Assembly: GCA_963812155.1 (NCBI GenBank)
Contig: CAWETW010000001.1
Location: 320,001-384,000, forward strand
Direction of reading: 5' to 3'
DNA: 64,000 bases
DNA from: Vulcanimicrobiota bacterium
Lineage (GTDB): Bacteria > Vulcanimicrobiota > Vulcanimicrobiia > Vulcanimicrobiales > Vulcanimicrobiaceae
Shown here piece by piece: positions 1-64,000 of this stretch. The notes below the pieces were generated by a model. It saw only the letters and a program-made list of their open reading frames with translations. It searched no databases and was not told the origin of the DNA. The translations under genes and the position numbers were made by a program. Positions within the stretch are counted from its first letter, which is position 1. Each line of letters starts with the position of its first letter.

Positions 1-3584
<3,584 letters not shown>

Positions 3585-3715
3585 GGGGTTGGGACTCCGT
3601 CGTTCGTGCTGCCGCAGCCGCCGCTGACGCAGGGAGCGCGGCTCACGTTGTCACGTAAGCGGTCCCACCGTTGCCGCTGGCCGCGAGGCGCCAAGACGCC
3701 CGGGCACGGTTTATG

Positions 3716-3744
3716 ATTATACTCGGGGGCCGCCTCGGGGGCAA
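3716..3744 (-). promoter_or_regulatory. sigma70-type promoter for rpoC
   Basis: Minus strand TTGCCC (3744-3739), 17-bp spacer, TATAAT (3721-3716), about 130 bp upstream of the rpoC start. Confidence 0.8.
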
Positions 3745-3858
3745 GGGCCGAGCAGGGTTAGGTAGCGGAACCCGTTCAAAAGTCGCAGGGCGTCTGGGAG
3801 CGGGCCCGCGGCTAGTCTAGATTGCCAGTCTGGGTCGGCAAGATCCGCGCTAGAGCTT

Positions 3859-3957
3859 TCAATGATGCTTGGCCCAGAGAAAAGAAACCAGGACTACCAG
3901 CAGGACGGTGCCGCAGATCATTCCCGTAGCGATGACTATGGCGGTCGGCAAGCTCAT
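3859..3957 (-). CDS. 32-aa single-pass membrane peptide
   Basis: ATG..TGA ORF MSLPTAIVIATGMICGTVLLVVLVSFLWAKHH with AGAGGG just upstream; one hydrophobic helix. Below the ORF-track length cutoff. Confidence 0.5.
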   Translation of the reverse strand: MSLPTAIVIATGMICGTVLLVVLVSFLWAKHH

Positions 3958-4100
3958 TAAAGACCCTCTTTCAGGCTACCCCCTGCTTACGGATTGCGAG
4001 CCTTTCGGGTTTCGGTGCGCGCTGACCACTTCCGCAGGGCCAGACGGAGCTCGGGTTTGGACGGTTGCTTGCATGGGCTGGCGGAAAGTGTGCATTGACT

Positions 4101-4267
4101 CCTGTCACGGACGACGCGGTGTGACAACCGAGATGGCGCTGCGGCTCGCACATGCCTTCCAGACCTCCGCGCAGTATTGGCTCAACCTGCAGATCGCCGT
4201 CGACCTCTACGACGCCCAGAAATCCGACGTTTTTGCGGAGATCGAACGCCGGCCGGTGCTCGTCTAG
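4101..4267 (+). pseudogene. higA: C-terminal remnant of a HigA-family antitoxin (XRE HTH)
   Basis: GRRGVTTEMALRLAHAFQTSAQYWLNLQIAVDLY matches the HigA C-terminal half; the N-terminal HPGEIL segment and a higB partner are absent. Confidence 0.75.
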
Positions 4268-4395
4268 CGCGAGGCGCTCGGAGAGTTATCGTACCGCGAC
4301 GCTGGCGTCGCCGCTCTCAAACGCTACAGCTTTGCAGATGGAGGTGCACGCGCTCGGAATCGATTGTGTTCGGCTCCAGTGTGAAACGCAGCGGT

Positions 4396-4863
4396 TCATC
4401 CGCGACGGCCGCCGCTGACAGGAATCGCCTGCAGCTTACACGCGGCCAGACGATCGCGCAGGACGAGCGCCGCGCTTGCGACCGATTCTCGATCGTGCCG
4501 ATTGAGTTCGAGCAGAATGCACGCGAAGCGCGCGCGGGTCGGGTCGTTTACGGTGCAGTCCCAGCCGTGAAACTCGACCGCGCTCGGTGTGCGCGAGCAT
4601 CCAGTTCATCGCGGGCCGGGAGAACTCGGCGTAGGTGCGCATGCCGGCGTGCGTGAGCACATCGATCGCTCGCAGGTTGCCGGGCGTTTGGCATGCAGCG
4701 CGCCGTGATAGACGGCGTAGTTGTCGAGGCCGCGGGGGTAGGCGGCGTAGACCATCGGCGTGCCGCCGAAATGCCGCAGCATCAGCGGCTGCGCGATGCG
4801 GTAGTACTCGAGATTGCGCTCGCAATCGGCGTGCGATATGTGATGGATGGGGGGGGTGAGCAT
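4396..4863 (-). pseudogene. Frameshifted, truncated LigD polymerase/primase-like domain
   Basis: Three frames join as LEYYRIAQPLMLRHFGGTPMVYAAYPRG / YAEFSRPAMNWML / AVEFHGWDCTVNDPTRARF...VASAALVLRDRLAACKLQAIPVSGG*, echoing LigD-Pol motifs; two frameshifts and an early stop. Confidence 0.6.
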
Positions 4864-5192
4864 CGTTATGTTCCTGCAAGGCTCGTGCACTCCGTGTATT
4901 CGGAGCCCACGAAACGCGGCATCGCGCATGCAAACCCTATTTCACGCTCGCCTATGCGTGCGATGCCGCAATCGGTACTACGGTACGGCGCCACGTGCAC
5001 AGAAAATCCGGTCCCTTACCCCATTAAAGGCTTACGTCGCCGCTAACGGCCTTACGCTTTTCTCACGCTAGCCGCTCCCGCAGCCGCGCCGCCGGCGGCC
5101 GTGGGAGTTCGGCGATAGGTGTAGCCGGGAGCCCGTTCGATGCTGCCGAAACCCTCCGCGTACCTGAAACGTCAGGGTGAAAGGTAGGGTGT

Positions 5193-6110
5193 ATGCCCAC
5201 TCTTACGATCAATTACGTTTATTTCGGCGCGTCCGGGGCGCACACGCGCCAGCCGCGCGTCGTCAGCTCTTACGGCGGATTCACGCCCATCCCGGGTCTT
5301 AATCCCGGCGGCACCGCGACGCTGATGGCGGGAACGCCATATGAGCCCGGTTATCCGCCCGACCTCGACTCACAACACCTCGCTTACGCGTTCACGAACG
5401 TCTCCGGCTGTTTGGAGGGTCCGCGCACGTCGTACGTCGCGACCATGCTTCCTCCGGTCGGCACAGTTGGTAGCAATCCGATCGTCGTCAACTACGTCTA
5501 CGTTCCCACCGGCCATAACGGAAACGGCGGAACCGGCGCCGTCATCGATGCGTTCGACGCGAGCATCAACTCGCTGATCGATAACAACTTCGTAACGTGC
5601 ACTCCGGATCCGGGCGGCACCATCACGACCGAAGCGAACGTCGACGGTTGGGTGGATACGTCAAGCTCAGGACGCACCATCACTGCAGACCATCCGAATA
5701 TCGGAGGCTATGGAACGTGGTCGACCCTCCCGCTCTTCGATCGCTGGGTCGATCTCACCGATCCCGCGCCGCCATCGTCGCTGATTAGCGGTGCCAATCT
5801 TACGCCCGGACAAGGCGCCACCGTCTACGCACTCGCGTTCTATCACGATCCGATAAAAACCAAAGAGCACAAGGAGTACTTAGAAAAGAATCCGGCCGAG
5901 TACCTGAAGTCGATAGCCGAATACTTCAAGGGGCCGAAGGAATCGGTCGAAAATCCCGGATTCGGCAACATCGGCGATCCCGCGGAGGTGATCGGCGAGT
6001 TACGGACGCTCACCGTGCGGCTTGCCGGACTCGAGGCGCGCCTCGAGGCGTTCGGCTCGGCATTCATCAAAGCCGAAGACCGGCCGCAAACCCGGAAGCA
6101 GCAGCGGTAA
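5193..6110 (+). CDS. Hypothetical protein: beta-rich N-terminal region, K-x3-E repeats, coiled segment and FIKAEDRP tail; candidate ATP-grasp substrate
   Basis: 305-aa ORF with purine-rich RBS and no signal peptide; first gene of a tight three-gene unit with two ATP-grasp genes. Confidence 0.85.
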   Translation: MPTLTINYVYFGASGAHTRQPRVVSSYGGFTPIPGLNPGGTATLMAGTPYEPGYPPDLDSQHLAYAFTNVSGCLEGPRTSYVATMLPPVGTVGSNPIVVNYVYVPTGHNGNGGTGAVIDAFDASINSLIDNNFVTCTPDPGGTITTEANVDGWVDTSSSGRTITADHPNIGGYGTWSTLPLFDRWVDLTDPAPPSSLISGANLTPGQGATVYALAFYHDPIKTKEHKEYLEKNPAEYLKSIAEYFKGPKESVENPGFGNIGDPAEVIGELRTLTVRLAGLEARLEAFGSAFIKAEDRPQTRKQQR

Positions 6111-6128
6111 CAGTGAGCGCGAGGAGCG

Positions 6129-6833
6129 TTGTTCCTCGTCCTTAGCAACTTGGCCAACGAGGCGGCGCGAGAAATGGTGGAGACGTTTCCACCTGGCGCC
6201 GCCTCGCTGGTCACCGCTTCCGAACTCGATCGTTCGTTTAAAGCGTCCGTTCGGTTCGGCGATTTTTCGTCCGCGACGTTGACGATCGACGGCGTCGAGA
6301 CGTCGCCACGCCAGGTCGAAGGCGTCGTTTCGACGATTGCCTATTTCCTGCCGCAAGAGTTTTACTACGTCGAGCCCGCCGATCGCGAGTATGTGCGAAG
6401 CGAAACCACGGCCTTCTTCATCTACTTCCTCTCGCAGCTTGCGTGCCCGAAACTCAATCCGCCGACGGCCAAGACGCTTTGCGGCTTGGGCATGCATCGC
6501 ATCGAATGGATGCGGGGCGCGCGTAACGCCGGCGTTCCGTTGCAGCGGGTGCGGACTCACGACGGACAAACGACGTACGACGATGTGCCGGATGCGAGGC
6601 AACGCGTGCGCGCGACGTGCATCGGCGACGCGATCGTCGAAGACCGCGTCCCCGACGCGGTTCGAGCGCACCTGCTAGCGCTATCCGAGGCCTTTCGAAT
6701 GCCGTACCTGTGCGCCGATTTCATTGCACCCGGCGACGGCGACTACCGCCTGGCCGATCTGTGGTCGGTTCCCGACGTCCGCGTCCCGGCAAATCGCGCG
6801 GCAATCGTGCGCTTCATGCGGGGCCGGCCGTGA
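6129..6833 (+). CDS. Degenerate ATP-grasp-like protein
   Basis: DREYVRSETTAFFIYFLSQLACPKLNPP resembles the pre-ATP-grasp region of peptide maturases; C-terminal LSEAFRMPYLCADFIAPGDGDYRLADLWSVP parallels the next gene but lacks E-x-N. Confidence 0.7.
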   Translation: MFLVLSNLANEAAREMVETFPPGAASLVTASELDRSFKASVRFGDFSSATLTIDGVETSPRQVEGVVSTIAYFLPQEFYYVEPADREYVRSETTAFFIYFLSQLACPKLNPPTAKTLCGLGMHRIEWMRGARNAGVPLQRVRTHDGQTTYDDVPDARQRVRATCIGDAIVEDRVPDAVRAHLLALSEAFRMPYLCADFIAPGDGDYRLADLWSVPDVRVPANRAAIVRFMRGRP

Positions 6834-7783
6834 TTTTGCTTTGGGGCTCAATGACGGACGAGCCGATGGTGATGGCACGCGCCGCATTGTTGCAGGCGGG
6901 CTACGAGCCGGCCTTTCTAGATCACGAAAAGGTCTTTACCTCGGTGCTTGATTGTGAAATCGACGACGCAGGCAGCCGCTGCACGGTGACCGCCGGCGAG
7001 GCGGTGGTCGAGATGGCGGCGGTCTCGGTTGCCTATGTGCGCGGCGCGAACTTCTACGACTACGACGAGATGCGCGACCTGCCACGCGATGCGCCTCTCG
7101 CGCAACGGGCAGCCGCGTTCGAAATGCAGTTGATGGCATGGCTCGACGCCTCGGATGCGGTCGTCATCAATAAATCGGGCCCCGCGGCGGCGAACAATTC
7201 CAAGCCCTATCAGCTGACGGCGGTCCGCAATGCCGGGTTTCACGTTCCAGAGACCTTCCTTACCAACGACCCCGCCGCCGCGCGCGCGTTCGTGTCGGCA
7301 CGTCGCGACGTCATCTACAAGTCCATCAGCGGAACCCGGAGCATCGTGCGCCCGCTCGACGAACGACAACGCGCCTTTCTCGACGACGTAAAGTGGTGTC
7401 CGACGTGTTTTCAGGAGCGACTTACCGGAATGAACTATCGCGTCCACGTGATCGGCGATCGCGTTCTCGCGCTTCGCATCGAATCCGACCAACTCGATTA
7501 TCGCTATGGCAACACCCGAATGGCGGAGACCGAGTTGCCCGACGACATCGCGCAGCGCTGCCGAGACATGACCGGCGCGATGGGACTGCATTTCTCCGGT
7601 ATCGACCTCATGCAGACCCGCGACGGCGAGTGGTTCTGCTTCGAAGTGAATCCGTCACCGGCGTTTTCCTACTTCGAGGCGGCCTCCGGACAGCCGATCG
7701 CCGCGGCACTGGCCCGGTTCCTGCTGGACCAACTCGCGCGCGCTGAAGATGCGGCGGCAAAGCGCGCGCTCCAGACCCACTAA
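6830..7783 (+). CDS. RimK/MvdC-MvdD-like ATP-grasp ligase
   Basis: GTG start in a GTGA overlap with the upstream stop; motifs SKPYQL, VPETFLTNDP, VIYKS, FQE, RVHVIG, DYRY, GIDL, FEVNPSP. Confidence 0.92.
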   Translation: MILLWGSMTDEPMVMARAALLQAGYEPAFLDHEKVFTSVLDCEIDDAGSRCTVTAGEAVVEMAAVSVAYVRGANFYDYDEMRDLPRDAPLAQRAAAFEMQLMAWLDASDAVVINKSGPAAANNSKPYQLTAVRNAGFHVPETFLTNDPAAARAFVSARRDVIYKSISGTRSIVRPLDERQRAFLDDVKWCPTCFQERLTGMNYRVHVIGDRVLALRIESDQLDYRYGNTRMAETELPDDIAQRCRDMTGAMGLHFSGIDLMQTRDGEWFCFEVNPSPAFSYFEAASGQPIAAALARFLLDQLARAEDAAAKRALQTH

Positions 7784-7805
7784 TGCTGGCGGGCTCGGCG
7801 CACTG

Positions 7806-7825
7806 CGCTTAGGGTGACACAGGGG
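7806..7825. repeat. Partial REP-like repeat copy
   Basis: cgcttagggtgacacagggg resembles the cgctcaggatgacac end of the 46-bp repeat. Confidence 0.55.
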
Positions 7826-7889
7826 CGGTGTGCGCCTCCGCCCGGGGTCACCGCGCATGACCGGCGCGATTCGCGGGTACGACAAAGGC

Positions 7890-8402
7890 ATGAAGATAGG
7901 AATCATCGGCACCAACTCCCGCGCGGTCGCGATCGGCCGGCTGCTCGCATCGGGCGGCCATGACATTAGCTTCAGCGACGCCCAAAACAGGCAAGCCGCC
8001 GAGCGCGCGGCAAGTGACATCGGCGTGGCAGCGGAAAACGCCTACGACCAAGCAGTGCGCGACATTTTGGTATTCGCGTGTGCACGTTCTCAAATCGACG
8101 CGACCCTCACGGCTATAGGCTCGGGCGTTCACTGCATCGTGCTAGATGCGTTGGACGGCGGACCTGACGAACCGCATCGCGGCGCCGAGCTGCTTGCACG
8201 GAAGCTCGACACGCACGACCTCGTGCGCGCACTGATCGTGCTGCCGCAAACCGGCGCCAACATTCCGCTTTGTGGCGACGATCCCGCAGCCAAGGCCGTC
8301 GTGCAGCAGGCATTCGAAGCATGCGGCTGCATCACGAGCGACCGCGGCCCGCTCTCCAACGCAGCCGAGCTGGAACCGCACCTGACGAGCATCGCCGCGT
8401 AA
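7890..8402 (+). CDS. F420-dependent NADP oxidoreductase-like Rossmann protein
   Basis: MKIGIIGTNSRAVAIGRLLASGGHDI...LCGDDPAAKAVV...DRGPLSNAAELEP; the glycine motif is degenerate. Confidence 0.75.
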   Translation: MKIGIIGTNSRAVAIGRLLASGGHDISFSDAQNRQAAERAASDIGVAAENAYDQAVRDILVFACARSQIDATLTAIGSGVHCIVLDALDGGPDEPHRGAELLARKLDTHDLVRALIVLPQTGANIPLCGDDPAAKAVVQQAFEACGCITSDRGPLSNAAELEPHLTSIAA

Positions 8403-8436
8403 AGGCGAGCCTTTTCGCTTCGTCAAAAATGCCCGC

Positions 8437-9525
8437 ATGGGCAGAATGGTCAAAATTGCCGCATTCGCAACGGTTTCGGCCCTTGCGGCGTGTTCCAGCC
8501 CCGTAAGCCAACCTTCGGTTCCCGGCAGCCTGCAAGCAAAGAACGCAAAGGTTGCCGCGCCGTCAACGACCGGCCACTTGTTCGTTCGACGATCCGTGTC
8601 GCGCAACGCGCCGGCGGGATACGGTCCGGCCGATCTTCAAGCCGCCTACAATCTTCCGTCGAGCAGTAAAGGCAGCGGACAAGTCGTTGCGGTCGTCGAC
8701 GCCTACGACAACCCGAACGTTGCATCGGATCTGGCGACTTATCGCTCGACCTACGGTTTACCGTCCGCGAACTTCACGAAATATAACCAGGCGGGGCAGA
8801 CGAAGAACTATCCGCAGGCCGACTCGGCTTGGGGCACGGACATCGACCTGGCCGTCGAAATGATTTCCGCCTCATGTCCGAACTGCACGATCGATCTCGT
8901 CGAAGCGAACTCGAGCAGCGTTTCGGATCTCGAACAGGCTGAATCGGAAGCCGTCGCGCTCGGCGCGCACGTCGTCACCAATGGATTCGCCGGTACCGGC
9001 TTCGATCAATCGTATTTCGATGCCAACGGTGTGACCTATCTTGCGGCTTCGGGCGACGGCGGATTCGGGTCCGTTCCCGAACCGGCCGCATTCGGCAGCG
9101 TCGTGGCGGTCGGAGGCACGACGCTCACGCGCGGCGGCGAAAGCCGCGGATGGAAAGAAACCGTTTGGCCAGACGCAGGCAACGGTTGCACAACGTTCCC
9201 CAAGCCGCCGTGGCAGCATGACAAGACGTGTGCGTATCGCTTAGCCAACGATGTCTCGGCCGTCGCGGCTCCGACGCCGGGTGTTGCCGAGTACGACAGC
9301 TACGGTGCCGGCAGATGGTTCCTCGTGGGTGGCACCAGCGTAGCGACGCCGCTTCTCGCCGGTGTCTTCGGCTTAGCCGGCAATGCGAATAAACAAAACG
9401 GTGGCAGGACGTTTTGGCAATCGTCCCACCACCAATATTTGTATCGTTTGAAGAGCGGAGGGAAGTTCGTCCGCTATTCCGAGGCCGGTGGCTGGGGCAG
9501 CCCCGACGGCATCGGCGCGTTTTAG
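8437..9525 (+). CDS. S53/S8 subtilase-family lipoprotein
   Basis: Lipobox LAAC; GYGPADLQAAY, VAVVDAYDNP, ASGDGG, VGGTTL, DVSAVA, GGTSVATP, GWGSPDG. Confidence 0.9.
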   Translation: MGRMVKIAAFATVSALAACSSPVSQPSVPGSLQAKNAKVAAPSTTGHLFVRRSVSRNAPAGYGPADLQAAYNLPSSSKGSGQVVAVVDAYDNPNVASDLATYRSTYGLPSANFTKYNQAGQTKNYPQADSAWGTDIDLAVEMISASCPNCTIDLVEANSSSVSDLEQAESEAVALGAHVVTNGFAGTGFDQSYFDANGVTYLAASGDGGFGSVPEPAAFGSVVAVGGTTLTRGGESRGWKETVWPDAGNGCTTFPKPPWQHDKTCAYRLANDVSAVAAPTPGVAEYDSYGAGRWFLVGGTSVATPLLAGVFGLAGNANKQNGGRTFWQSSHHQYLYRLKSGGKFVRYSEAGGWGSPDGIGAF

Positions 9526-9534
9526 CGCACTGCG

Positions 9535-9685
9535 CGTCCTTCGACTGCGCGCCTGCGGGCGCTCCGCTCAGGATGACACCAAGTGGCTTCGCTTAGGATG
9601 ACAGGGGAAGTCCTTCGCTCAGGACGACACAGGGGGCGCGCGCTCCTCTTAGTGTGACACAGAGGAGCGCTGCGCTCGGGTGATG
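9535..9685. repeat. REP-like 46-bp element followed by degenerate tandem half-copies and a hairpin
   Basis: 9535-9580 is 45/46 identical to 11715-11760; followed by ttcgcttaggatgaca, cttcgctcaggacgacac and the hairpin gcgctcctct/agaggagcgc (9640-9670); lies between convergent genes. Confidence 0.85.
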
Positions 9686-10132
9686 CTAGGGGCTGTGGAC
9701 TTGTTTGTGGAGTTCGTGAAGATCTTCGAGCGAGTTTAGGGTTACCGCATCGTTCACGGACTCGTTCTTTAGCCCCATCTCCGAGCGCATGCTCTTGGCG
9801 AGTTCGGGCGCATGGTTGTATCCGTGAATCGACGCGTTATGCTTGCGAATCGTCTCCGCGTCGGTCTTACCGTTGCTGACGACGTACTCTTCGAACTGCA
9901 CGTACGTCGGCTTGTGCGTGCGCACGTACTCCATGACTTTCTCGCGGTCGAGGCCGAGATTGTCGATCGTCATCTGATCGAAGCCGGCGCCGCAATGGTC
10001 CCAGCCGTCGGCCAGTTGGTCTGAATATCCCAGCGTGAGCTTCGTCCACAAACGCGGCAAATGCGCTGCGCCGATCGGTCCGGTGGTCTGCGAACTGATG
10101 TAGGGAATTTGTTTTTGCGCGGTGCTAGGCAT
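9686..10132 (-). CDS. DUF5069-like protein
   Basis: GPIGAAHLPRLWTK...GAGFDQMTIDNLGLDRE...FEEYV pattern; directly downstream of the dehydrogenase. Confidence 0.7.
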   Translation of the reverse strand: MPSTAQKQIPYISSQTTGPIGAAHLPRLWTKLTLGYSDQLADGWDHCGAGFDQMTIDNLGLDREKVMEYVRTHKPTYVQFEEYVVSNGKTDAETIRKHNASIHGYNHAPELAKSMRSEMGLKNESVNDAVTLNSLEDLHELHKQVHSP

Positions 10133-10136
10133 GAGT

Positions 10137-11024
10137 TTACTGGTCCTTTCCATGACGCGAGATGAAAGTGAGTTCCGACACGCCGGATTTATCGAGTTCG
10201 CCGAGCCCGAGGCGTTTCATGCGTTCGAATTGTTCGTACGTGGCGCGGGCCAACGGCAAACGCAGGCCGGCCTCTTCGGCCAGGCCCAGCGCGATGCCCG
10301 AATCCTTGGCCGCGTGCGCTGCTGAAAAGTAGACGTCGTGTTCTCGATTCTGCATATCGGCGCCGTCTGTTTCCAGAACGCGCGAATTGGCTCCGGTCTG
10401 CGAAAAGATTTCCCGGACGACCTCGAGATCGAGCCCGAGGGCGTCGGCGAGGCCGAGCCCTTCGGCCAGGCCGGCCGTGTTGACGTTCATCACCATGTTA
10501 ACGAGCGCTTTGACTTCGGCGGCCTTACCCGCCGGTCCGACGTATTTCAGCGACGAACTCATCGACTCGAGCAACGGTTTGACGGCAGCGAACGCTTCCT
10601 CGCGGCCGGCGACCATCAAATACAACGTGCCGTTGCGCGCCTGCGGAATCGAACTGGCCATGCAGGCTTCGAGCGCCCGCGCTCCGCTTGCCTCGGCGCG
10701 CCGCTCGACTTCGACGTGGACCTTCGGTGCAATCGTCGCGCAGTTGACGAAGATTTTTCCCCGCGCGCCTTCGAGCAGCGAATCGCCGGACGTTGGGAAG
10801 ATTGCATACATCGCATCGTCGTCGCTCACGACGGTAATCACGACGTCGGAGAGTTCGGTGACGCGCGCGAGCGACGTCGCGACTTCGCCACCCGTTAGCC
10901 GTGCCGTTTCGGCAGCCGCTTGCGGCCGGACGTCGTAGAGCGCCGCCACCGTGTAGCCCGTATCGTTGAGCCGTTGGGCGATATTGGCGCCCATGCGCCC
11001 GGTGCCGACGATGCCGATCCTCAT
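10137..11024 (-). CDS. NAD(P)-dependent beta-hydroxyacid dehydrogenase family (3-hydroxyisobutyrate DH-like)
   Basis: GIVGTGRMGANIA, catalytic KALVN, AAKDSGIAL. Confidence 0.9.
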   Translation of the reverse strand: MRIGIVGTGRMGANIAQRLNDTGYTVAALYDVRPQAAAETARLTGGEVATSLARVTELSDVVITVVSDDDAMYAIFPTSGDSLLEGARGKIFVNCATIAPKVHVEVERRAEASGARALEACMASSIPQARNGTLYLMVAGREEAFAAVKPLLESMSSSLKYVGPAGKAAEVKALVNMVMNVNTAGLAEGLGLADALGLDLEVVREIFSQTGANSRVLETDGADMQNREHDVYFSAAHAAKDSGIALGLAEEAGLRLPLARATYEQFERMKRLGLGELDKSGVSELTFISRHGKDQ

Positions 11025-11096
11025 GTCGACGGGGAGGTTCCCCTCGTATTTGCGAGCAACCTTCGAGCTATTCTGCTACTACAGGAGGAGGATCTC

Positions 11097-11654
11097 ATGC
11101 GCATTCATTGGGGCTTAACGATGGTGGCCGCCCTCGCCGTTGCGGCGCTTCCGCTGCACGCTCCGGCTCAGATCGAAAGCACGCCGGTGCCCGCACCACA
11201 GAAACCCAACCTTTCTTCGATGGCGTTTTTGGTTGGCTCGTGGTCTTGCAGCACCAAGAGCGCCCGCCGGCCCGCGGCGTACATGACGACGTCCACGTAC
11301 ACGATGGACCCGTCCGGCTACTGGCTCGACGAAACGTCGGTCACCACTCCGAATTCGTGGATCCCGGCGAAGATCACCGTTAACGATAAGTACACCTACG
11401 ATTCCGACGCGCATCGCTGGGTCGACCTCACCTACGGACAAGGCGGGGCGTACGGATTGGCGTTCTCATCCGGCTGGAACGGCGACAAAATCAGTTGGCA
11501 CGACGTAAGTTTTGCGCCGACCGCCGAAATTTCGTCGCAAACAAACAACACGATTACGAAAGTCAGCAGCTCGAAAGTAACCTTCGCATCGTCATTTACC
11601 GAAGCAAAGACCGGCCGGCACGTCGCCGTCACCGGAAGCTGCACGAAGCAGTAG
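11097..11654 (+). CDS. Secreted hypothetical protein (predicted beta-barrel)
   Basis: GGAGGAGG RBS, signal peptide MRIHWGLTMVAALAVAALPLHAPA, FLVGSWSC motif. Confidence 0.8.
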   Translation: MRIHWGLTMVAALAVAALPLHAPAQIESTPVPAPQKPNLSSMAFLVGSWSCSTKSARRPAAYMTTSTYTMDPSGYWLDETSVTTPNSWIPAKITVNDKYTYDSDAHRWVDLTYGQGGAYGLAFSSGWNGDKISWHDVSFAPTAEISSQTNNTITKVSSSKVTFASSFTEAKTGRHVAVTGSCTKQ

Positions 11655-11678
11655 CTGACACCCTGTGCGGCACGGGTT

Positions 11679-11710
11679 AAAAAAGTAGCCCCGCTTTACG
11701 CGGGGCTACT
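11679..11710 (-). terminator. Intrinsic terminator downstream of rpoB
   Basis: Minus strand AGTAGCCCCGC-GTAAA-GCGGGGCTACT-TTTTT: 11-bp perfect stem plus U-tract. Confidence 0.9.
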
Positions 11711-11714
11711 CCTT

Positions 11715-11787
11715 CGTCCTTCGACTGCGCGCCTGCGGGCGCTTCGCTCAGGATGACACCCTGTGCGGCTTCGCTCAGGATGACACC
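11715..11787. repeat. REP-like 46-bp element plus a tandem half-copy
   Basis: cgtccttcgactgcgcgcctgcgggcgcttcgctcaggatgacacc, then a second gcttcgctcaggatgacacc; tgacaccctgtgcggc also occurs at 11656. Confidence 0.85.
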
Positions 11788-11793
11788 GTCTGA

Positions 11794-15660
<3,867 letters not shown>

Positions 15661-15732
15661 GAATCTCTTTCTCTAGGGAGCGTGCGTTAGTATAAGAACG
15701 CTGGGGTCGGGCTGGGACGCTTCGGGCACACC

Positions 15733-15777
15733 AAAAAGACGAGCGCACGCTCTGACCGATGCAGAGGTGACCCGCCT
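15733..15777 (-). promoter_or_regulatory. Terminator-like hairpin (possible attenuator) in the rpoB leader
   Basis: Minus strand AGGCGGGT-CAC-CTCTG-loop-CAGAG-C-GTG-C-GCTCGTCT-TTTT. Confidence 0.5.
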
Positions 15778-15818
15778 AATCTTTTAGGTGGCCTATTCGC
15801 CGCGGGGCATAGGAAACG

Positions 15819-15847
15819 AGTCTAGCACCCGTCGAGGCGAGCGTCAA
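15819..15847 (-). promoter_or_regulatory. sigma70-type promoter for rpoB
   Basis: Minus strand TTGACG, 17-bp spacer, TAGACT with an extended TG. Confidence 0.7.
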
Positions 15848-15892
15848 GGAACCCTTCCGCGAATCTTAGATTTAAGTCGGAATGGGTCGGGT

Positions 15893-16384
15893 TTACCGAT
15901 AGACGCGCTGCCGGTCGCCGACGATCGTGCGCCCTTCCGGGAGCCCGGCGGCAGGCACCGGTTTGGTGCCGACCAGGTCGACGTAAACGAGGTGGCCGCC
16001 ATACCAGCCCGAGGCGACCAGGATGCCGAGCGCGACGTAGGTCAAGACGTAGCCGAGCGGCGAGACCGGCGCCGAGTACCGCACGGCGAACGCCGCGATG
16101 TAAAAGGCGACGACGATCAGGTTGAGCACCATGTGGGTCGTGGCGATGCGCTTCGTAGCCGGCGGCATGGGCGCCGTGAGGTAGTCGGTGAAACCGAAAA
16201 CGGCGGCCAGCAGGGCCGCGACGACGCCGAACGCGATCAGCCAGACGCTGAGTTCCGGCCAGAACGTTTTGTCTCCCCAGATGGAGATGACGTCCGAGAC
16301 GAGCACCCCGCCGAATAAGCCGATGGGAAACGAGACGAGCATCGGGTGGATCGGGTGACCAAGGATGGTGGCTTTCCCTTGCAT
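15893..16384 (-). CDS. DUF2231 membrane protein
   Basis: GHPIHPMLVSFPIG, H in TTHMVLN, GWYGGHLVY; four TM segments. Confidence 0.88.
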   Translation of the reverse strand: MQGKATILGHPIHPMLVSFPIGLFGGVLVSDVISIWGDKTFWPELSVWLIAFGVVAALLAAVFGFTDYLTAPMPPATKRIATTHMVLNLIVVAFYIAAFAVRYSAPVSPLGYVLTYVALGILVASGWYGGHLVYVDLVGTKPVPAAGLPEGRTIVGDRQRVYR

Positions 16385-16446
16385 CGCTGCCTCCTATCGA
16401 AAACCAGATGCTCGACCTTTTCCCAGGCCGGAAGGAGGTTACGCCT

Positions 16447-16704
16447 CTATCCCACGAGGTCGTGCCAGCTCTTGGCGCCGACCGTGACGCCGAAATACGC
16501 CGCGGCCGCCTTGATGTTGGCGAAAGCCTGCGCTCGATCGCCGTCGCTCACGTCGCCGACCTGGGCGAACCGGGCAACGGCGCTGCGAACGTGGGCCGCG
16601 TCGGTGAGCGGCTCCTTGCGTTCGGCCGGAAAGGCGAAGGCGCTGGCCGGAAGCCGCCCGCGCGGCACGTCCTGAGTACGCAGGGGTTTCCAGGTGACGT
16701 CCAT
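16447..16704 (-). CDS. DUF6582-like small protein
   Basis: AFAFPAERKEPLTDAAHVRSAVARFAQV...AFANIKAAA. Confidence 0.75.
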   Translation of the reverse strand: MDVTWKPLRTQDVPRGRLPASAFAFPAERKEPLTDAAHVRSAVARFAQVGDVSDGDRAQAFANIKAAAAYFGVTVGAKSWHDLVG

Positions 16705-16719
16705 GCGGGCGCAAGTGCC

Positions 16720-17103
16720 CTAGCGGCAGGGCGTAGCGACCGCGATATTTGCCAGGTATTCGACGCCGGCCGAAAGGTCGACGAAGTTGCCGACATCGTT
16801 CCATCCGTGGGTCGCTCGCGGCGCTACCGCCGCGGCACCGGTGACGTTATAGGCGGTCGTGGTCGCGATCAACTGATACTCGCCCGGTAACAGCGTCAGG
16901 AATGCGTAGCGGCCATGGCCGTCGGCCTGCGTTTCAGCAACCTCGGAGTCCGAAATCGCTACCACTTTTGCATTCGGTACCGGCTGCGAATGCACGTAGC
17001 ACGACACCCTCCCGACGACTCGCGTCGAGTCGCCGGAGCCCGTTTGCGTCAGACCGACGAAGAGGGTGAGTTCGGCCAACAAGATCGCCGCCAGCATACT
17101 CAT
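16720..17103 (-). CDS. Secreted carboxypeptidase-regulatory-like (transthyretin-like) domain protein
   Basis: Hydrophobic N-terminus; GRV..PVPNAKV..TQADGHGRYAFLTLLPGEYQL. Confidence 0.75.
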   Translation of the reverse strand: MSMLAAILLAELTLFVGLTQTGSGDSTRVVGRVSCYVHSQPVPNAKVVAISDSEVAETQADGHGRYAFLTLLPGEYQLIATTTAYNVTGAAAVAPRATHGWNDVGNFVDLSAGVEYLANIAVATPCR

Positions 17104-17150
17104 TCCAGCGCCCGGCAGTGCCCGGTCGTGACGCCGCGAAAGCCACTGCG

Positions 17151-18833
17151 ATGCAGCCACTGTGGGCGCTCCCCGTCTTGGCGCTCGCCGCGCTGACCGC
17201 CGGGCCAACCTCGACGACGCAGGGCTCTACGACCGTCGCCACCGCAGCGGCGGTGCGCGCTCGCATCAAGCACGTGTTCGTAATTTTCCAAGAGAACCAC
17301 TCGTTCGACAACTACTTCGGCACGTACCCCGGGGCGGAGAACTTATCAACCCCGCTCGCGCAGGCGCACGGTTTCCGGCAGTTCGATTCCATCGGCAACA
17401 CGTGGGTGACGCCGTTCCGCATCACCGACCCCGACGTCGAGTCGCTGTCGCAAGCGCGTCCCGTCCTTTTGCAGAAAATCAACGGCGGAAAAATGGACGG
17501 CTTCGTCTCGGCGCAGGAGACCGTCTCGCGCCAACGATTGGGTGACGACGCGGCCGCGCGAGCGATGGGTCTTCAGACGATGGCGCACTACGATTGCGAC
17601 ACGGTTCCGTTTCTTTGGAAATACGCGCACGCGTTCGTGCTCTTCGATCACATCTTTCAGGCGATCATTTCGCCTTCAACGCCGAATAATATCGCCGTGA
17701 TCGCGGCGCAATCGGGTCAGAGCCAAGCGGCGCGCGACCCGTCGACGTCGGCCACCGGTACGGGAGCGGGCGTTCCGGTGCTCGACGATCTCGATCCGGC
17801 GTTCGGTCCGTACACCGATACGAGCCAGACCTTTCAAGTCTCGCAAGCGTACGCGACGCTTCCGCTCACGCTCAACGGCACGGCGAACGCGCAGGTAACG
17901 CAGAATACGGCCGGCGTCGAACGCGATCTTGGCGCACTAATCGCGCTCGGCCATGCACCCGTGCCGTGGGGCTGGTATCAGGAGGGCTACGTGTCTTCCG
18001 ATCGCGCATTGCCCGGGTACGAAGCGCATCACAACGCACCGCAATACTTCGGCTACCTACGCAATAACGACGTGTTCTGGAACGGCGTGCACGCAGTGCA
18101 GCCATTGCTTGACGCGCTGCGCAACGGCACGCTTGCGGACTCCGGCGTCTTCTACGTCAAGGGCGCATCCCAGAACGAGTTCGGGTGGAAGCCCGCCAAC
18201 GCCGATCCATACGTCCAGTCGAATTACGTCGGCGACGACGACCACCCCGGCCCCGGAGACAGCGACCATCAGATCGGCGAATCGTTCGTGGCGACGTTCG
18301 TCAACGCGATCGCCCGAAGCAAGTATTGGAGCGATTCGGCAATTCTCATCACGTGGGACGATCCCGGCGGACAGTACGATCACGTCCCGCCGCCGCAGTT
18401 CGAGCGCTGTCCCGACGGACAGCCGTGCGGCGACGGCGGGCGGTTACCGTTTCTTCTGATCTCGCCGTTCGCGCGTAGCGGCGGCATCGTCAGCGATCCC
18501 GGTGACACCGCCTCGGTGCTCAAGTTTGCCGAGGCCGTGTTCGGGCTTCCAGCGCTGGCGTCGCTTCCCGACGAACAACCCTATCTGCCGGAGGGTCCAC
18601 GCGACGGCAATTCCGCGATTACCGATCTACTCGGCGCGTTCGATCCGGCGCGACTCGATGGATCGGCGCCGCCGATTCCGGCGACGGACGCGCAGATTCC
18701 CGACGACGTCGTCAATGCGTTCCCGCCGGCGATGAGCTGCGGTTCGCTCGGGATCACGCCGGTTGCGCTGCCGAATGCGCCCTCGACACCTCCGCCCGGA
18801 TTCATACCGCGCGTCAGACTTCCGCGCCGATAG
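17151..18833 (+). CDS. Phospholipase C / phosphoesterase family protein
   Basis: IKHVFVIFQENHSFDNYFG, ITWDDPGGQYDHVPPP, GGRLPFLLISPF; signal peptide. Confidence 0.92.
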   Translation: MQPLWALPVLALAALTAGPTSTTQGSTTVATAAAVRARIKHVFVIFQENHSFDNYFGTYPGAENLSTPLAQAHGFRQFDSIGNTWVTPFRITDPDVESLSQARPVLLQKINGGKMDGFVSAQETVSRQRLGDDAAARAMGLQTMAHYDCDTVPFLWKYAHAFVLFDHIFQAIISPSTPNNIAVIAAQSGQSQAARDPSTSATGTGAGVPVLDDLDPAFGPYTDTSQTFQVSQAYATLPLTLNGTANAQVTQNTAGVERDLGALIALGHAPVPWGWYQEGYVSSDRALPGYEAHHNAPQYFGYLRNNDVFWNGVHAVQPLLDALRNGTLADSGVFYVKGASQNEFGWKPANADPYVQSNYVGDDDHPGPGDSDHQIGESFVATFVNAIARSKYWSDSAILITWDDPGGQYDHVPPPQFERCPDGQPCGDGGRLPFLLISPFARSGGIVSDPGDTASVLKFAEAVFGLPALASLPDEQPYLPEGPRDGNSAITDLLGAFDPARLDGSAPPIPATDAQIPDDVVNAFPPAMSCGSLGITPVALPNAPSTPPPGFIPRVRLPRR

Positions 18834-18843
18834 GAGCGCCGTT

Positions 18844-19755
18844 ATGCCGACGATCGTCGCCGCACCGCCCGTTCGCGTCCCGGTCTTCGGCGGGTTCGAC
18901 TACGTAACCATCGACGAGGCGCGCCACCGCGCGTTCGCCGCGCATACGCGGAGCAATCGTCTCCTCGTCGTGGACACGGGCTCGGGCGCGGTCGCAGGTC
19001 AGGTCGAGGTCGGACCGATGCACGGCGTCGCGGTCGATCCGCAGACCGGCAACGTCTTCACCGGAAACGGCACCGTCGACTCCCTCTCCAGCGTGGACGT
19101 CACGACGATGAAGGTGATCGCATCCGTATCGGTCCCCGGACATGTCGACGCGATTGCCTACGATCCCGGACGGCGCCACATCTACGCGGATCAAGCCGGC
19201 GGCGGAAACGTCTACGTCGTCGATGCCGCAACCATGAAAGTGGTGGCGACGATGGCGATGCCCGCAACCGTTTTGGAGTCGCCGGCGGTGGATCCCAAAA
19301 CGGGAACCTTCTACCAGAATCTCGCCAACGGCGGCGGCTTCGCTATCGTCGACCCGCAGACGCTGCGCGTGACGTCGGTCGTAAAGACGCCGGAGTTAGA
19401 AAACAATCACGCGCTCGTCTTCGCTGCCGGCGCGAATCAAGTCGCGGTCTCCGGAGTGAACGGCGTTTTATCCGCCTATACGCGCGACGGCGCATTGGCC
19501 GGCAGCGTGGCGGTACAGCCGCACATCGATCAATGCAACACCGGGTCGAAAGGCCTTCTCGTCGCCTGCGCCGGACGCGGCATCGTGACCGTCGTGGCGA
19601 TGAACGCCGGAGCAGCGCCGACGCTCGTCGGCCGCATCGACACGGGCCACACCGGCATCCACACCGTTGGCATCGACGAAGCGACGAACGATCTGTGGGT
19701 CGTGTGGTCGGATGCTACCGGAGATTGGGTACAGCGGCTCCGCCTTGCGCTATAG
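18844..19755 (+). CDS. YncE/YVTN-type beta-propeller protein
   Basis: GGFDYVTID, HGVAVDP, DAIAYDP repeats; AGGAG RBS. Confidence 0.8.
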   Translation: MPTIVAAPPVRVPVFGGFDYVTIDEARHRAFAAHTRSNRLLVVDTGSGAVAGQVEVGPMHGVAVDPQTGNVFTGNGTVDSLSSVDVTTMKVIASVSVPGHVDAIAYDPGRRHIYADQAGGGNVYVVDAATMKVVATMAMPATVLESPAVDPKTGTFYQNLANGGGFAIVDPQTLRVTSVVKTPELENNHALVFAAGANQVAVSGVNGVLSAYTRDGALAGSVAVQPHIDQCNTGSKGLLVACAGRGIVTVVAMNAGAAPTLVGRIDTGHTGIHTVGIDEATNDLWVVWSDATGDWVQRLRLAL

Positions 19756-19775
19756 CGCTTCGCCCGTTCGTTCAG

Positions 19776-21689
19776 TTATGCGGAGCGGACGGCGGCGGAG
19801 CGGAGCGGAGCCACCGCGGCGATGCGCTCGGCGATGGCTGCGCCGCTGAGCCCGAACATCGCGCGCTGTTTGTCCTGCGAGTCGTGCTGCACGAGCACGT
19901 TGGGAACGCCGACACGCTCGAGGGCAAAGCGCAGGCCGCGATCGGCGACGCACTCCGCGACGGCCGAACCAAACCCGCCGGCCACCGAGTGTTCTTCGAG
20001 CGTGATCAGCCGGTCGTGTTCGCGCTGCAGATCGACCAGCAACGCTTCGTCGAGCGGCTTCGCAAAGCGTGCGTTGACGACGGTCGGGAGATCTTCATAA
20101 CCGGCGTCCCGCAGTTTTTCGTGCGCGTCGAGCGCCAAATCGACGGCCGTGCCGTACGCGAGAATTGCGACACCGCGCCCTCGCCGAAGCACTTCGGCTT
20201 TGCCCTGCACGATCGGCGCAACGGCATCGCCAATTTGGCAGCCGCTGCTCGAGCCGCGCGGATAGCGAATTGCGGCCGGCGCGTTCAGGGTCAGAGCGTG
20301 TTCCATCATCGGAAGCAGCTCGTCTTCGCAGCGCGGCGCCATGACGGTGACGTTGGGAAGCGTCCGAAGGTACGCGATATCGTAGAGACCCATGTGCGTC
20401 GGGCCATCGTCGCCCACGAATCCCGCCCGATCCATGCAAAAGACGACCGGAAGATTCTGCACGACGACGTCGTGCACGATCTGATCGTATGCCCGCTGCA
20501 AAAACGTCGAATAGATGGCGCAAACCGGGCGCAAGCCGCTGGACGCGAGCCCCGCGGCAAAACAGACGGCGTGCGCCTCCGCGATGCCCACGTCGAAGTA
20601 GCGTTCCGGAAACTGCTTTCCGAATTTCGAGAGGCCGGTTCCGTCGGGCATGGCGGCGGTGATCCCGACGACGCGGGGATCGCGTTCGGCAACGGCGATC
20701 ATCGCATCGCCGAAGACGTCTTGAAACTTCGGACGTGCGCCTTGACTGCTCTTCTTCGAGCCGTCTTTGGGCTCGAACGCATTGGCACCGACGCCATGAA
20801 AGGTGCGCGAATCGCGCTCGGCGGGTTCGTACCCTTTGCCTTTGACCGTGCGCACGTGCAGCAGCACGGGGCGGTCGAATGCGCGCGCGGTGCACAGCGC
20901 GTCGACGACCGCGTCGAAGTTGTGCCCGTCCACGGGGCCGATGTAGCGGAACCCGAGCTCCTCGAAAATGACCGCCGTTTTTTCGGTCGGCGAAATGAAG
21001 CGCATCGCCCCGAGCTCGGCCGACTCGATGGCCTTCTTCGCCGCGCTCCCCAGCGGAATGCGGTCGAGCACCATTTTTCCGGTGCGCCGCGCCAGGTTTG
21101 CGAACGGCTTGGTGCGCAGCACCGAAAGATACGACGCGATCGACCCGACGTTGGGCGCGATCGACATTTCGTTGTCGTTGAGAATGACGATGAACTGGCT
21201 TTTCAGCGCGCCGGCGTTGTTGAGCGCCTCGTAGGCGAGGCCGCCGGTAAGCGCGCCGTCGCCCAAGACCGCAACGACCGTTTCATCGCCGCCGGTGAGA
21301 TCGCGCGCGTGCGCCATTCCGAGCGCCGCCGACACCGCCGTGCTCGCGTGGCCGGCGCCGAACGGATCGTACTCCGACTCGCTGCGCATCGCAAAACCGG
21401 AAATTCCACCGCCCTTGCGGATCGTACCGAAGCGATCGCGGCGGCCGGTGAGAATTTTGTGCACGTACGTCTGGTGGCTGACGTCCCAGACGAGTTTATC
21501 GTGAGGAAGATCGAGCACGCGATGCAGCGCGAGCGTCAGTTCGACCACGCCGAGGTTCGGCGCCAGATGGCCGCCGTTACGGGCGCAGGTTTCGACCAGC
21601 ATTTCTCGGATTTCGCGGGCGAGGGTTTCGATCTCGGGGCGCTCGAGGCGCTTGACGTCGGCCGGTGAGGCGATTCGTTCGACAATCAT
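19776..21689 (-). CDS. dxs: 1-deoxy-D-xylulose-5-phosphate synthase
   Basis: GGHLAPNLGVVEL, GDGALTGG...NDNEMSI, DVGIAEAH, STFLQRAYDQ, IRYPRG. Confidence 0.98.
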   Translation of the reverse strand: MIVERIASPADVKRLERPEIETLAREIREMLVETCARNGGHLAPNLGVVELTLALHRVLDLPHDKLVWDVSHQTYVHKILTGRRDRFGTIRKGGGISGFAMRSESEYDPFGAGHASTAVSAALGMAHARDLTGGDETVVAVLGDGALTGGLAYEALNNAGALKSQFIVILNDNEMSIAPNVGSIASYLSVLRTKPFANLARRTGKMVLDRIPLGSAAKKAIESAELGAMRFISPTEKTAVIFEELGFRYIGPVDGHNFDAVVDALCTARAFDRPVLLHVRTVKGKGYEPAERDSRTFHGVGANAFEPKDGSKKSSQGARPKFQDVFGDAMIAVAERDPRVVGITAAMPDGTGLSKFGKQFPERYFDVGIAEAHAVCFAAGLASSGLRPVCAIYSTFLQRAYDQIVHDVVVQNLPVVFCMDRAGFVGDDGPTHMGLYDIAYLRTLPNVTVMAPRCEDELLPMMEHALTLNAPAAIRYPRGSSSGCQIGDAVAPIVQGKAEVLRRGRGVAILAYGTAVDLALDAHEKLRDAGYEDLPTVVNARFAKPLDEALLVDLQREHDRLITLEEHSVAGGFGSAVAECVADRGLRFALERVGVPNVLVQHDSQDKQRAMFGLSGAAIAERIAAVAPLRSAAVRSA

Positions 21690-21801
21690 CGTGTTGGGCC
21701 GGCGTCTTCGGCACGGCCCAGGTTATCTCCGTCTTAACCGGCCTTCATAGCTTCAGCCATTTTTCACGATCGCCCGCTACCTTGTCGGCGGAGGGAATCA
21801 C

Positions 21802-23181
21802 ATGGACGTTCGTCGCGCCTTATTGTCGGCTACGGCTTCGCTTTCGTCGCTCGTTTGGAGTGGCTGTTCGGGTTCGGGCGGAGGCGCCGGCCTTCCGACG
21901 GCTTCGGCGCGCGCGCTGGTCGCGCAAGCGGCAGGCGGCGTCAACTGGCCCGAGTTTCGATTCGACGATCACCGCACCGGCGTCAACCCTCACGAGACGC
22001 AGATTACGAAAACGAACGTGCGGTCACTGCAACTCGCGTGGGAGGACCAACTCGGAAAACTCGTCGACTACTCGTCGCCGGCCGTCGTCAACGGCACCGT
22101 CTATATCGGCTCGACCGACGGACGGCTGTGGGCCTACGATGCCAACGGCTGCAGCCAAAGCTTGTGCACCAAACCGGCCTGGTCGTCCACGACGATCGCG
22201 CAAATCATGGATTCACCGACGGTCGCCAATGGTTTCGTGTACATCGGATCGCAGACGTCGCGAACGTCCAACGACGGAAAGCTGGACGTGTTCTCCGCGG
22301 CCGGCTGCGGTCAACCGCAATGTCCGCCGCTCTGGCAAGGCTTAGCCGGACACGACGCGATCCTGCAATCCGCTCCGGCCGTTGCCGCAGGCAGCGTGTT
22401 CGTCGGCGCGTACGACGGCAAGCTCTACGCATTCTCCGCAAACGGCTGCGGCGCGTCCACGTGCGCGCCGCTGTGGACCGCAACGACGGGCGGGTCCATC
22501 GAATCGTCACCGACCGTCGCGAAAGGCGTCGCGTACGTCGGCTCCGACGACGGAAACCTCTACGCGTTTCGCGCCACCGGATGCGGAGCCCAGACGTGCG
22601 CGCCGCTGTGGAAGGGCACGCTCGGCTATTCCGTCTTCGATTCGTCGCCGGCGATCGCCAACGGCAACGTCTACATCGGATCGCAGCACGGCGTCGCGGC
22701 CTTCAAGGCCGCCGGCTGCGGACAGAGCACCTGCGCGCCGCTCTGGCAAGCGGCCAACAGCGCCGATTTCTTCAACGGCTCGCCTGCCGTGACGAAAAAG
22801 CGGGTGTACGTCGGCGTCGAGGACGGGTTGGCCGTGTACGCTGCGGCCGGGTGCGGCGCCTCGAAATGCAACCCGCTATGGACCGATTCCGGATCCGGTT
22901 TCCAAGCAGCGGTGGTCTCTTCACCGACCGTTGCCAACGGCGTCGTGTACGCCGGGCGCAACACCGGCGAACTTCTCGCATGGCTGGAAGGGCCGTGCGG
23001 CTCGTCCAACTGCACGAACATCTGGAGCGGAGCGATCAACGAAGAAGTCGTCAGTTCTTCACCGACCGTCGTCAACGGTCACATCTATATCGGCAGCGCG
23101 GACAAGTTCTTTCCGGAAGACTCAGCAGGGCGCATCTACGTGTTCGCCTTACCGCACGGGAATCGCCCGCAGCATCGCTAG
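21802..23181 (+). CDS. PQQ-like beta-propeller lipoprotein with Cys-pair loops
   Basis: Lipobox-like WSGC; repeated SSP-V-NG-VY-GS-DG-LYA blades; seven C-x4-C loops. Confidence 0.85.
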   Translation: MDVRRALLSATASLSSLVWSGCSGSGGGAGLPTASARALVAQAAGGVNWPEFRFDDHRTGVNPHETQITKTNVRSLQLAWEDQLGKLVDYSSPAVVNGTVYIGSTDGRLWAYDANGCSQSLCTKPAWSSTTIAQIMDSPTVANGFVYIGSQTSRTSNDGKLDVFSAAGCGQPQCPPLWQGLAGHDAILQSAPAVAAGSVFVGAYDGKLYAFSANGCGASTCAPLWTATTGGSIESSPTVAKGVAYVGSDDGNLYAFRATGCGAQTCAPLWKGTLGYSVFDSSPAIANGNVYIGSQHGVAAFKAAGCGQSTCAPLWQAANSADFFNGSPAVTKKRVYVGVEDGLAVYAAAGCGASKCNPLWTDSGSGFQAAVVSSPTVANGVVYAGRNTGELLAWLEGPCGSSNCTNIWSGAINEEVVSSSPTVVNGHIYIGSADKFFPEDSAGRIYVFALPHGNRPQHR

Positions 23182-23199
23182 CGTGCGCGGAAATCGCGC

Positions 23200-23928
23200 T
23201 TACACGTTTGCGAGCGCGACCACCTGCGCTGCGCGACGGGCGTAGCGCGGCGCATGCCGCGCCAGCCACAGCGCTTGCGGCCAGTTGCGCGGGTTGCGCA
23301 GTGCTCGCGCCGGCGCAATCCACTCCTGCGAGAGTTCGCGCTGCGGCGTATCGAGCACGACGCGCACCGCCGCAACGCGTGGAGCGTCGAGCAAACCGGT
23401 CTCCATGTCGACGCCGGCGTAGCCCAAGCGCGCCCACTCATCGCGGGCTTCGCCGTTGACGATCGACGGCGCGGTAAGCATCGGATCCATCACCGGGTCG
23501 AAACCGAGGCGCCGCGCCGCGTTGGCCAGACGTTCGACGAGATTATCATCGCACTGCAGCGTCCGTCCATCGGGGCGACGCACTTCTTTCGGTACGAGCA
23601 CGGTGCCGCTGGGCAGATCGCGGCGCAGGCCGCCGGCCAACCCGCAACTCACGACGCTCTCCCCGAACGGGCCGGCGCGCGAAGCCAAACCGACGCCCGT
23701 TTCGCACACGCGCGCACCCGGCATCACCCGGCTCACGGCCAGCGCTTCGGTAGCGGTTGCAACGGCGATGGTCGCACGCATACGGTCGAAGAGTATTCCG
23801 CCGCAGTTGGGACAACGAAAGCCGAGCGCGTCGGTACAGGCGCGGCAAAACGTGCACTCATGCGTGCATGCAAAGGCCGGCGTTTCTTCGGAAAGCGGAG
23901 CACTGCAGCGCTCGCACGCCGGTTTCAT
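23200..23928 (-). CDS. hpnG: DUF1272 Cys-rich domain fused to an HpnG-like nucleoside phosphorylase domain
   Basis: ATGA overlap with the hpnA stop; CERC..CTHECTFCRAC..CPNCGG, then SCGLAGGL and GVDMET. Confidence 0.75.
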   Translation of the reverse strand: MKPACERCSAPLSEETPAFACTHECTFCRACTDALGFRCPNCGGILFDRMRATIAVATATEALAVSRVMPGARVCETGVGLASRAGPFGESVVSCGLAGGLRRDLPSGTVLVPKEVRRPDGRTLQCDDNLVERLANAARRLGFDPVMDPMLTAPSIVNGEARDEWARLGYAGVDMETGLLDAPRVAAVRVVLDTPQRELSQEWIAPARALRNPRNWPQALWLARHAPRYARRAAQVVALANV

Positions 23929-24923
23929 TGCCACGTATGCTCGTTTGCGTCGCGATACCACGCGACGGCGCGCTCGATGGCGACTTGCGCCGGCGATGGG
24001 CGGAACCCCAGTTCGTCGATCGCTTTCGATGAGTCGGCATACATGCGCTCGCGCGCGAGGCGCACGCCTTCGAGCGGTGCGAAGGGCACGGCGCCGGGTT
24101 GGACGCGGCAGCGAATCTCGTCCACGTACGCGGTTGCAAGGGCGAGCGGATAGGGCGCGCGCCACGACGGCATCGGTTTGCCCGTCGCGCTCGCGAGCAG
24201 CTCCCAAATCGCGTCCATCGAAAGATTCTCTCCGCCGAGCGCGTAGCGTTCTCCCGGGCGCCCGCGCGTCAATGCCGCAACGTGGGCGGATGCAACGTCC
24301 TCGACCGCCACAAGATTCATTCCGCCGCTGCCGGGTGCTTTTGCGGTGATTCTTCCGCGAAGAAAATCGAGCACGAGTTTCCCGGTCGGGGTCGGCTTCC
24401 AATCGCCGGGACCAATCGGCGCGGTCGGCAGCAGCGCGACGACCGGCACGCGGCTGGCAAAGGCCGTGCGCTCCTGCACGATCTTCGACGCGTGATAGGC
24501 GTCGCCGTGCGGCACCTCTGCCAGCGTCGAGGAACTTGAGGTCAGCACGGCACGCTCCACGCCGGCGAGATGTGCGGCGGCGAGCAGGCTTTCCGTGCCG
24601 GTGACGTTCACGGCGTGCATCGCGCTACGATCGCGCGGTGTAAACGAATAGAGCGCCGCCGTATGGACGACGTAGCGGCATCCCTCGAGCGCTTTTGCGA
24701 AGGCTCCGGCGTTTCGCAGATCGCCCTCCACGATTTCGAGGCGTTCGTCGCGCGGAAGACTCGGTGCGCGCGGCGGAAGCGATCGGCTGCGCACGAGCGC
24801 GCGCACGCGGTAGCCCGCATTGAGGAGTTCGCGCAACACGTGCGCGCCCACGAAGCCGCTCGCGCCGGTGAGAAAAACGCGTCCTTCGACTACGGCGCTA
24901 CGCGCCTCCGCTCTGGATGACAC
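23925..24923 (-). CDS. hpnA: Hopanoid-associated NAD-dependent epimerase/dehydratase
   Basis: TGASGFVG, YHASK, PTAPIGPGDWKPTPTG; located in the hpn cluster. Confidence 0.9.
   Translation of the reverse strand: MSSRAEARSAVVEGRVFLTGASGFVGAHVLRELLNAGYRVRALVRSRSLPPRAPSLPRDERLEIVEGDLRNAGAFAKALEGCRYVVHTAALYSFTPRDRSAMHAVNVTGTESLLAAAHLAGVERAVLTSSSSTLAEVPHGDAYHASKIVQERTAFASRVPVVALLPTAPIGPGDWKPTPTGKLVLDFLRGRITAKAPGSGGMNLVAVEDVASAHVAALTRGRPGERYALGGENLSMDAIWELLASATGKPMPSWRAPYPLALATAYVDEIRCRVQPGAVPFAPLEGVRLARERMYADSSKAIDELGFRPSPAQVAIERAVAWYRDANEHTWQ
24880..24923. repeat. REP-like element copy forming the 5' end of hpnA
   Basis: cgtccttcgact...ccgctctggatgacac shares both ends with the 9535 and 11715 copies. 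Confidence 0.8.
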
Positions 24924-24926
24924 ATT

Positions 24927-25934
24927 CTAGTTGCCGAATGCGGCGCGCACGGACTCCTTGAACGAACCGGTGGTGCGCAGGACGGCGGTCGGCTCGTAGC
25001 CGCAGTGCGCCATGCAATTCTCACACGATTCGTGCTTCCCGCGGCCGTATTTCGACCATTCGGTTTCCTCGAGCAGCTCCTTATAGGTCTTGGCGTAGCC
25101 TTCTTTGCTCATGAGGTAACACGGGCGCTGCCATCCGAAGACCGTGTAGCACGGGATGCCCCACGGCGTGCACTCGAAATCGACTTTGCCTTCGAGGAAG
25201 TCGAGATAGAGCGGGCTGTGGTTGAGCCGCCATTTCTTGCGTTTGCCGTCGGCGAAGGCGGCTTTGAACACCTCGTTCGTACGCTTGACGCCCAAAAAGT
25301 GTTCCTGATCCGGAGCCTTTTCGTAGGCGTAGGCCGGCGAGATCTGCATCATGTCGACCTTGAGCTCGTCGTTGAGATAATCCAAGACCGCGCGCACCGA
25401 TTCGGGGCCGTCCTGATCGAAGAACGTCGTATTCGTGTAGACGCGGAAGCCGCGCTCCTTTGCGTCTTTGATGGCGTCAACGGCCTTATCGAAGACGCCG
25501 TCCCGGCAGACCGATTCGTCGTGCCGCTCGCGCATGCCGTCGAGATGAATCATCCACGCGAAGTAGGGCGTCGGCTTGAACTGCGCGATCTTCTTCTTGA
25601 GCAGCAGCGCGTTCGTGCACAGGAAGACGAACTTCTTGCGCTTGACCAGCTCCTCGACGATTTGAGGCATTTGATCGTGCACGAGCGGCTCGCCGCCCGC
25701 GATCGACACCATCGGCGCCCCGCACTCCTCGACGGCCGCGATACATTCCTCGACGCTGAGGCGACGGCGCAGGATATCGTCGGGATGCTGGATCTTGCCG
25801 CAGCCCGCACAGGCGAGGTTGCACTGCAGCAGCGGTTCGAGTTCCAGCACGAGCGGATAGCGTTTCTCACCGCGCAGCGTCTTGCCGGCGATGTACTTCG
25901 CTACCGCGATTTTCTGCTGCAGGGGCATGCTCAT
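24927..25934 (-). CDS. hpnH: Adenosyl-hopene transferase (radical SAM)
   Basis: YPLVLELEPLLQCNLACAGC, CTPWG, CENCMAHCGYEPTA. Confidence 0.96.
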   Translation of the reverse strand: MSMPLQQKIAVAKYIAGKTLRGEKRYPLVLELEPLLQCNLACAGCGKIQHPDDILRRRLSVEECIAAVEECGAPMVSIAGGEPLVHDQMPQIVEELVKRKKFVFLCTNALLLKKKIAQFKPTPYFAWMIHLDGMRERHDESVCRDGVFDKAVDAIKDAKERGFRVYTNTTFFDQDGPESVRAVLDYLNDELKVDMMQISPAYAYEKAPDQEHFLGVKRTNEVFKAAFADGKRKKWRLNHSPLYLDFLEGKVDFECTPWGIPCYTVFGWQRPCYLMSKEGYAKTYKELLEETEWSKYGRGKHESCENCMAHCGYEPTAVLRTTGSFKESVRAAFGN

Positions 25935-25943
25935 TCTCGTCGG

Positions 25944-27833
25944 TTACCCTTTCGTGGGTGCTGATGCCTTCATAATGACGGCGTCGGTGGCGAGGGCCAT
26001 CATGGGGAAGACGTGGCGATACAGGTGATAGTTGATGTAAAAGTCGCGGGGAAAACCCGTTCCGGTGCACTCTCGCTCGTCCCAGGTGCCGTCGGGCCGC
26101 TGCCGATCGCACAGGAAAGCAAGACCCCGCTGGGTCGCCGAATGTTGCGGCATACCGGCAAGTTGCAGGGCGTTGACGGCCCAAGCCGTCTGGGACGCCG
26201 TGCTCCGGCCGACGCCGGCGAACGACTCGTCGACGTAGGAGTGGCAGCTCTCGCCCCAGCCTCCGTCGGCGTTTTGAACCCTCACCAGCCAACCCGCGGC
26301 GCGCTCGATCATTGCGTCGCCGGTCCGCAGCGCGCGCAGTGCGGATATCACGCACCACGTCCCGTAGACGAAGTTCACGCCCCAACGCCCGAACCACGAT
26401 CCGTCGGGACGCTGAGTTTCGCGGAGAAACTCCAGCCCGCGCGCGACGTACGGATCGCCGGTCCCGCACCCGAGCGCGGCCAGCATTTCGAGGACGTGCG
26501 CGGTGACGTCTTCGGTCGGCGGATCGATCATCGCGCCGAAATCTGAGAAGGGCATGCGGTAGAGCAGTTCGCGCGTGTTGTCGCGGTCGAATGCCGCCCA
26601 CGCCCCGTTGCGCGAGCGCATCGCGAGCGTCCAGCGGCGCGCGCGTTCGATCGAGTCGCGCGTCATGCCGGAGTCGCCGCCTTCGAGCAATGCCAGCACG
26701 ACGATGGTCGTGTCGTCGATGTCGGGATACGCATCGTTGTCGAACTCGAACGCCCAGCCGTTTCCGTGCTTCTCGTCGCACTTCACGCGCCAGTCGCCCG
26801 GTGCGTCGTCGGGAATTTGTTCTTGCAGCATCCACTGGGTCGCGCGCGCCATCGCAGGATGCGTTCGCTCGAATCCGGCCAAGGCGAGCGCGCGCATCGC
26901 CCACGCCGTATCCCAGACCGGCGACATGCACGCCAGAAAACGCCGCCCGCCCACCTCGGTGCGCCGGTCGCCGTCGTCAATCGTAAAACGCGCGAAGCCG
27001 CCGATGCCCTTGCGCATCACCGGATGCTCGAGTCCGTATCCCATCAGGTCGAGCGCGATTAACGAGTACACCCACGGGGGTTGAATGCCGCCCCAGCTGC
27101 CGTCGGCTTCTTGCCGGTCGATCACCCATCGCGCGATGCGCCGCTGCGCGCTGCGCCGAAACGGCTGCCAAGGCAGCCGTTCGTACAGTTTCTGGAGACG
27201 CTCGACCGTCATCAACCAGCCGCTGCCGCGCACGCGCTCCAGTTCGTCCTCCGTACCGGGCAAGACGATTTCGCCGACGTCCACTCCGAGATCGCGAACC
27301 GGCTTCTTCGACACGACGATGGTCAGCGGCGCGACCGTACCGCGCGCCCAACACGCGAAATCGTAGACGTTGAACGGCACCCACAACGGAAAGTAGACGA
27401 TCTCGGGCGGCAGCGAGGGCACGCCCTTCCACGGATATTTGCCGAAGATCGCCAGCCAAATCTTCGTGAAGACGCGTGCGTGCGCGACGCCGCCCAAACG
27501 GTGGATCACGGCCAGCGCGTCGCGCATTTCCTGGCGCTGCGGATCGACGCCGAGGACTTTCAGCGCAACGTAGGCTTCGATCGTGGTGCTGAGATCCGCC
27601 GGTCCGTCGTAATACAGCGACCAGGATCCGTCGTCGCGCTGGTTCTGCAAGATGTGCGCGATCGCGCCGCCGGCAATCGCGTCGATCGGTAGTCCGAGAA
27701 AGCGAAACAGCAGGACCTGTTCGGCCGTCATGGTGACGTTCGTCTCGAGTTCGCCCGACCACCAGCCTTCGGGCGACTGTTCGGCGAGCAGCCATTCGAC
27801 GCTCGCGGCGAGCGCTTCGCGGGTGGTTTTCAC
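25944..27833 (-). CDS. shc: Squalene-hopene cyclase
   Basis: GTG start in a GTGA overlap; YPDIDDT motif and multiple QxxDGxW repeats. Confidence 0.98.
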   Translation of the reverse strand: MKTTREALAASVEWLLAEQSPEGWWSGELETNVTMTAEQVLLFRFLGLPIDAIAGGAIAHILQNQRDDGSWSLYYDGPADLSTTIEAYVALKVLGVDPQRQEMRDALAVIHRLGGVAHARVFTKIWLAIFGKYPWKGVPSLPPEIVYFPLWVPFNVYDFACWARGTVAPLTIVVSKKPVRDLGVDVGEIVLPGTEDELERVRGSGWLMTVERLQKLYERLPWQPFRRSAQRRIARWVIDRQEADGSWGGIQPPWVYSLIALDLMGYGLEHPVMRKGIGGFARFTIDDGDRRTEVGGRRFLACMSPVWDTAWAMRALALAGFERTHPAMARATQWMLQEQIPDDAPGDWRVKCDEKHGNGWAFEFDNDAYPDIDDTTIVVLALLEGGDSGMTRDSIERARRWTLAMRSRNGAWAAFDRDNTRELLYRMPFSDFGAMIDPPTEDVTAHVLEMLAALGCGTGDPYVARGLEFLRETQRPDGSWFGRWGVNFVYGTWCVISALRALRTGDAMIERAAGWLVRVQNADGGWGESCHSYVDESFAGVGRSTASQTAWAVNALQLAGMPQHSATQRGLAFLCDRQRPDGTWDERECTGTGFPRDFYINYHLYRHVFPMMALATDAVIMKASAPTKG

Positions 27834-29119
27834 GCGGCGCTGAGCGCGTGGGCGGCGCGGGTGCCGCTGCGAACGGCCGACTCCATCGTATCGGGCCAGC
27901 CGCCGGTGTCGGTCCATGCGCCGGCAATGGCGACCGCCGCCGACGCCGTGCGCTGGCTCGGGCGTCGCACGCCCGGACGCGGCAGGTACGTCGCCTCCGG
28001 GTTACGCGTCACGGCGCTGCGCGTGAGCGTCGCGCCGCGCAGCACGGGCAGGTACGCGCGCACTTCGTCCCAGGCCAGCGCTTCGAGTTGCGCGGTGGGA
28101 AGCCGCAAATACTTATCGGCGGCGCTGCAGCTGCAGCACAGATAACCGCGCGACTTTTCGAAGATCCATTGCAACGGCGAATCGAGCGCCGCGGCGAAAT
28201 CGACGCCGATGCTCGGACCATCGTGCCACAGATGCACGTCCACGATCGGATACGGTTCGAACGCATCCAAGCCGGCGACGCCGTAACGGCCGGGATCGCC
28301 GAGCAGTTTTGCCACCGCAGGCGGAGGCACCGCCAGAACCGCGGCATCGAAGCGGCGCGGCGCCGGATCGCCGAGCAGATGCAGCGTCACGCCGCGATCG
28401 CCCGCGTCGACCGCAACGACCGGCGTCGCGAGGTGCACGCCGTCGAGACGGTCGGCCGCCGCCGTCGCGAAATGTGCGAGCGGAACCGTCGAAAATCCGA
28501 AACGCGCCGCGCCGGCATCCTTGAGAAAGGCGGTCGTCAGCACGAACATCGCATCCTCGCGGCTGATGCGATCGAACGGAGCGTTCAACGCCGGAATGAA
28601 AAACGGATCCCAGAACGCGCGCCGCGTGCCCGCATCCTGCCCGGTGCGCACCAGCCACGTTTCGAAGGTTTCCTCCGGAGGGCCGGACGAGCGGCCATTC
28701 TTTGCGAGCAGCGCGCCGGCGAGCGCGCGGGCCACGCGCAATTTTCCGCTCGCCTTCAAATGCGGATACTTCGCGAAGGACGCGAGCAGATGGAACGGAG
28801 GCCGTCCGTTGCCGGCCCTTAAGTGCCCCGCCTTCCCATCGCGTGCCAGCACGAGCGCGTCGAAGCGTTCTTGCACGTGGAGGTGCCGCTCCATGCCGAT
28901 GCGGCGCACGAAGCCGGTGAACTCCGTGCAGCACGCGAGAAAAACGTGCTGACCGTTATCCACCTCGCAGCCACCGACCACAAACGACGTGGCGCGCCCG
29001 CCGAGCAGGCGGCTGCGCTCGTAGACCTCGACGTGCGCACCAGTTTCTTTTAACTCGAGTCCGGCGGCCAGACCGGCAAGGCCCGCGCCGACGATCGCTA
29101 TCCGCTGCTGCTCAGCCAC
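27830..29119 (-). CDS. hpnE: Hydroxysqualene dehydroxylase
   Basis: GAGLAGL, GGRATS, DNGQHVFLAC, WPDTMESAVRSG. Confidence 0.92.
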   Translation of the reverse strand: MAEQQRIAIVGAGLAGLAAGLELKETGAHVEVYERSRLLGGRATSFVVGGCEVDNGQHVFLACCTEFTGFVRRIGMERHLHVQERFDALVLARDGKAGHLRAGNGRPPFHLLASFAKYPHLKASGKLRVARALAGALLAKNGRSSGPPEETFETWLVRTGQDAGTRRAFWDPFFIPALNAPFDRISREDAMFVLTTAFLKDAGAARFGFSTVPLAHFATAAADRLDGVHLATPVVAVDAGDRGVTLHLLGDPAPRRFDAAVLAVPPPAVAKLLGDPGRYGVAGLDAFEPYPIVDVHLWHDGPSIGVDFAAALDSPLQWIFEKSRGYLCCSCSAADKYLRLPTAQLEALAWDEVRAYLPVLRGATLTRSAVTRNPEATYLPRPGVRRPSQRTASAAVAIAGAWTDTGGWPDTMESAVRSGTRAAHALSAA

Positions 29120-30006
29120 GATCTGACCACCACGCGCAGCTTCTCGGTCTTTGACAGGGCCGCGCGTTCGCGTAGCGGCAGAGCCGGATCGCGTTCGATT
29201 TTCTTGAGTAACTCTTCGTAGATGCCGGCCATCGTGTGCACGCAGGCCGCCGGCCGACGCGGTATGTACTGCAGCACTTCGTACCCCGTTAGGAAATACG
29301 CGCGAGCGCGCTCGACCTGATAGGCGACCAGATCGTTCCAGCCGGGCTCGATTTCGCCGCCGAAGAGTGCCGACTCGGAGACGCCGAAACGCTCGAGTTC
29401 GGCTTGCGGCAGGTAGACGCGCCGCATGTCGACCGCGTCTTCGCGAACGTCGCGCAGAATGTTCGTCAGTTGCAGCGCCAAACCCAAATCGTCGGCGCGC
29501 TGGAGCGCGACCGGATCGCTAAAGCCGAAGATCCGCACGCACATGCGCCCCACCACCGACGCTACGAGCGTGCAGTACTGCCGCAAATCGTCGAACGTCG
29601 CATAGCGCGAGTGACTAAAATCCATCTCGACGCCATCGATGAGCATCTGCAGTTCCTGCTCGGGAATCCGATACCGTTCGATCGCTTCGGCGAGCACGCG
29701 CAGAATCGGATCGTCGCCGTACTCCCCACGGACGGCGCGCGTGATGCGCTCGCGATGGTGTTTCAAGCGCTCGGGAAGCGCTGCGACGGTGTCGGTCTCC
29801 TTCATCCCGTCGGCTTCGTCGTCGACCTGGCGCGCAAAATTGTACAGCGCGTAGATCGCCATGCGCTCGTGGTACCCGAGTGAAATGAAGCCCCAGTAAA
29901 AGTTCCCGGCCTCGCGGCGCGCCATGTCTCGATTGAAGCGCTCGGCCCGGTGCTGATCGGATTGCTCGGGAGTGATTCCGCGCAGCGCCTTCGGTAAGTG
30001 AATCAT
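29098..30006 (-). CDS. hpnD: Presqualene diphosphate synthase (squalene/phytoene synthase family)
   Basis: ATGA overlap; NFYWGF, RQVDDEAD, LQLTNILRDVRED. Confidence 0.9.
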   Translation of the reverse strand: MIHLPKALRGITPEQSDQHRAERFNRDMARREAGNFYWGFISLGYHERMAIYALYNFARQVDDEADGMKETDTVAALPERLKHHRERITRAVRGEYGDDPILRVLAEAIERYRIPEQELQMLIDGVEMDFSHSRYATFDDLRQYCTLVASVVGRMCVRIFGFSDPVALQRADDLGLALQLTNILRDVREDAVDMRRVYLPQAELERFGVSESALFGGEIEPGWNDLVAYQVERARAYFLTGYEVLQYIPRRPAACVHTMAGIYEELLKKIERDPALPLRERAALSKTEKLRVVVRSWLSSSG

Positions 30007-30944
30007 TTGGTCGTATGCGGCGTGATGGAAACGCTCGCCGCCCCGTCGTGAGTCCGGCGAAGCGCCGCACCGAGCGCGCGCGCAACCAATGAGACTTTGA
30101 CGGCGGCCGTGACGCTGGGCCGCTTGCGATCGGTGCGGTAGCCGATGCGCTCGATCGCGTCGCAGATCGCTTCGCCGCCCATGCGATAGAGTGCGAGCTG
30201 CATGCGCAGCGCCGTCGCTTCGATCCGCCGCTCGAGCACGCGCCCCGATTGCAGCAACACGCGAGCGCGTTCCACGAGGCCGCGCACGCCCGCCTCGACC
30301 CCGCCGCGCGCAAGATCGGATTGCAGCAGGTAGGTACGTCCGAGCACGGCGTCGCGGCTGACATCTTGTGCGTGATTGGCCAACTGGAGCCCGATGCACA
30401 CGTCGTCCGAGAGGCGCTCGCAGGCGGCGTCGGTCACGTCGAAGACGCGCAGCACCATGCGGCCGACCGGCGCGGCCGAAAGCGTGCAGTAGCGCTCGAG
30501 TTCCTCCCATCCGGCATAGGTCTTCACGTGCTGATCCATCAGGTTGGCTTCGATCAGGTTCAAAAACGGCGCCGCCGGAATTCGCCGGCGCTCGATCGTA
30601 CGCGCAAGCGCCTGCAGAACGGGATGGACCGGCGGGATGCCGGCAAACATCGCCTCGACTTCGTCGCGCCAAAGCGTGAGACGCGGTTCGGCACTGCCGT
30701 TGGGACTTTCGTCGCCGAGATCGTCGGTCGAACGGCAGAACGCGTAAATGCGGCTCAAATCGGCGCGGCGCTCGCCATCGACGAAGCGCGACGCTACGCT
30801 AAAATTTTCGTAGTGTCGGTTCGTTAAGAAACGGCAATAGGCGTCGGCTGCATCCAGGGTGAGGTCGGGCGCGGCCGCGGCTCGGTCTCTCCGCATGGCA
30901 CCCACGGTCTTTCCCGTTACGGCCTGGGTCCCTGCGGCATTCAA
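30003..30944 (-). CDS. hpnC: Squalene synthase HpnC
   Basis: HYENFSVAS, TDDLGDE, SAAPVGR, LQLANHAQD; exact start uncertain. Confidence 0.9.
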   Translation of the reverse strand: MNAAGTQAVTGKTVGAMRRDRAAAAPDLTLDAADAYCRFLTNRHYENFSVASRFVDGERRADLSRIYAFCRSTDDLGDESPNGSAEPRLTLWRDEVEAMFAGIPPVHPVLQALARTIERRRIPAAPFLNLIEANLMDQHVKTYAGWEELERYCTLSAAPVGRMVLRVFDVTDAACERLSDDVCIGLQLANHAQDVSRDAVLGRTYLLQSDLARGGVEAGVRGLVERARVLLQSGRVLERRIEATALRMQLALYRMGGEAICDAIERIGYRTDRKRPSVTAAVKVSLVARALGAALRRTHDGAASVSITPHTTK

Positions 30945-30987
30945 AAGCGCCGGCGAGCGAACCCGCCGGCGCTTGTCTTCAATCGGT

Positions 30988-32058
30988 TTACTGACCGACG
31001 CGCAGTTGCAGCGTTTGTTGCGAGACTTGCGACGTATTCGGATCGGTCGCGGTCACCTTTAACGTAATCGCCTGCAAACCGGGCATCGAGCGCAGCGTCA
31101 CGGTGAGCTGGAAGTTGCCTTTGGACCCGGCGGTGGTGCTGCCGGCGTAGAGCCCGATCGGCGCACCCGCCGGACCGGCCGTGACGTTGACCTTGGCATA
31201 GGCGGCGGTCGAACCGGCAACGGTAAACGACATCCCGACCGCCTGATCGGCCGCCGGCTGATCGACCGTCAGCGACATTCCACCACCCGAACCGGCTACG
31301 GAGAACGACCACGAGCGATCGAACGTGACGCCGTCGGCGGCCCGCCCGGAAACGCGCACCGTATGCGATCCGTACGACAGCGGCGCGGGCGGTTTATACG
31401 AGAAGTTCGTCCGCGAAATCCCGGACTGTCCGGTGCGGTCGGCGCCGTCGAGCCAGACGCGAATCGAACTCGGCTGCACCTGGGCGGTGAACTCCGCGGC
31501 GATCAGCGCGAAACGGTTGGTGACGCGCGAGCCCGGAGCCGGCTGTTGCACGCGCAACTGCACCATGCCCGACGGGGGATACGGCCGCGGCGGCGGATAC
31601 GGCCGTGGCGGCGGGTACGGCGGCGCGCCGCCTCCGCCACCGGTATGCGTGATCGCGACAACGTTCGTCGACGAGTTGTAGTCAACGGTCGCCCCGAGCG
31701 ATTGCGCAATGAACCGCAGCGGCACGTACGTCGTCGCACCGACGATGAACGGCGCTACGTCGACGAGCTGGGATTGACCGTCCACCGTCGCCTGAGTCGA
31801 GCCGATGGTCAGCGAGATGGTGCGCTGGCCTCGGGTTGCGTTAATCGTCCCGTTCTGATAGACGACGCTCGCACCCATCCGCTCGAAGATGCTGCGCAGC
31901 GGCACGAAGACGCGCCCGGCCCGTTCGATCGGTCCGGGGTTCAACGACATCTGAGAACCGTTTACCATGACCGTCTGTGCCTGCGCCGCAGGGGCAAAGG
32001 CGACGGCGAGCAGCGAGGCGGCCGCCGCGAACCGCCATATACATCCACGAAAGTTCAT
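30988..32058 (-). CDS. Secreted copper-amine-oxidase N-terminal (stalk) domain protein with Pro-rich linker and Ig-like domains
   Basis: AAAGGAG RBS, signal peptide, GRVFVPLRSIFE..TYVPLRFIAQSLGATV, PPYPPPRPYPPPRPYPP. Confidence 0.88.
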   Translation of the reverse strand: MNFRGCIWRFAAAASLLAVAFAPAAQAQTVMVNGSQMSLNPGPIERAGRVFVPLRSIFERMGASVVYQNGTINATRGQRTISLTIGSTQATVDGQSQLVDVAPFIVGATTYVPLRFIAQSLGATVDYNSSTNVVAITHTGGGGGAPPYPPPRPYPPPRPYPPSGMVQLRVQQPAPGSRVTNRFALIAAEFTAQVQPSSIRVWLDGADRTGQSGISRTNFSYKPPAPLSYGSHTVRVSGRAADGVTFDRSWSFSVAGSGGGMSLTVDQPAADQAVGMSFTVAGSTAAYAKVNVTAGPAGAPIGLYAGSTTAGSKGNFQLTVTLRSMPGLQAITLKVTATDPNTSQVSQQTLQLRVGQ

Positions 32059-32122
32059 AAGCGCTCCTTTCCCCGAGAACGGGATTCTATTCGCCTTCCG
32101 GCGGGTTGCTTGCTCTCCGGGT

Positions 32123-33199
32123 TCAGCCGTCTGCAGCGGAAGCCTGCGCCGCGACCAGACGTTCGGTGCCGCGCAACGCTTGGAGCGTAGGCGTGCCGAG
32201 GACGAACATCGCGACGCGCAGGGTCTCGACGATTTCGCGTGCGAGCTCGCCGGCATGCTTCTCGCCCGCATCGGCGGCACGCAAAAACGGTCCCGCCACG
32301 CCCGCGAGATCGGCGCCCAAAGCGATCGCTTTGGCGACGTCGAGGCCGTGCGCGATTCCGCCGCTGGCGACGATCGTTTCAACCGGCGCGACGGCGCGCG
32401 CTTGCCGTAGCGCCTCGGCCGTCGGAATTCCCCATCCGGCGAACGCTTGCGCGACGCGTGCACGCCAGGGTTCCGCGATGCGGTGGCGCTCGACCTCACT
32501 CCAGGAGGTGCCGCCCGCACCGGCGACGTCGATTGCCGCGACGCCGGCGTCGAAGAGCCGCCGGACGTCGTCCGGCGCGATCCCCCAACCGACCTCTTTG
32601 ACCACGACTGGAAAATCGACGGCCGCGCAGAGCGCTGCGATTTTTTCGAGGACGCCGCGAAAGCATGTATCGCCCTCCGGCTGCAGCGCCTCTTGCAGTG
32701 CGTTGAGATGCAGCACGAGCGCATCGGCATGCAGTCGCTCGACGAGCCGGCGGCAATCGCCGGCACCGTAGCCTTTGTTCAGCTGCACCGCGCCGAGATT
32801 TGCAAGCAGCAGCACGTCGGGCGCCAGCGCGCGAACGTCGAACGTATGGAGCGTCTCTAAAGACTCCAGCGCCGCGCGTCCCGAGCCTAGACCCATCGCC
32901 AAACCGCATTCGGCTGCGACGGTCGCGAGAATCCGGTTGATGCGCGCCCCCTCGGGCGTGCCGCCGGTCATGCACGAGACGAGCAGCGGCGCTGCCAGCC
33001 GGCGCCCGAAGAGCTGCGTGGACGTGTCGACGTCGGCAAGATCGATGCCGGGCAGCGCGTGATGGACGAAGACGTAGCGTTCGAATCCGTTGGTGACGCC
33101 CTTTGCGGCGACGTCGCGTTCGGCGTTAATACGGATATGATCGGCCTTCCGGCCGGCGGTCGCCGCGTCAGGCGTGGGTCGCGACGTGCCGGGCAACAC
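32123..33199 (-). CDS. fni: Type 2 isopentenyl-diphosphate delta-isomerase
   Basis: RKADHI, MTGG, HLNALQE, KEVGWG, GAGGTSW, SGGI. Confidence 0.96.
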   Translation of the reverse strand: MLPGTSRPTPDAATAGRKADHIRINAERDVAAKGVTNGFERYVFVHHALPGIDLADVDTSTQLFGRRLAAPLLVSCMTGGTPEGARINRILATVAAECGLAMGLGSGRAALESLETLHTFDVRALAPDVLLLANLGAVQLNKGYGAGDCRRLVERLHADALVLHLNALQEALQPEGDTCFRGVLEKIAALCAAVDFPVVVKEVGWGIAPDDVRRLFDAGVAAIDVAGAGGTSWSEVERHRIAEPWRARVAQAFAGWGIPTAEALRQARAVAPVETIVASGGIAHGLDVAKAIALGADLAGVAGPFLRAADAGEKHAGELAREIVETLRVAMFVLGTPTLQALRGTERLVAAQASAADG

Positions 33200-33951
33200 T
33201 TTGAAAAACGTTCAGTTGTCGTGGTTGGGGAATGCAACGTTCGATCGACGCAACCGATTTCTGCGCGAGCCGGCGCGCGAGGGCCGCGTCGCCGCTTTGC
33301 GCGGCGGCCGCCAACAGCCGTCCGGCGCGATTGAACTCCCTGCACACTGCATGTGGCGCACCTGCGACGAGCGCGCCGCTTTCCAGCGCGGCACCGGTTA
33401 ATGCGGCGCTGCGGCGGCGCACGGAACGAACGCGCGACAGCAGGCTGCCGCGCGCGGGCGCCTCGTTCGCCGTCGTTGCTTCGGCCTTCGATCGCAACGA
33501 GGACGGCGCGCGCCGCGAGCGATGCCGCCGCAAGCCGCCGCTCGGGGTTGCGGACGTCTTGCGCGAGTGCGCGCAACGCCATCGCGTACAGCGCGTCGCC
33601 GGCATTGAGGCTTTGGCCAAGACCCCAACGCGCCACCACCGGCTCGACGGCACCATTCCCGGCATCGCCTTCTTCCACCAGCTCGTCGTGGAGCAGCATG
33701 AAGCGGTCGAACAGATCGAAAGCCGCGGCGACCGGAAGCGCGTCGGAGAGCTCGCTGTCGCCGCCTCCGCAGGCCGAGCACGCCCACAGCACGAGATTTG
33801 GCCGAAGCATGAAATCGTCGTTGCGCGCGCGGCGCCGTTGCTCAATAATCGTCCAGGCCACCGATTGCAGCGGCAGGGTCACGCCGCGCAGGTAGGCGAG
33901 GATGGGAGCGCGATGTTCGCTCAAAGGAGCGCATTGGGGGACCGGCACCAT
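33168..33951 (-). pseudogene. Degenerate polyprenyl-synthetase-like gene with a +1 frameshift
   Basis: LRPNLV..LLHDELVE..SLNAGDALY in one frame continues as SAALTGAALESGALVAGA in another; the shift is near 33457 and the span is 3n+1. Confidence 0.75.
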
Positions 33952-34027
33952 GGCCGGGCCTTTCGCCGGTTCCAGACGCGTTCCGCCCGGCGCCGTTACA
34001 CGCAAACACGAGGAGTTCACGGAAAAC

Positions 34028-34897
34028 ATGCAGATCGGTTCGGAAGAACACAAACAGCTTTTCTGCCGCTCGTTCATCGAGACGCACAAGCCGTACGAAC
34101 CGCGCGACATGCCGTGGCCCGCGCTCGACGACGTTTCGCTCGCGCGACTGCGCGCGATTCCGGTGTGGAGCATGGCGCTCTCGATCGAGGTCAATGCCGG
34201 AGCAATGCTCGCGGGGTATGCAAGTACGGAGGCGGACCCGCTCGTACGCCAGGCTATCGAACTGCAAGGCTACGAAGAGGCCCGCCACGGCCGCATTTTG
34301 GCCGAAATGGTTTCGCGCTACGGGTTGAGGGCAGAAACGAGCACGTCGAACGAGAAGCCGAACCGCGCGGCTTTCGTCAAATTCGGATATGACGAATGTG
34401 TCGACTCGTTCGCGGGATTCGGGATCTTTCGTCTGGCGTGCGACGCACGCATCCTGCCCGATTCGCTCACGTCGCTCTTCCTCCGCGTCATGGAAGAGGA
34501 AGCACGCCACATCGTGTTTTTCGTCAATTGGATCGCCTGGGACCGTGACCGCTCGGGTTGCCGCGGACCCGTGATGCAGGCCGTTCCGACAATCCTCGAA
34601 TACTTCAGAGCGGTCACCCGGCGCGCGAAGAGCGGCAGCGAAATGGCGGCCGGCGGCGGCAGCAGCAGCAGCACGACCGACGGTAAAATCAATCTCTTTG
34701 AGGACGTGCTCAAAGGTCTCACCCCGGCCAAATTCCTGCGCGCCTGCATCGATGAAAACGAACGCTACATGCGCGCGTTCGATTCTCGCCTACTGCGTCC
34801 GCGATTCATCCCGGCGCTCGCGCGCGCCGCACTTTTCATCCTCGAAATCGTCGAACGGCTTCGCGCGACGTTCGGCCGCGGCGAAGCACACGCGTAA
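34028..34897 (+). CDS. Ferritin-like di-iron carboxylate protein
   Basis: GAGGAG RBS; two EEARH motifs, each preceded by a Glu-bearing helix. Confidence 0.85.
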   Translation: MQIGSEEHKQLFCRSFIETHKPYEPRDMPWPALDDVSLARLRAIPVWSMALSIEVNAGAMLAGYASTEADPLVRQAIELQGYEEARHGRILAEMVSRYGLRAETSTSNEKPNRAAFVKFGYDECVDSFAGFGIFRLACDARILPDSLTSLFLRVMEEEARHIVFFVNWIAWDRDRSGCRGPVMQAVPTILEYFRAVTRRAKSGSEMAAGGGSSSSTTDGKINLFEDVLKGLTPAKFLRACIDENERYMRAFDSRLLRPRFIPALARAALFILEIVERLRATFGRGEAHA

Positions 34898-34903
34898 AAC
34901 GCG

Positions 34904-35521
34904 CTAGAAGCGCAGTGCGACGATCGTCAGGTGCGGCCCGAGTTCGGCGGCCGGACGCACGCGCGCAGCCTCAAAGTACATGAAGCGCCGGTCGCCGGCG
35001 TGCATGCCGGCAAAATCCCATTCGCTTACGCGCGCGTCGGAATACTTCGAACGCGCGATCCCTTCGCGTGCGGTGGCGGCGAGGCGCTCGAAGCCGACCG
35101 CTCGCGGGTCGAAGGCTTCGGCGTCGACTTCCGCCTGCGTGACGGGGCCGCCGGTGAGCGACATCAGGCGCACCGGGATGGGGCCGCTCAGTGTGCCGTT
35201 CGGAGCGACCGTGTACGCATCGACGTTGAGCCGATGGGTTGGTTCTTGAACGTTCACCATCAGCCCGTTGACGCCGTCGGAGGTAATTGACGTGACGCGC
35301 AGCGGTTTTCCCGAGCGCGCTTCAATAGCATCGAAGGCTTTGAGCACGGCTCGGCCGTCGGCGAGAAACGGACTGCTCGGGCCGCCGCCCGGATTCGCCG
35401 CCGTGATCGCGGGGTCGCCGCTGCCGTACGCGGAGCCCGACGAACCGGAACAAGCTGCGAGCGTCCATACGAGGACGGCTGGGAGTGCGCCGACACGTGG
35501 ACGCGCCGAACGAAGCATCAT
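34904..35521 (-). CDS. Hypothetical lipoprotein
   Basis: Lipobox LAAC followed by a Ser/Gly linker. Confidence 0.7.
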   Translation of the reverse strand: MMLRSARPRVGALPAVLVWTLAACSGSSGSAYGSGDPAITAANPGGGPSSPFLADGRAVLKAFDAIEARSGKPLRVTSITSDGVNGLMVNVQEPTHRLNVDAYTVAPNGTLSGPIPVRLMSLTGGPVTQAEVDAEAFDPRAVGFERLAATAREGIARSKYSDARVSEWDFAGMHAGDRRFMYFEAARVRPAAELGPHLTIVALRF

Positions 35522-35599
35522 CGGCGTTCGATTGCCGGACGTCCGGTCGGTTCCTTCACTGCCGCCGTCGAAGCCGGTCTCCATGAAACGGCGGTTCTC

Positions 35600-37087
35600 G
35601 TGACGCTGACGCGCGCTGCCTTTCTGGCCGGCGCGAGCGGCGCTCTCGCCGGGTGCACCGGCGTCCCGCAAGGCGCAGGCGCCGCTCGTTCGATGTTACC
35701 GTCGGCGCGAGGCCGGGCGCGCGTCGCGATCGTGGGAGCGGGCGTTGCGGGTCTCACCTGCGCCTACCGTCTGCGGCAGGCCGGCATCGCCGCGCAGATC
35801 TTCGAAGCCGGCGACCGCATCGGCGGGCGAACCTGGACCCTGCGCGGCTACTTTGCGCAGGGACAAATCGCCGAGCACGGCGGCGAATTCATCTCGCTCG
35901 ACCAGCATGCGGTGCGCCTACTCGCAGACGAACTCGGGCTACGGCTGATCAACGTCAACCGTCACGAGAAGGGACGGACGACCTACTTTTTCGACGGCGA
36001 ACGCTACACCGTCGACGAGGCACGTCACGACTACTTCGGCATCGTTCGCGAACGGCTGCGCGCGGACGTCAAAGCCGCCGGTTATCCAACCACATACGAT
36101 CAATCGACGCCGGCCGGCCGCGCGCTCGACCGCACGACCGTTGCGGAGTGGATCGAGAAGCGCGTCCCCGGCGGGATGGGCTCGAAGCTCGGCGCACTGC
36201 TCGCGAACGCGAGCGTCGGCGAGTTCGGCGCCGATCCGGGCGATCAGAGTGCGCTGAACCTGCTCTACCTTCTCGGCCTGGAAAAGCACCGCCGTTTCAA
36301 TATCGACGGCACCGACGAAGCACTTCACGTGGTTGGCGGCATGGACCAAATCGCGTCGCGTTTAGCCGCAGCGCTTCCGGCCGGTACGATCCAAACCGGC
36401 GCGCCGCTGGCGGCGCTGAGCGAACGCGCCGACGGCTCGTTTCTCTGTACGTTCGATGACGGTCCCACCGGCCGCGGCGTGCCGGCCGAGTACGTCTGCC
36501 TCGCGCTACCGTTCACCACGTTGCGCGACGTCGATCTGCGCCGCGTGACGCTGTCGTCGCGCAAACGCATCGCGATTCGTCATCTCGATCTCGGCACGAA
36601 CGCGAAGCTGCACATGCAGTTTCGGCGGCGCGTGTGGACAGCCGAAAACTACGACGGTGCGTCGTACGTGCAGTTTCCCTACGAAGAGTCGTGGGAAGTC
36701 TCGGCGTCGCAACCCGGCGACTACGGCATCCTCGTGGGCTTTCCCGGCGGACGCCGAGGCGTGCTGCCGGCCCCCGCGCACGGTCCGGCTCCGGCTTCGA
36801 TCGCCGGCGAGTACGTGCGCCGGCTCGATCGCATTTATCCGGGCATCGCGGCGCAGTATACCGGGACGGCGTACCTCGACGTGTGGGCGCACGACCGCTG
36901 GCATCGCGGAGCGTACGCGTATTACAAACCCGGACAGTACACGCAGTTCGCCGGCATCGAAGGCGTGCCGGAAGGGAACGTCTTTTTTGCCGGCGAGCAC
37001 ACCTCGTACAACAATATGGGCTACGTCAACGGTGCCGTCATTTCCGGAGAGCGGGCCGCGCGAGAGATCGCGCGGCGTCTAACCTGA
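35600..37087 (+). CDS. Flavin monoamine oxidase family protein, probable Tat-like lipoprotein
   Basis: TRAAFL..LAGC leader; GAGVAGL, RIGGR, FAGEHTS, NGAVISGERAA. Confidence 0.9.
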   Translation: MTLTRAAFLAGASGALAGCTGVPQGAGAARSMLPSARGRARVAIVGAGVAGLTCAYRLRQAGIAAQIFEAGDRIGGRTWTLRGYFAQGQIAEHGGEFISLDQHAVRLLADELGLRLINVNRHEKGRTTYFFDGERYTVDEARHDYFGIVRERLRADVKAAGYPTTYDQSTPAGRALDRTTVAEWIEKRVPGGMGSKLGALLANASVGEFGADPGDQSALNLLYLLGLEKHRRFNIDGTDEALHVVGGMDQIASRLAAALPAGTIQTGAPLAALSERADGSFLCTFDDGPTGRGVPAEYVCLALPFTTLRDVDLRRVTLSSRKRIAIRHLDLGTNAKLHMQFRRRVWTAENYDGASYVQFPYEESWEVSASQPGDYGILVGFPGGRRGVLPAPAHGPAPASIAGEYVRRLDRIYPGIAAQYTGTAYLDVWAHDRWHRGAYAYYKPGQYTQFAGIEGVPEGNVFFAGEHTSYNNMGYVNGAVISGERAAREIARRLT

Positions 37088-38257
37088 GCGCCTCCAACTC
37101 GCGGGCACGTCGACGTATGAGGCGTCGAGCGCGCCGGCGGCGTGACAGCCGAGCAGACGCAGCGTTCGTACGACTCCCTCGCGCAAAATCTCGATCGCGC
37201 GCGTAACGCCGGGGCCGCCGGCTGCGCCGAGACCGTATGCGTAGGCGCGTCCCACGAGCACCGCGCGCGCGCCCAAACAGAGCGCTTTCACGACGTCGCT
37301 GCCGCGCCGCACGCCGCCGTCGAGCAGCACTTCGATGCGATCGCCCACGGCCGCAACAACTTCGGGTAACGCTTGCAGCGTCGGCGATACTTCGTCGAGT
37401 TGGCGGCCGCCGTGATTCGAAACGACGACCGCATTCGCACCCGCATCGGCAGCGCGAAGCGCGTCTTCACCGGTCAGCACGCCTTTAACGACGATCGGCG
37501 CCGGGCCCCACGCCTCGCGTATCCACGCGAGATCGCTCCACGCAACCGACGATTGCGCGAGCGCGCCTTCGACGTCGACGTAGCGCATCGGGCTGTCGCC
37601 GACCACGACGTTGGGAAACTGCATCAATCCGCCGTCGCGCAGGAAATCGGCCAGCCAGCGCGGACGCGCGAGCAGATGCCGCGCGTGCGGCAACATCGTC
37701 CAAAAACGGCGCGCCAACAAGGCTTTCGCGCCGTTGCGGACGTCGCGCTCGCGCAAACCCGCCACGGCAGTGTCGACGGTGACGACGAGCGCGGCGTAGC
37801 CGGCGGCGCGCGCACGCACGATCGCCTTGACGGCGGCCTCGCGGCCGCCGACGAGGTAGAGTTGGTACCAGAGCGGTCCGCCGGATGCCACGCGAACGTC
37901 CTCGAGCGCGCAACCCGAAAGCGTCGAGAGCGAATAGAGCGTGCCTGCCGCGCCCGCGGCCGCCGCGGCCGCGCATTCGCCGCGCGGATACATTAGGCGG
38001 CTGCTGCCGACCGGCGCAAGCCCAAACGGAAGTTTCAAATGCTGCCCGAGCACGTTGACGCTCAGGTCGCATTCGGCATTGGCAACCGCGCCGCGCGGAC
38101 GAAATCGCACCGCTTCGAAGGCGCGCTCGTTTTCACGTAACGTCACTTCGCCGTCGGCACCGCCGTCGACGTAGTCGAAGACGACGCGCGGCAATCGGCG
38201 CCGGGCGAGCTCGCGCAGATCCGCGACGTTTATCGCACGGACGGTTCCGGTGGTCAC
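37079..38257 (-). CDS. FMN-dependent alpha-hydroxy acid dehydrogenase
   Basis: FDYVDGGA, WYQLY, SNHGGRQLD, DGGVRRGSD. Confidence 0.93.
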   Translation of the reverse strand: MTTGTVRAINVADLRELARRRLPRVVFDYVDGGADGEVTLRENERAFEAVRFRPRGAVANAECDLSVNVLGQHLKLPFGLAPVGSSRLMYPRGECAAAAAAGAAGTLYSLSTLSGCALEDVRVASGGPLWYQLYLVGGREAAVKAIVRARAAGYAALVVTVDTAVAGLRERDVRNGAKALLARRFWTMLPHARHLLARPRWLADFLRDGGLMQFPNVVVGDSPMRYVDVEGALAQSSVAWSDLAWIREAWGPAPIVVKGVLTGEDALRAADAGANAVVVSNHGGRQLDEVSPTLQALPEVVAAVGDRIEVLLDGGVRRGSDVVKALCLGARAVLVGRAYAYGLGAAGGPGVTRAIEILREGVVRTLRLLGCHAAGALDASYVDVPASWRRSG

Positions 38258-38330
38258 GCGGCAAAGGTTCTGCAATCGCCGGCAGCACTCCGTTGAAGGC
38301 AGCCGCGCGGGCGCGCGAAAGCACGCGACC

Positions 38331-38801
38331 ATGCATCGAACACGAACGCACTCCTACGCCGTCGCAGTGACGTGGAACGGAAACCTCGGGAGCGGAACGA
38401 GCGACTATCGCAGCTACGAGCGCGCACACGGAATCTCGGCTGCAGGCAAGCCGGAGATCGCCGCCTCGTCGGACCCGGCGTTTCGGGGCGACGCGAGCCG
38501 CTGGAATCCGGAAGAACTGCTCGTCGCGTCGCTGAGCGCTTGCCACATGCTCTGGTATCTGCACCTGGCTTCGGTTGCCGGGATCGCCGTCACGGATTAC
38601 GTTGACGAGGCCGAGGGTACGATGGAGGAAAGTGCCGGAGGCGAGGGCCGGTTCGTGCGGGCGTTGCTGCGGCCACGCGTCTCGATCGCACCCGGGTGCG
38701 ACGCCGTTCGCGCGCGCGAACTGCATCGCGAAGCCCACAGCAAGTGTTTCATTGCTCAGTCCGTCAACTTTCCCGTCGAATGCGAACCTGAAATTCTCTG
38801 A
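38331..38801 (+). CDS. OsmC family protein
   Basis: NPEELLVASLSACHML, AHSKCFIAQSV. Confidence 0.92.
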   Translation: MHRTRTHSYAVAVTWNGNLGSGTSDYRSYERAHGISAAGKPEIAASSDPAFRGDASRWNPEELLVASLSACHMLWYLHLASVAGIAVTDYVDEAEGTMEESAGGEGRFVRALLRPRVSIAPGCDAVRARELHREAHSKCFIAQSVNFPVECEPEIL

Positions 38802-40297
38802 AGAATCCATTTCGTCACCGCGAGCAAGCGCCGGTCGGCCTCATCACGATCACGGTGATGCTGGGGCTGATCATGGCGATCATCGACACGACGATCGTCA
38901 ACGTCGCGCTGACCACCATCGGCGGCAATCTGGGCGCCACCGTCGACGAAGTCGCGTGGGTCGCGACGGGCTATATTCTCGCCAGCGTCGTCATCATGCC
39001 GCTCAACGGCTGGCTGACGGCCCTGCTCGGACGCAAGCGCTTCTACGCCGCGTCTCTCGGCTTGTTTACGGTCGCGTCGCTCCTGTGCGGAACCGCGCAC
39101 TCGATTTGGATGCTGGTTTTCTATCGCGTGATCCAAGGCATCGGCGGCGGCGCCCTTCAGCCGACCGCTCAAGCGATTCTCTTTGAAACCTACCCGCCGC
39201 AAAAGCGCGGCGCGGCGATGGCGATCTTCGGCTTGGGCGCGATGGTCGGTCCCGCGATCGGACCGCTGCTCGGGGGCTACATCGTCGACAACGCGAGCTG
39301 GCCGCTGATCTTCTACATCAACATACCGATCGGCATCGCCGCGTTTCTGTTGACGCTCGCCGTCATTCCGAACCCGAAGTTCCTGCAAAAACCGAAAGGC
39401 GGCATCGATTTCATGGCGCTCGGCCTGCTCACCGCCGGCCTTGCATCGCTGCAATACGTGCTCGAGCGCGGCGAGCGCGACGACTGGTTCCAGTCGCCGA
39501 CGATACAACTGCTCACGTGCGTATCCGTCGTCACGCTCGTGCTTTTCGTCGTCAAGTCGCTGCGGGACCGGTATCCGATCGTGGATCTCGCCGTTTTTAA
39601 GTTCCGATCGTTTTCGGTCGGCTCGTTCCTCGGCGTCATCATGGGCTTCGGTCTGTTCGGAACGGCGCTCGTGCTGCCGCTCTTCTTTCAGTCGATCTTG
39701 GGATTCACGGCGTTCGACACCGGCATGGCGTTGTTGCCGGGGGCGCTCTCGACCGCCGTGTCGATGCTCATCATAGGACGAATCTTCAACCGCATCGACG
39801 GCCGATGGTCGATCGTCTTCGGCATGTTGACCTTTGCGTGGTCGACCTGGCTGCTCGGGGGACTGACGGTGCAAGCCGGCTATTGGGAAGTCTTCTGGCC
39901 TCGACTCATCCAAGGCTTCGGCTTAGGATTCTTATTCGTTCCGCTCACGACGATCGCGCTTGGCGACGTGCCGATTCACGAACTCGCCGGCGCGACCGGC
40001 GTCTTCACGCTCCTGCGCCAACTCGGCGGAAGTTTCGGCATCGCCATTCTCACGACGATGCTCACGCATCAAACCGCGGTCGCCTGGAACGTGCTCGCCT
40101 CGGGCGTCACGCAGACGCACGGCTATTCGGTTCCCGCGCTGACCGGAATGGTCGCACAGCAATCGGCGATGATCGCCTACGACTACCTCTTCCGCTTCTG
40201 CGCGATCGTCTTCGTCCTGACGACGCCGCTGGTTTTCCTTATCAAAAAGCAGAAGCGCGCGTCGGGGACGTCGGGAATGCCGGCGGAGGCTGCCTGA
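38798..40297 (+). CDS. DHA2 (EmrB/QacA) MFS efflux permease
   Basis: IDTTIVNVAL, RVIQGIGGG, GPAIGPLLGG, FYINIPIG; start placed at CTG 38798 (see findings). Confidence 0.92.
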   Translation: MKNPFRHREQAPVGLITITVMLGLIMAIIDTTIVNVALTTIGGNLGATVDEVAWVATGYILASVVIMPLNGWLTALLGRKRFYAASLGLFTVASLLCGTAHSIWMLVFYRVIQGIGGGALQPTAQAILFETYPPQKRGAAMAIFGLGAMVGPAIGPLLGGYIVDNASWPLIFYINIPIGIAAFLLTLAVIPNPKFLQKPKGGIDFMALGLLTAGLASLQYVLERGERDDWFQSPTIQLLTCVSVVTLVLFVVKSLRDRYPIVDLAVFKFRSFSVGSFLGVIMGFGLFGTALVLPLFFQSILGFTAFDTGMALLPGALSTAVSMLIIGRIFNRIDGRWSIVFGMLTFAWSTWLLGGLTVQAGYWEVFWPRLIQGFGLGFLFVPLTTIALGDVPIHELAGATGVFTLLRQLGGSFGIAILTTMLTHQTAVAWNVLASGVTQTHGYSVPALTGMVAQQSAMIAYDYLFRFCAIVFVLTTPLVFLIKKQKRASGTSGMPAEAA

Positions 40298-40316
40298 GCG
40301 CGGCGGGCGAGCGGCT

Positions 40317-40634
40317 TTAGCTTGCGAGCTTCAGTTTGTAGCGGGGCGACAACGCATCGGCATTCTCGGCCACAAAGCGTCGCAACTCGCGAAGTTCGGC
40401 CGCGCCTTCAACCTTCGACTCGCTGAAGATATCGAGGAAGTGTTCGAGGCTCTCGACGGCCTCCGACCAGCGTGGATCGTCGGGGAGACCGGCGGCGTGG
40501 TGGAAGGCGTCGGCCAAGTCTTGGGTTGCGCGTCCGGCGGCGAAGGCCGCTCGCACGATTGGCACTCGCGGAACGTCGAGAAGCAGATGCGCGATATCGT
40601 CACAGAGCCGATCGCAAGCGGCTTCGTATTCCAT
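40317..40634 (-). CDS. Hypothetical helical protein
   Basis: 105-aa ORF with GAGG RBS, 12 bp downstream of the MFS gene. Confidence 0.7.
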   Translation of the reverse strand: MEYEAACDRLCDDIAHLLLDVPRVPIVRAAFAAGRATQDLADAFHHAAGLPDDPRWSEAVESLEHFLDIFSESKVEGAAELRELRRFVAENADALSPRYKLKLAS

Positions 40635-40646
40635 TGCAGGTACCTC

Positions 40647-42215
40647 CTATGTTCGTTTGCGTGCTAATAGCAGCGCGCTGGGGGTTGCCAAAATCGCGAG
40701 GACGCCGGTAACGAAGAACGCGTCGGCGTAAGAGAGTGCCGCGGCTTGCGCCGCGATCGCGGCGCCCAGCTGTGCAGCGCTTCCGTGCTGCAAGAACTGC
40801 GCGACGGGCAGCCTCGAAATCGTCGCTTCGGCTGCAAGAATCGTTTGATGGAACTGTTCGCGCCGGTCGAAAAACGCAACGATGCCCGCCGACGATATCG
40901 AGCCGCCCAGTTGAAAGGCAAGCACGATGAACGACGCTGCTTTGGGCGCGGCTTCCGGCGCCACCGCGCGCATCGTCGCCACGAGCAACGGTGAATAGAC
41001 GAATGCCGAACCGGCGCCAATCACTAGGAGCGGGAGAACGAACGAACCGAGGTCGCTCTGCGTCGTCGTGCTGCCGGCTAACCAGAGCAATCCGATTCCC
41101 GCCACCCCTAAACCGCCGGCGATCATCCAGCGCAAGTCGAACTTCGGGATGCTCGTAAGCCGCGCGACCGGCAACGTGAGCAGGAGCACCGGCAGCGCGC
41201 GTATGCCGATTAACATTCCGGCGAGCGTGCTCGTAAAGCCCAAATCTTCAACGGTGAACTGCGGCAAGAGCAACAATGCTGGAAAAACGATTCCAGCCAA
41301 CGCACCCGCGATCGCTAACGCCGCGGTAACCGCCGGCTGGCGCAAAATCCGCAGGTCGACGATCGGCTGCGCAACGCGCAGCTCCCACCACACGAATGCG
41401 GCCGTCGCGAGCAATGCCGACATCGTGCACAGCCGGATCAACGGGTCGGAAAACCAGTCGTCGTGTTGGCCTTGGTCGAGCACGTACTGCATGCAACTGA
41501 CCGCAATCGTCAGCAAAACGATCCCCGCCACATCGACTCGCGCCGGTTGCGGCCGCCCGTTATCGCGCATGTAGCGCCACAACAACGCAAACGCGACGAT
41601 ACCCGGAACCAAGTTGACGTCGAATACCCACTGCCACGAAAGATTGTCGACGAGGATCCCGCCCAGCGTCGGGCCGACCGACGGGCCGAGGATCGTGCCG
41701 AGCGCGAAGATCGACTGGCTCAACCCTAGTTGTTCGGGCGGAAACGTGTCGCGCAGTACGACTTGTGCGACCGCCAACAACCCGCCGCCGAACGCGCCTT
41801 GGAGAATGCGAAAAAGAATCAAGGCGCTCAGCGACGTTGCGAGACCGCACAACATGGAGGCTAACGTAAAGCCGACAATGGAGACGAGAAAATAGTTCTT
41901 GCGTCCGAAGCGCAGCTGCAGCCAGGGCGTCAGCGGAATCACGATCACGTTGGCGATCACGTAGCCCGTCAACACCCACGTCGACTCGTCCACGGTCGCG
42001 CCGAGATTGCCTTGGATCGTGGGCAGCGCGACGTTCACGATCGTGAGATCGACGGTTTGCAGCAACGCCGCGAGCATGACGCCGGCCACGACCAGATAGC
42101 GGCGCGAGCCGTATTCGACGAGCGAAGGAGCGGAAGAGGGCGGAGGCGTTTCGCGCGGCGGGCGCGGCCGGGCGGGGATAACGCCGACGCGGACGGCCCG
42201 TTCGGCAACCGGCAT
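40647..42215 (-). CDS. DHA2 MFS efflux permease
   Basis: VDLTIVNVAL, RILQGAFGG, GPTLGG. Confidence 0.93.
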   Translation of the reverse strand: MPVAERAVRVGVIPARPRPPRETPPPSSAPSLVEYGSRRYLVVAGVMLAALLQTVDLTIVNVALPTIQGNLGATVDESTWVLTGYVIANVIVIPLTPWLQLRFGRKNYFLVSIVGFTLASMLCGLATSLSALILFRILQGAFGGGLLAVAQVVLRDTFPPEQLGLSQSIFALGTILGPSVGPTLGGILVDNLSWQWVFDVNLVPGIVAFALLWRYMRDNGRPQPARVDVAGIVLLTIAVSCMQYVLDQGQHDDWFSDPLIRLCTMSALLATAAFVWWELRVAQPIVDLRILRQPAVTAALAIAGALAGIVFPALLLLPQFTVEDLGFTSTLAGMLIGIRALPVLLLTLPVARLTSIPKFDLRWMIAGGLGVAGIGLLWLAGSTTTQSDLGSFVLPLLVIGAGSAFVYSPLLVATMRAVAPEAAPKAASFIVLAFQLGGSISSAGIVAFFDRREQFHQTILAAEATISRLPVAQFLQHGSAAQLGAAIAAQAAALSYADAFFVTGVLAILATPSALLLARKRT

Positions 42216-42335
42216 TCTATACTCCGTGGTTTTATGTGCGGGAGAGGCTTGCGTTCAGTCTACCGGCTGTGCGATGCTATGACTAGAACCTAGCTTATCC
42301 TAGCACTGGACGGTGCACCTAAAGGGGAACCAACG

Positions 42336-43175
42336 ATGCAGGCTACCAGTGGGCGGCGTGACGAGCTGAGCGATTTTCTACGGACGCGACGAGCCAAGAT
42401 CGTGCCATCGGACGTCGGTCTCGCCGACGGCGCGCGGCGCCGCACGCCGGGCCTGCGGCGCGAGGAGGTTGCGCTGCTGGCGAATATCGGCGCGACCTGG
42501 TACACGCGCCTCGAACAAGGCCTGCCGATCAACGTCTCCGCCGACGTGCTCGCCTCGATCTCGCGCGCGTTGCGCCTCACCTCCGACGAGCGCCGTCATC
42601 TCTACTTGCTCGCCGGTCTTCCGCTCGCCGTCGCGTCGCACGACGAGGAACGCGTCGGCAAGCTCGTAATGCGCGTGCTGAGTGCTCTCGAGCCCTCGCC
42701 GGCCTACGTCCGCGGGCGCCGCTGGGACGTGCTTGCCTGGAACCGCAGTGCCGATGCGCTCGGCGATTTCTCCAGCGCCACCGGCCCCGCGCGCAATATC
42801 GTTTGGCGCCTTTTCCGCGACGAGCACTCGCAATGCCGTTACGGCGATCTAAAGTGCATCATGCGCCGCTGCGTCGCAAACTTTCGCGCCGTCGCAGCCA
42901 AGTATCCGGACGATCCAGCCTTCGTCGAACTCATCGAGGAGCTTCGCACCAACTCGCTCGAGTTCAGGCGCCTCTGGGCCGAGCACGATGTCCTCGGCTC
43001 AACCGAAGGCCTCAAACAATTTCTGCATCCGGAGTTCGGTGAGTTCATTTTAGATTACACCGGCTTCGAACTCCCCGGCGACGGCGATATGCGGCTCATC
43101 GTTATGACTGCGGAGCCCGGTTCGGAAACCGAGCGCAAGCTTCAGCTTCTCGTTCCCGCGACCGTCACGGTCTAG
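42336..43175 (+). CDS. MmyB-family XRE transcriptional regulator
   Basis: RRRTPGLRREEVALLA..WYTRLEQG, PAYVRGRRWDVLAWN, FRRLWAEHDV. Confidence 0.93.
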   Translation: MQATSGRRDELSDFLRTRRAKIVPSDVGLADGARRRTPGLRREEVALLANIGATWYTRLEQGLPINVSADVLASISRALRLTSDERRHLYLLAGLPLAVASHDEERVGKLVMRVLSALEPSPAYVRGRRWDVLAWNRSADALGDFSSATGPARNIVWRLFRDEHSQCRYGDLKCIMRRCVANFRAVAAKYPDDPAFVELIEELRTNSLEFRRLWAEHDVLGSTEGLKQFLHPEFGEFILDYTGFELPGDGDMRLIVMTAEPGSETERKLQLLVPATVTV

Positions 43176-43197
43176 CGTGACGCTGTTTTCTCGACGC

Positions 43198-44103
43198 TCA
43201 GGGTGACACGGGGGGTTGCATGAGGCGGCGGGCGAGCGGGTCGAGTGCGCGGCCGCGCCAGCGCAGTTCGTAGTTGAATTTGCGAATGGCGTTGCGCACC
43301 TTCACCGCTTTCGGCTGCTCCGCGACCACGCGCTCGGTCAGCGCGTGATATGGTGCGAGATGCGGCCGCAATCGATTCAGCGTCGCACGCGCTGCCGCCG
43401 GATGCGCGCCGGTGAAGCGGAGTAAGCGCGGGTACTCCGGCTTGAAATAATCAACCACGTCGAAGTCCGCCAGCCGTTCCTCGGGCAGCACGTCGCCCGG
43501 AGCGCCGAGCGACGAATAATGGCGTCCCTTTTCCGCGTGGCGGCGCGGCTCGAGCGTGTGGCCGTAGTGGGCGTACACGTACGGCAGCGCGATCCGCTTG
43601 CCGTCGATGCCGACCAGTCGTTCGTGGACCGGCGCTTCCCAATAGGCTCCGGCTTTGAAGCGAAAGAACATCATGCGGCGTTCGATCGACGTGTAGTGCT
43701 CGAATGCTTGAAAAAAATGCCACGTGTAGCCATCGACGAAATCGTAATCGGCGGGCACGAGGCCGAGGTTGGAAGCGATCGTCGCGATCGTTCGCGCGTC
43801 GTGGACTTCGTCGGCGTCCACAAATGCCACCCAGTCCCCGGCATCGCGGCGCTCGTGCAGCCGCATGCAAACGTTTCGCGCGGCGGCAAATCCGGCAAAC
43901 GGCGTATGGTCGACGACAAGGCGGCCGGTTCTTCCGAACGCACTGGCAGCGAGCACGTCTGCATGCGGCGATTCACCGGCTGCGTTGTCGTTGACGATCA
44001 GCAGCTCGGCCGCACCCGCGATCGAATCGAGGAGTGCGCTGAGAAACGGCTCTTCGCGCGCGCCGAGGATGAGATGCGCCGCAACGGCGTTGCGTTCGGA
44101 CAT
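43198..44103 (-). CDS. GT-A (family 2-like) glycosyltransferase
   Basis: FAAARN, WVAFVDADE, VHERL, HYGH. Confidence 0.85.
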   Translation of the reverse strand: MSERNAVAAHLILGAREEPFLSALLDSIAGAAELLIVNDNAAGESPHADVLAASAFGRTGRLVVDHTPFAGFAAARNVCMRLHERRDAGDWVAFVDADEVHDARTIATIASNLGLVPADYDFVDGYTWHFFQAFEHYTSIERRMMFFRFKAGAYWEAPVHERLVGIDGKRIALPYVYAHYGHTLEPRRHAEKGRHYSSLGAPGDVLPEERLADFDVVDYFKPEYPRLLRFTGAHPAAARATLNRLRPHLAPYHALTERVVAEQPKAVKVRNAIRKFNYELRWRGRALDPLARRLMQPPVSP

Positions 44104-44167
44104 CGAGGAGAACTCCGGTTCGCGCGCGCGGGCGGAGTTTCCGCCGGACGCGCGAAGTCGGTCGGCA

Positions 44168-45244
44168 ATGCCGTCCCTGCGCCTCGCCGTCGACGCGCTC
44201 GTCGTCGCCGAGGATACGCGCGGAATCGGACGCTACGCGCGCGCCGTTCTTCGGCGACTGGTCGCGCGCGACGACGTCGAACTCACGCTCTTGGAGCGCG
44301 GGCCGTTTGCATTTCGCCATCGCGCCGCGCTCGAAAAAGCGCTGGGCGCGTCGAACTTTCACGTTCGTTCGGCGGCAGGCGGACCGGCGCAGGCCGACGT
44401 CGTGTGGCATCCGGCCAACGGCACCTTCTTCCGATCGCGACTGCCGAGCGTTGCGACGATTCACGACGCGGTCCCCTTTCGTTATCCGGACGCCGATGCC
44501 AAGCGGCGCGCTCACGCCCAGGAACCGTTCTTGGAGTCGGCGCGCAGCGCCACGCGCTTCGTCGCGGTTTCTGATTTCGGACGCGACGAACTCCACGACG
44601 TCTTCGATATCGCTTCAGAGCGCATCGAGGTCATCTACCACGGCGTCGAGCCGTCGTTTGCGCCGGGTCCGGCGCAGCCGCTGCCGCCGGCGCTACACGA
44701 ACGCCGTTATCTGCTCTTCGTCGGCGACCCCATCGGCGAACCGCGGAAAAACTTCACAATGCTCTACGAAGCCTACCGGCAAGCGTGGCCGGTCAACGAC
44801 GCCGCGCGACCGCTCCTGGTCGTCGCGGGGCCGCCGGCACCGGCCTGGGACGGCGTCGTGCACGCCGGCAACCTCGGCGACGATTTGACGGCGCGGGGTT
44901 CGAGCGAAGCGTTGCGCGCGCTCTACCGCGGCGCGCTCGCGTTGACGCTCGCCTCGTACCACGAAACCTTCGGAATGCCGATGGTCGAGGCGATGGCCTG
45001 CGGCACGCCCGTGGTCGCGTCGCGCGCGGGATCGCTGCCCGAGATCGGCGCGGATGCGGTGCTCTACGCTCCGCCGGACGACGCCGGCGCGTGGGCCCTG
45101 GCGCTGCAGCGCGTTACCAGCGACGCCGCGCTGCGCGAGCGTTTGCGTTTGCGCGGACTCGATCGCGCAACGCACTTCGATTGGGACGAGAGCGCGGCCC
45201 GGCATCTCGCGCTCTTTCGCGACGTCGCGGCCGCGCCGGCGTGA
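44168..45244 (+). CDS. GT4 glycosyltransferase
   Basis: GIGRY, TIHD, PRKN, ETFGMPMVEAMACGTPV. Confidence 0.92.
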   Translation: MPSLRLAVDALVVAEDTRGIGRYARAVLRRLVARDDVELTLLERGPFAFRHRAALEKALGASNFHVRSAAGGPAQADVVWHPANGTFFRSRLPSVATIHDAVPFRYPDADAKRRAHAQEPFLESARSATRFVAVSDFGRDELHDVFDIASERIEVIYHGVEPSFAPGPAQPLPPALHERRYLLFVGDPIGEPRKNFTMLYEAYRQAWPVNDAARPLLVVAGPPAPAWDGVVHAGNLGDDLTARGSSEALRALYRGALALTLASYHETFGMPMVEAMACGTPVVASRAGSLPEIGADAVLYAPPDDAGAWALALQRVTSDAALRERLRLRGLDRATHFDWDESAARHLALFRDVAAAPA

Positions 45245-46428
45245 AGATTTTCGTTCTCTGCGAGCGCGTCGACGCGGAGGGCGGCACCGAGACGTATCTG
45301 CGCACGCTGCTGCCCGCGCTGCGCGCTCGCGGACACGACGTGCGCGTGGCGGCCCGTTTCGCGGCTCAACCGGATGCCTACGGCGTTCCGGTCGAAACGG
45401 TTGCGTGGAGCGACGAGCACGATCCGCCGTCGGCCGGCGCCGCGGCGGCCGTCGCGCGTATCGCCGCGTCGTATCAACCCGACGTCGCCGCGATACACAA
45501 CGTACTGGATGCCGGCGTTCTCGCGGCCGTGCGAACGCACGTGCCGCGGGTCGCGTATCACCTTCACGACCATCGTCCATTCTGTCCCAACGGCGACCGG
45601 CTATATCCGCAAGGCGGCGGCATTTGCACGGTCCCGATGGGAATCGCCGCGTGCGGATGGCACGCACTCATCAGCGGCTGCGCGTACGGCCCGCGGCCGC
45701 GCACGTTCGGGCTCATTCGACTGCGCGAAGCGGTGAAGCGCGCCGTCGCGCAGGCCGATGCGACGATCGCGTTGTCGCACTACGTCGCAGACATCGCGCG
45801 CCGCAACGGCGTCGCGGCTGAGGAGATTCACGTCGTCGCGCCGGCGCTCGAAGAGCGCGCGTTCGCGCACGCGCCTTCGCCGCGGCCGCAGGAAGACGCG
45901 GTGCTCTTCGCCGGACGCGTCGTGCCGAGCAAAGGCGCGCGGTCGCTGGTGCGCGCGTTGGCATCGATCGCGCCGCAGATGCGGCCGCTGCTGCGCATCG
46001 CCGGCGACGGCCCCGATCTCGGCGACACGCTCGACGAAGCGCGCGCGCGTGCGGTGCGCGCCGAGCCGCTCGGCAGGCTCGCGGCGGCGGCGATGCGCGA
46101 CGCGTACGACACGGCGACGCTCGTTGCGATGCCGTCGCTCTGGGCCGAGCCGTTCGGCTTGGTGGGAATCGAGGCGTTCGCGCGGGGACGCCCGGTGGTC
46201 GCCTACGATGCGGGGGCGATCGGCGAGTGGCTCGCGCCGACCGGCGCCGGCCGCATCGTTGCGCTGCACGACGAGCGCGCGCTGGGCGCGGCGATCGCAG
46301 AACTCCTCGATCCCGGTGCGTGGAGCCATGCCGCCGCAAACGCGGTTGCAGCGACCGCCGGATACCGGATGCCGGATCATGTAGAGCGCATCGAAGCGAT
46401 CTACGCGGGAAACGCCGGGCGCGCATGA
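45241..46428 (+). CDS. GT4 glycosyltransferase with a Cys-rich insert
   Basis: GTGA overlap; GGTETY, LHDHRPFCP, EPFGLVGIEA. Confidence 0.9.
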   Translation: MKIFVLCERVDAEGGTETYLRTLLPALRARGHDVRVAARFAAQPDAYGVPVETVAWSDEHDPPSAGAAAAVARIAASYQPDVAAIHNVLDAGVLAAVRTHVPRVAYHLHDHRPFCPNGDRLYPQGGGICTVPMGIAACGWHALISGCAYGPRPRTFGLIRLREAVKRAVAQADATIALSHYVADIARRNGVAAEEIHVVAPALEERAFAHAPSPRPQEDAVLFAGRVVPSKGARSLVRALASIAPQMRPLLRIAGDGPDLGDTLDEARARAVRAEPLGRLAAAAMRDAYDTATLVAMPSLWAEPFGLVGIEAFARGRPVVAYDAGAIGEWLAPTGAGRIVALHDERALGAAIAELLDPGAWSHAAANAVAATAGYRMPDHVERIEAIYAGNAGRA

Positions 46429-46922
46429 AGCGTATCGTGATCGCGACCGGATTAGCGATTGGCTCCGACGGTGACACGCGGCGGCTGCTGCTGGTCGCCT
46501 CGCGCTACGCCAACCACGCGCAGCCGCTTTGGAATCTTCCCGGCGGCCGGCAACGCGCCGGCGAACTGCTGCGCGACGCGGTCGAACGCGAGTGTTACGA
46601 GGAAACCGGCGTGCGCGTACACGCCGGCGCGCTCGCCTACGTCAGCGAGAGTTACGACGGCAACGGCGCGCACGTCATCAATGCAACGTTTCACGTCACG
46701 CCGCTGGAAGGCGGCGATGCGCTGCGCTTACCCCACGAGCGCGACGCCGTCGATCACGTCGTCGCGGCGGAGTGGGTGGCGATCGGCGAGCTCCCCTCGC
46801 GCCTGAGCGTCGCCGTCGTGCGCGAACCGCTGCTCGCGTACCTCGAAGGGCGCCTCGGCGAGCGCTATGCCGGATTCGCCGACGCCGGTATCACGATCGT
46901 GTGGCCGAGCGACTCGAACTGA
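46425..46922 (+). CDS. NUDIX hydrolase
   Basis: ATGA overlap; Nudix box GGRQRAGELLRDAVERECYEETG. Confidence 0.9.
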   Translation: MKRIVIATGLAIGSDGDTRRLLLVASRYANHAQPLWNLPGGRQRAGELLRDAVERECYEETGVRVHAGALAYVSESYDGNGAHVINATFHVTPLEGGDALRLPHERDAVDHVVAAEWVAIGELPSRLSVAVVREPLLAYLEGRLGERYAGFADAGITIVWPSDSN

Positions 46923-47472
46923 GATTACCCTGCGCGACCCAGCGCCCGCGCGGGAGCACGTAGGCGATCACGTCGACGGCCTGGCCTTGCACGGTGGCAC
47001 CGTGCCGCGCGACGCCCTCGTCGACGAAACCGTTGCGTTCGAGGACGGCGCGCGACGGCACGTTTTTCGGAACGCAGTAGGCGCGCACGCGCGTGAGTCC
47101 GGCGCGCTCGAATCCTTCGGCGACGAGCCCGGCGACCGCTTCCGTGGCAACGCCGCGGCCGCGATGCTCGCGCACGACGCTATAGCCGATCTCCGCCGTT
47201 TCGGTCGCGCGCTCGGGAATGCGCAACGATACCCAGCCAATCGGTTGAGAACCGTCTGCGCTCCAGTACAGCATCCATTCGAAGCGCCCGACCGCGCCGG
47301 CCCGCAGTTCTTTCGGCCGCTGGGCGATGTTGCGGCGAAACTCCGCGGCGTCGAGATCGGGCAAATCTTGAAAGTCGCGCAAATCCGGCTGCTGGAGCAC
47401 CTGCCAAAGCACGTGCGCGTTTTCCTCGAGCACCGGCACGAGACGCAGGCGCCGCGTAAGAACCGGCCTCAT
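46891..47472 (-). CDS. RimJ/RimL-type GNAT acetyltransferase
   Basis: TRRLRL, EIGY, RGRGVATEA, NVPSRAVLERNGF. Confidence 0.88.
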   Translation of the reverse strand: MRPVLTRRLRLVPVLEENAHVLWQVLQQPDLRDFQDLPDLDAAEFRRNIAQRPKELRAGAVGRFEWMLYWSADGSQPIGWVSLRIPERATETAEIGYSVVREHRGRGVATEAVAGLVAEGFERAGLTRVRAYCVPKNVPSRAVLERNGFVDEGVARHGATVQGQAVDVIAYVLPRGRWVAQGNLSSSRSATRS

Positions 47473-47510
47473 GCTTGACGCCACGCGCGCCCGCGTGATT
47501 GAGCGCCGCA

Positions 47511-47840
47511 ATGAATCTGTTCGCGGCATACGCGGGTACCGCTCCGGCGACGGTCGACTTCTATGCGACGGTCACGTCGGACCCGCGATTCTTCTACGGT
47601 TCGCGCACGCGCTGCATGCACGAAGCCTTCGAAGCGAGCAGCGATGCCGGTCCGGTGGAGATCGTCGACAACGTCGCCATCGCGCCGCGCTGTCCGGTGC
47701 GCGCCGGCGACCGGATCGAAGTGCGCGGTCAAATGGTGCACGATCCCGGGCGCCCGCCGGTCGTACATTGGACGCATCACGATCCGCGGCATCGCCACGA
47801 CGGCGGCTTCATCCGCCTCCACGGCCGGACGTACGCGTAG
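47511..47840 (+). CDS. DUF3465-like protein
   Basis: GDRIEVRG..VVHWTHHDP..HDGGFI. Confidence 0.75.
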   Translation: MNLFAAYAGTAPATVDFYATVTSDPRFFYGSRTRCMHEAFEASSDAGPVEIVDNVAIAPRCPVRAGDRIEVRGQMVHDPGRPPVVHWTHHDPRHRHDGGFIRLHGRTYA

Positions 47841-48615
47841 CCGGTCCGGCAACGCCGTGGCCGCCCATCTCGAGGAGTTCGGGAATCGTGACGAAGCGGT
47901 ACCCGCGCCGTTTGAGCGTCTCGACGATCAACCGCGTGGCCTCGACGTCCCGGCTGCGGTCGCACACGTGCGACGCGACGCGTTGCTTCGAGCAGAGGAT
48001 GCCGCGGTTGCCGTCGTGCAAATCGATGATGGAGCCGTCTGCCACGTAGCGCAGGACGCGCGCCGCGATCACCGGCGCCGGGGGATACTCCCAATCGTTG
48101 GGCAGCGGCACCGACCACATCACCGGCGTGTATCCGAGCCGGCGCACTTCGCCCAACACCAGCCAGTCGCGTCCGCCGTATGGCGGCCGCATGATGCGCG
48201 TGTGAGCGCCGGTGGCGGCAAAGATTGCGTCGTCGGTGCGCTGCAGGGTCTCGCGCAGACCGGTGCTATCGTAAAGCACCAGGTGGTCGTGGCCCCACGT
48301 ATGATTGCCGATCGCATTTCCGCCGCGATACTCACGCCGCACCGTCTGCGGGTAAGCTTGAACGGCCTGGCCGACGACGAAGAACGTTGCGTGCACGCGC
48401 TCCCCGCGTAAGACGTCGAGAATTTCGTCGGTGTACGGCGGATTCGGCCCGTCGTCGTAGGTCAGCGCGACGACCCGCTGATTTTTCGGACCGCTCACCA
48501 GCGTCTTTCCGAAGAGCTGGCTTCCGGGACTCTCGGCGATTTCGTACACGCCGAAGATCAGCGCGCCGGCAGCCGCTAACACGACGGCGGCCCGTGCCGC
48601 GCGCGGAAACGTCAC
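47809..48615 (-). CDS. Polysaccharide deacetylase (CE4)
   Basis: GTGA overlap; LTYDDGP, NHTWGH, RPPYG, LHDG. Confidence 0.92.
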   Translation of the reverse strand: MTFPRAARAAVVLAAAGALIFGVYEIAESPGSQLFGKTLVSGPKNQRVVALTYDDGPNPPYTDEILDVLRGERVHATFFVVGQAVQAYPQTVRREYRGGNAIGNHTWGHDHLVLYDSTGLRETLQRTDDAIFAATGAHTRIMRPPYGGRDWLVLGEVRRLGYTPVMWSVPLPNDWEYPPAPVIAARVLRYVADGSIIDLHDGNRGILCSKQRVASHVCDRSRDVEATRLIVETLKRRGYRFVTIPELLEMGGHGVAGPATRTSGRGGG

Positions 48616-49283
48616 GGTGACGCAGACGGCTGCACGCAGCGGCTCGTTCGCGCGCGCGCCAGCGCAAGGGCGACGTTTTGCCGGAACTCGTCGGGCCCGA
48701 ATGCGCGAAAGTCGTCGACGACCTTCTGGTAGCGAGGATCGCCGGTCACTTGGCTCTGCATGCGCAGCAGATCGGAGGCGTTCTGCTTCGAAAGGTCGAG
48801 ATGGAACTGACTGCGATGACCACGCTGCGCCCAGTACGCGGGATCGGTAAAGGTGACGGTTCGCTCGCCCTGCTTGAAATCGGCAAGTTGTTTGACGTAG
48901 ACGGAGTACGACGCGTCGGCGCCCTTGAGCGGCGGAAGGTTGACCATCTGCCAGATGCCGTCTTGGTCGAGGCCGCCGAAGAAAAAGCTCACGTCGTAGA
49001 TCTTGCCGGTGGGCGCCTTGATCGTAATCTCTTTGCAGTTGTAGGAGCGGACGCGGTAGTCGTAGCTCGAGACGCCCTCGATGTCTTGCATCCGGTACTC
49101 TTCTTCGTAAATCGGCGGGTTCGGATAGTGGATCGTGAGTCGCGCGTAGAGTTGACTCGGCGCACGCTGCGCGTGGCTGAGGCCGGCCACCGGATGCGGG
49201 CCGCCATAGACCCGCCATCCGATAACGAGAAAGATCGCGGTGAGCGCGACGATGAAGATTTCGATTGCAGAGGGCGGGCGCAT
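48612..49283 (-). CDS. Hypothetical membrane-anchored protein
   Basis: N-terminal TM helix; coupled to the deacetylase. Confidence 0.75.
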   Translation of the reverse strand: MRPPSAIEIFIVALTAIFLVIGWRVYGGPHPVAGLSHAQRAPSQLYARLTIHYPNPPIYEEEYRMQDIEGVSSYDYRVRSYNCKEITIKAPTGKIYDVSFFFGGLDQDGIWQMVNLPPLKGADASYSVYVKQLADFKQGERTVTFTDPAYWAQRGHRSQFHLDLSKQNASDLLRMQSQVTGDPRYQKVVDDFRAFGPDEFRQNVALALARARTSRCVQPSASP

Positions 49284-49296
49284 GTGACCGCGGCTC

Positions 49297-49743
49297 CTAC
49301 TTTGCGCGCGCGGGTGCTTCCTGGTCGAGCACCCGGTTCACCAATCGATCGGCAAGCGCGTTTTGCTTCCTTGGAACGTGGCGCAAGTCAATCTCATCGA
49401 ATGCGCGCAACAGCACGACGGCGCGGCGATAGAGCGGCTGGAGTTCGGGGTGCTTGACGCGGTAGTCACCGCGCAACTGTTTGACGACGAGTTCGGAATC
49501 CAGGCGGATGGCCAGTCGCCGAATTCCGCATTTGGCGGCCGCTTCGAGCCCGAGCAGCAGCGCCGTCCACTCGGCAACGTTGTTCGTCTTGACGCCGAGA
49601 TACGCAGAGGCTTCCTCGATCAGCTCTCCGGCGCCGTCGAGTAGCACGGCACCACTTGCGGCGGGTCCGGGATTGCCGCGCGATCCGCCGTCGGCAAAGA
49701 GGGTTGCCTCGGGCGCGCCGCCGGTGGTAAGCCGCATCTGCAT
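49297..49743 (-). CDS. Ribonuclease HI family protein
   Basis: DGGSRGNPG, TNNVAE, DSELV, NALADRL. Confidence 0.92.
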   Translation of the reverse strand: MQMRLTTGGAPEATLFADGGSRGNPGPAASGAVLLDGAGELIEEASAYLGVKTNNVAEWTALLLGLEAAAKCGIRRLAIRLDSELVVKQLRGDYRVKHPELQPLYRRAVVLLRAFDEIDLRHVPRKQNALADRLVNRVLDQEAPARAK

Positions 49744-49802
49744 GCCGCGGCTTTCGTCGGCGGCGGTGCATGAACCGCCCGCAAAACGGGGAAAAGCCCG
49801 GC

Positions 49803-50150
49803 ATGAAACATACATTCGTGCGGGCGGCGGCGGCCGCGCTCTTCGCCGGCCTGATGGCCGCGTCGTCGAGCGTCGCGCTGGCGGCGTCGACCTTCTACGG
49901 CATCGTGGTTCACGTTTCGACCTCGAACATCAAGGTTCAGAATCCCAAAGACCAGCAGACGCTGAGCTTTACCATCGTGCCGAAGTTCGACCAAGTCTTT
50001 TCGGCCAACGGCAAGACGACGTACCAAATGAGCGCCATCAAGGCGGGACAATACGTCGGCATCATCTACGACCAGAAGGCGTTGGGCGTACGGCACGCAG
50101 ATAAAATCTATCTTCTGAACAACGCCAACCAGCGGATCGGGGCGCAGTAA
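49803..50150 (+). CDS. Small secreted protein (OB-fold-like)
   Basis: Signal peptide ending ALA; beta-rich mature region. Confidence 0.75.
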   Translation: MKHTFVRAAAAALFAGLMAASSSVALAASTFYGIVVHVSTSNIKVQNPKDQQTLSFTIVPKFDQVFSANGKTTYQMSAIKAGQYVGIIYDQKALGVRHADKIYLLNNANQRIGAQ

Positions 50151-50404
50151 CGGGCAGACGCGCCGCGACGCGGTTCGCGGTTCCCAGACAACCCGGCGCC
50201 AGGTGGCTTGACTTGGCGCCGTGAACGTTTAGCACGCTCGTCAGCCGGGTGGACGGCTTTTTTGCTTCGCTGGGTAACGCAGCAATCGCGAATACACAGG
50301 AAAGACCTTTCACAACGAAGGCCCCTAGCACGCCAAGAAAGACGGCGAAGCCGACAACGTCAAAGACCTTCTACGATGTTGCCGAAGATGGAACGCTGGA
50401 AAAT

Positions 50405-51182
50405 ATGTTGAGCGCGCAGTATACGCTCGCGCAATCCGCCGATCCGGCGGCCGAACGGCAACGCCTTGCGTTGCTCGAACGATGTTACGATGCATGGACG
50501 GTTGCCGAGTTGGAAGAAACCGGCGTGACGGCGGGCTGGACGTGCATCGAAGCCGGCGCGGGCGGCGGTTCGATTGCAAAATGGCTGGCAGAACGAGCCG
50601 GCGCGCGTGGGTCGGTGCTTGCAATCGATCTCGACTTACGACTGCTCGAACCGCCGGCGGCGCCGGCGATTTCCCTCAGACGGCTCGACATTCGCAACGA
50701 GGATCTTCCATCCGGCGCCGATCTCGTGCACGCGCGCTTTCTGCTCGAGCATCTGCCGGATTTTCGCATCGCGTTCGACCGCATGGTCCGCGCGCTTCGG
50801 CCCGGCGGCTGGCTCGTGGTGACCGATGCCGATTTTACCAGCGTACGTTTGGACGTCGCCGACCCGGCGTTCGATCGCGCGTCTTCGGCGTTCGCGGCCG
50901 CAACGCGAAGCGCGGGTTGGGATCCAGCGTTCGGCGCGTCGCTCCCGTCGCTATTCGAGGATGCCGGCCTCGCCGGCATCGTTGCGACCTCGCGGCAAGT
51001 ACGCGAGCGCGGCAACGATCACGGCGCGCTTCTCGCCGCGTCGTACGGGCGTATCGCAATGTTGATGGAGCGTTACGGCGCGAGTTCCGGCGACGTCGAG
51101 CGCGCTCAAGCGTTGATGCAACATCCGGCGACGCTTCTTCACCGGTCCCACGATTTGGACGGTGCGCGGAAAAGTTCTTTAG
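50405..51182 (+). pseudogene. Class I SAM-dependent methyltransferase with a +1 frameshift near the 3' end
   Basis: EAGAGGG, HARFLLEHL, LRPGGWL; the plausible end FFTGPTIWTVRGKVL* (stop 51182) is in the +1 frame from about 51134, otherwise the ORF overruns the convergent gene. Confidence 0.7.
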
Positions 51183-51203
51183 CTTATCCTGTCTGTCGCG
51201 GTT

Positions 51204-52203
51204 TTACAGTGGCGCCGGGCCGAAGGGGTCGCCCATCAGCGTATTGCTGCCCTGGATCGTCGCGATCGGCGCAACGTTCCCCTTGGCTGCGGGGGCGAAC
51301 TTCAGGATTGCATTCGAAAGGTCGGCGAGAAACAGATCGCCCGAGGTATCGAACGCCACGCCGCCTGGACCCGTAATCTTCGTCGTCGAGCCGGCGAGCG
51401 TCCACGCCGGCGCTGCGTTCCCGTTTGCCGTCAACTTATACGCGGTGATGCTGGGCGCGTTTAACTCGTTCGCGACGACGATTTTATTCGATTCGATCGC
51501 GACCGCGAGCGGCCAGTCCAGTTTGGTATTGGAGCCGGTGATCGTCGCGGCCGGAGCAACGTTCCCATGCGCCCCCGCAGCAAAGACGAAAATCGCCGCC
51601 ACGGGCGCGTCGGACACGTAGATTTTTCCGGACGCGTCGAACGCGATTCCCGCAGGCTCGTGGAGGCCAGTGGAGGCTCCCGAAATCGTGTGCAAGGGCG
51701 CCACGTTTCCGTTTGCGTTTGCGCCGAATTCAAGGATCGCCGGCGTCGGCTTATCGTTTGCGACCCACACGTGACCCGTCGCATCAATGGCAATCCCGCC
51801 GATGACGTTACCGATTTTTGTTTTCGAACCGCTAATCACCGCCGACGGCGCGACGTTGCCGTTGGAACCTGCTGCAAACCGGAGGACGTTCGTTTGGTTG
51901 TTTGCCACAAAGATGCGGCCGCTCGCGTCCTTCGTAATCGCAATCGGTAAATTCAACTGCGTATTACTGCCGGCGATATTTACCTGAGGGCTCACGTTAC
52001 CGGTCGAGGTTTGCTTGAATCCCAAGACCTGACTGCCCATGCGACTGGCGACGTACAAGAGCGACGCGCTGTTCGGTATCGCGTGCGCGCGACGTTTCGC
52101 GGGCGAACGAGCCGTTCGGAGCCGGCGACGCACCGCCGAGGTTTCCGTTACAAGCCGTCAGTAGTGCGGCAGCGAGGACTCCAATGGTCGATACGAAGCG
52201 CAT
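51204..52203 (-). pseudogene. NHL-repeat beta-propeller lipoprotein with a +1 frameshift after the signal peptide
   Basis: MRFVSTIGVLAAALLTAC (GGAGG RBS) is out of frame with the GNVAP-repeat body; the shift is near 52105 and the span is 1000 bp (3n+1). Confidence 0.8.
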
Positions 52204-52387
52204 CGTAAGCCTCCTAACGTGCGGTCTACGACGGCATTTCGCCAGTTGCGAGAAACACCTGCGCTAGGAGCGAATGGAGCGAGGACGAAGGCATGGACGC
52301 TGCAGCCTTATGCCCAGCGGTTTCATTGCTAGCGGATTGCTCCGGCGCGGCGAACAACTCGCCGGGGCTGCCGTCCGGTGCAAATAC

Positions 52388-52864
52388 ATGCCGGGCGTCG
52401 ACACCGTGCTCATAAGCTGCTCGACCGCCGGCAACCCCGTCGGCGTCGCCGTGGACCAACGCGGAAACGTGTTCGTCTCTGTCGGGAGTGCAATTGAGGA
52501 GTTCAAGCACGGACTGGTCAATTCGCATTGCACGCCGACGCAGCTTCCAGTCACGCTCGACAATCCGTCGGGGATGGCCTTCGACACGAATCGCAATCTG
52601 CTCGTGGCCGACGGCTCCGCGGCGGCCGTGGACATTATCGCGCCGCCATATACGACCGTCACGGGAACCCTCGGGTCCGGATGGACCCAACCAACGAGCG
52701 TCACCGTGATCAAGGCCGGCACAAGAGCCTACGTCGCCGATTTCGGCGCCGGAACCGTCAGCGTTCTTACCTACCCCGCGGGTTCAACCTTGACCACGCT
52801 CGACGGCGCGAATGGGCTGGAGTTTCCTTACTCCGCAGTCAATAGCAATAACTACGTCCCTTAG
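52388..52864 (+). pseudogene. 5'-truncated NHL-like beta-propeller fragment
   Basis: PVGVAVD, PSGMAFD, AYVADF blades but no signal peptide and only about four blades. Confidence 0.6.
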
Positions 52865-52899
52865 CGCGCGCCGCGCATAACAAGATCGCGCCGGTTCAG

Positions 52900-53070
52900 C
52901 TAATCGCTGCGGCCGTGGAAACGTTTTCCCTCCTTGCGGCACGCGTCCTGACTTCCCTCAAGTTTATGCGGGCAGGGAAGAGTCTCAGGCGATGTTTCCG
53001 GATCACCCTCACCCCAGAACACATGACCGTCAGGGCAACGATACTCGGGGCGCTTCGGCGTTACACTCAC
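52900..53070 (-). CDS. 56-aa Cys/His-containing small protein
   Basis: AAGGAG RBS 8 bp before GTG; YRCPDGH...CPH...C. Confidence 0.6.
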   Translation of the reverse strand: MSVTPKRPEYRCPDGHVFWGEGDPETSPETLPCPHKLEGSQDACRKEGKRFHGRSD

Positions 53071-53125
53071 TGTGGTTTCTCCTTGGCCGACCATCTCGAT
53101 CAGCCACAACGCTTCTGGGGAAGTC

Positions 53126-53314
53126 CTAGTGATCGATGAAGCCGGAAGCCTCTTCCATCGTCGCATCGAGCCGCAAATCTTCGTGTGCGTATTTTCGATC
53201 TTCATGTCCTTGGGTCGTTTTGACGCGCACGACGATTTCATGCGGATGAACGGACTTGACCGTCCCTTCCTCCTTCGTGGCGTCAATGAAGACTCGGTCG
53301 CCGGCTTTCAACAT
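53126..53314 (-). CDS. 62-aa SH3/KOW-like small protein
   Basis: AAGGA RBS; LKAGDRVFI..EGTVKSV. Confidence 0.7.
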   Translation of the reverse strand: MLKAGDRVFIDATKEEGTVKSVHPHEIVVRVKTTQGHEDRKYAHEDLRLDATMEEASGFIDH

Positions 53315-53389
53315 TTCTTGCTTCCTTTCTTGAAGTGTCTGCGTTGGAGGCGATCCCCCAAAAGGCTCCGCGGGGATTGCCCGAGTCGA

Positions 53390-54418
53390 CTATTGCTTTC
53401 CTACTGCTAACGCCACTGGATCGTTGATGCCCTCGGTAAAGGTGCGCACTGGAGACGATGCTCCCGTCTCATATTCGGTGACGTCGCCGGCACCGGTGCC
53501 GGAGTTGGCGACGTAAAGCTCTCCAAAATCGTTAAATGCGAGCGCCGTCGGATTCAAAATTCCGTCCGTAATCACGCGATACGGGTGAATCTCACGGTGC
53601 ACGTAAACGGCGACGTTACTCGCCGCGTTGTTGGCGACGTAAAGCGTGCCCAGTGCGTCGAATGTCAACGCAACCGGTCCACTGATGCCGTCGGTAATCG
53701 TATGCAGCAGAGTGCCGGTTCCGCGCCGGTAAACGGTTATCGAGTCGTCGCTCGAACGGCAGCCACGGTTGGCCACGAACGCGTCCCCAGCCGGATCGAA
53801 CGCGAGCGCGTTGGGGCACGAGACGCCGTGCTCGATCGTTCGTAGTTTTTGGCCGGTCTTTGCGTCGAACACGACGATTGCCTTTTCGAGCGCGACGTAA
53901 AGCGCGCCGCGGTTCTCGGCAACGGTTTGCAGCTTGGGATCGACGGCAACGTTCCCAGCGTATTTCAGACTCGGCAACGAATACTCACTCACGTGGTGAT
54001 TCTTCGCGGACGAGTTCGCGACGAAGAGCCTTTGGTAACCAATTGCCAGCGCCGTTGGCCCGCTGATGCCCTCGTCGATCGTAGCTTTTCGCCGAATGCT
54101 TCCGGGCGGATACACGGCGATGTTGCCGCTGTTGCGAAGACCGTTTCCATGGGTTGAGACGAAGAGATCTTCAGCAGCGTCGAACGCTAGGGCGTTCGGC
54201 TTCTGAGACCGGATGCTTCGCAATGGCTGAGTGCGCAGCAGCGGGTAGGTCGTAACCGACCCCTCCCCGCCGTAGTTCGCAACGTAAAGGAACTGACGGC
54301 CGCCGCTCTCACCGTGAAGGGCCGCGGCAGGCCTTTGCACGCTCCAGGGGCTCGTTGAGGGTACGATCGTGGCCGAGCAACCGGCGAGGCAGAACGCGAT
54401 GAACGCCAACCTTTTCAT
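53390..54418 (-). CDS. NHL-repeat beta-propeller lipoprotein
   Basis: Lipobox LAGC; repeated GI..P.ALAFD..LYVAN. Confidence 0.88.
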   Translation of the reverse strand: MKRLAFIAFCLAGCSATIVPSTSPWSVQRPAAALHGESGGRQFLYVANYGGEGSVTTYPLLRTQPLRSIRSQKPNALAFDAAEDLFVSTHGNGLRNSGNIAVYPPGSIRRKATIDEGISGPTALAIGYQRLFVANSSAKNHHVSEYSLPSLKYAGNVAVDPKLQTVAENRGALYVALEKAIVVFDAKTGQKLRTIEHGVSCPNALAFDPAGDAFVANRGCRSSDDSITVYRRGTGTLLHTITDGISGPVALTFDALGTLYVANNAASNVAVYVHREIHPYRVITDGILNPTALAFNDFGELYVANSGTGAGDVTEYETGASSPVRTFTEGINDPVALAVGKQ

Positions 54419-54654
54419 ATCATTGAGCCTATCAGGCCTCGCCCGTTCGTCAAGATATCGCCTAGAGTCCGCGTCGGATCGTGCCCTGACTTGGGTCGCA
54501 GTAAGAATGCGTGCCGGCGTTCCTTAAGAGTGTCCTCGAATCGCGGCAAAATGCCGCACTTGCAGCCTCTTCAGCACTTTTTCATGATTCCATGACATAC
54601 TCGCACCGTTTTCGCCTCGAGCTTCTGGCGCTACGCCCTGGAGGAACTTCGTCT

Positions 54655-55683
54655 ATGTCGCATCGTTTTCGTGCCGGCACAACCGTATCGTGGGTGACGG
54701 CGATCGTTGCCGGATTTTCAATCTCAGCCTGCGCTGCGGACAATAGCGTTCTGCAACAAGCCGGAGCCCCCACGCCGGCGATGCTTGCCGCGAGCCGCGT
54801 CGGTCACGATACCAGCAACACCTGGACTCTCGGGAATCCCGCCCCGACCAAGCAATTCACCGGGGCCGCCGCAGCCAACGGTACGAACATTTATTTGCTC
54901 GGCGGCGAGAACCACACGACAATCATGAACGAGAACGACGTCTACGACACGACGAGCGACACTTGGTCTCGTGCCAAGCGCATGCCCACGGCACGCGCCG
55001 CGCTGGCGGCCGCAACGCTGAACGGAATCGTGTACGCCATCGGCGGCGAGACGTTTACCGGAACGCCGCTGGCGACCGTCGAGGCATACAACCCCATCAG
55101 CAATACGTGGTCGACCAAGGCTCCCTTACCGACGGCCGTCGACAGCATGACCGCCACCGTCGAGAATGGGTCTATTTACGTCGTCGGCGGCTTCAACGGC
55201 AGCGGCACTCCCTTCGCCGGCGTTCAGAAATATAACCCCAACTCGAATTCATGGACATTGGTCGCCCCAATGACAATCGCTAAAGCATTTGCCTTTACGA
55301 CCACCGTCAACTCGGAGATTGTCAGCGCAGCAGGCTCGATCGGTACGGGGCCAACTGTCGACAACGAAGCCTACGACCCCACGTCGAATTCGTGGACGAC
55401 AAAGAAGAGCGCACGGGTGCTGCGATACGGTGGCTGCGCGGGCGCCATCGGCAGCAAGCTGTACGCTGCCGGTGGTCTCGTGTTCTCGCCGATTCGCAAC
55501 TCAACAAAAAGACTCGACGCATACGATGTCGTCGCAGATCATTGGACGAAGCTCGCAAACATGCCGTTCGGAATGATCGGTCCGGCATCCGCTACGGTGA
55601 ATGGTTTACTCTACTGCATCGGCGGCTCACCGCACTACGCCCAGCCGGTCTATTCCGGAAAGGTGCAAGTCTATCACCCCTGA
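54655..55683 (+). CDS. Kelch-repeat lipoprotein
   Basis: GGAGGA RBS; ISAC lipobox; repeated YxxGG..YDP..W..MP blades. Confidence 0.9.
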   Translation: MSHRFRAGTTVSWVTAIVAGFSISACAADNSVLQQAGAPTPAMLAASRVGHDTSNTWTLGNPAPTKQFTGAAAANGTNIYLLGGENHTTIMNENDVYDTTSDTWSRAKRMPTARAALAAATLNGIVYAIGGETFTGTPLATVEAYNPISNTWSTKAPLPTAVDSMTATVENGSIYVVGGFNGSGTPFAGVQKYNPNSNSWTLVAPMTIAKAFAFTTTVNSEIVSAAGSIGTGPTVDNEAYDPTSNSWTTKKSARVLRYGGCAGAIGSKLYAAGGLVFSPIRNSTKRLDAYDVVADHWTKLANMPFGMIGPASATVNGLLYCIGGSPHYAQPVYSGKVQVYHP

Positions 55684-55760
55684 TTGATATGCGACCTATC
55701 GCCGGCGCAACGCTATAGCGGGTCAAACCTTACGGGCGCGTTGGTGCTCTAGTGCTTCGG

Positions 55761-57188
55761 TTAGAGACCGAAGGCGTACAGCTTGCCGTCCCAGGCGGCG
55801 ACATAGACGCGACCATTTACGACGGTCGGTTCTGCGACGATAGAATCGTTGATGCTCGAGCCGCTGTTCCACAGAATCGCGCCGGTCGAGGCGTCGAGGG
55901 CGTACAGCGCGTTACCGCCGTTCGCGTAGACGACGCCGCCGGCAACGGATGGCACGGAGTCCCCACTGCCACCGATGGCGGTCTGCCAGCTCTGCGTTGC
56001 TTTGCAACCTGGATGCGTATCGAGTCGCGTTAGGCCGGACGGAACGTTTACGAACAGTGCACTGCTCGAGGATAAATACGCGGCGGTTGCAAGGCTGCCG
56101 CCCAGGTTAAGCTTCGATCCGTAACTCCCGTTTTGCAGATGCATCCGGTCTACCGTAAAGAAGGCGCCGTCCTTGCGTTCGAAGGCGGCACAGAGGCTGC
56201 CGCCCGACCTGTATAGTACGGGCGTCGTTCCGATGTCGAGATCGCCGTTGAGATTGCTTTCCGGCTGTTCGTCCGCGACGAAGCCTAACGACTGCGTCAA
56301 CTCAATGATGCTGTCGCTATACTGACCCTTCTCACCGAGCTTGCCGAGCGAATTACCAACACCAGCGTAGAGGTTGCCGTTTGTTGGATCGATGGATTCG
56401 CCGCCCCAACTCCAGACGCCGTTAGCGTAGTACTGATGTTTGTCGGTGACGAGCTGGAACGTTGTGATTGACTGCGTAGCTACGTCGACTGCGTTTATCG
56501 TCCCATAATAAAGGTTGTCGTCGCAGTGGCTAGCCGTTGGGTAATACAACGTCGAGTTGGTTGCGTCGAGCAACAAGCCGCTCCAAACGTGGTTATGAAG
56601 CGGTTTTGTGAACACGCGCAGCGGCGGAAACGCCGGATCTTGTGCGCCTGTTGCCATTTTGAAGGCCCACAGTTTACCCACGCCATCGATAACATAGACG
56701 CGGCTTTTTTCGCGATCGATCGTCGGCGCGCTCGTGACGCCGTTCGAAGCGCCGCCAAAACAGCCGGATGACGTCTTTCCGAGATGCTTCTGCCAAAGCA
56801 CCGTTCCGGCTAGAGCGTCGACTGCGGTAAAAGTGCCGTCTTCGTCGCCGGCAAACACGACTTGCGTCTTTTTCTGGTTCGGCAGGGTTACGTTGGCGGC
56901 TACGATCGGCTGCGTGTTGCTGACGGTTGAACCCAGTGAAACCGACCATTTGAGCTTAAGGCCATTGACGGTCGTGGTCGTCAGCGTCTTTTCATAGTGA
57001 TTGTCGCTCCAACGCTGCCGGTTGAACCCAAAGGTGGGCCAATCGATCGCCGACGGTACGGCTGCCGGCAATCCAGGCCGCGCGAGCTGGGGTAACGGGG
57101 AGGTGGGCGCCGTGTTGCGACCGGCGCATCCAGCCAGTTGACCGGCAACGATCAGCGAGACGAAAACGAGTTTAAGCGAGCGATGCAT
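55761..57188 (-). CDS. PQQ-like beta-propeller lipoprotein
   Basis: LAGC lipobox; DWPTFG, LKLKW, PTVVNGRVYVAAWDGKLYAF. Confidence 0.88.
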   Translation of the reverse strand: MHRSLKLVFVSLIVAGQLAGCAGRNTAPTSPLPQLARPGLPAAVPSAIDWPTFGFNRQRWSDNHYEKTLTTTTVNGLKLKWSVSLGSTVSNTQPIVAANVTLPNQKKTQVVFAGDEDGTFTAVDALAGTVLWQKHLGKTSSGCFGGASNGVTSAPTIDREKSRVYVIDGVGKLWAFKMATGAQDPAFPPLRVFTKPLHNHVWSGLLLDATNSTLYYPTASHCDDNLYYGTINAVDVATQSITTFQLVTDKHQYYANGVWSWGGESIDPTNGNLYAGVGNSLGKLGEKGQYSDSIIELTQSLGFVADEQPESNLNGDLDIGTTPVLYRSGGSLCAAFERKDGAFFTVDRMHLQNGSYGSKLNLGGSLATAAYLSSSSALFVNVPSGLTRLDTHPGCKATQSWQTAIGGSGDSVPSVAGGVVYANGGNALYALDASTGAILWNSGSSINDSIVAEPTVVNGRVYVAAWDGKLYAFGL

Positions 57189-57321
57189 GCGTCGGCCCTC
57201 CCGGTGCCAGGACGATTCGAGTCCGCTTTTCTGCCACCTTGCGTGACGAGGCTATTACTGTATTCGTGCCTTCGTTTAATGTAAGAGGAAATGCGCGCGG
57301 GCGGCGCATAGTGCCAACGGT

Positions 57322-57873
57322 ATGATGAAATGGGACTTTGAGCCCGGCCATACCGCGGCAGCGTTTCGCGCCCGGCACATGATGGTGACGTGGGTTCGCG
57401 GGTCGTTTAAGAACGTGACGGGCGAGCTCGAGTTCGATCCGTCGCAACCGCGACTGTTAGCCGTCAAAGCGGTCATCAACGCATCGACCTGTTGGACGGG
57501 TGTGGAGGCGCGAGACAATCATCTGCGCAGCGCCGATTTCCTTCACTGCGAGCGCTTTCCGGAGATTCGCTTTAAGGGCGACCGCGTCGTCGAGATCGGA
57601 CCGGTCGACTACCAGGTCACCGGCGACCTCACGATTCGCGATACGACGCACGCGGTCACGCTCGAAGTCCGGTATCTCGGCTCTTGGCAAACTCCGTGGT
57701 GGGAAGACGGCGTCGACAAGGGCCCCAAGACCCGAGCGGGGTTCGTTGCAAAAACGCGGATCGATCGCTACGATTTCGGCGTGAACTGGAACGACACGAT
57801 GCCGGATGGAGGCGTCGTCGTGAGCCCGCAGATCGATATCGTCATCGATGCGGAGGCCATCAAGTCGGACTGA
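57322..57873 (+). CDS. YceI family protein
   Basis: HMMVTWVRGSF, RDNHLRSADF, GDLTIR, IDRYDFG. Confidence 0.93.
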   Translation: MMKWDFEPGHTAAAFRARHMMVTWVRGSFKNVTGELEFDPSQPRLLAVKAVINASTCWTGVEARDNHLRSADFLHCERFPEIRFKGDRVVEIGPVDYQVTGDLTIRDTTHAVTLEVRYLGSWQTPWWEDGVDKGPKTRAGFVAKTRIDRYDFGVNWNDTMPDGGVVVSPQIDIVIDAEAIKSD

Positions 57874-57876
57874 CCG

Positions 57877-58863
57877 TTAGTACGGATTTCCCGGGCGCGA
57901 AGCCGGACTGACCGCGATCCCGTCGCCGGCATCGCCCGGCACCTTAATCTGGTCGACCGGCAGATGGTTGGGGCGATTCGCGGGTCCTGGGAAAGCCCAC
58001 TCGCTCAGCGAGATGGAGGTTACGTACGCGCGGCGTTCCCGCCCGTCGAGCGCGAACGCGTCGGGATGCAGCCACGGAGCCTTGTTCGGCACGATGTCGT
58101 TGAAGCGGCCCATATGGCCAAAGACGTGCGACATTTTTTGCGATCCCGGTTCGAAGACGCCGCAACGGTAGGCAAAGGGATCGCAAACGGCGAGCGCGCC
58201 GGTTGCGGTGGTCACGATCGCACCCGCCGAGACGAGCTTCAATCCGAGGTTTTGCGGCGTGCCGCTTCCGCCCGTCCAGCGATCGACTTGAGCGGTATTG
58301 CTCTGCGTCATGAAGGTGACGTAAAGGTTTCCTTGATTGTCGACTGCGCCAAAACCGCCATTGCGCCCGGCGGGATCGCCCAACGTTGCCGTAGGCGTCG
58401 TGCTGCCTTTCGCGTAAACCTCGACGAGGGTGGTCGGTGCGACGTCGTTCGAATAGTCGACGACGTAAACGGTACCGCTTCTTTCGTCTACGGTGACGTC
58501 GTTGGGGACGCCGTTTGGATCGCTCAGCGTCCGCACCGGCGACGTGCCGCCGGGAGCAAACTTGTAGATGGCACGTGCAAGGGAATCGGCGACCCACAGA
58601 TTGTGTCGTGAATCAACAAAAAATCCCCGCGGGTCCGAAAACCCGTGCAGGGTCGCGCACGGCTTGGCGTCGAGGTTTTCCGTATCGTAAACGTCGATGG
58701 TCGCGTCGTGCGTTGCAACGTAGACAACGGATTTCGGACACGTCGCGGCGCTTCGCGACGCCGGCGCCTGCGGGCCGTTAGCGATGGGGCCGAAGGAAGC
58801 AGGGTTGGAGGCACACGCGGTCGCGAGCGCGACTGCGGCGGCGGCAACGAGAAAGCGTGTCAT
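57877..58863 (-). CDS. NHL/SMP-30-like beta-propeller lipoprotein
   Basis: GAGGAG RBS; ATAC lipobox; VDSRHNLWVAD, VDNQGNLYV. Confidence 0.85.
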   Translation of the reverse strand: MTRFLVAAAAVALATACASNPASFGPIANGPQAPASRSAATCPKSVVYVATHDATIDVYDTENLDAKPCATLHGFSDPRGFFVDSRHNLWVADSLARAIYKFAPGGTSPVRTLSDPNGVPNDVTVDERSGTVYVVDYSNDVAPTTLVEVYAKGSTTPTATLGDPAGRNGGFGAVDNQGNLYVTFMTQSNTAQVDRWTGGSGTPQNLGLKLVSAGAIVTTATGALAVCDPFAYRCGVFEPGSQKMSHVFGHMGRFNDIVPNKAPWLHPDAFALDGRERRAYVTSISLSEWAFPGPANRPNHLPVDQIKVPGDAGDGIAVSPASRPGNPY

Positions 58864-59060
58864 GGCGGGCTCCTCTTTCAGCTTGGCGCTTCGCCGAAAA
58901 TTAACACCAACCTGGCGGCCCTTCGGTGTGCGTTCGTACGAACGCACCGCTGGAAGTCATCGAGGACAGTAGACGGGCTGAGTTAGGGCACACTTGGGGC
59001 TACGCCTCGCGTGACGGCGAAAATCACGGTGCTAAACTCCCCGATTTTGTGCACGAAACA

Positions 59061-59087
59061 TGGTCGGGCTGACTGGATTCGAACCAG
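59061..59087 (-). repeat. Second copy of the tRNA-Pro 3' end (att-like)
   Basis: Minus strand CTGGTTCGAATCCAGTCAGCCCGACCA directly after the tRNA; 26-bp period. Confidence 0.85.
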
Positions 59088-59164
59088 GGTCGGGCTGACA
59101 GGATTCGAACCTGCGACCTCTTGACCCCCAGTCAAGCGCGCTAACCAAACTGCGCCACAGCCCG
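59088..59164 (-). tRNA. tRNA-Pro(GGG)
   Basis: CGGGCTG acceptor stem, D arm, CTTGA-CTGGGGG-TCAAG anticodon arm, GGTTCGAATCC T arm. Confidence 0.97.
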
Positions 59165-59168
59165 CCGT

Positions 59169-59441
59169 TTATCGAAGAGCGTTTTTCAGCGACTTGCTCG
59201 CTACGAATGCCGGGACCTTTCGGGCGGCGATGCTGATCTTTTCACCGGTTTTTGGGTTGCGTCCGTCGCGCGCTTTGTGCTCGCGTACGACGAAACTTCC
59301 GAACGGCGTCAGTGCAACGCGATCGCCGTGACGCAATGCACCTTCAATTTCGTCGAATATGGCTTCTACAGCGTGGCCGGCTTGACGTCTGGTGAGCTCG
59401 GCTCGATCTGCAACGGCTTCGATCAATTCGGCTTTCGTCAA
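59169..59441 (-). CDS. hup: HU family DNA-binding protein
   Basis: TTG start with GGAG; TKAELI..FGSF..GRNPKTGE..VPAF. Confidence 0.95.
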   Translation of the reverse strand: MTKAELIEAVADRAELTRRQAGHAVEAIFDEIEGALRHGDRVALTPFGSFVVREHKARDGRNPKTGEKISIAARKVPAFVASKSLKNALR

Positions 59442-59505
59442 CTTCGCTCTCCATCGCGGCGGTACGAGGTTCGCCGACCGCCCTGCCACGATACGGTTAC
59501 CGCGG

Positions 59506-59940
59506 CTAGCCGCCCCCTCCTTCAACCAAGGCCCGCAACGCCAGCGTATACCCGATTGCGCCCAAACCCGCAATGCTTCCCCAACAGGCGCGCGCCGTTA
59601 CGCTCTGCCGGCGGAACTCCTCGCGCGCGGCGACATTCGAGAGGTGCACTTCGACGACCGGCATTGCGATCGCCGCGATCGCGTCGGCGATCGCGTACGA
59701 ATAATGTGAGTACGCGCCGGGATTGATCACGACGCCGTCATAGCGTCCGCGCGCCGCGTGCAGCGCATCGATTAATGCGCCTTCGCCGTTATGTTGTTCG
59801 CACGTGACGTCGATGCCGAGATCCGCGGCCGTCGTCGCGACGATCTCGTTCACATCCGCCAGCGTTTCGGTGCCGTAGATCTCCGGCTCGCGATTGCCGA
59901 GCAAATTCAAATTGGGACCGTGGATAACGAGGACGTGCAT
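59506..59940 (-). CDS. aroQ: Type II 3-dehydroquinate dehydratase
   Basis: HGPNLNLLGNREPEIYG, NPGAYSH, EVHLSN. Confidence 0.97.
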   Translation of the reverse strand: MHVLVIHGPNLNLLGNREPEIYGTETLADVNEIVATTAADLGIDVTCEQHNGEGALIDALHAARGRYDGVVINPGAYSHYSYAIADAIAAIAMPVVEVHLSNVAAREEFRRQSVTARACWGSIAGLGAIGYTLALRALVEGGGG

Positions 59941-59996
59941 GCGGCCCATCTTCACGACAGGAAAAGCACCCGCCTTCGTTTGAACACGACGCGCTC

Positions 59997-60878
59997 ATGC
60001 CCGATCGTCTTCTCGGTGCCTCCGCCTTTGCGTCCGGCTCGTCCGCCGTGTCTGCCGTCACGACCGGGCTCGTGACGGAAATCCGGCAGCGCCACGATCT
60101 CTCACCTACGGCCACTGCCGCCGTCGGACGGCTCGTGACGGGCGCCGTCTTGCTCGCCGCCAATCTCGGCGAGCGGGAACGCATCTCGCTGCAGATTAGC
60201 GGCGACGGTCCTATCGGCATGCTCGTCGCCGACGCCTGGCTCCTCGACGAGCGAACCATCGGCGCGCGGGGGTACGCGCGGAATGGCCGCGTCGACTTGC
60301 CGGTCAACGCGCGTGGAAAGTTCGACGTCTCGGGCGCACTCGGCAGCGGCTCGCTACACGTCACGCGATCGTACGAAATCGGCCAGCCCTACGTCGGCGT
60401 CGTGCCGCTGCACTCGGGCGAAATCGCCGAAGACCTCGCCGCCTACCTCGCCAACTCGGAACAGATTCCCAGCGTCGTCGCGCTCGGGGTGCTCGCCGAT
60501 CCGCGCGGCGTCGTCGCTGCGGGCGGCGTCATCGCGCGCATGTTGCCCGGCGCCGTCGAATCGGAGATCGCGGCGCTCGAGGACCGCGCGGCCGCGATGC
60601 CGCCGGTCACGTCGCTGATCGCGCAGCGGCCCGACCCGCTCTTCCTGCTCGAACAACTCCTCGGCGACGATGCCGCAGGCACCGATCGTTCGATGGATAT
60701 CGTCTTTGCGTGCACCTGCACGAAAGGAAAGGTCGAAAACGTCCTACGCGCGCTCGGCCACGACGAACTCGAGCGTTTACAGAGCGAACGCGAAGAAACC
60801 GAAGCGACGTGCGAGTTTTGCCGCCGCCGCTTCACATTTACGCGCGAAGAAATCCAGGCGTTGCAGGAAATGGGGTAG
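59997..60878 (+). CDS. hslO: Hsp33 redox-regulated chaperone
   Basis: GDGPIG, SGEIAEDLAAYLANSEQIPS, CTC...CEFC. Confidence 0.96.
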   Translation: MPDRLLGASAFASGSSAVSAVTTGLVTEIRQRHDLSPTATAAVGRLVTGAVLLAANLGERERISLQISGDGPIGMLVADAWLLDERTIGARGYARNGRVDLPVNARGKFDVSGALGSGSLHVTRSYEIGQPYVGVVPLHSGEIAEDLAAYLANSEQIPSVVALGVLADPRGVVAAGGVIARMLPGAVESEIAALEDRAAAMPPVTSLIAQRPDPLFLLEQLLGDDAAGTDRSMDIVFACTCTKGKVENVLRALGHDELERLQSEREETEATCEFCRRRFTFTREEIQALQEMG

Positions 60879-60911
60879 CCCGAGCTACCGCTCCGGACTA
60901 CTACGTCGGAG

Positions 60912-61139
60912 TTAGTGCCGGAAAAGACGGCGCAGGTCGCGCGGGGTGCGGTACGACTCGATGCGCTGATAGTAAGTCTCGCGAATGCCGCTGCCCTCGT
61001 TGACGTACCACCATCCGCACTCACAGCGGATCGGCCGGTCACCGGGTTCGGGATACGGATAGACGCGCTTGCAGCGCTTGCAAACGAAGGTTCTTCCTTC
61101 GATCGGCGGGGCCGGCGTAAACGTCACTCCAGATGGCAT
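60912..61139 (-). CDS. Small putative zinc-binding protein
   Basis: CKRC...CECG; starts 2 bp after the tyrS stop. Confidence 0.7.
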   Translation of the reverse strand: MPSGVTFTPAPPIEGRTFVCKRCKRVYPYPEPGDRPIRCECGWWYVNEGSGIRETYYQRIESYRTPRDLRRLFRH

Positions 61140-61141
61140 GG

Positions 61142-62350
61142 TCAGGCTTTCCGCGGCAGGATGCGCGCGAACCTGCGAGAGCCAACCGACAACACCGCGG
61201 GTTCGACCGGCGTCCAGGGCGCCCTCGGCTCGTGCACGGGGCTGCCGTCGATTTTCACGCCGCCGCCGGCGATGAGCCGCTCCGCCTCACGGCGGCTCTG
61301 GGCAAAGCCCGCTTTGACCAGCAGCTCCGCGACGCGAACGCAGTCGCCCGCGTCGATCTCCGCAAGACCGTCGGTAGGTATTTCCTTTCGTTGCACGGTC
61401 GCTTCGAAGTGTTCGCGCGCCGAGCGTGCGGCTTGCGCTCCATGATAGCGGGCGACCACGTCCTGCGCGATTGCCTTCTTCTCGTCCATGGGATTGGCGC
61501 GCCCGGATGCAAGTTCGGCTGCCAACCGGTCGCTATCGGATTGCGATCGGAACGCCGCTAACCGCGCGTAGGCGGGGATAAGGTCATCGCCGATTCGCAT
61601 GAGCTTACCGAATTGTTCGACCGGGGATTCGGTGATGCCGACGTAGTTGCCGAGGCTCTTGCTCATCTTCTTCTGTCCGTCGAGCCCCACCAGCAACGGA
61701 ACGGTCGCGCAAATTTGCGGCGGCTGGCCGTGCTCGCGCTGATAGTGGCGTCCCAACAGCAGGTTGAAAAGCTGATCGCTTCCTCCGAGTTCCACGTCGG
61801 CGCAAACCGCAATCGAGTCGTAGGCCTGTGCAACCGGATAAAGAAGTTCGTGCAGCGAGATCGCCGTACCGGCACTATAGCGATCGTGGAAATCGTTGCG
61901 TTCGAGCATCTGTGCGACCGTCGTCTTCGCCAGAAGTTTGACGAGATCGGCGAGGCCGAGCTTGTCGAGCCATTCGGAGTTGTAACGAACCTCGATACGA
62001 TCGAGGTCCAGCACCCTTGCGGCTTGCCGGCGATACGTCTCCATATTCGCTTCGATTTCGGCCTGCGACAACTGCGGTCGCGTAACATTCTTCCCGCTCG
62101 GATCGCCGATGCGCGCGGTAAAGTCGCCGATGATCCACGTGACGCGATGTCCGCTCTCCGCGAAGCGTTGCAGCTTCTCGAGCACCACCATGAAGCCGAG
62201 ATGCAGGTCGGGGCTGGTCGGGTCGATGCCCAGTTTCACGTTGAGCGGGCGGCCCGCTTGCAAGCGATCCCGAAAATCGCCGCGCGTTTCGACGTGTTCG
62301 AAGCCGTCGAGTAAATACTCGACGTCGGAAAAACGGGGGTGGGCGCTCAT
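61142..62350 (-). CDS. tyrS: Tyrosine--tRNA ligase
   Basis: GIDPTSPDLHLGF, GGSDQ, KMSKS, C-terminal S4-like domain. Confidence 0.97.
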   Translation of the reverse strand: MSAHPRFSDVEYLLDGFEHVETRGDFRDRLQAGRPLNVKLGIDPTSPDLHLGFMVVLEKLQRFAESGHRVTWIIGDFTARIGDPSGKNVTRPQLSQAEIEANMETYRRQAARVLDLDRIEVRYNSEWLDKLGLADLVKLLAKTTVAQMLERNDFHDRYSAGTAISLHELLYPVAQAYDSIAVCADVELGGSDQLFNLLLGRHYQREHGQPPQICATVPLLVGLDGQKKMSKSLGNYVGITESPVEQFGKLMRIGDDLIPAYARLAAFRSQSDSDRLAAELASGRANPMDEKKAIAQDVVARYHGAQAARSAREHFEATVQRKEIPTDGLAEIDAGDCVRVAELLVKAGFAQSRREAERLIAGGGVKIDGSPVHEPRAPWTPVEPAVLSVGSRRFARILPRKA

Positions 62351-62390
62351 CCCCGCCCGCTACGCCCCGGCACCGACGCTGCCCTTTGCG

Positions 62391-64000
62391 TCATTTGAGT
62401 TCGACGATGGTGACGCCCGCGGAGCCTTCATCTTCGTTGCCGTAGCGCACCTCACTTACCGACGGATGGGAGCGCAAGTATTCCTGCAGGCCGCGCCCCA
62501 ACATACCCGTGCCCTTTCCGTGAATCAGGCGCAACTGCGAGTTGCCGGCGAGCATCGCTTCGTCGATCCAGCGTTCGACCAGAGGCTCGGCTTCGACGAA
62601 GCGTTTTCCACGCACGTCGAGTTCCGAGCGCGACCGAGCGGCCGCAGTGACGCGCGAATCTTCGGATGCAGCCATTCGCGCGCGCGGCGGGCGCACCGCC
62701 GTGACGCGACGGACGTCGTCCTTTCGCACGACCGTCTTCATCGGACCGATCGCCAACAGCAGCGTTTCGCCGAAATCCTCGACGACGTCGCCTTCCTGCT
62801 GCAGCGAGAACGCGCGCACGCGTTCGCCGGCCGCGAAAATACCGTCGCCGGCCGAATCGGGAGTCTCGTTCGTGATGCCGAGGTCGCGACGCATCTCCTC
62901 GACCGTGCGCGCGAGCAAACCGGCTTGCGCCGGCGTGACCTTAGGCCGTGTCGAGCGGTTCTCTTGCGCGCGCTCCTGCAGTTGCCGAACGAAATCGCGA
63001 AGAGCCTGCTGCATGCGCTCCTCGGCGTTGGTGCCGAAGGCGCGACGCTGGGCGTCGAGGGCCGCGCGCTCCGATTTCAAACGCGCCGTCTCGCGCGCCT
63101 CGCTACGCCGTTCTTCGGCCAGCGCGTCGCGCTCGCTCTGCAGTTCGGCGTTTCGCAACGACAGTTCCGCAAGAGCCGCCTCGTAATCGCGCTCGCGCGT
63201 GTCGAGCAGCCGTTGCGCGCGCTCGACGATCTCGCCCGCAATTCCGATCGTGCGAGCGAGTGGGAAGGCCAGCGACTGCCCCGGCGCGCCGATGTCGAGA
63301 TGGAACGTCGGCGCGAACGTATGCGGGTCGAAACGCACGCTCGCGTTCGCAACGCCCGGCGTCGCGTGGGCGAAGAGTTTGAGTTCGGTCGCGTGGGTCG
63401 TGACCAGTCCGCGCGCTCCCGCCTCGAGCAAGCGTTCCAGCATCGCAACGGCAAGCGCCGAACCTGCGCTGGGTTCCGTCCCGCCGCCGATCTCGTCGAC
63501 GAGCACCAACGTACGCTCGCCGGCCGAGCTTAACATCTCGCGCATCCGGTCCAAGTGCGCCGAGAACGTGGATGCGTTGGCGACGATCGACTGCTCGTCG
63601 CCGACATCGGCAATCATGTACTCGAAGCGGCCGACCTCCGTGCCTGCGCCGGCCGGCAGCTGCAAACCGCAGTAGGCCATTAGCACGAATAAGCCGACCA
63701 TCTTCAGTGCGACCGTCTTGCCGCCCATATTCGGGCCGCTGATCACGAGCAGTCGCGTTTCCGCGTCGAGCACCAGCGACTGCGGCACCGCGCGTTCGCC
63801 GAGCAGCGGATGGCGCCCGTTCACCACGACGATTGCCGCGTCGTCGCGCAACTCCGGTGCGATCGCGTTCATTCGATGCGCGACCTCGGCCCTCGCGGCG
63901 ATGAGATCGATCGCCGCAAGAACGTCGACGTTGCGCTCGATCGCGCCGGCATCCGCGCCGACCCGGTGCGAGAATTCGGCGAGTACGCGCGCGATTTCGC
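62391..64000 (-). CDS. mutS2: MutS2 with C-terminal Smr domain (5' end outside the window)
   Basis: SGPNMGGKT, STFSAH, DEIGGGTEP, TTH, IHGKGTG; the frame stays open to the window edge. Confidence 0.96.
   Translation of the reverse strand, partial: EIARVLAEFSHRVGADAGAIERNVDVLAAIDLIAARAEVAHRMNAIAPELRDDAAIVVVNGRHPLLGERAVPQSLVLDAETRLLVISGPNMGGKTVALKMVGLFVLMAYCGLQLPAGAGTEVGRFEYMIADVGDEQSIVANASTFSAHLDRMREMLSSAGERTLVLVDEIGGGTEPSAGSALAVAMLERLLEAGARGLVTTHATELKLFAHATPGVANASVRFDPHTFAPTFHLDIGAPGQSLAFPLARTIGIAGEIVERAQRLLDTRERDYEAALAELSLRNAELQSERDALAEERRSEARETARLKSERAALDAQRRAFGTNAEERMQQALRDFVRQLQERAQENRSTRPKVTPAQAGLLARTVEEMRRDLGITNETPDSAGDGIFAAGERVRAFSLQQEGDVVEDFGETLLLAIGPMKTVVRKDDVRRVTAVRPPRARMAASEDSRVTAAARSRSELDVRGKRFVEAEPLVERWIDEAMLAGNSQLRLIHGKGTGMLGRGLQEYLRSHPSVSEVRYGNEDEGSAGVTIVELK

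What the first reader, a model, noticed from the sequence alone, without database searches (positions are those of the whole stretch)
5193..7783. Candidate new ATP-grasp protein-crosslinking system: large K-x3-E-repeat substrate plus two ATP-grasp genes
Seen: three tightly packed co-directional genes (18-bp gap, then a GTGA overlap). Gene 1 is 305 aa with no signal peptide. It has a beta-rich body, then four tandem units KEHKEYLE / KNPAEYL / KSIAEYF / KGPKESV (about 5862-5950) that each place Lys and Glu at i,i+4, then a coiled segment LTVRLAGLEARLE and a terminal FIKAEDRP. Established: MvdC/MvdD-type graspetide synthetases form Lys-Glu/Asp omega-amides and Thr/Ser esters in repetitive cores, normally on small precursors with an N-terminal leader. 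Inference: here the substrate is a full-size protein with an internal repeat core and a C-terminal follower motif, so the ligase may staple or crosslink a folded protein instead of making a released peptide. No transporter or leader peptidase is coupled to the unit.
Basis: partly seen in the sequence, partly recalled or inferred. Interest (0 to 1): 0.88.

Follow-up and report, generated by a model that had tools for sequence, protein, structure and literature searches.

The report
Portable protein-stapling tail with ATP-grasp pair
A three-gene cassette appears to use a peptide-ring-forming enzyme and its inactive twin to staple a lysine/glutamate-rich tail that is grafted onto unrelated full-size proteins, which would carry this chemistry from small peptides to whole proteins; the chemistry is inferred, not shown.

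Summary
Six of the seven core lysines of gene 1 have Glu at +4 (1.4 expected). The cassette recurs in order in 15 of 18 GTDB loci from four phyla.
One correction: only gene 3 is a ligase, closest to PsnB. Gene 2 has the graspetide-synthetase fold but lacks the lid and most catalytic residues.
The tail (K/E core, GDP, coil, FIxxx[DE]RP) also ends kelch, tyrosinase, M6-peptidase, IPT/TIG and DUF6519 proteins beside the same pair. The same motif sits at the N-terminus of stand-alone precursors and of PqqD adaptors with no K/E core. It lies beside 35 of 39 informative ligase loci, so it is most likely the docking signal, used here as a natural follower.
The ligase family looks already catalogued but uncharacterised: RODEO group 32 and probably Makarova branch 8. 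K-x3-D lactams on a 22-kDa precursor are known (corallotide). No chemistry was tested. Verdict: new variant of a known kind.

The parts
5193..6110 (+). Gene 1: carrier/precursor, 305 aa; two beta domains plus a C-terminal tail
   Evidence: ORF; no Pfam/NCBIfam hit; 82 homologs at E<=1e-3, 177 cluster representatives
5193..5522 (+). Domain 1 (res 1-110): small beta domain resembling SHIRT/MucBP/InlB-B-repeat adhesin modules
   Evidence: AF2 model mean pLDDT 73.9; best VIA Z 6.4, rmsd 2.2-4.2 over 68-78 residues, below the level that shows kinship; no Foldseek match at E<=1e-3
5526..5852 (+). Domain 2 (res 112-220): beta sandwich resembling CnaB/transthyretin-type pilin domains
   Evidence: VIA Z up to 6.2, rmsd 3.0-3.7 over 82-95 residues; weak, common arrangement
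5856..5951 (+). K/E core (res 222-253): predicted modification sites; K224, K227, K232, K239, K246, K249 each have Glu at +4
   Evidence: pLDDT 38-58 in this stretch
5973..6062 (+). GDP hinge and amphipathic helix (res 261-290), probable coiled coil
   Evidence: D262/P263/L273/E281 conserved in >=90% of 44 homologs; helix 263-290 in the model; coiled-coil state inferred
6063..6086 (+). FIKAEDRP: predicted ligase-docking (follower) motif
   Evidence: F291, R297, P298 invariant in 44 homologs; same motif N-terminal on stand-alone precursors and on PqqD proteins
6129..6833 (+). Gene 2: truncated, catalytically dead ATP-grasp paralog (partner protein)
   Evidence: Model pLDDT 89.9; Foldseek top hit MdnC 5ig9 E 1e-10, TM 0.72-0.77; 15 residues across the 60-residue lid region, and only 1 of 10 ligase positions (the D259 column) keeps the same residue
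6830..7783 (+). Gene 3: graspetide-type ATP-grasp ligase with intact active site
   Evidence: TIGR04187 148.7 bits (cut-off 350), RimK family 49.8; closest PDB sequence PsnB 7drm E 1e-36, RimK 1e-5; R71, K125, K164, Q195, R204, D223, R225, D259, E272, N274 present

Best explanation
Gene 3 is a graspetide-type synthetase that works together with the dead paralog of gene 2, probably as a heterodimer (inferred). It binds FIKAEDRP at the C-terminus of the gene 1 protein; this motif plays the part that an N-terminal leader plays in other graspetides (inferred from comparative genomics). It phosphorylates Glu side chains in the core with ATP and joins them to Lys four residues upstream, giving several Lys(i)-Glu(i+4) lactams (chemistry by analogy to PsnB, MdnB and corallotide; ring size inferred from spacing). 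The stapled tail stays on the folded two-domain body. The tail is a portable module that has been grafted onto many unrelated proteins. Shown here: anatomy, linkage, catalytic residues, portability, motif mobility. Not shown: binding, dehydration, connectivity, retention of the tail, biological role.
For: Same gene order in 15 of 18 GTDB loci, from Eremiobacterota, Acidobacteriota, Verrucomicrobiota and Bacteroidota. The exceptions: L011 ends at a contig end; L018 is a deletion remnant; L017 has the body without the tail, and its genome has no gene 3 match. The tail occurs on a 560-aa kelch protein directly upstream of a distant gene 2 homolog. In 12 of 80 metagenome ligase loci a C-terminal motif ends the gene next to the partner; carriers include kelch (2), tyrosinase, M6 peptidase, DUF6519 and IPT/TIG. 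The motif is within 1.5 kb of the ligase in 57 of 80 loci and in 35 of 39 with enough flank, against 53 matches in all ORFs of the 2.96-Mb own genome. The motif occurs without a K/E core at the N-terminus of PqqD proteins (7 loci by eye, 3 of 3 tested confirmed by Pfam). All 9 ligases aligned keep all 10 catalytic positions (MvdC has K164 as R), and none of 20 partners keeps more than 3. K->D/E +4 is directional in this family and in 12 other carriers (68 vs 41; reverse 26 vs 41). Ligases with C-terminal-motif substrates group together (SH-aLRT 97, quick tree). Precedents: corallotide K-x3-D lactams on a ~22-kDa precursor (PMC13097080, sections 10-11 read); an engineered leader-to-follower swap works at half the rate (PMC13003496, abstract, introduction and conclusion read); partner-dependent ATP-grasps.
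Against: No experiment and no expression data. Spacing does not fix ring size: +5 is enriched as well (97 vs 52), +1 dominates in other carriers, and sister precursors are enriched at +2, +4 and +5. Four of 39 informative loci lack the motif (L105, L106, L120, L125), and L040 has the pair with no evident substrate. Short stand-alone versions of the tail exist (L113, L131; group 32 rows), so a released peptide is a live option. The tail-less control rests on one genome, a MAG. The 80 loci were the best 80 of 584, ranked to a sister-type ligase, and include near-duplicates. The tree is a short search without bootstrap and has no RimK row.
Confidence: 0.45

Rival explanations
1. Same enzymes, same follower and same lactams, but the tail is later cut off by a host or carrier protease and released as an ordinary RiPP. 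The folded body is then an oversized carrier.
For: Stand-alone tails of 100-250 aa exist with the motif at either end. Several carriers are peptidases (M6 in L137, astacin in L050) and could self-process. The characterised graspetides are mostly released protease inhibitors (PMC8939145 background).
Against: No conserved peptidase or transporter flanks 15 cassettes. No conserved GG site precedes the core in 44 homologs. This carrier has no catalytic domain.
Confidence: 0.25
2. The coil bundles several tails, and the ligase joins Lys of one chain to Glu of another, giving covalent oligomers or a network that displays the carrier domains.
For: A predicted amphipathic helix follows every core. ThfB can cross-link assembled chains (PMC12291112, abstract only). 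Carrier domains resemble surface modules.
Against: Fixed, one-directional K->E spacing within the chain fits intrachain rings better. All natural precedents read here are intrachain.
Confidence: 0.12
3. The tail is an unmodified charged helical linker or targeting tag, and the ligase acts on something else.
For: K/E at i,i+4 is typical of salt-bridged helices (own knowledge). Some ligase loci lack a tail.
Against: Such helices usually favour E->K order (own knowledge), which is not enriched here. Motif and ligase are tightly linked. The own genome has a single tail match, next to the ligase.
Confidence: 0.07
4. RimK/LysX-like ligation: free glutamate or another amine or acid is added to the tail rather than rings being closed.
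For: Pfam RimK hit above cut-off (27.5 bits). Acidic residues are abundant in the core.
Against: Graspetide models and structures score far higher than RimK. The DYR loop and the Arg213 and Arg72 equivalents of PsnB are present. Gene 1 ends in basic residues, not in Glu-Glu as RimK substrates do (recalled).
Confidence: 0.06

Closest known systems
RODEO-predicted graspetide group 32 (Carter et al. 2026, PMC13097080; section 7 and suppl. file 2 parts 373-374 read)
   Same: 15 of 50 listed group 32 'precursors' (counted by eye) carry a C-terminal FIxxxxRP motif, many after K/E(D) repeats. Many rows list two ATP-grasp genes. Neighbouring proteases are of diverse families.
   Different: Uncharacterised. 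The main text treats the proteases as maturation or resistance genes and has no 'follower' or 'fused'. No group 32 row from this lineage or with this carrier was found in the part of the table held. The SI PDF with the group figures could not be read.
Makarova et al. 2022 ATP-grasp branch 8 (PMC8939145; sections 3, 5, 6, 7 and suppl. tables searched)
   Same: Ligase plus truncated inactive ATP-grasp plus peptidases of unrelated families; genera overlap with group 32 (Spirosoma, Cellulomonas, Nostoc, Streptomyces).
   Different: No precursor was predicted; the peptidases were proposed to supply peptides cut from other proteins. Six tail motifs searched in their supplements gave no precursor hit. 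Here the truncation is a lost lid with a degenerate C-domain kept, not a loss of the C-terminal domain.
RODEO group 39 / sister loci with an N-terminal motif
   Same: Same motif, K/E core, GDP and coil; active ligase plus dead partner.
   Different: Motif at the N-terminus of a stand-alone precursor or on a PqqD protein; the partner is full length (59-64 lid residues); separate ligase clades.
Corallotide (group 15; PMC13097080 sections 10-12)
   Same: Large precursor, repeated K-x3-acid lactams, partner-activated synthetase.
   Different: N-terminal helical recognition domain, Asp donors, oxygenase partner, restricted to Corallococcus; not grafted onto unrelated proteins.
Myxomiditide MyxF/MyxD (PMC12848669; abstract and discussion)
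   Same: Repeated Lys-Glu lactams; cooperating ATP-grasp paralogs.
   Different: KxxE (i,i+3), microviridin core, N-terminal leader; the dependent paralog is itself catalytic.
Plesiocin synthetase PsnB (bioRxiv 10.1101/2021.03.09.434688; passages)
   Same: Closest solved structure by sequence; same catalytic Arg and DFR-type loop; asymmetric dimer in which one subunit binds the core.
   Different: Thr/Ser-Glu esters in TTxxxxEE cores (core motif recalled), N-terminal leader, homodimer.

Membership tests
Graspetides (class) | ATP-grasp of the graspetide-synthetase lineage | tested here: met
   Best models TIGR04187/04185/04184, all below their cut-offs, versus RimK 49.8 bits; PsnB E 1e-36 versus RimK 1e-5
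Graspetides (class) | Intact catalytic residues including the carboxylate-binding Arg and D(F/Y)R loop | tested here: met
   Gene 3 keeps all 10 positions checked
Graspetides (class) | Adjacent gene with a repeated donor/acceptor core | tested here: met
Graspetides (class) | N-terminal leader (Phhx motif, GG site) before the core | tested here: not met
   A 220-aa folded body precedes the core and the conserved motif is C-terminal; sister precursors carry it N-terminally as PF[VI]
Graspetides (class) | Side-chain macrolactam/lactone in the product | not testable with these tools
   Needs mass spectrometry
Graspetides (class) | Release and export of the core | tested here: inconclusive
   No conserved peptidase or transporter near 15 cassettes; one could act in trans
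RODEO group 32 | Synthetase clusters with group 32 at alignment score 70 | not testable with these tools
   The table gives accessions, not synthetase sequences
RODEO group 32 | K/E repeats followed by C-terminal FIxxxxRP | tested here: met
   15 of 50 rows by eye; gene 1 tail
RODEO group 32 | Neighbouring protease | tested here: not met
   None conserved in this subfamily. A subtilase gene lies at window 8437-9525 but is not conserved beside the cassette.
Makarova branch 8 | Truncated inactive ATP-grasp beside the ligase | tested here: met
Makarova branch 8 | Ligase falls in branch 8 of their tree | not testable with these tools
   The fasta and tree supplements cannot be read
RimK/LysX ligases | Score at or near the family cut-off, closest structure a RimK | tested here: not met
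   49.8 against cut-off 143.4

The most novel reading that the evidence does not exclude
A portable C-terminal tag (K/E core, coil, FIxxx[DE]RP) turns unrelated full-size proteins into substrates of an enzyme-pseudoenzyme ATP-grasp pair. The pair installs multiple Lys-Glu isopeptide staples or interchain links that stay on the working protein. This would be a general protein modification system derived from RiPP machinery, with a docking motif that nature has moved between leader, follower and RRE-adaptor positions.
Probability: 0.4. Interest if true: 0.85.

Novelty: new variant of a known kind. Interest (0 to 1): 0.7.

Why it matters
It offers a testable answer to a stated gap. Makarova et al. 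found no precursors for the peptidase-linked ATP-grasp branches, and Carter et al. read the neighbouring proteases as maturation or resistance genes. The data here suggest that the large neighbours are themselves the precursors, through their tails. C-terminal recognition in graspetides was reported in 2026 as an engineering result (PMC13003496); my searches listed no paper describing a natural case. If confirmed, this gives a natural follower-directed graspetide synthetase, a dead-paralog partner, and a short genetically encoded tag for enzymatic Lys-Glu stapling of proteins.

Tried and rejected
Pfam and NCBIfam gave nothing for genes 1 and 2. Profile comparison of gene 2 with gene 3 gave only probability 2%; their kinship rests on structure.
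The ESM Atlas gave only a 0.76 lead for gene 1. Foldseek found no match for gene 1 at E<=1e-3.
No gene 2 relative was found in viral contigs (0 of 91 candidates) or plasmids. The kelch-locus partner and tail also had no plasmid match.
The narrow gene 2 profile found 5 of 151 genomes in the own phylum, one of them a weak match (E 1.4e-4) whose locus shows ABC-transporter and kinase genes rather than the cassette, and 1 of 301 in Acidobacteriota. The ligase profile found 1 of 301 in Bacteroidota and 6 of 201 in the own family. The system is patchy and rare in those searched.
The tail search for longer proteins was crowded (only 7,998 candidates scored) and added only the kelch family.
The idea that carriers purge Lys to avoid off-target links was dropped: bodies with the tail have less Lys (0.51 vs 1.42%) but also less Arg (0.79 vs 1.80%), and kin are not independent.
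No promoter-like site was found and the one terminator-like site is below chance. GC is like the flanks. No RNA holder was listed.
Earlier scan findings: none returned. Iyer et al. 2009 is not held.
Full report
1. Observation. The three ORFs, the 18-bp gap and the GTGA overlap are as described. The window is G000:C1:320001-384000. The nearest named record is a Candidatus Eremiobacterota MAG with 97% identity in gene 1 (L001). Gene 1 has nine Lys, none before residue 222. Six of the seven in residues 222-253 have Glu at +4, against 1.4 expected; 0 of 20,000 shuffles reach six, with the segment chosen after inspection. Across 82 motif-bearing homolog cores K->D/E is enriched at +1 and +4 (374 vs 140; 366 vs 133). 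After dereplication to 32 and with KE/KD dipeptides kept intact, +4 is still 128 vs 53, +5 is 97 vs 52, and the reverse order at +4 is flat (57 vs 53). The units are not a fixed repeat: core length is 33-106 aa.

2. Gene 1. No Pfam or NCBIfam family. The AF2 model (mean pLDDT 73.9) shows two small beta domains, a low-confidence core and a long helix. The domains resemble adhesin repeat and pilin modules only at Z of about 6, which does not show kinship. In 44 aligned homologs the tail ends in G.AFIK..DRP with F, R and P invariant. The body is a wider family: of 227 homolog ids examined (a few repeated between the two searches, many fragments), 92 carry the motif; many others have different C-termini. 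Body and tail are thus separable modules.

3. Genes 2 and 3. Gene 3 scores best with graspetide maturase models, below their cut-offs (TIGR04187 148.7 of 350), and far lower with RimK. Its closest solved structure by sequence is PsnB (E 1e-36; RimK 1e-5). It keeps the equivalents of PsnB Arg72, Lys172, Arg213 and the DFR loop (passages of bioRxiv 2021.03.09.434688) and the D/E/N metal ligands (positions from own knowledge of ATP-grasp enzymes). Gene 2 has no sequence family, but its model (pLDDT 89.9) matches MdnC at E 1e-10, TM 0.72-0.77. It has 15 residues across the 60-residue lid and lacks most catalytic positions. None of 20 partners aligned keeps more than 3 of 10 such positions, while 9 ligases keep all 10 (MvdC with one K-to-R change). 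The cassette therefore holds one ligase and one pseudoenzyme.

4. Linkage. Of 18 GTDB loci with a gene 1 relative, 15 have all three genes in order, from four phyla. L011 is cut by a contig end. L018 is a remnant joining the start of gene 1 to the end of gene 3. L017 has the body without the tail, and its genome shows no gene 3 match (one MAG only). No other gene is conserved around the 15 cassettes across phyla. The cassette is rare in the samples searched.

5. Portability. A genome of the same genus has a 560-aa kelch protein with the same kind of tail directly before a distant gene 2 homolog. A metagenome scan with a broader ligase alignment confirmed 584 of 599 candidates and returned the best 80, ranked to a sister-type ligase and including near-duplicates. 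The motif lies within 1.5 kb of the ligase in 57 of 80, and in 35 of 39 with enough flank; the own genome has 53 matches in 2.96 Mb. A dead partner was detected in 63 of 80; the 17 misses all have under 750 bases upstream. Three layouts appear. (A) Stand-alone precursors of about 100-250 aa with the motif at the N-terminus, then core, GDP and coil. (B) Twelve loci with the motif C-terminal: on kelch (2), tyrosinase, M6 peptidase, DUF6519 and IPT/TIG proteins, and six without a Pfam family, some of them short. (C) Seven loci where the motif starts a PqqD protein with no K/E core (3 of 3 tested confirmed). In a quick tree of 80 ligases (SH-aLRT only, no RimK row) the B ligases, with the window's, form a group at 97, most A ligases at 99 and C at 98. 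Counter-examples: four informative loci without the motif, L040 with the pair but no evident substrate, and a lone ligase fragment in G127.

6. Mechanism. A motif that appears before the core, after the core, or on an adaptor without a core is best read as the ligase-docking signal (inference). In layout A it reads PF[VI], like the Phhx leader signature that binds the middle domain of microviridin ligases (PMC8939145 section 5). Gene 2 lacks that domain, so the motif should bind gene 3 (inference; no complex model was available). PsnB works as an asymmetric dimer with one loaded subunit, so a dead paralog as second subunit is plausible. Partner dependence is known for rosaritide (abstract), corallotide and myxomiditide. 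The core offers Lys and Glu with little Thr/Ser pattern, so lactams are expected, most likely i to i+4. Whether the tail is kept, released or used for interchain links is open. I put these at 0.45, 0.25 and 0.12, with 0.07 for an unmodified tail and 0.06 for RimK-like ligation.

7. What is known. Makarova et al. (PMC8939145, sections 3, 5, 6, 7 read; supplements searched) describe branch 8: 48 loci with a truncated inactive ATP-grasp and unrelated peptidases, and no precursor predicted. Six tail motifs gave no precursor hit in their supplements. Carter et al. (PMC13097080, sections 7, 10, 11, 12 read; table parts 373, 374, 378) list such tails among RODEO candidates: 15 of 50 group 32 rows by eye have the C-terminal motif, and group 39 has the N-terminal form. 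Their main text has no 'follower' or 'fused', and no group 32 row for this lineage was found in the part of the table held. Their SI PDF and Iyer et al. 2009 could not be read; either may already note the tail, and most branch 8 rows are flagged as close to Iyer's set. Membership in group 32 or branch 8 is likely but was not tested by sequence. K-x3-D lactams on a 22-kDa precursor are established for corallotide. Leader-to-follower conversion (PMC13003496; abstract, introduction, conclusion) and protein cyclisation (PMC12291112; abstract) are engineering results. Seven library searches (listings only, apart from the papers named) showed no description of a natural follower-directed, protein-fused graspetide.

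8. Verdict. It works like a lactam-forming graspetide system. It fails the N-terminal-leader feature, and product chemistry is untested. The enzyme family and the ring chemistry have precedent. The portable tail on unrelated folded proteins, the movable docking motif and the lid-less partner are the new part. New variant of a known kind; interest 0.70. The most novel reading, a general protein-stapling tag, has probability 0.4 and interest 0.85.

Noticed in passing
L109:927-1403, L128:5406-5900, L142:1496-1954 and four similar loci: PqqD/RRE proteins carry the FIxxxLRP motif at their N-terminus, next to the ligase pair. Group 39 rows list ~40-aa precursors with a lasso-type YxxPxL leader (label recalled) and KxxE/D cores. 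This suggests an adaptor that binds a small precursor and docks it on the ligase.
   Followed up: partly
L050:3-1133 (G443): Astacin peptidase with a K/E core and coil but no FIxxxxRP motif, directly upstream of an ATP-grasp that falls outside the clade and has no dead partner upstream. Possibly a parallel system such as Makarova branch 7.
   Followed up: partly
L058:8812-9123 and 9333-9662 (G414): Two tandem ~105-aa precursors with (KPE[HF]Y)-type cores after a divergent partner-ligase pair.
   Followed up: no
L112:773-1063: Small OB-fold-like gene after the ligase; similar proteins recur among group 32 rows. It is absent from the window cassette.
   Followed up: no
L018/L042 (G155) and L155:7002-7505 (G127): Cassette remnants: the first 42 codons of gene 1 run into the 3' end of gene 3, and elsewhere a lone 3' ligase fragment.
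   Followed up: partly
L002:5940-7589 and L004:5948-6653: Gene 2 changes frame near its 3' end; in L002 one open frame then covers genes 2 and 3. Assembly error is not excluded.
   Followed up: no
L007, L008, L010: In three Opitutaceae the cassette sits among genes that look like arginine biosynthesis genes (read by eye from translations).
   Followed up: no
P0161-P0299 (tail-less homologs of gene 1): The two-domain body carries several other C-terminal modules, including a helical two-Cys segment and a Gly/Pro-rich segment followed by a long helix; some have signal-peptide-like N-termini. The family is unannotated.
   Followed up: no
window 3869-4267 (+) and 4606-4929 (-): HigA-type antitoxin match and a weak LigD primase-polymerase fragment (E 0.019) just upstream of the cassette, beside the rpoB region (gene named by eye).
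   Followed up: no
window 8437-9525 (+): Subtilase-family peptidase with a lipoprotein-like N-terminus two genes downstream; not conserved beside other cassettes.
   Followed up: partly
L061:2306-2911 (G629): Two Gly/Ser-rich 86-aa ORFs between an ATP-grasp and a divergent ATP-grasp paralog; a different, unexamined graspetide-like locus.
   Followed up: no
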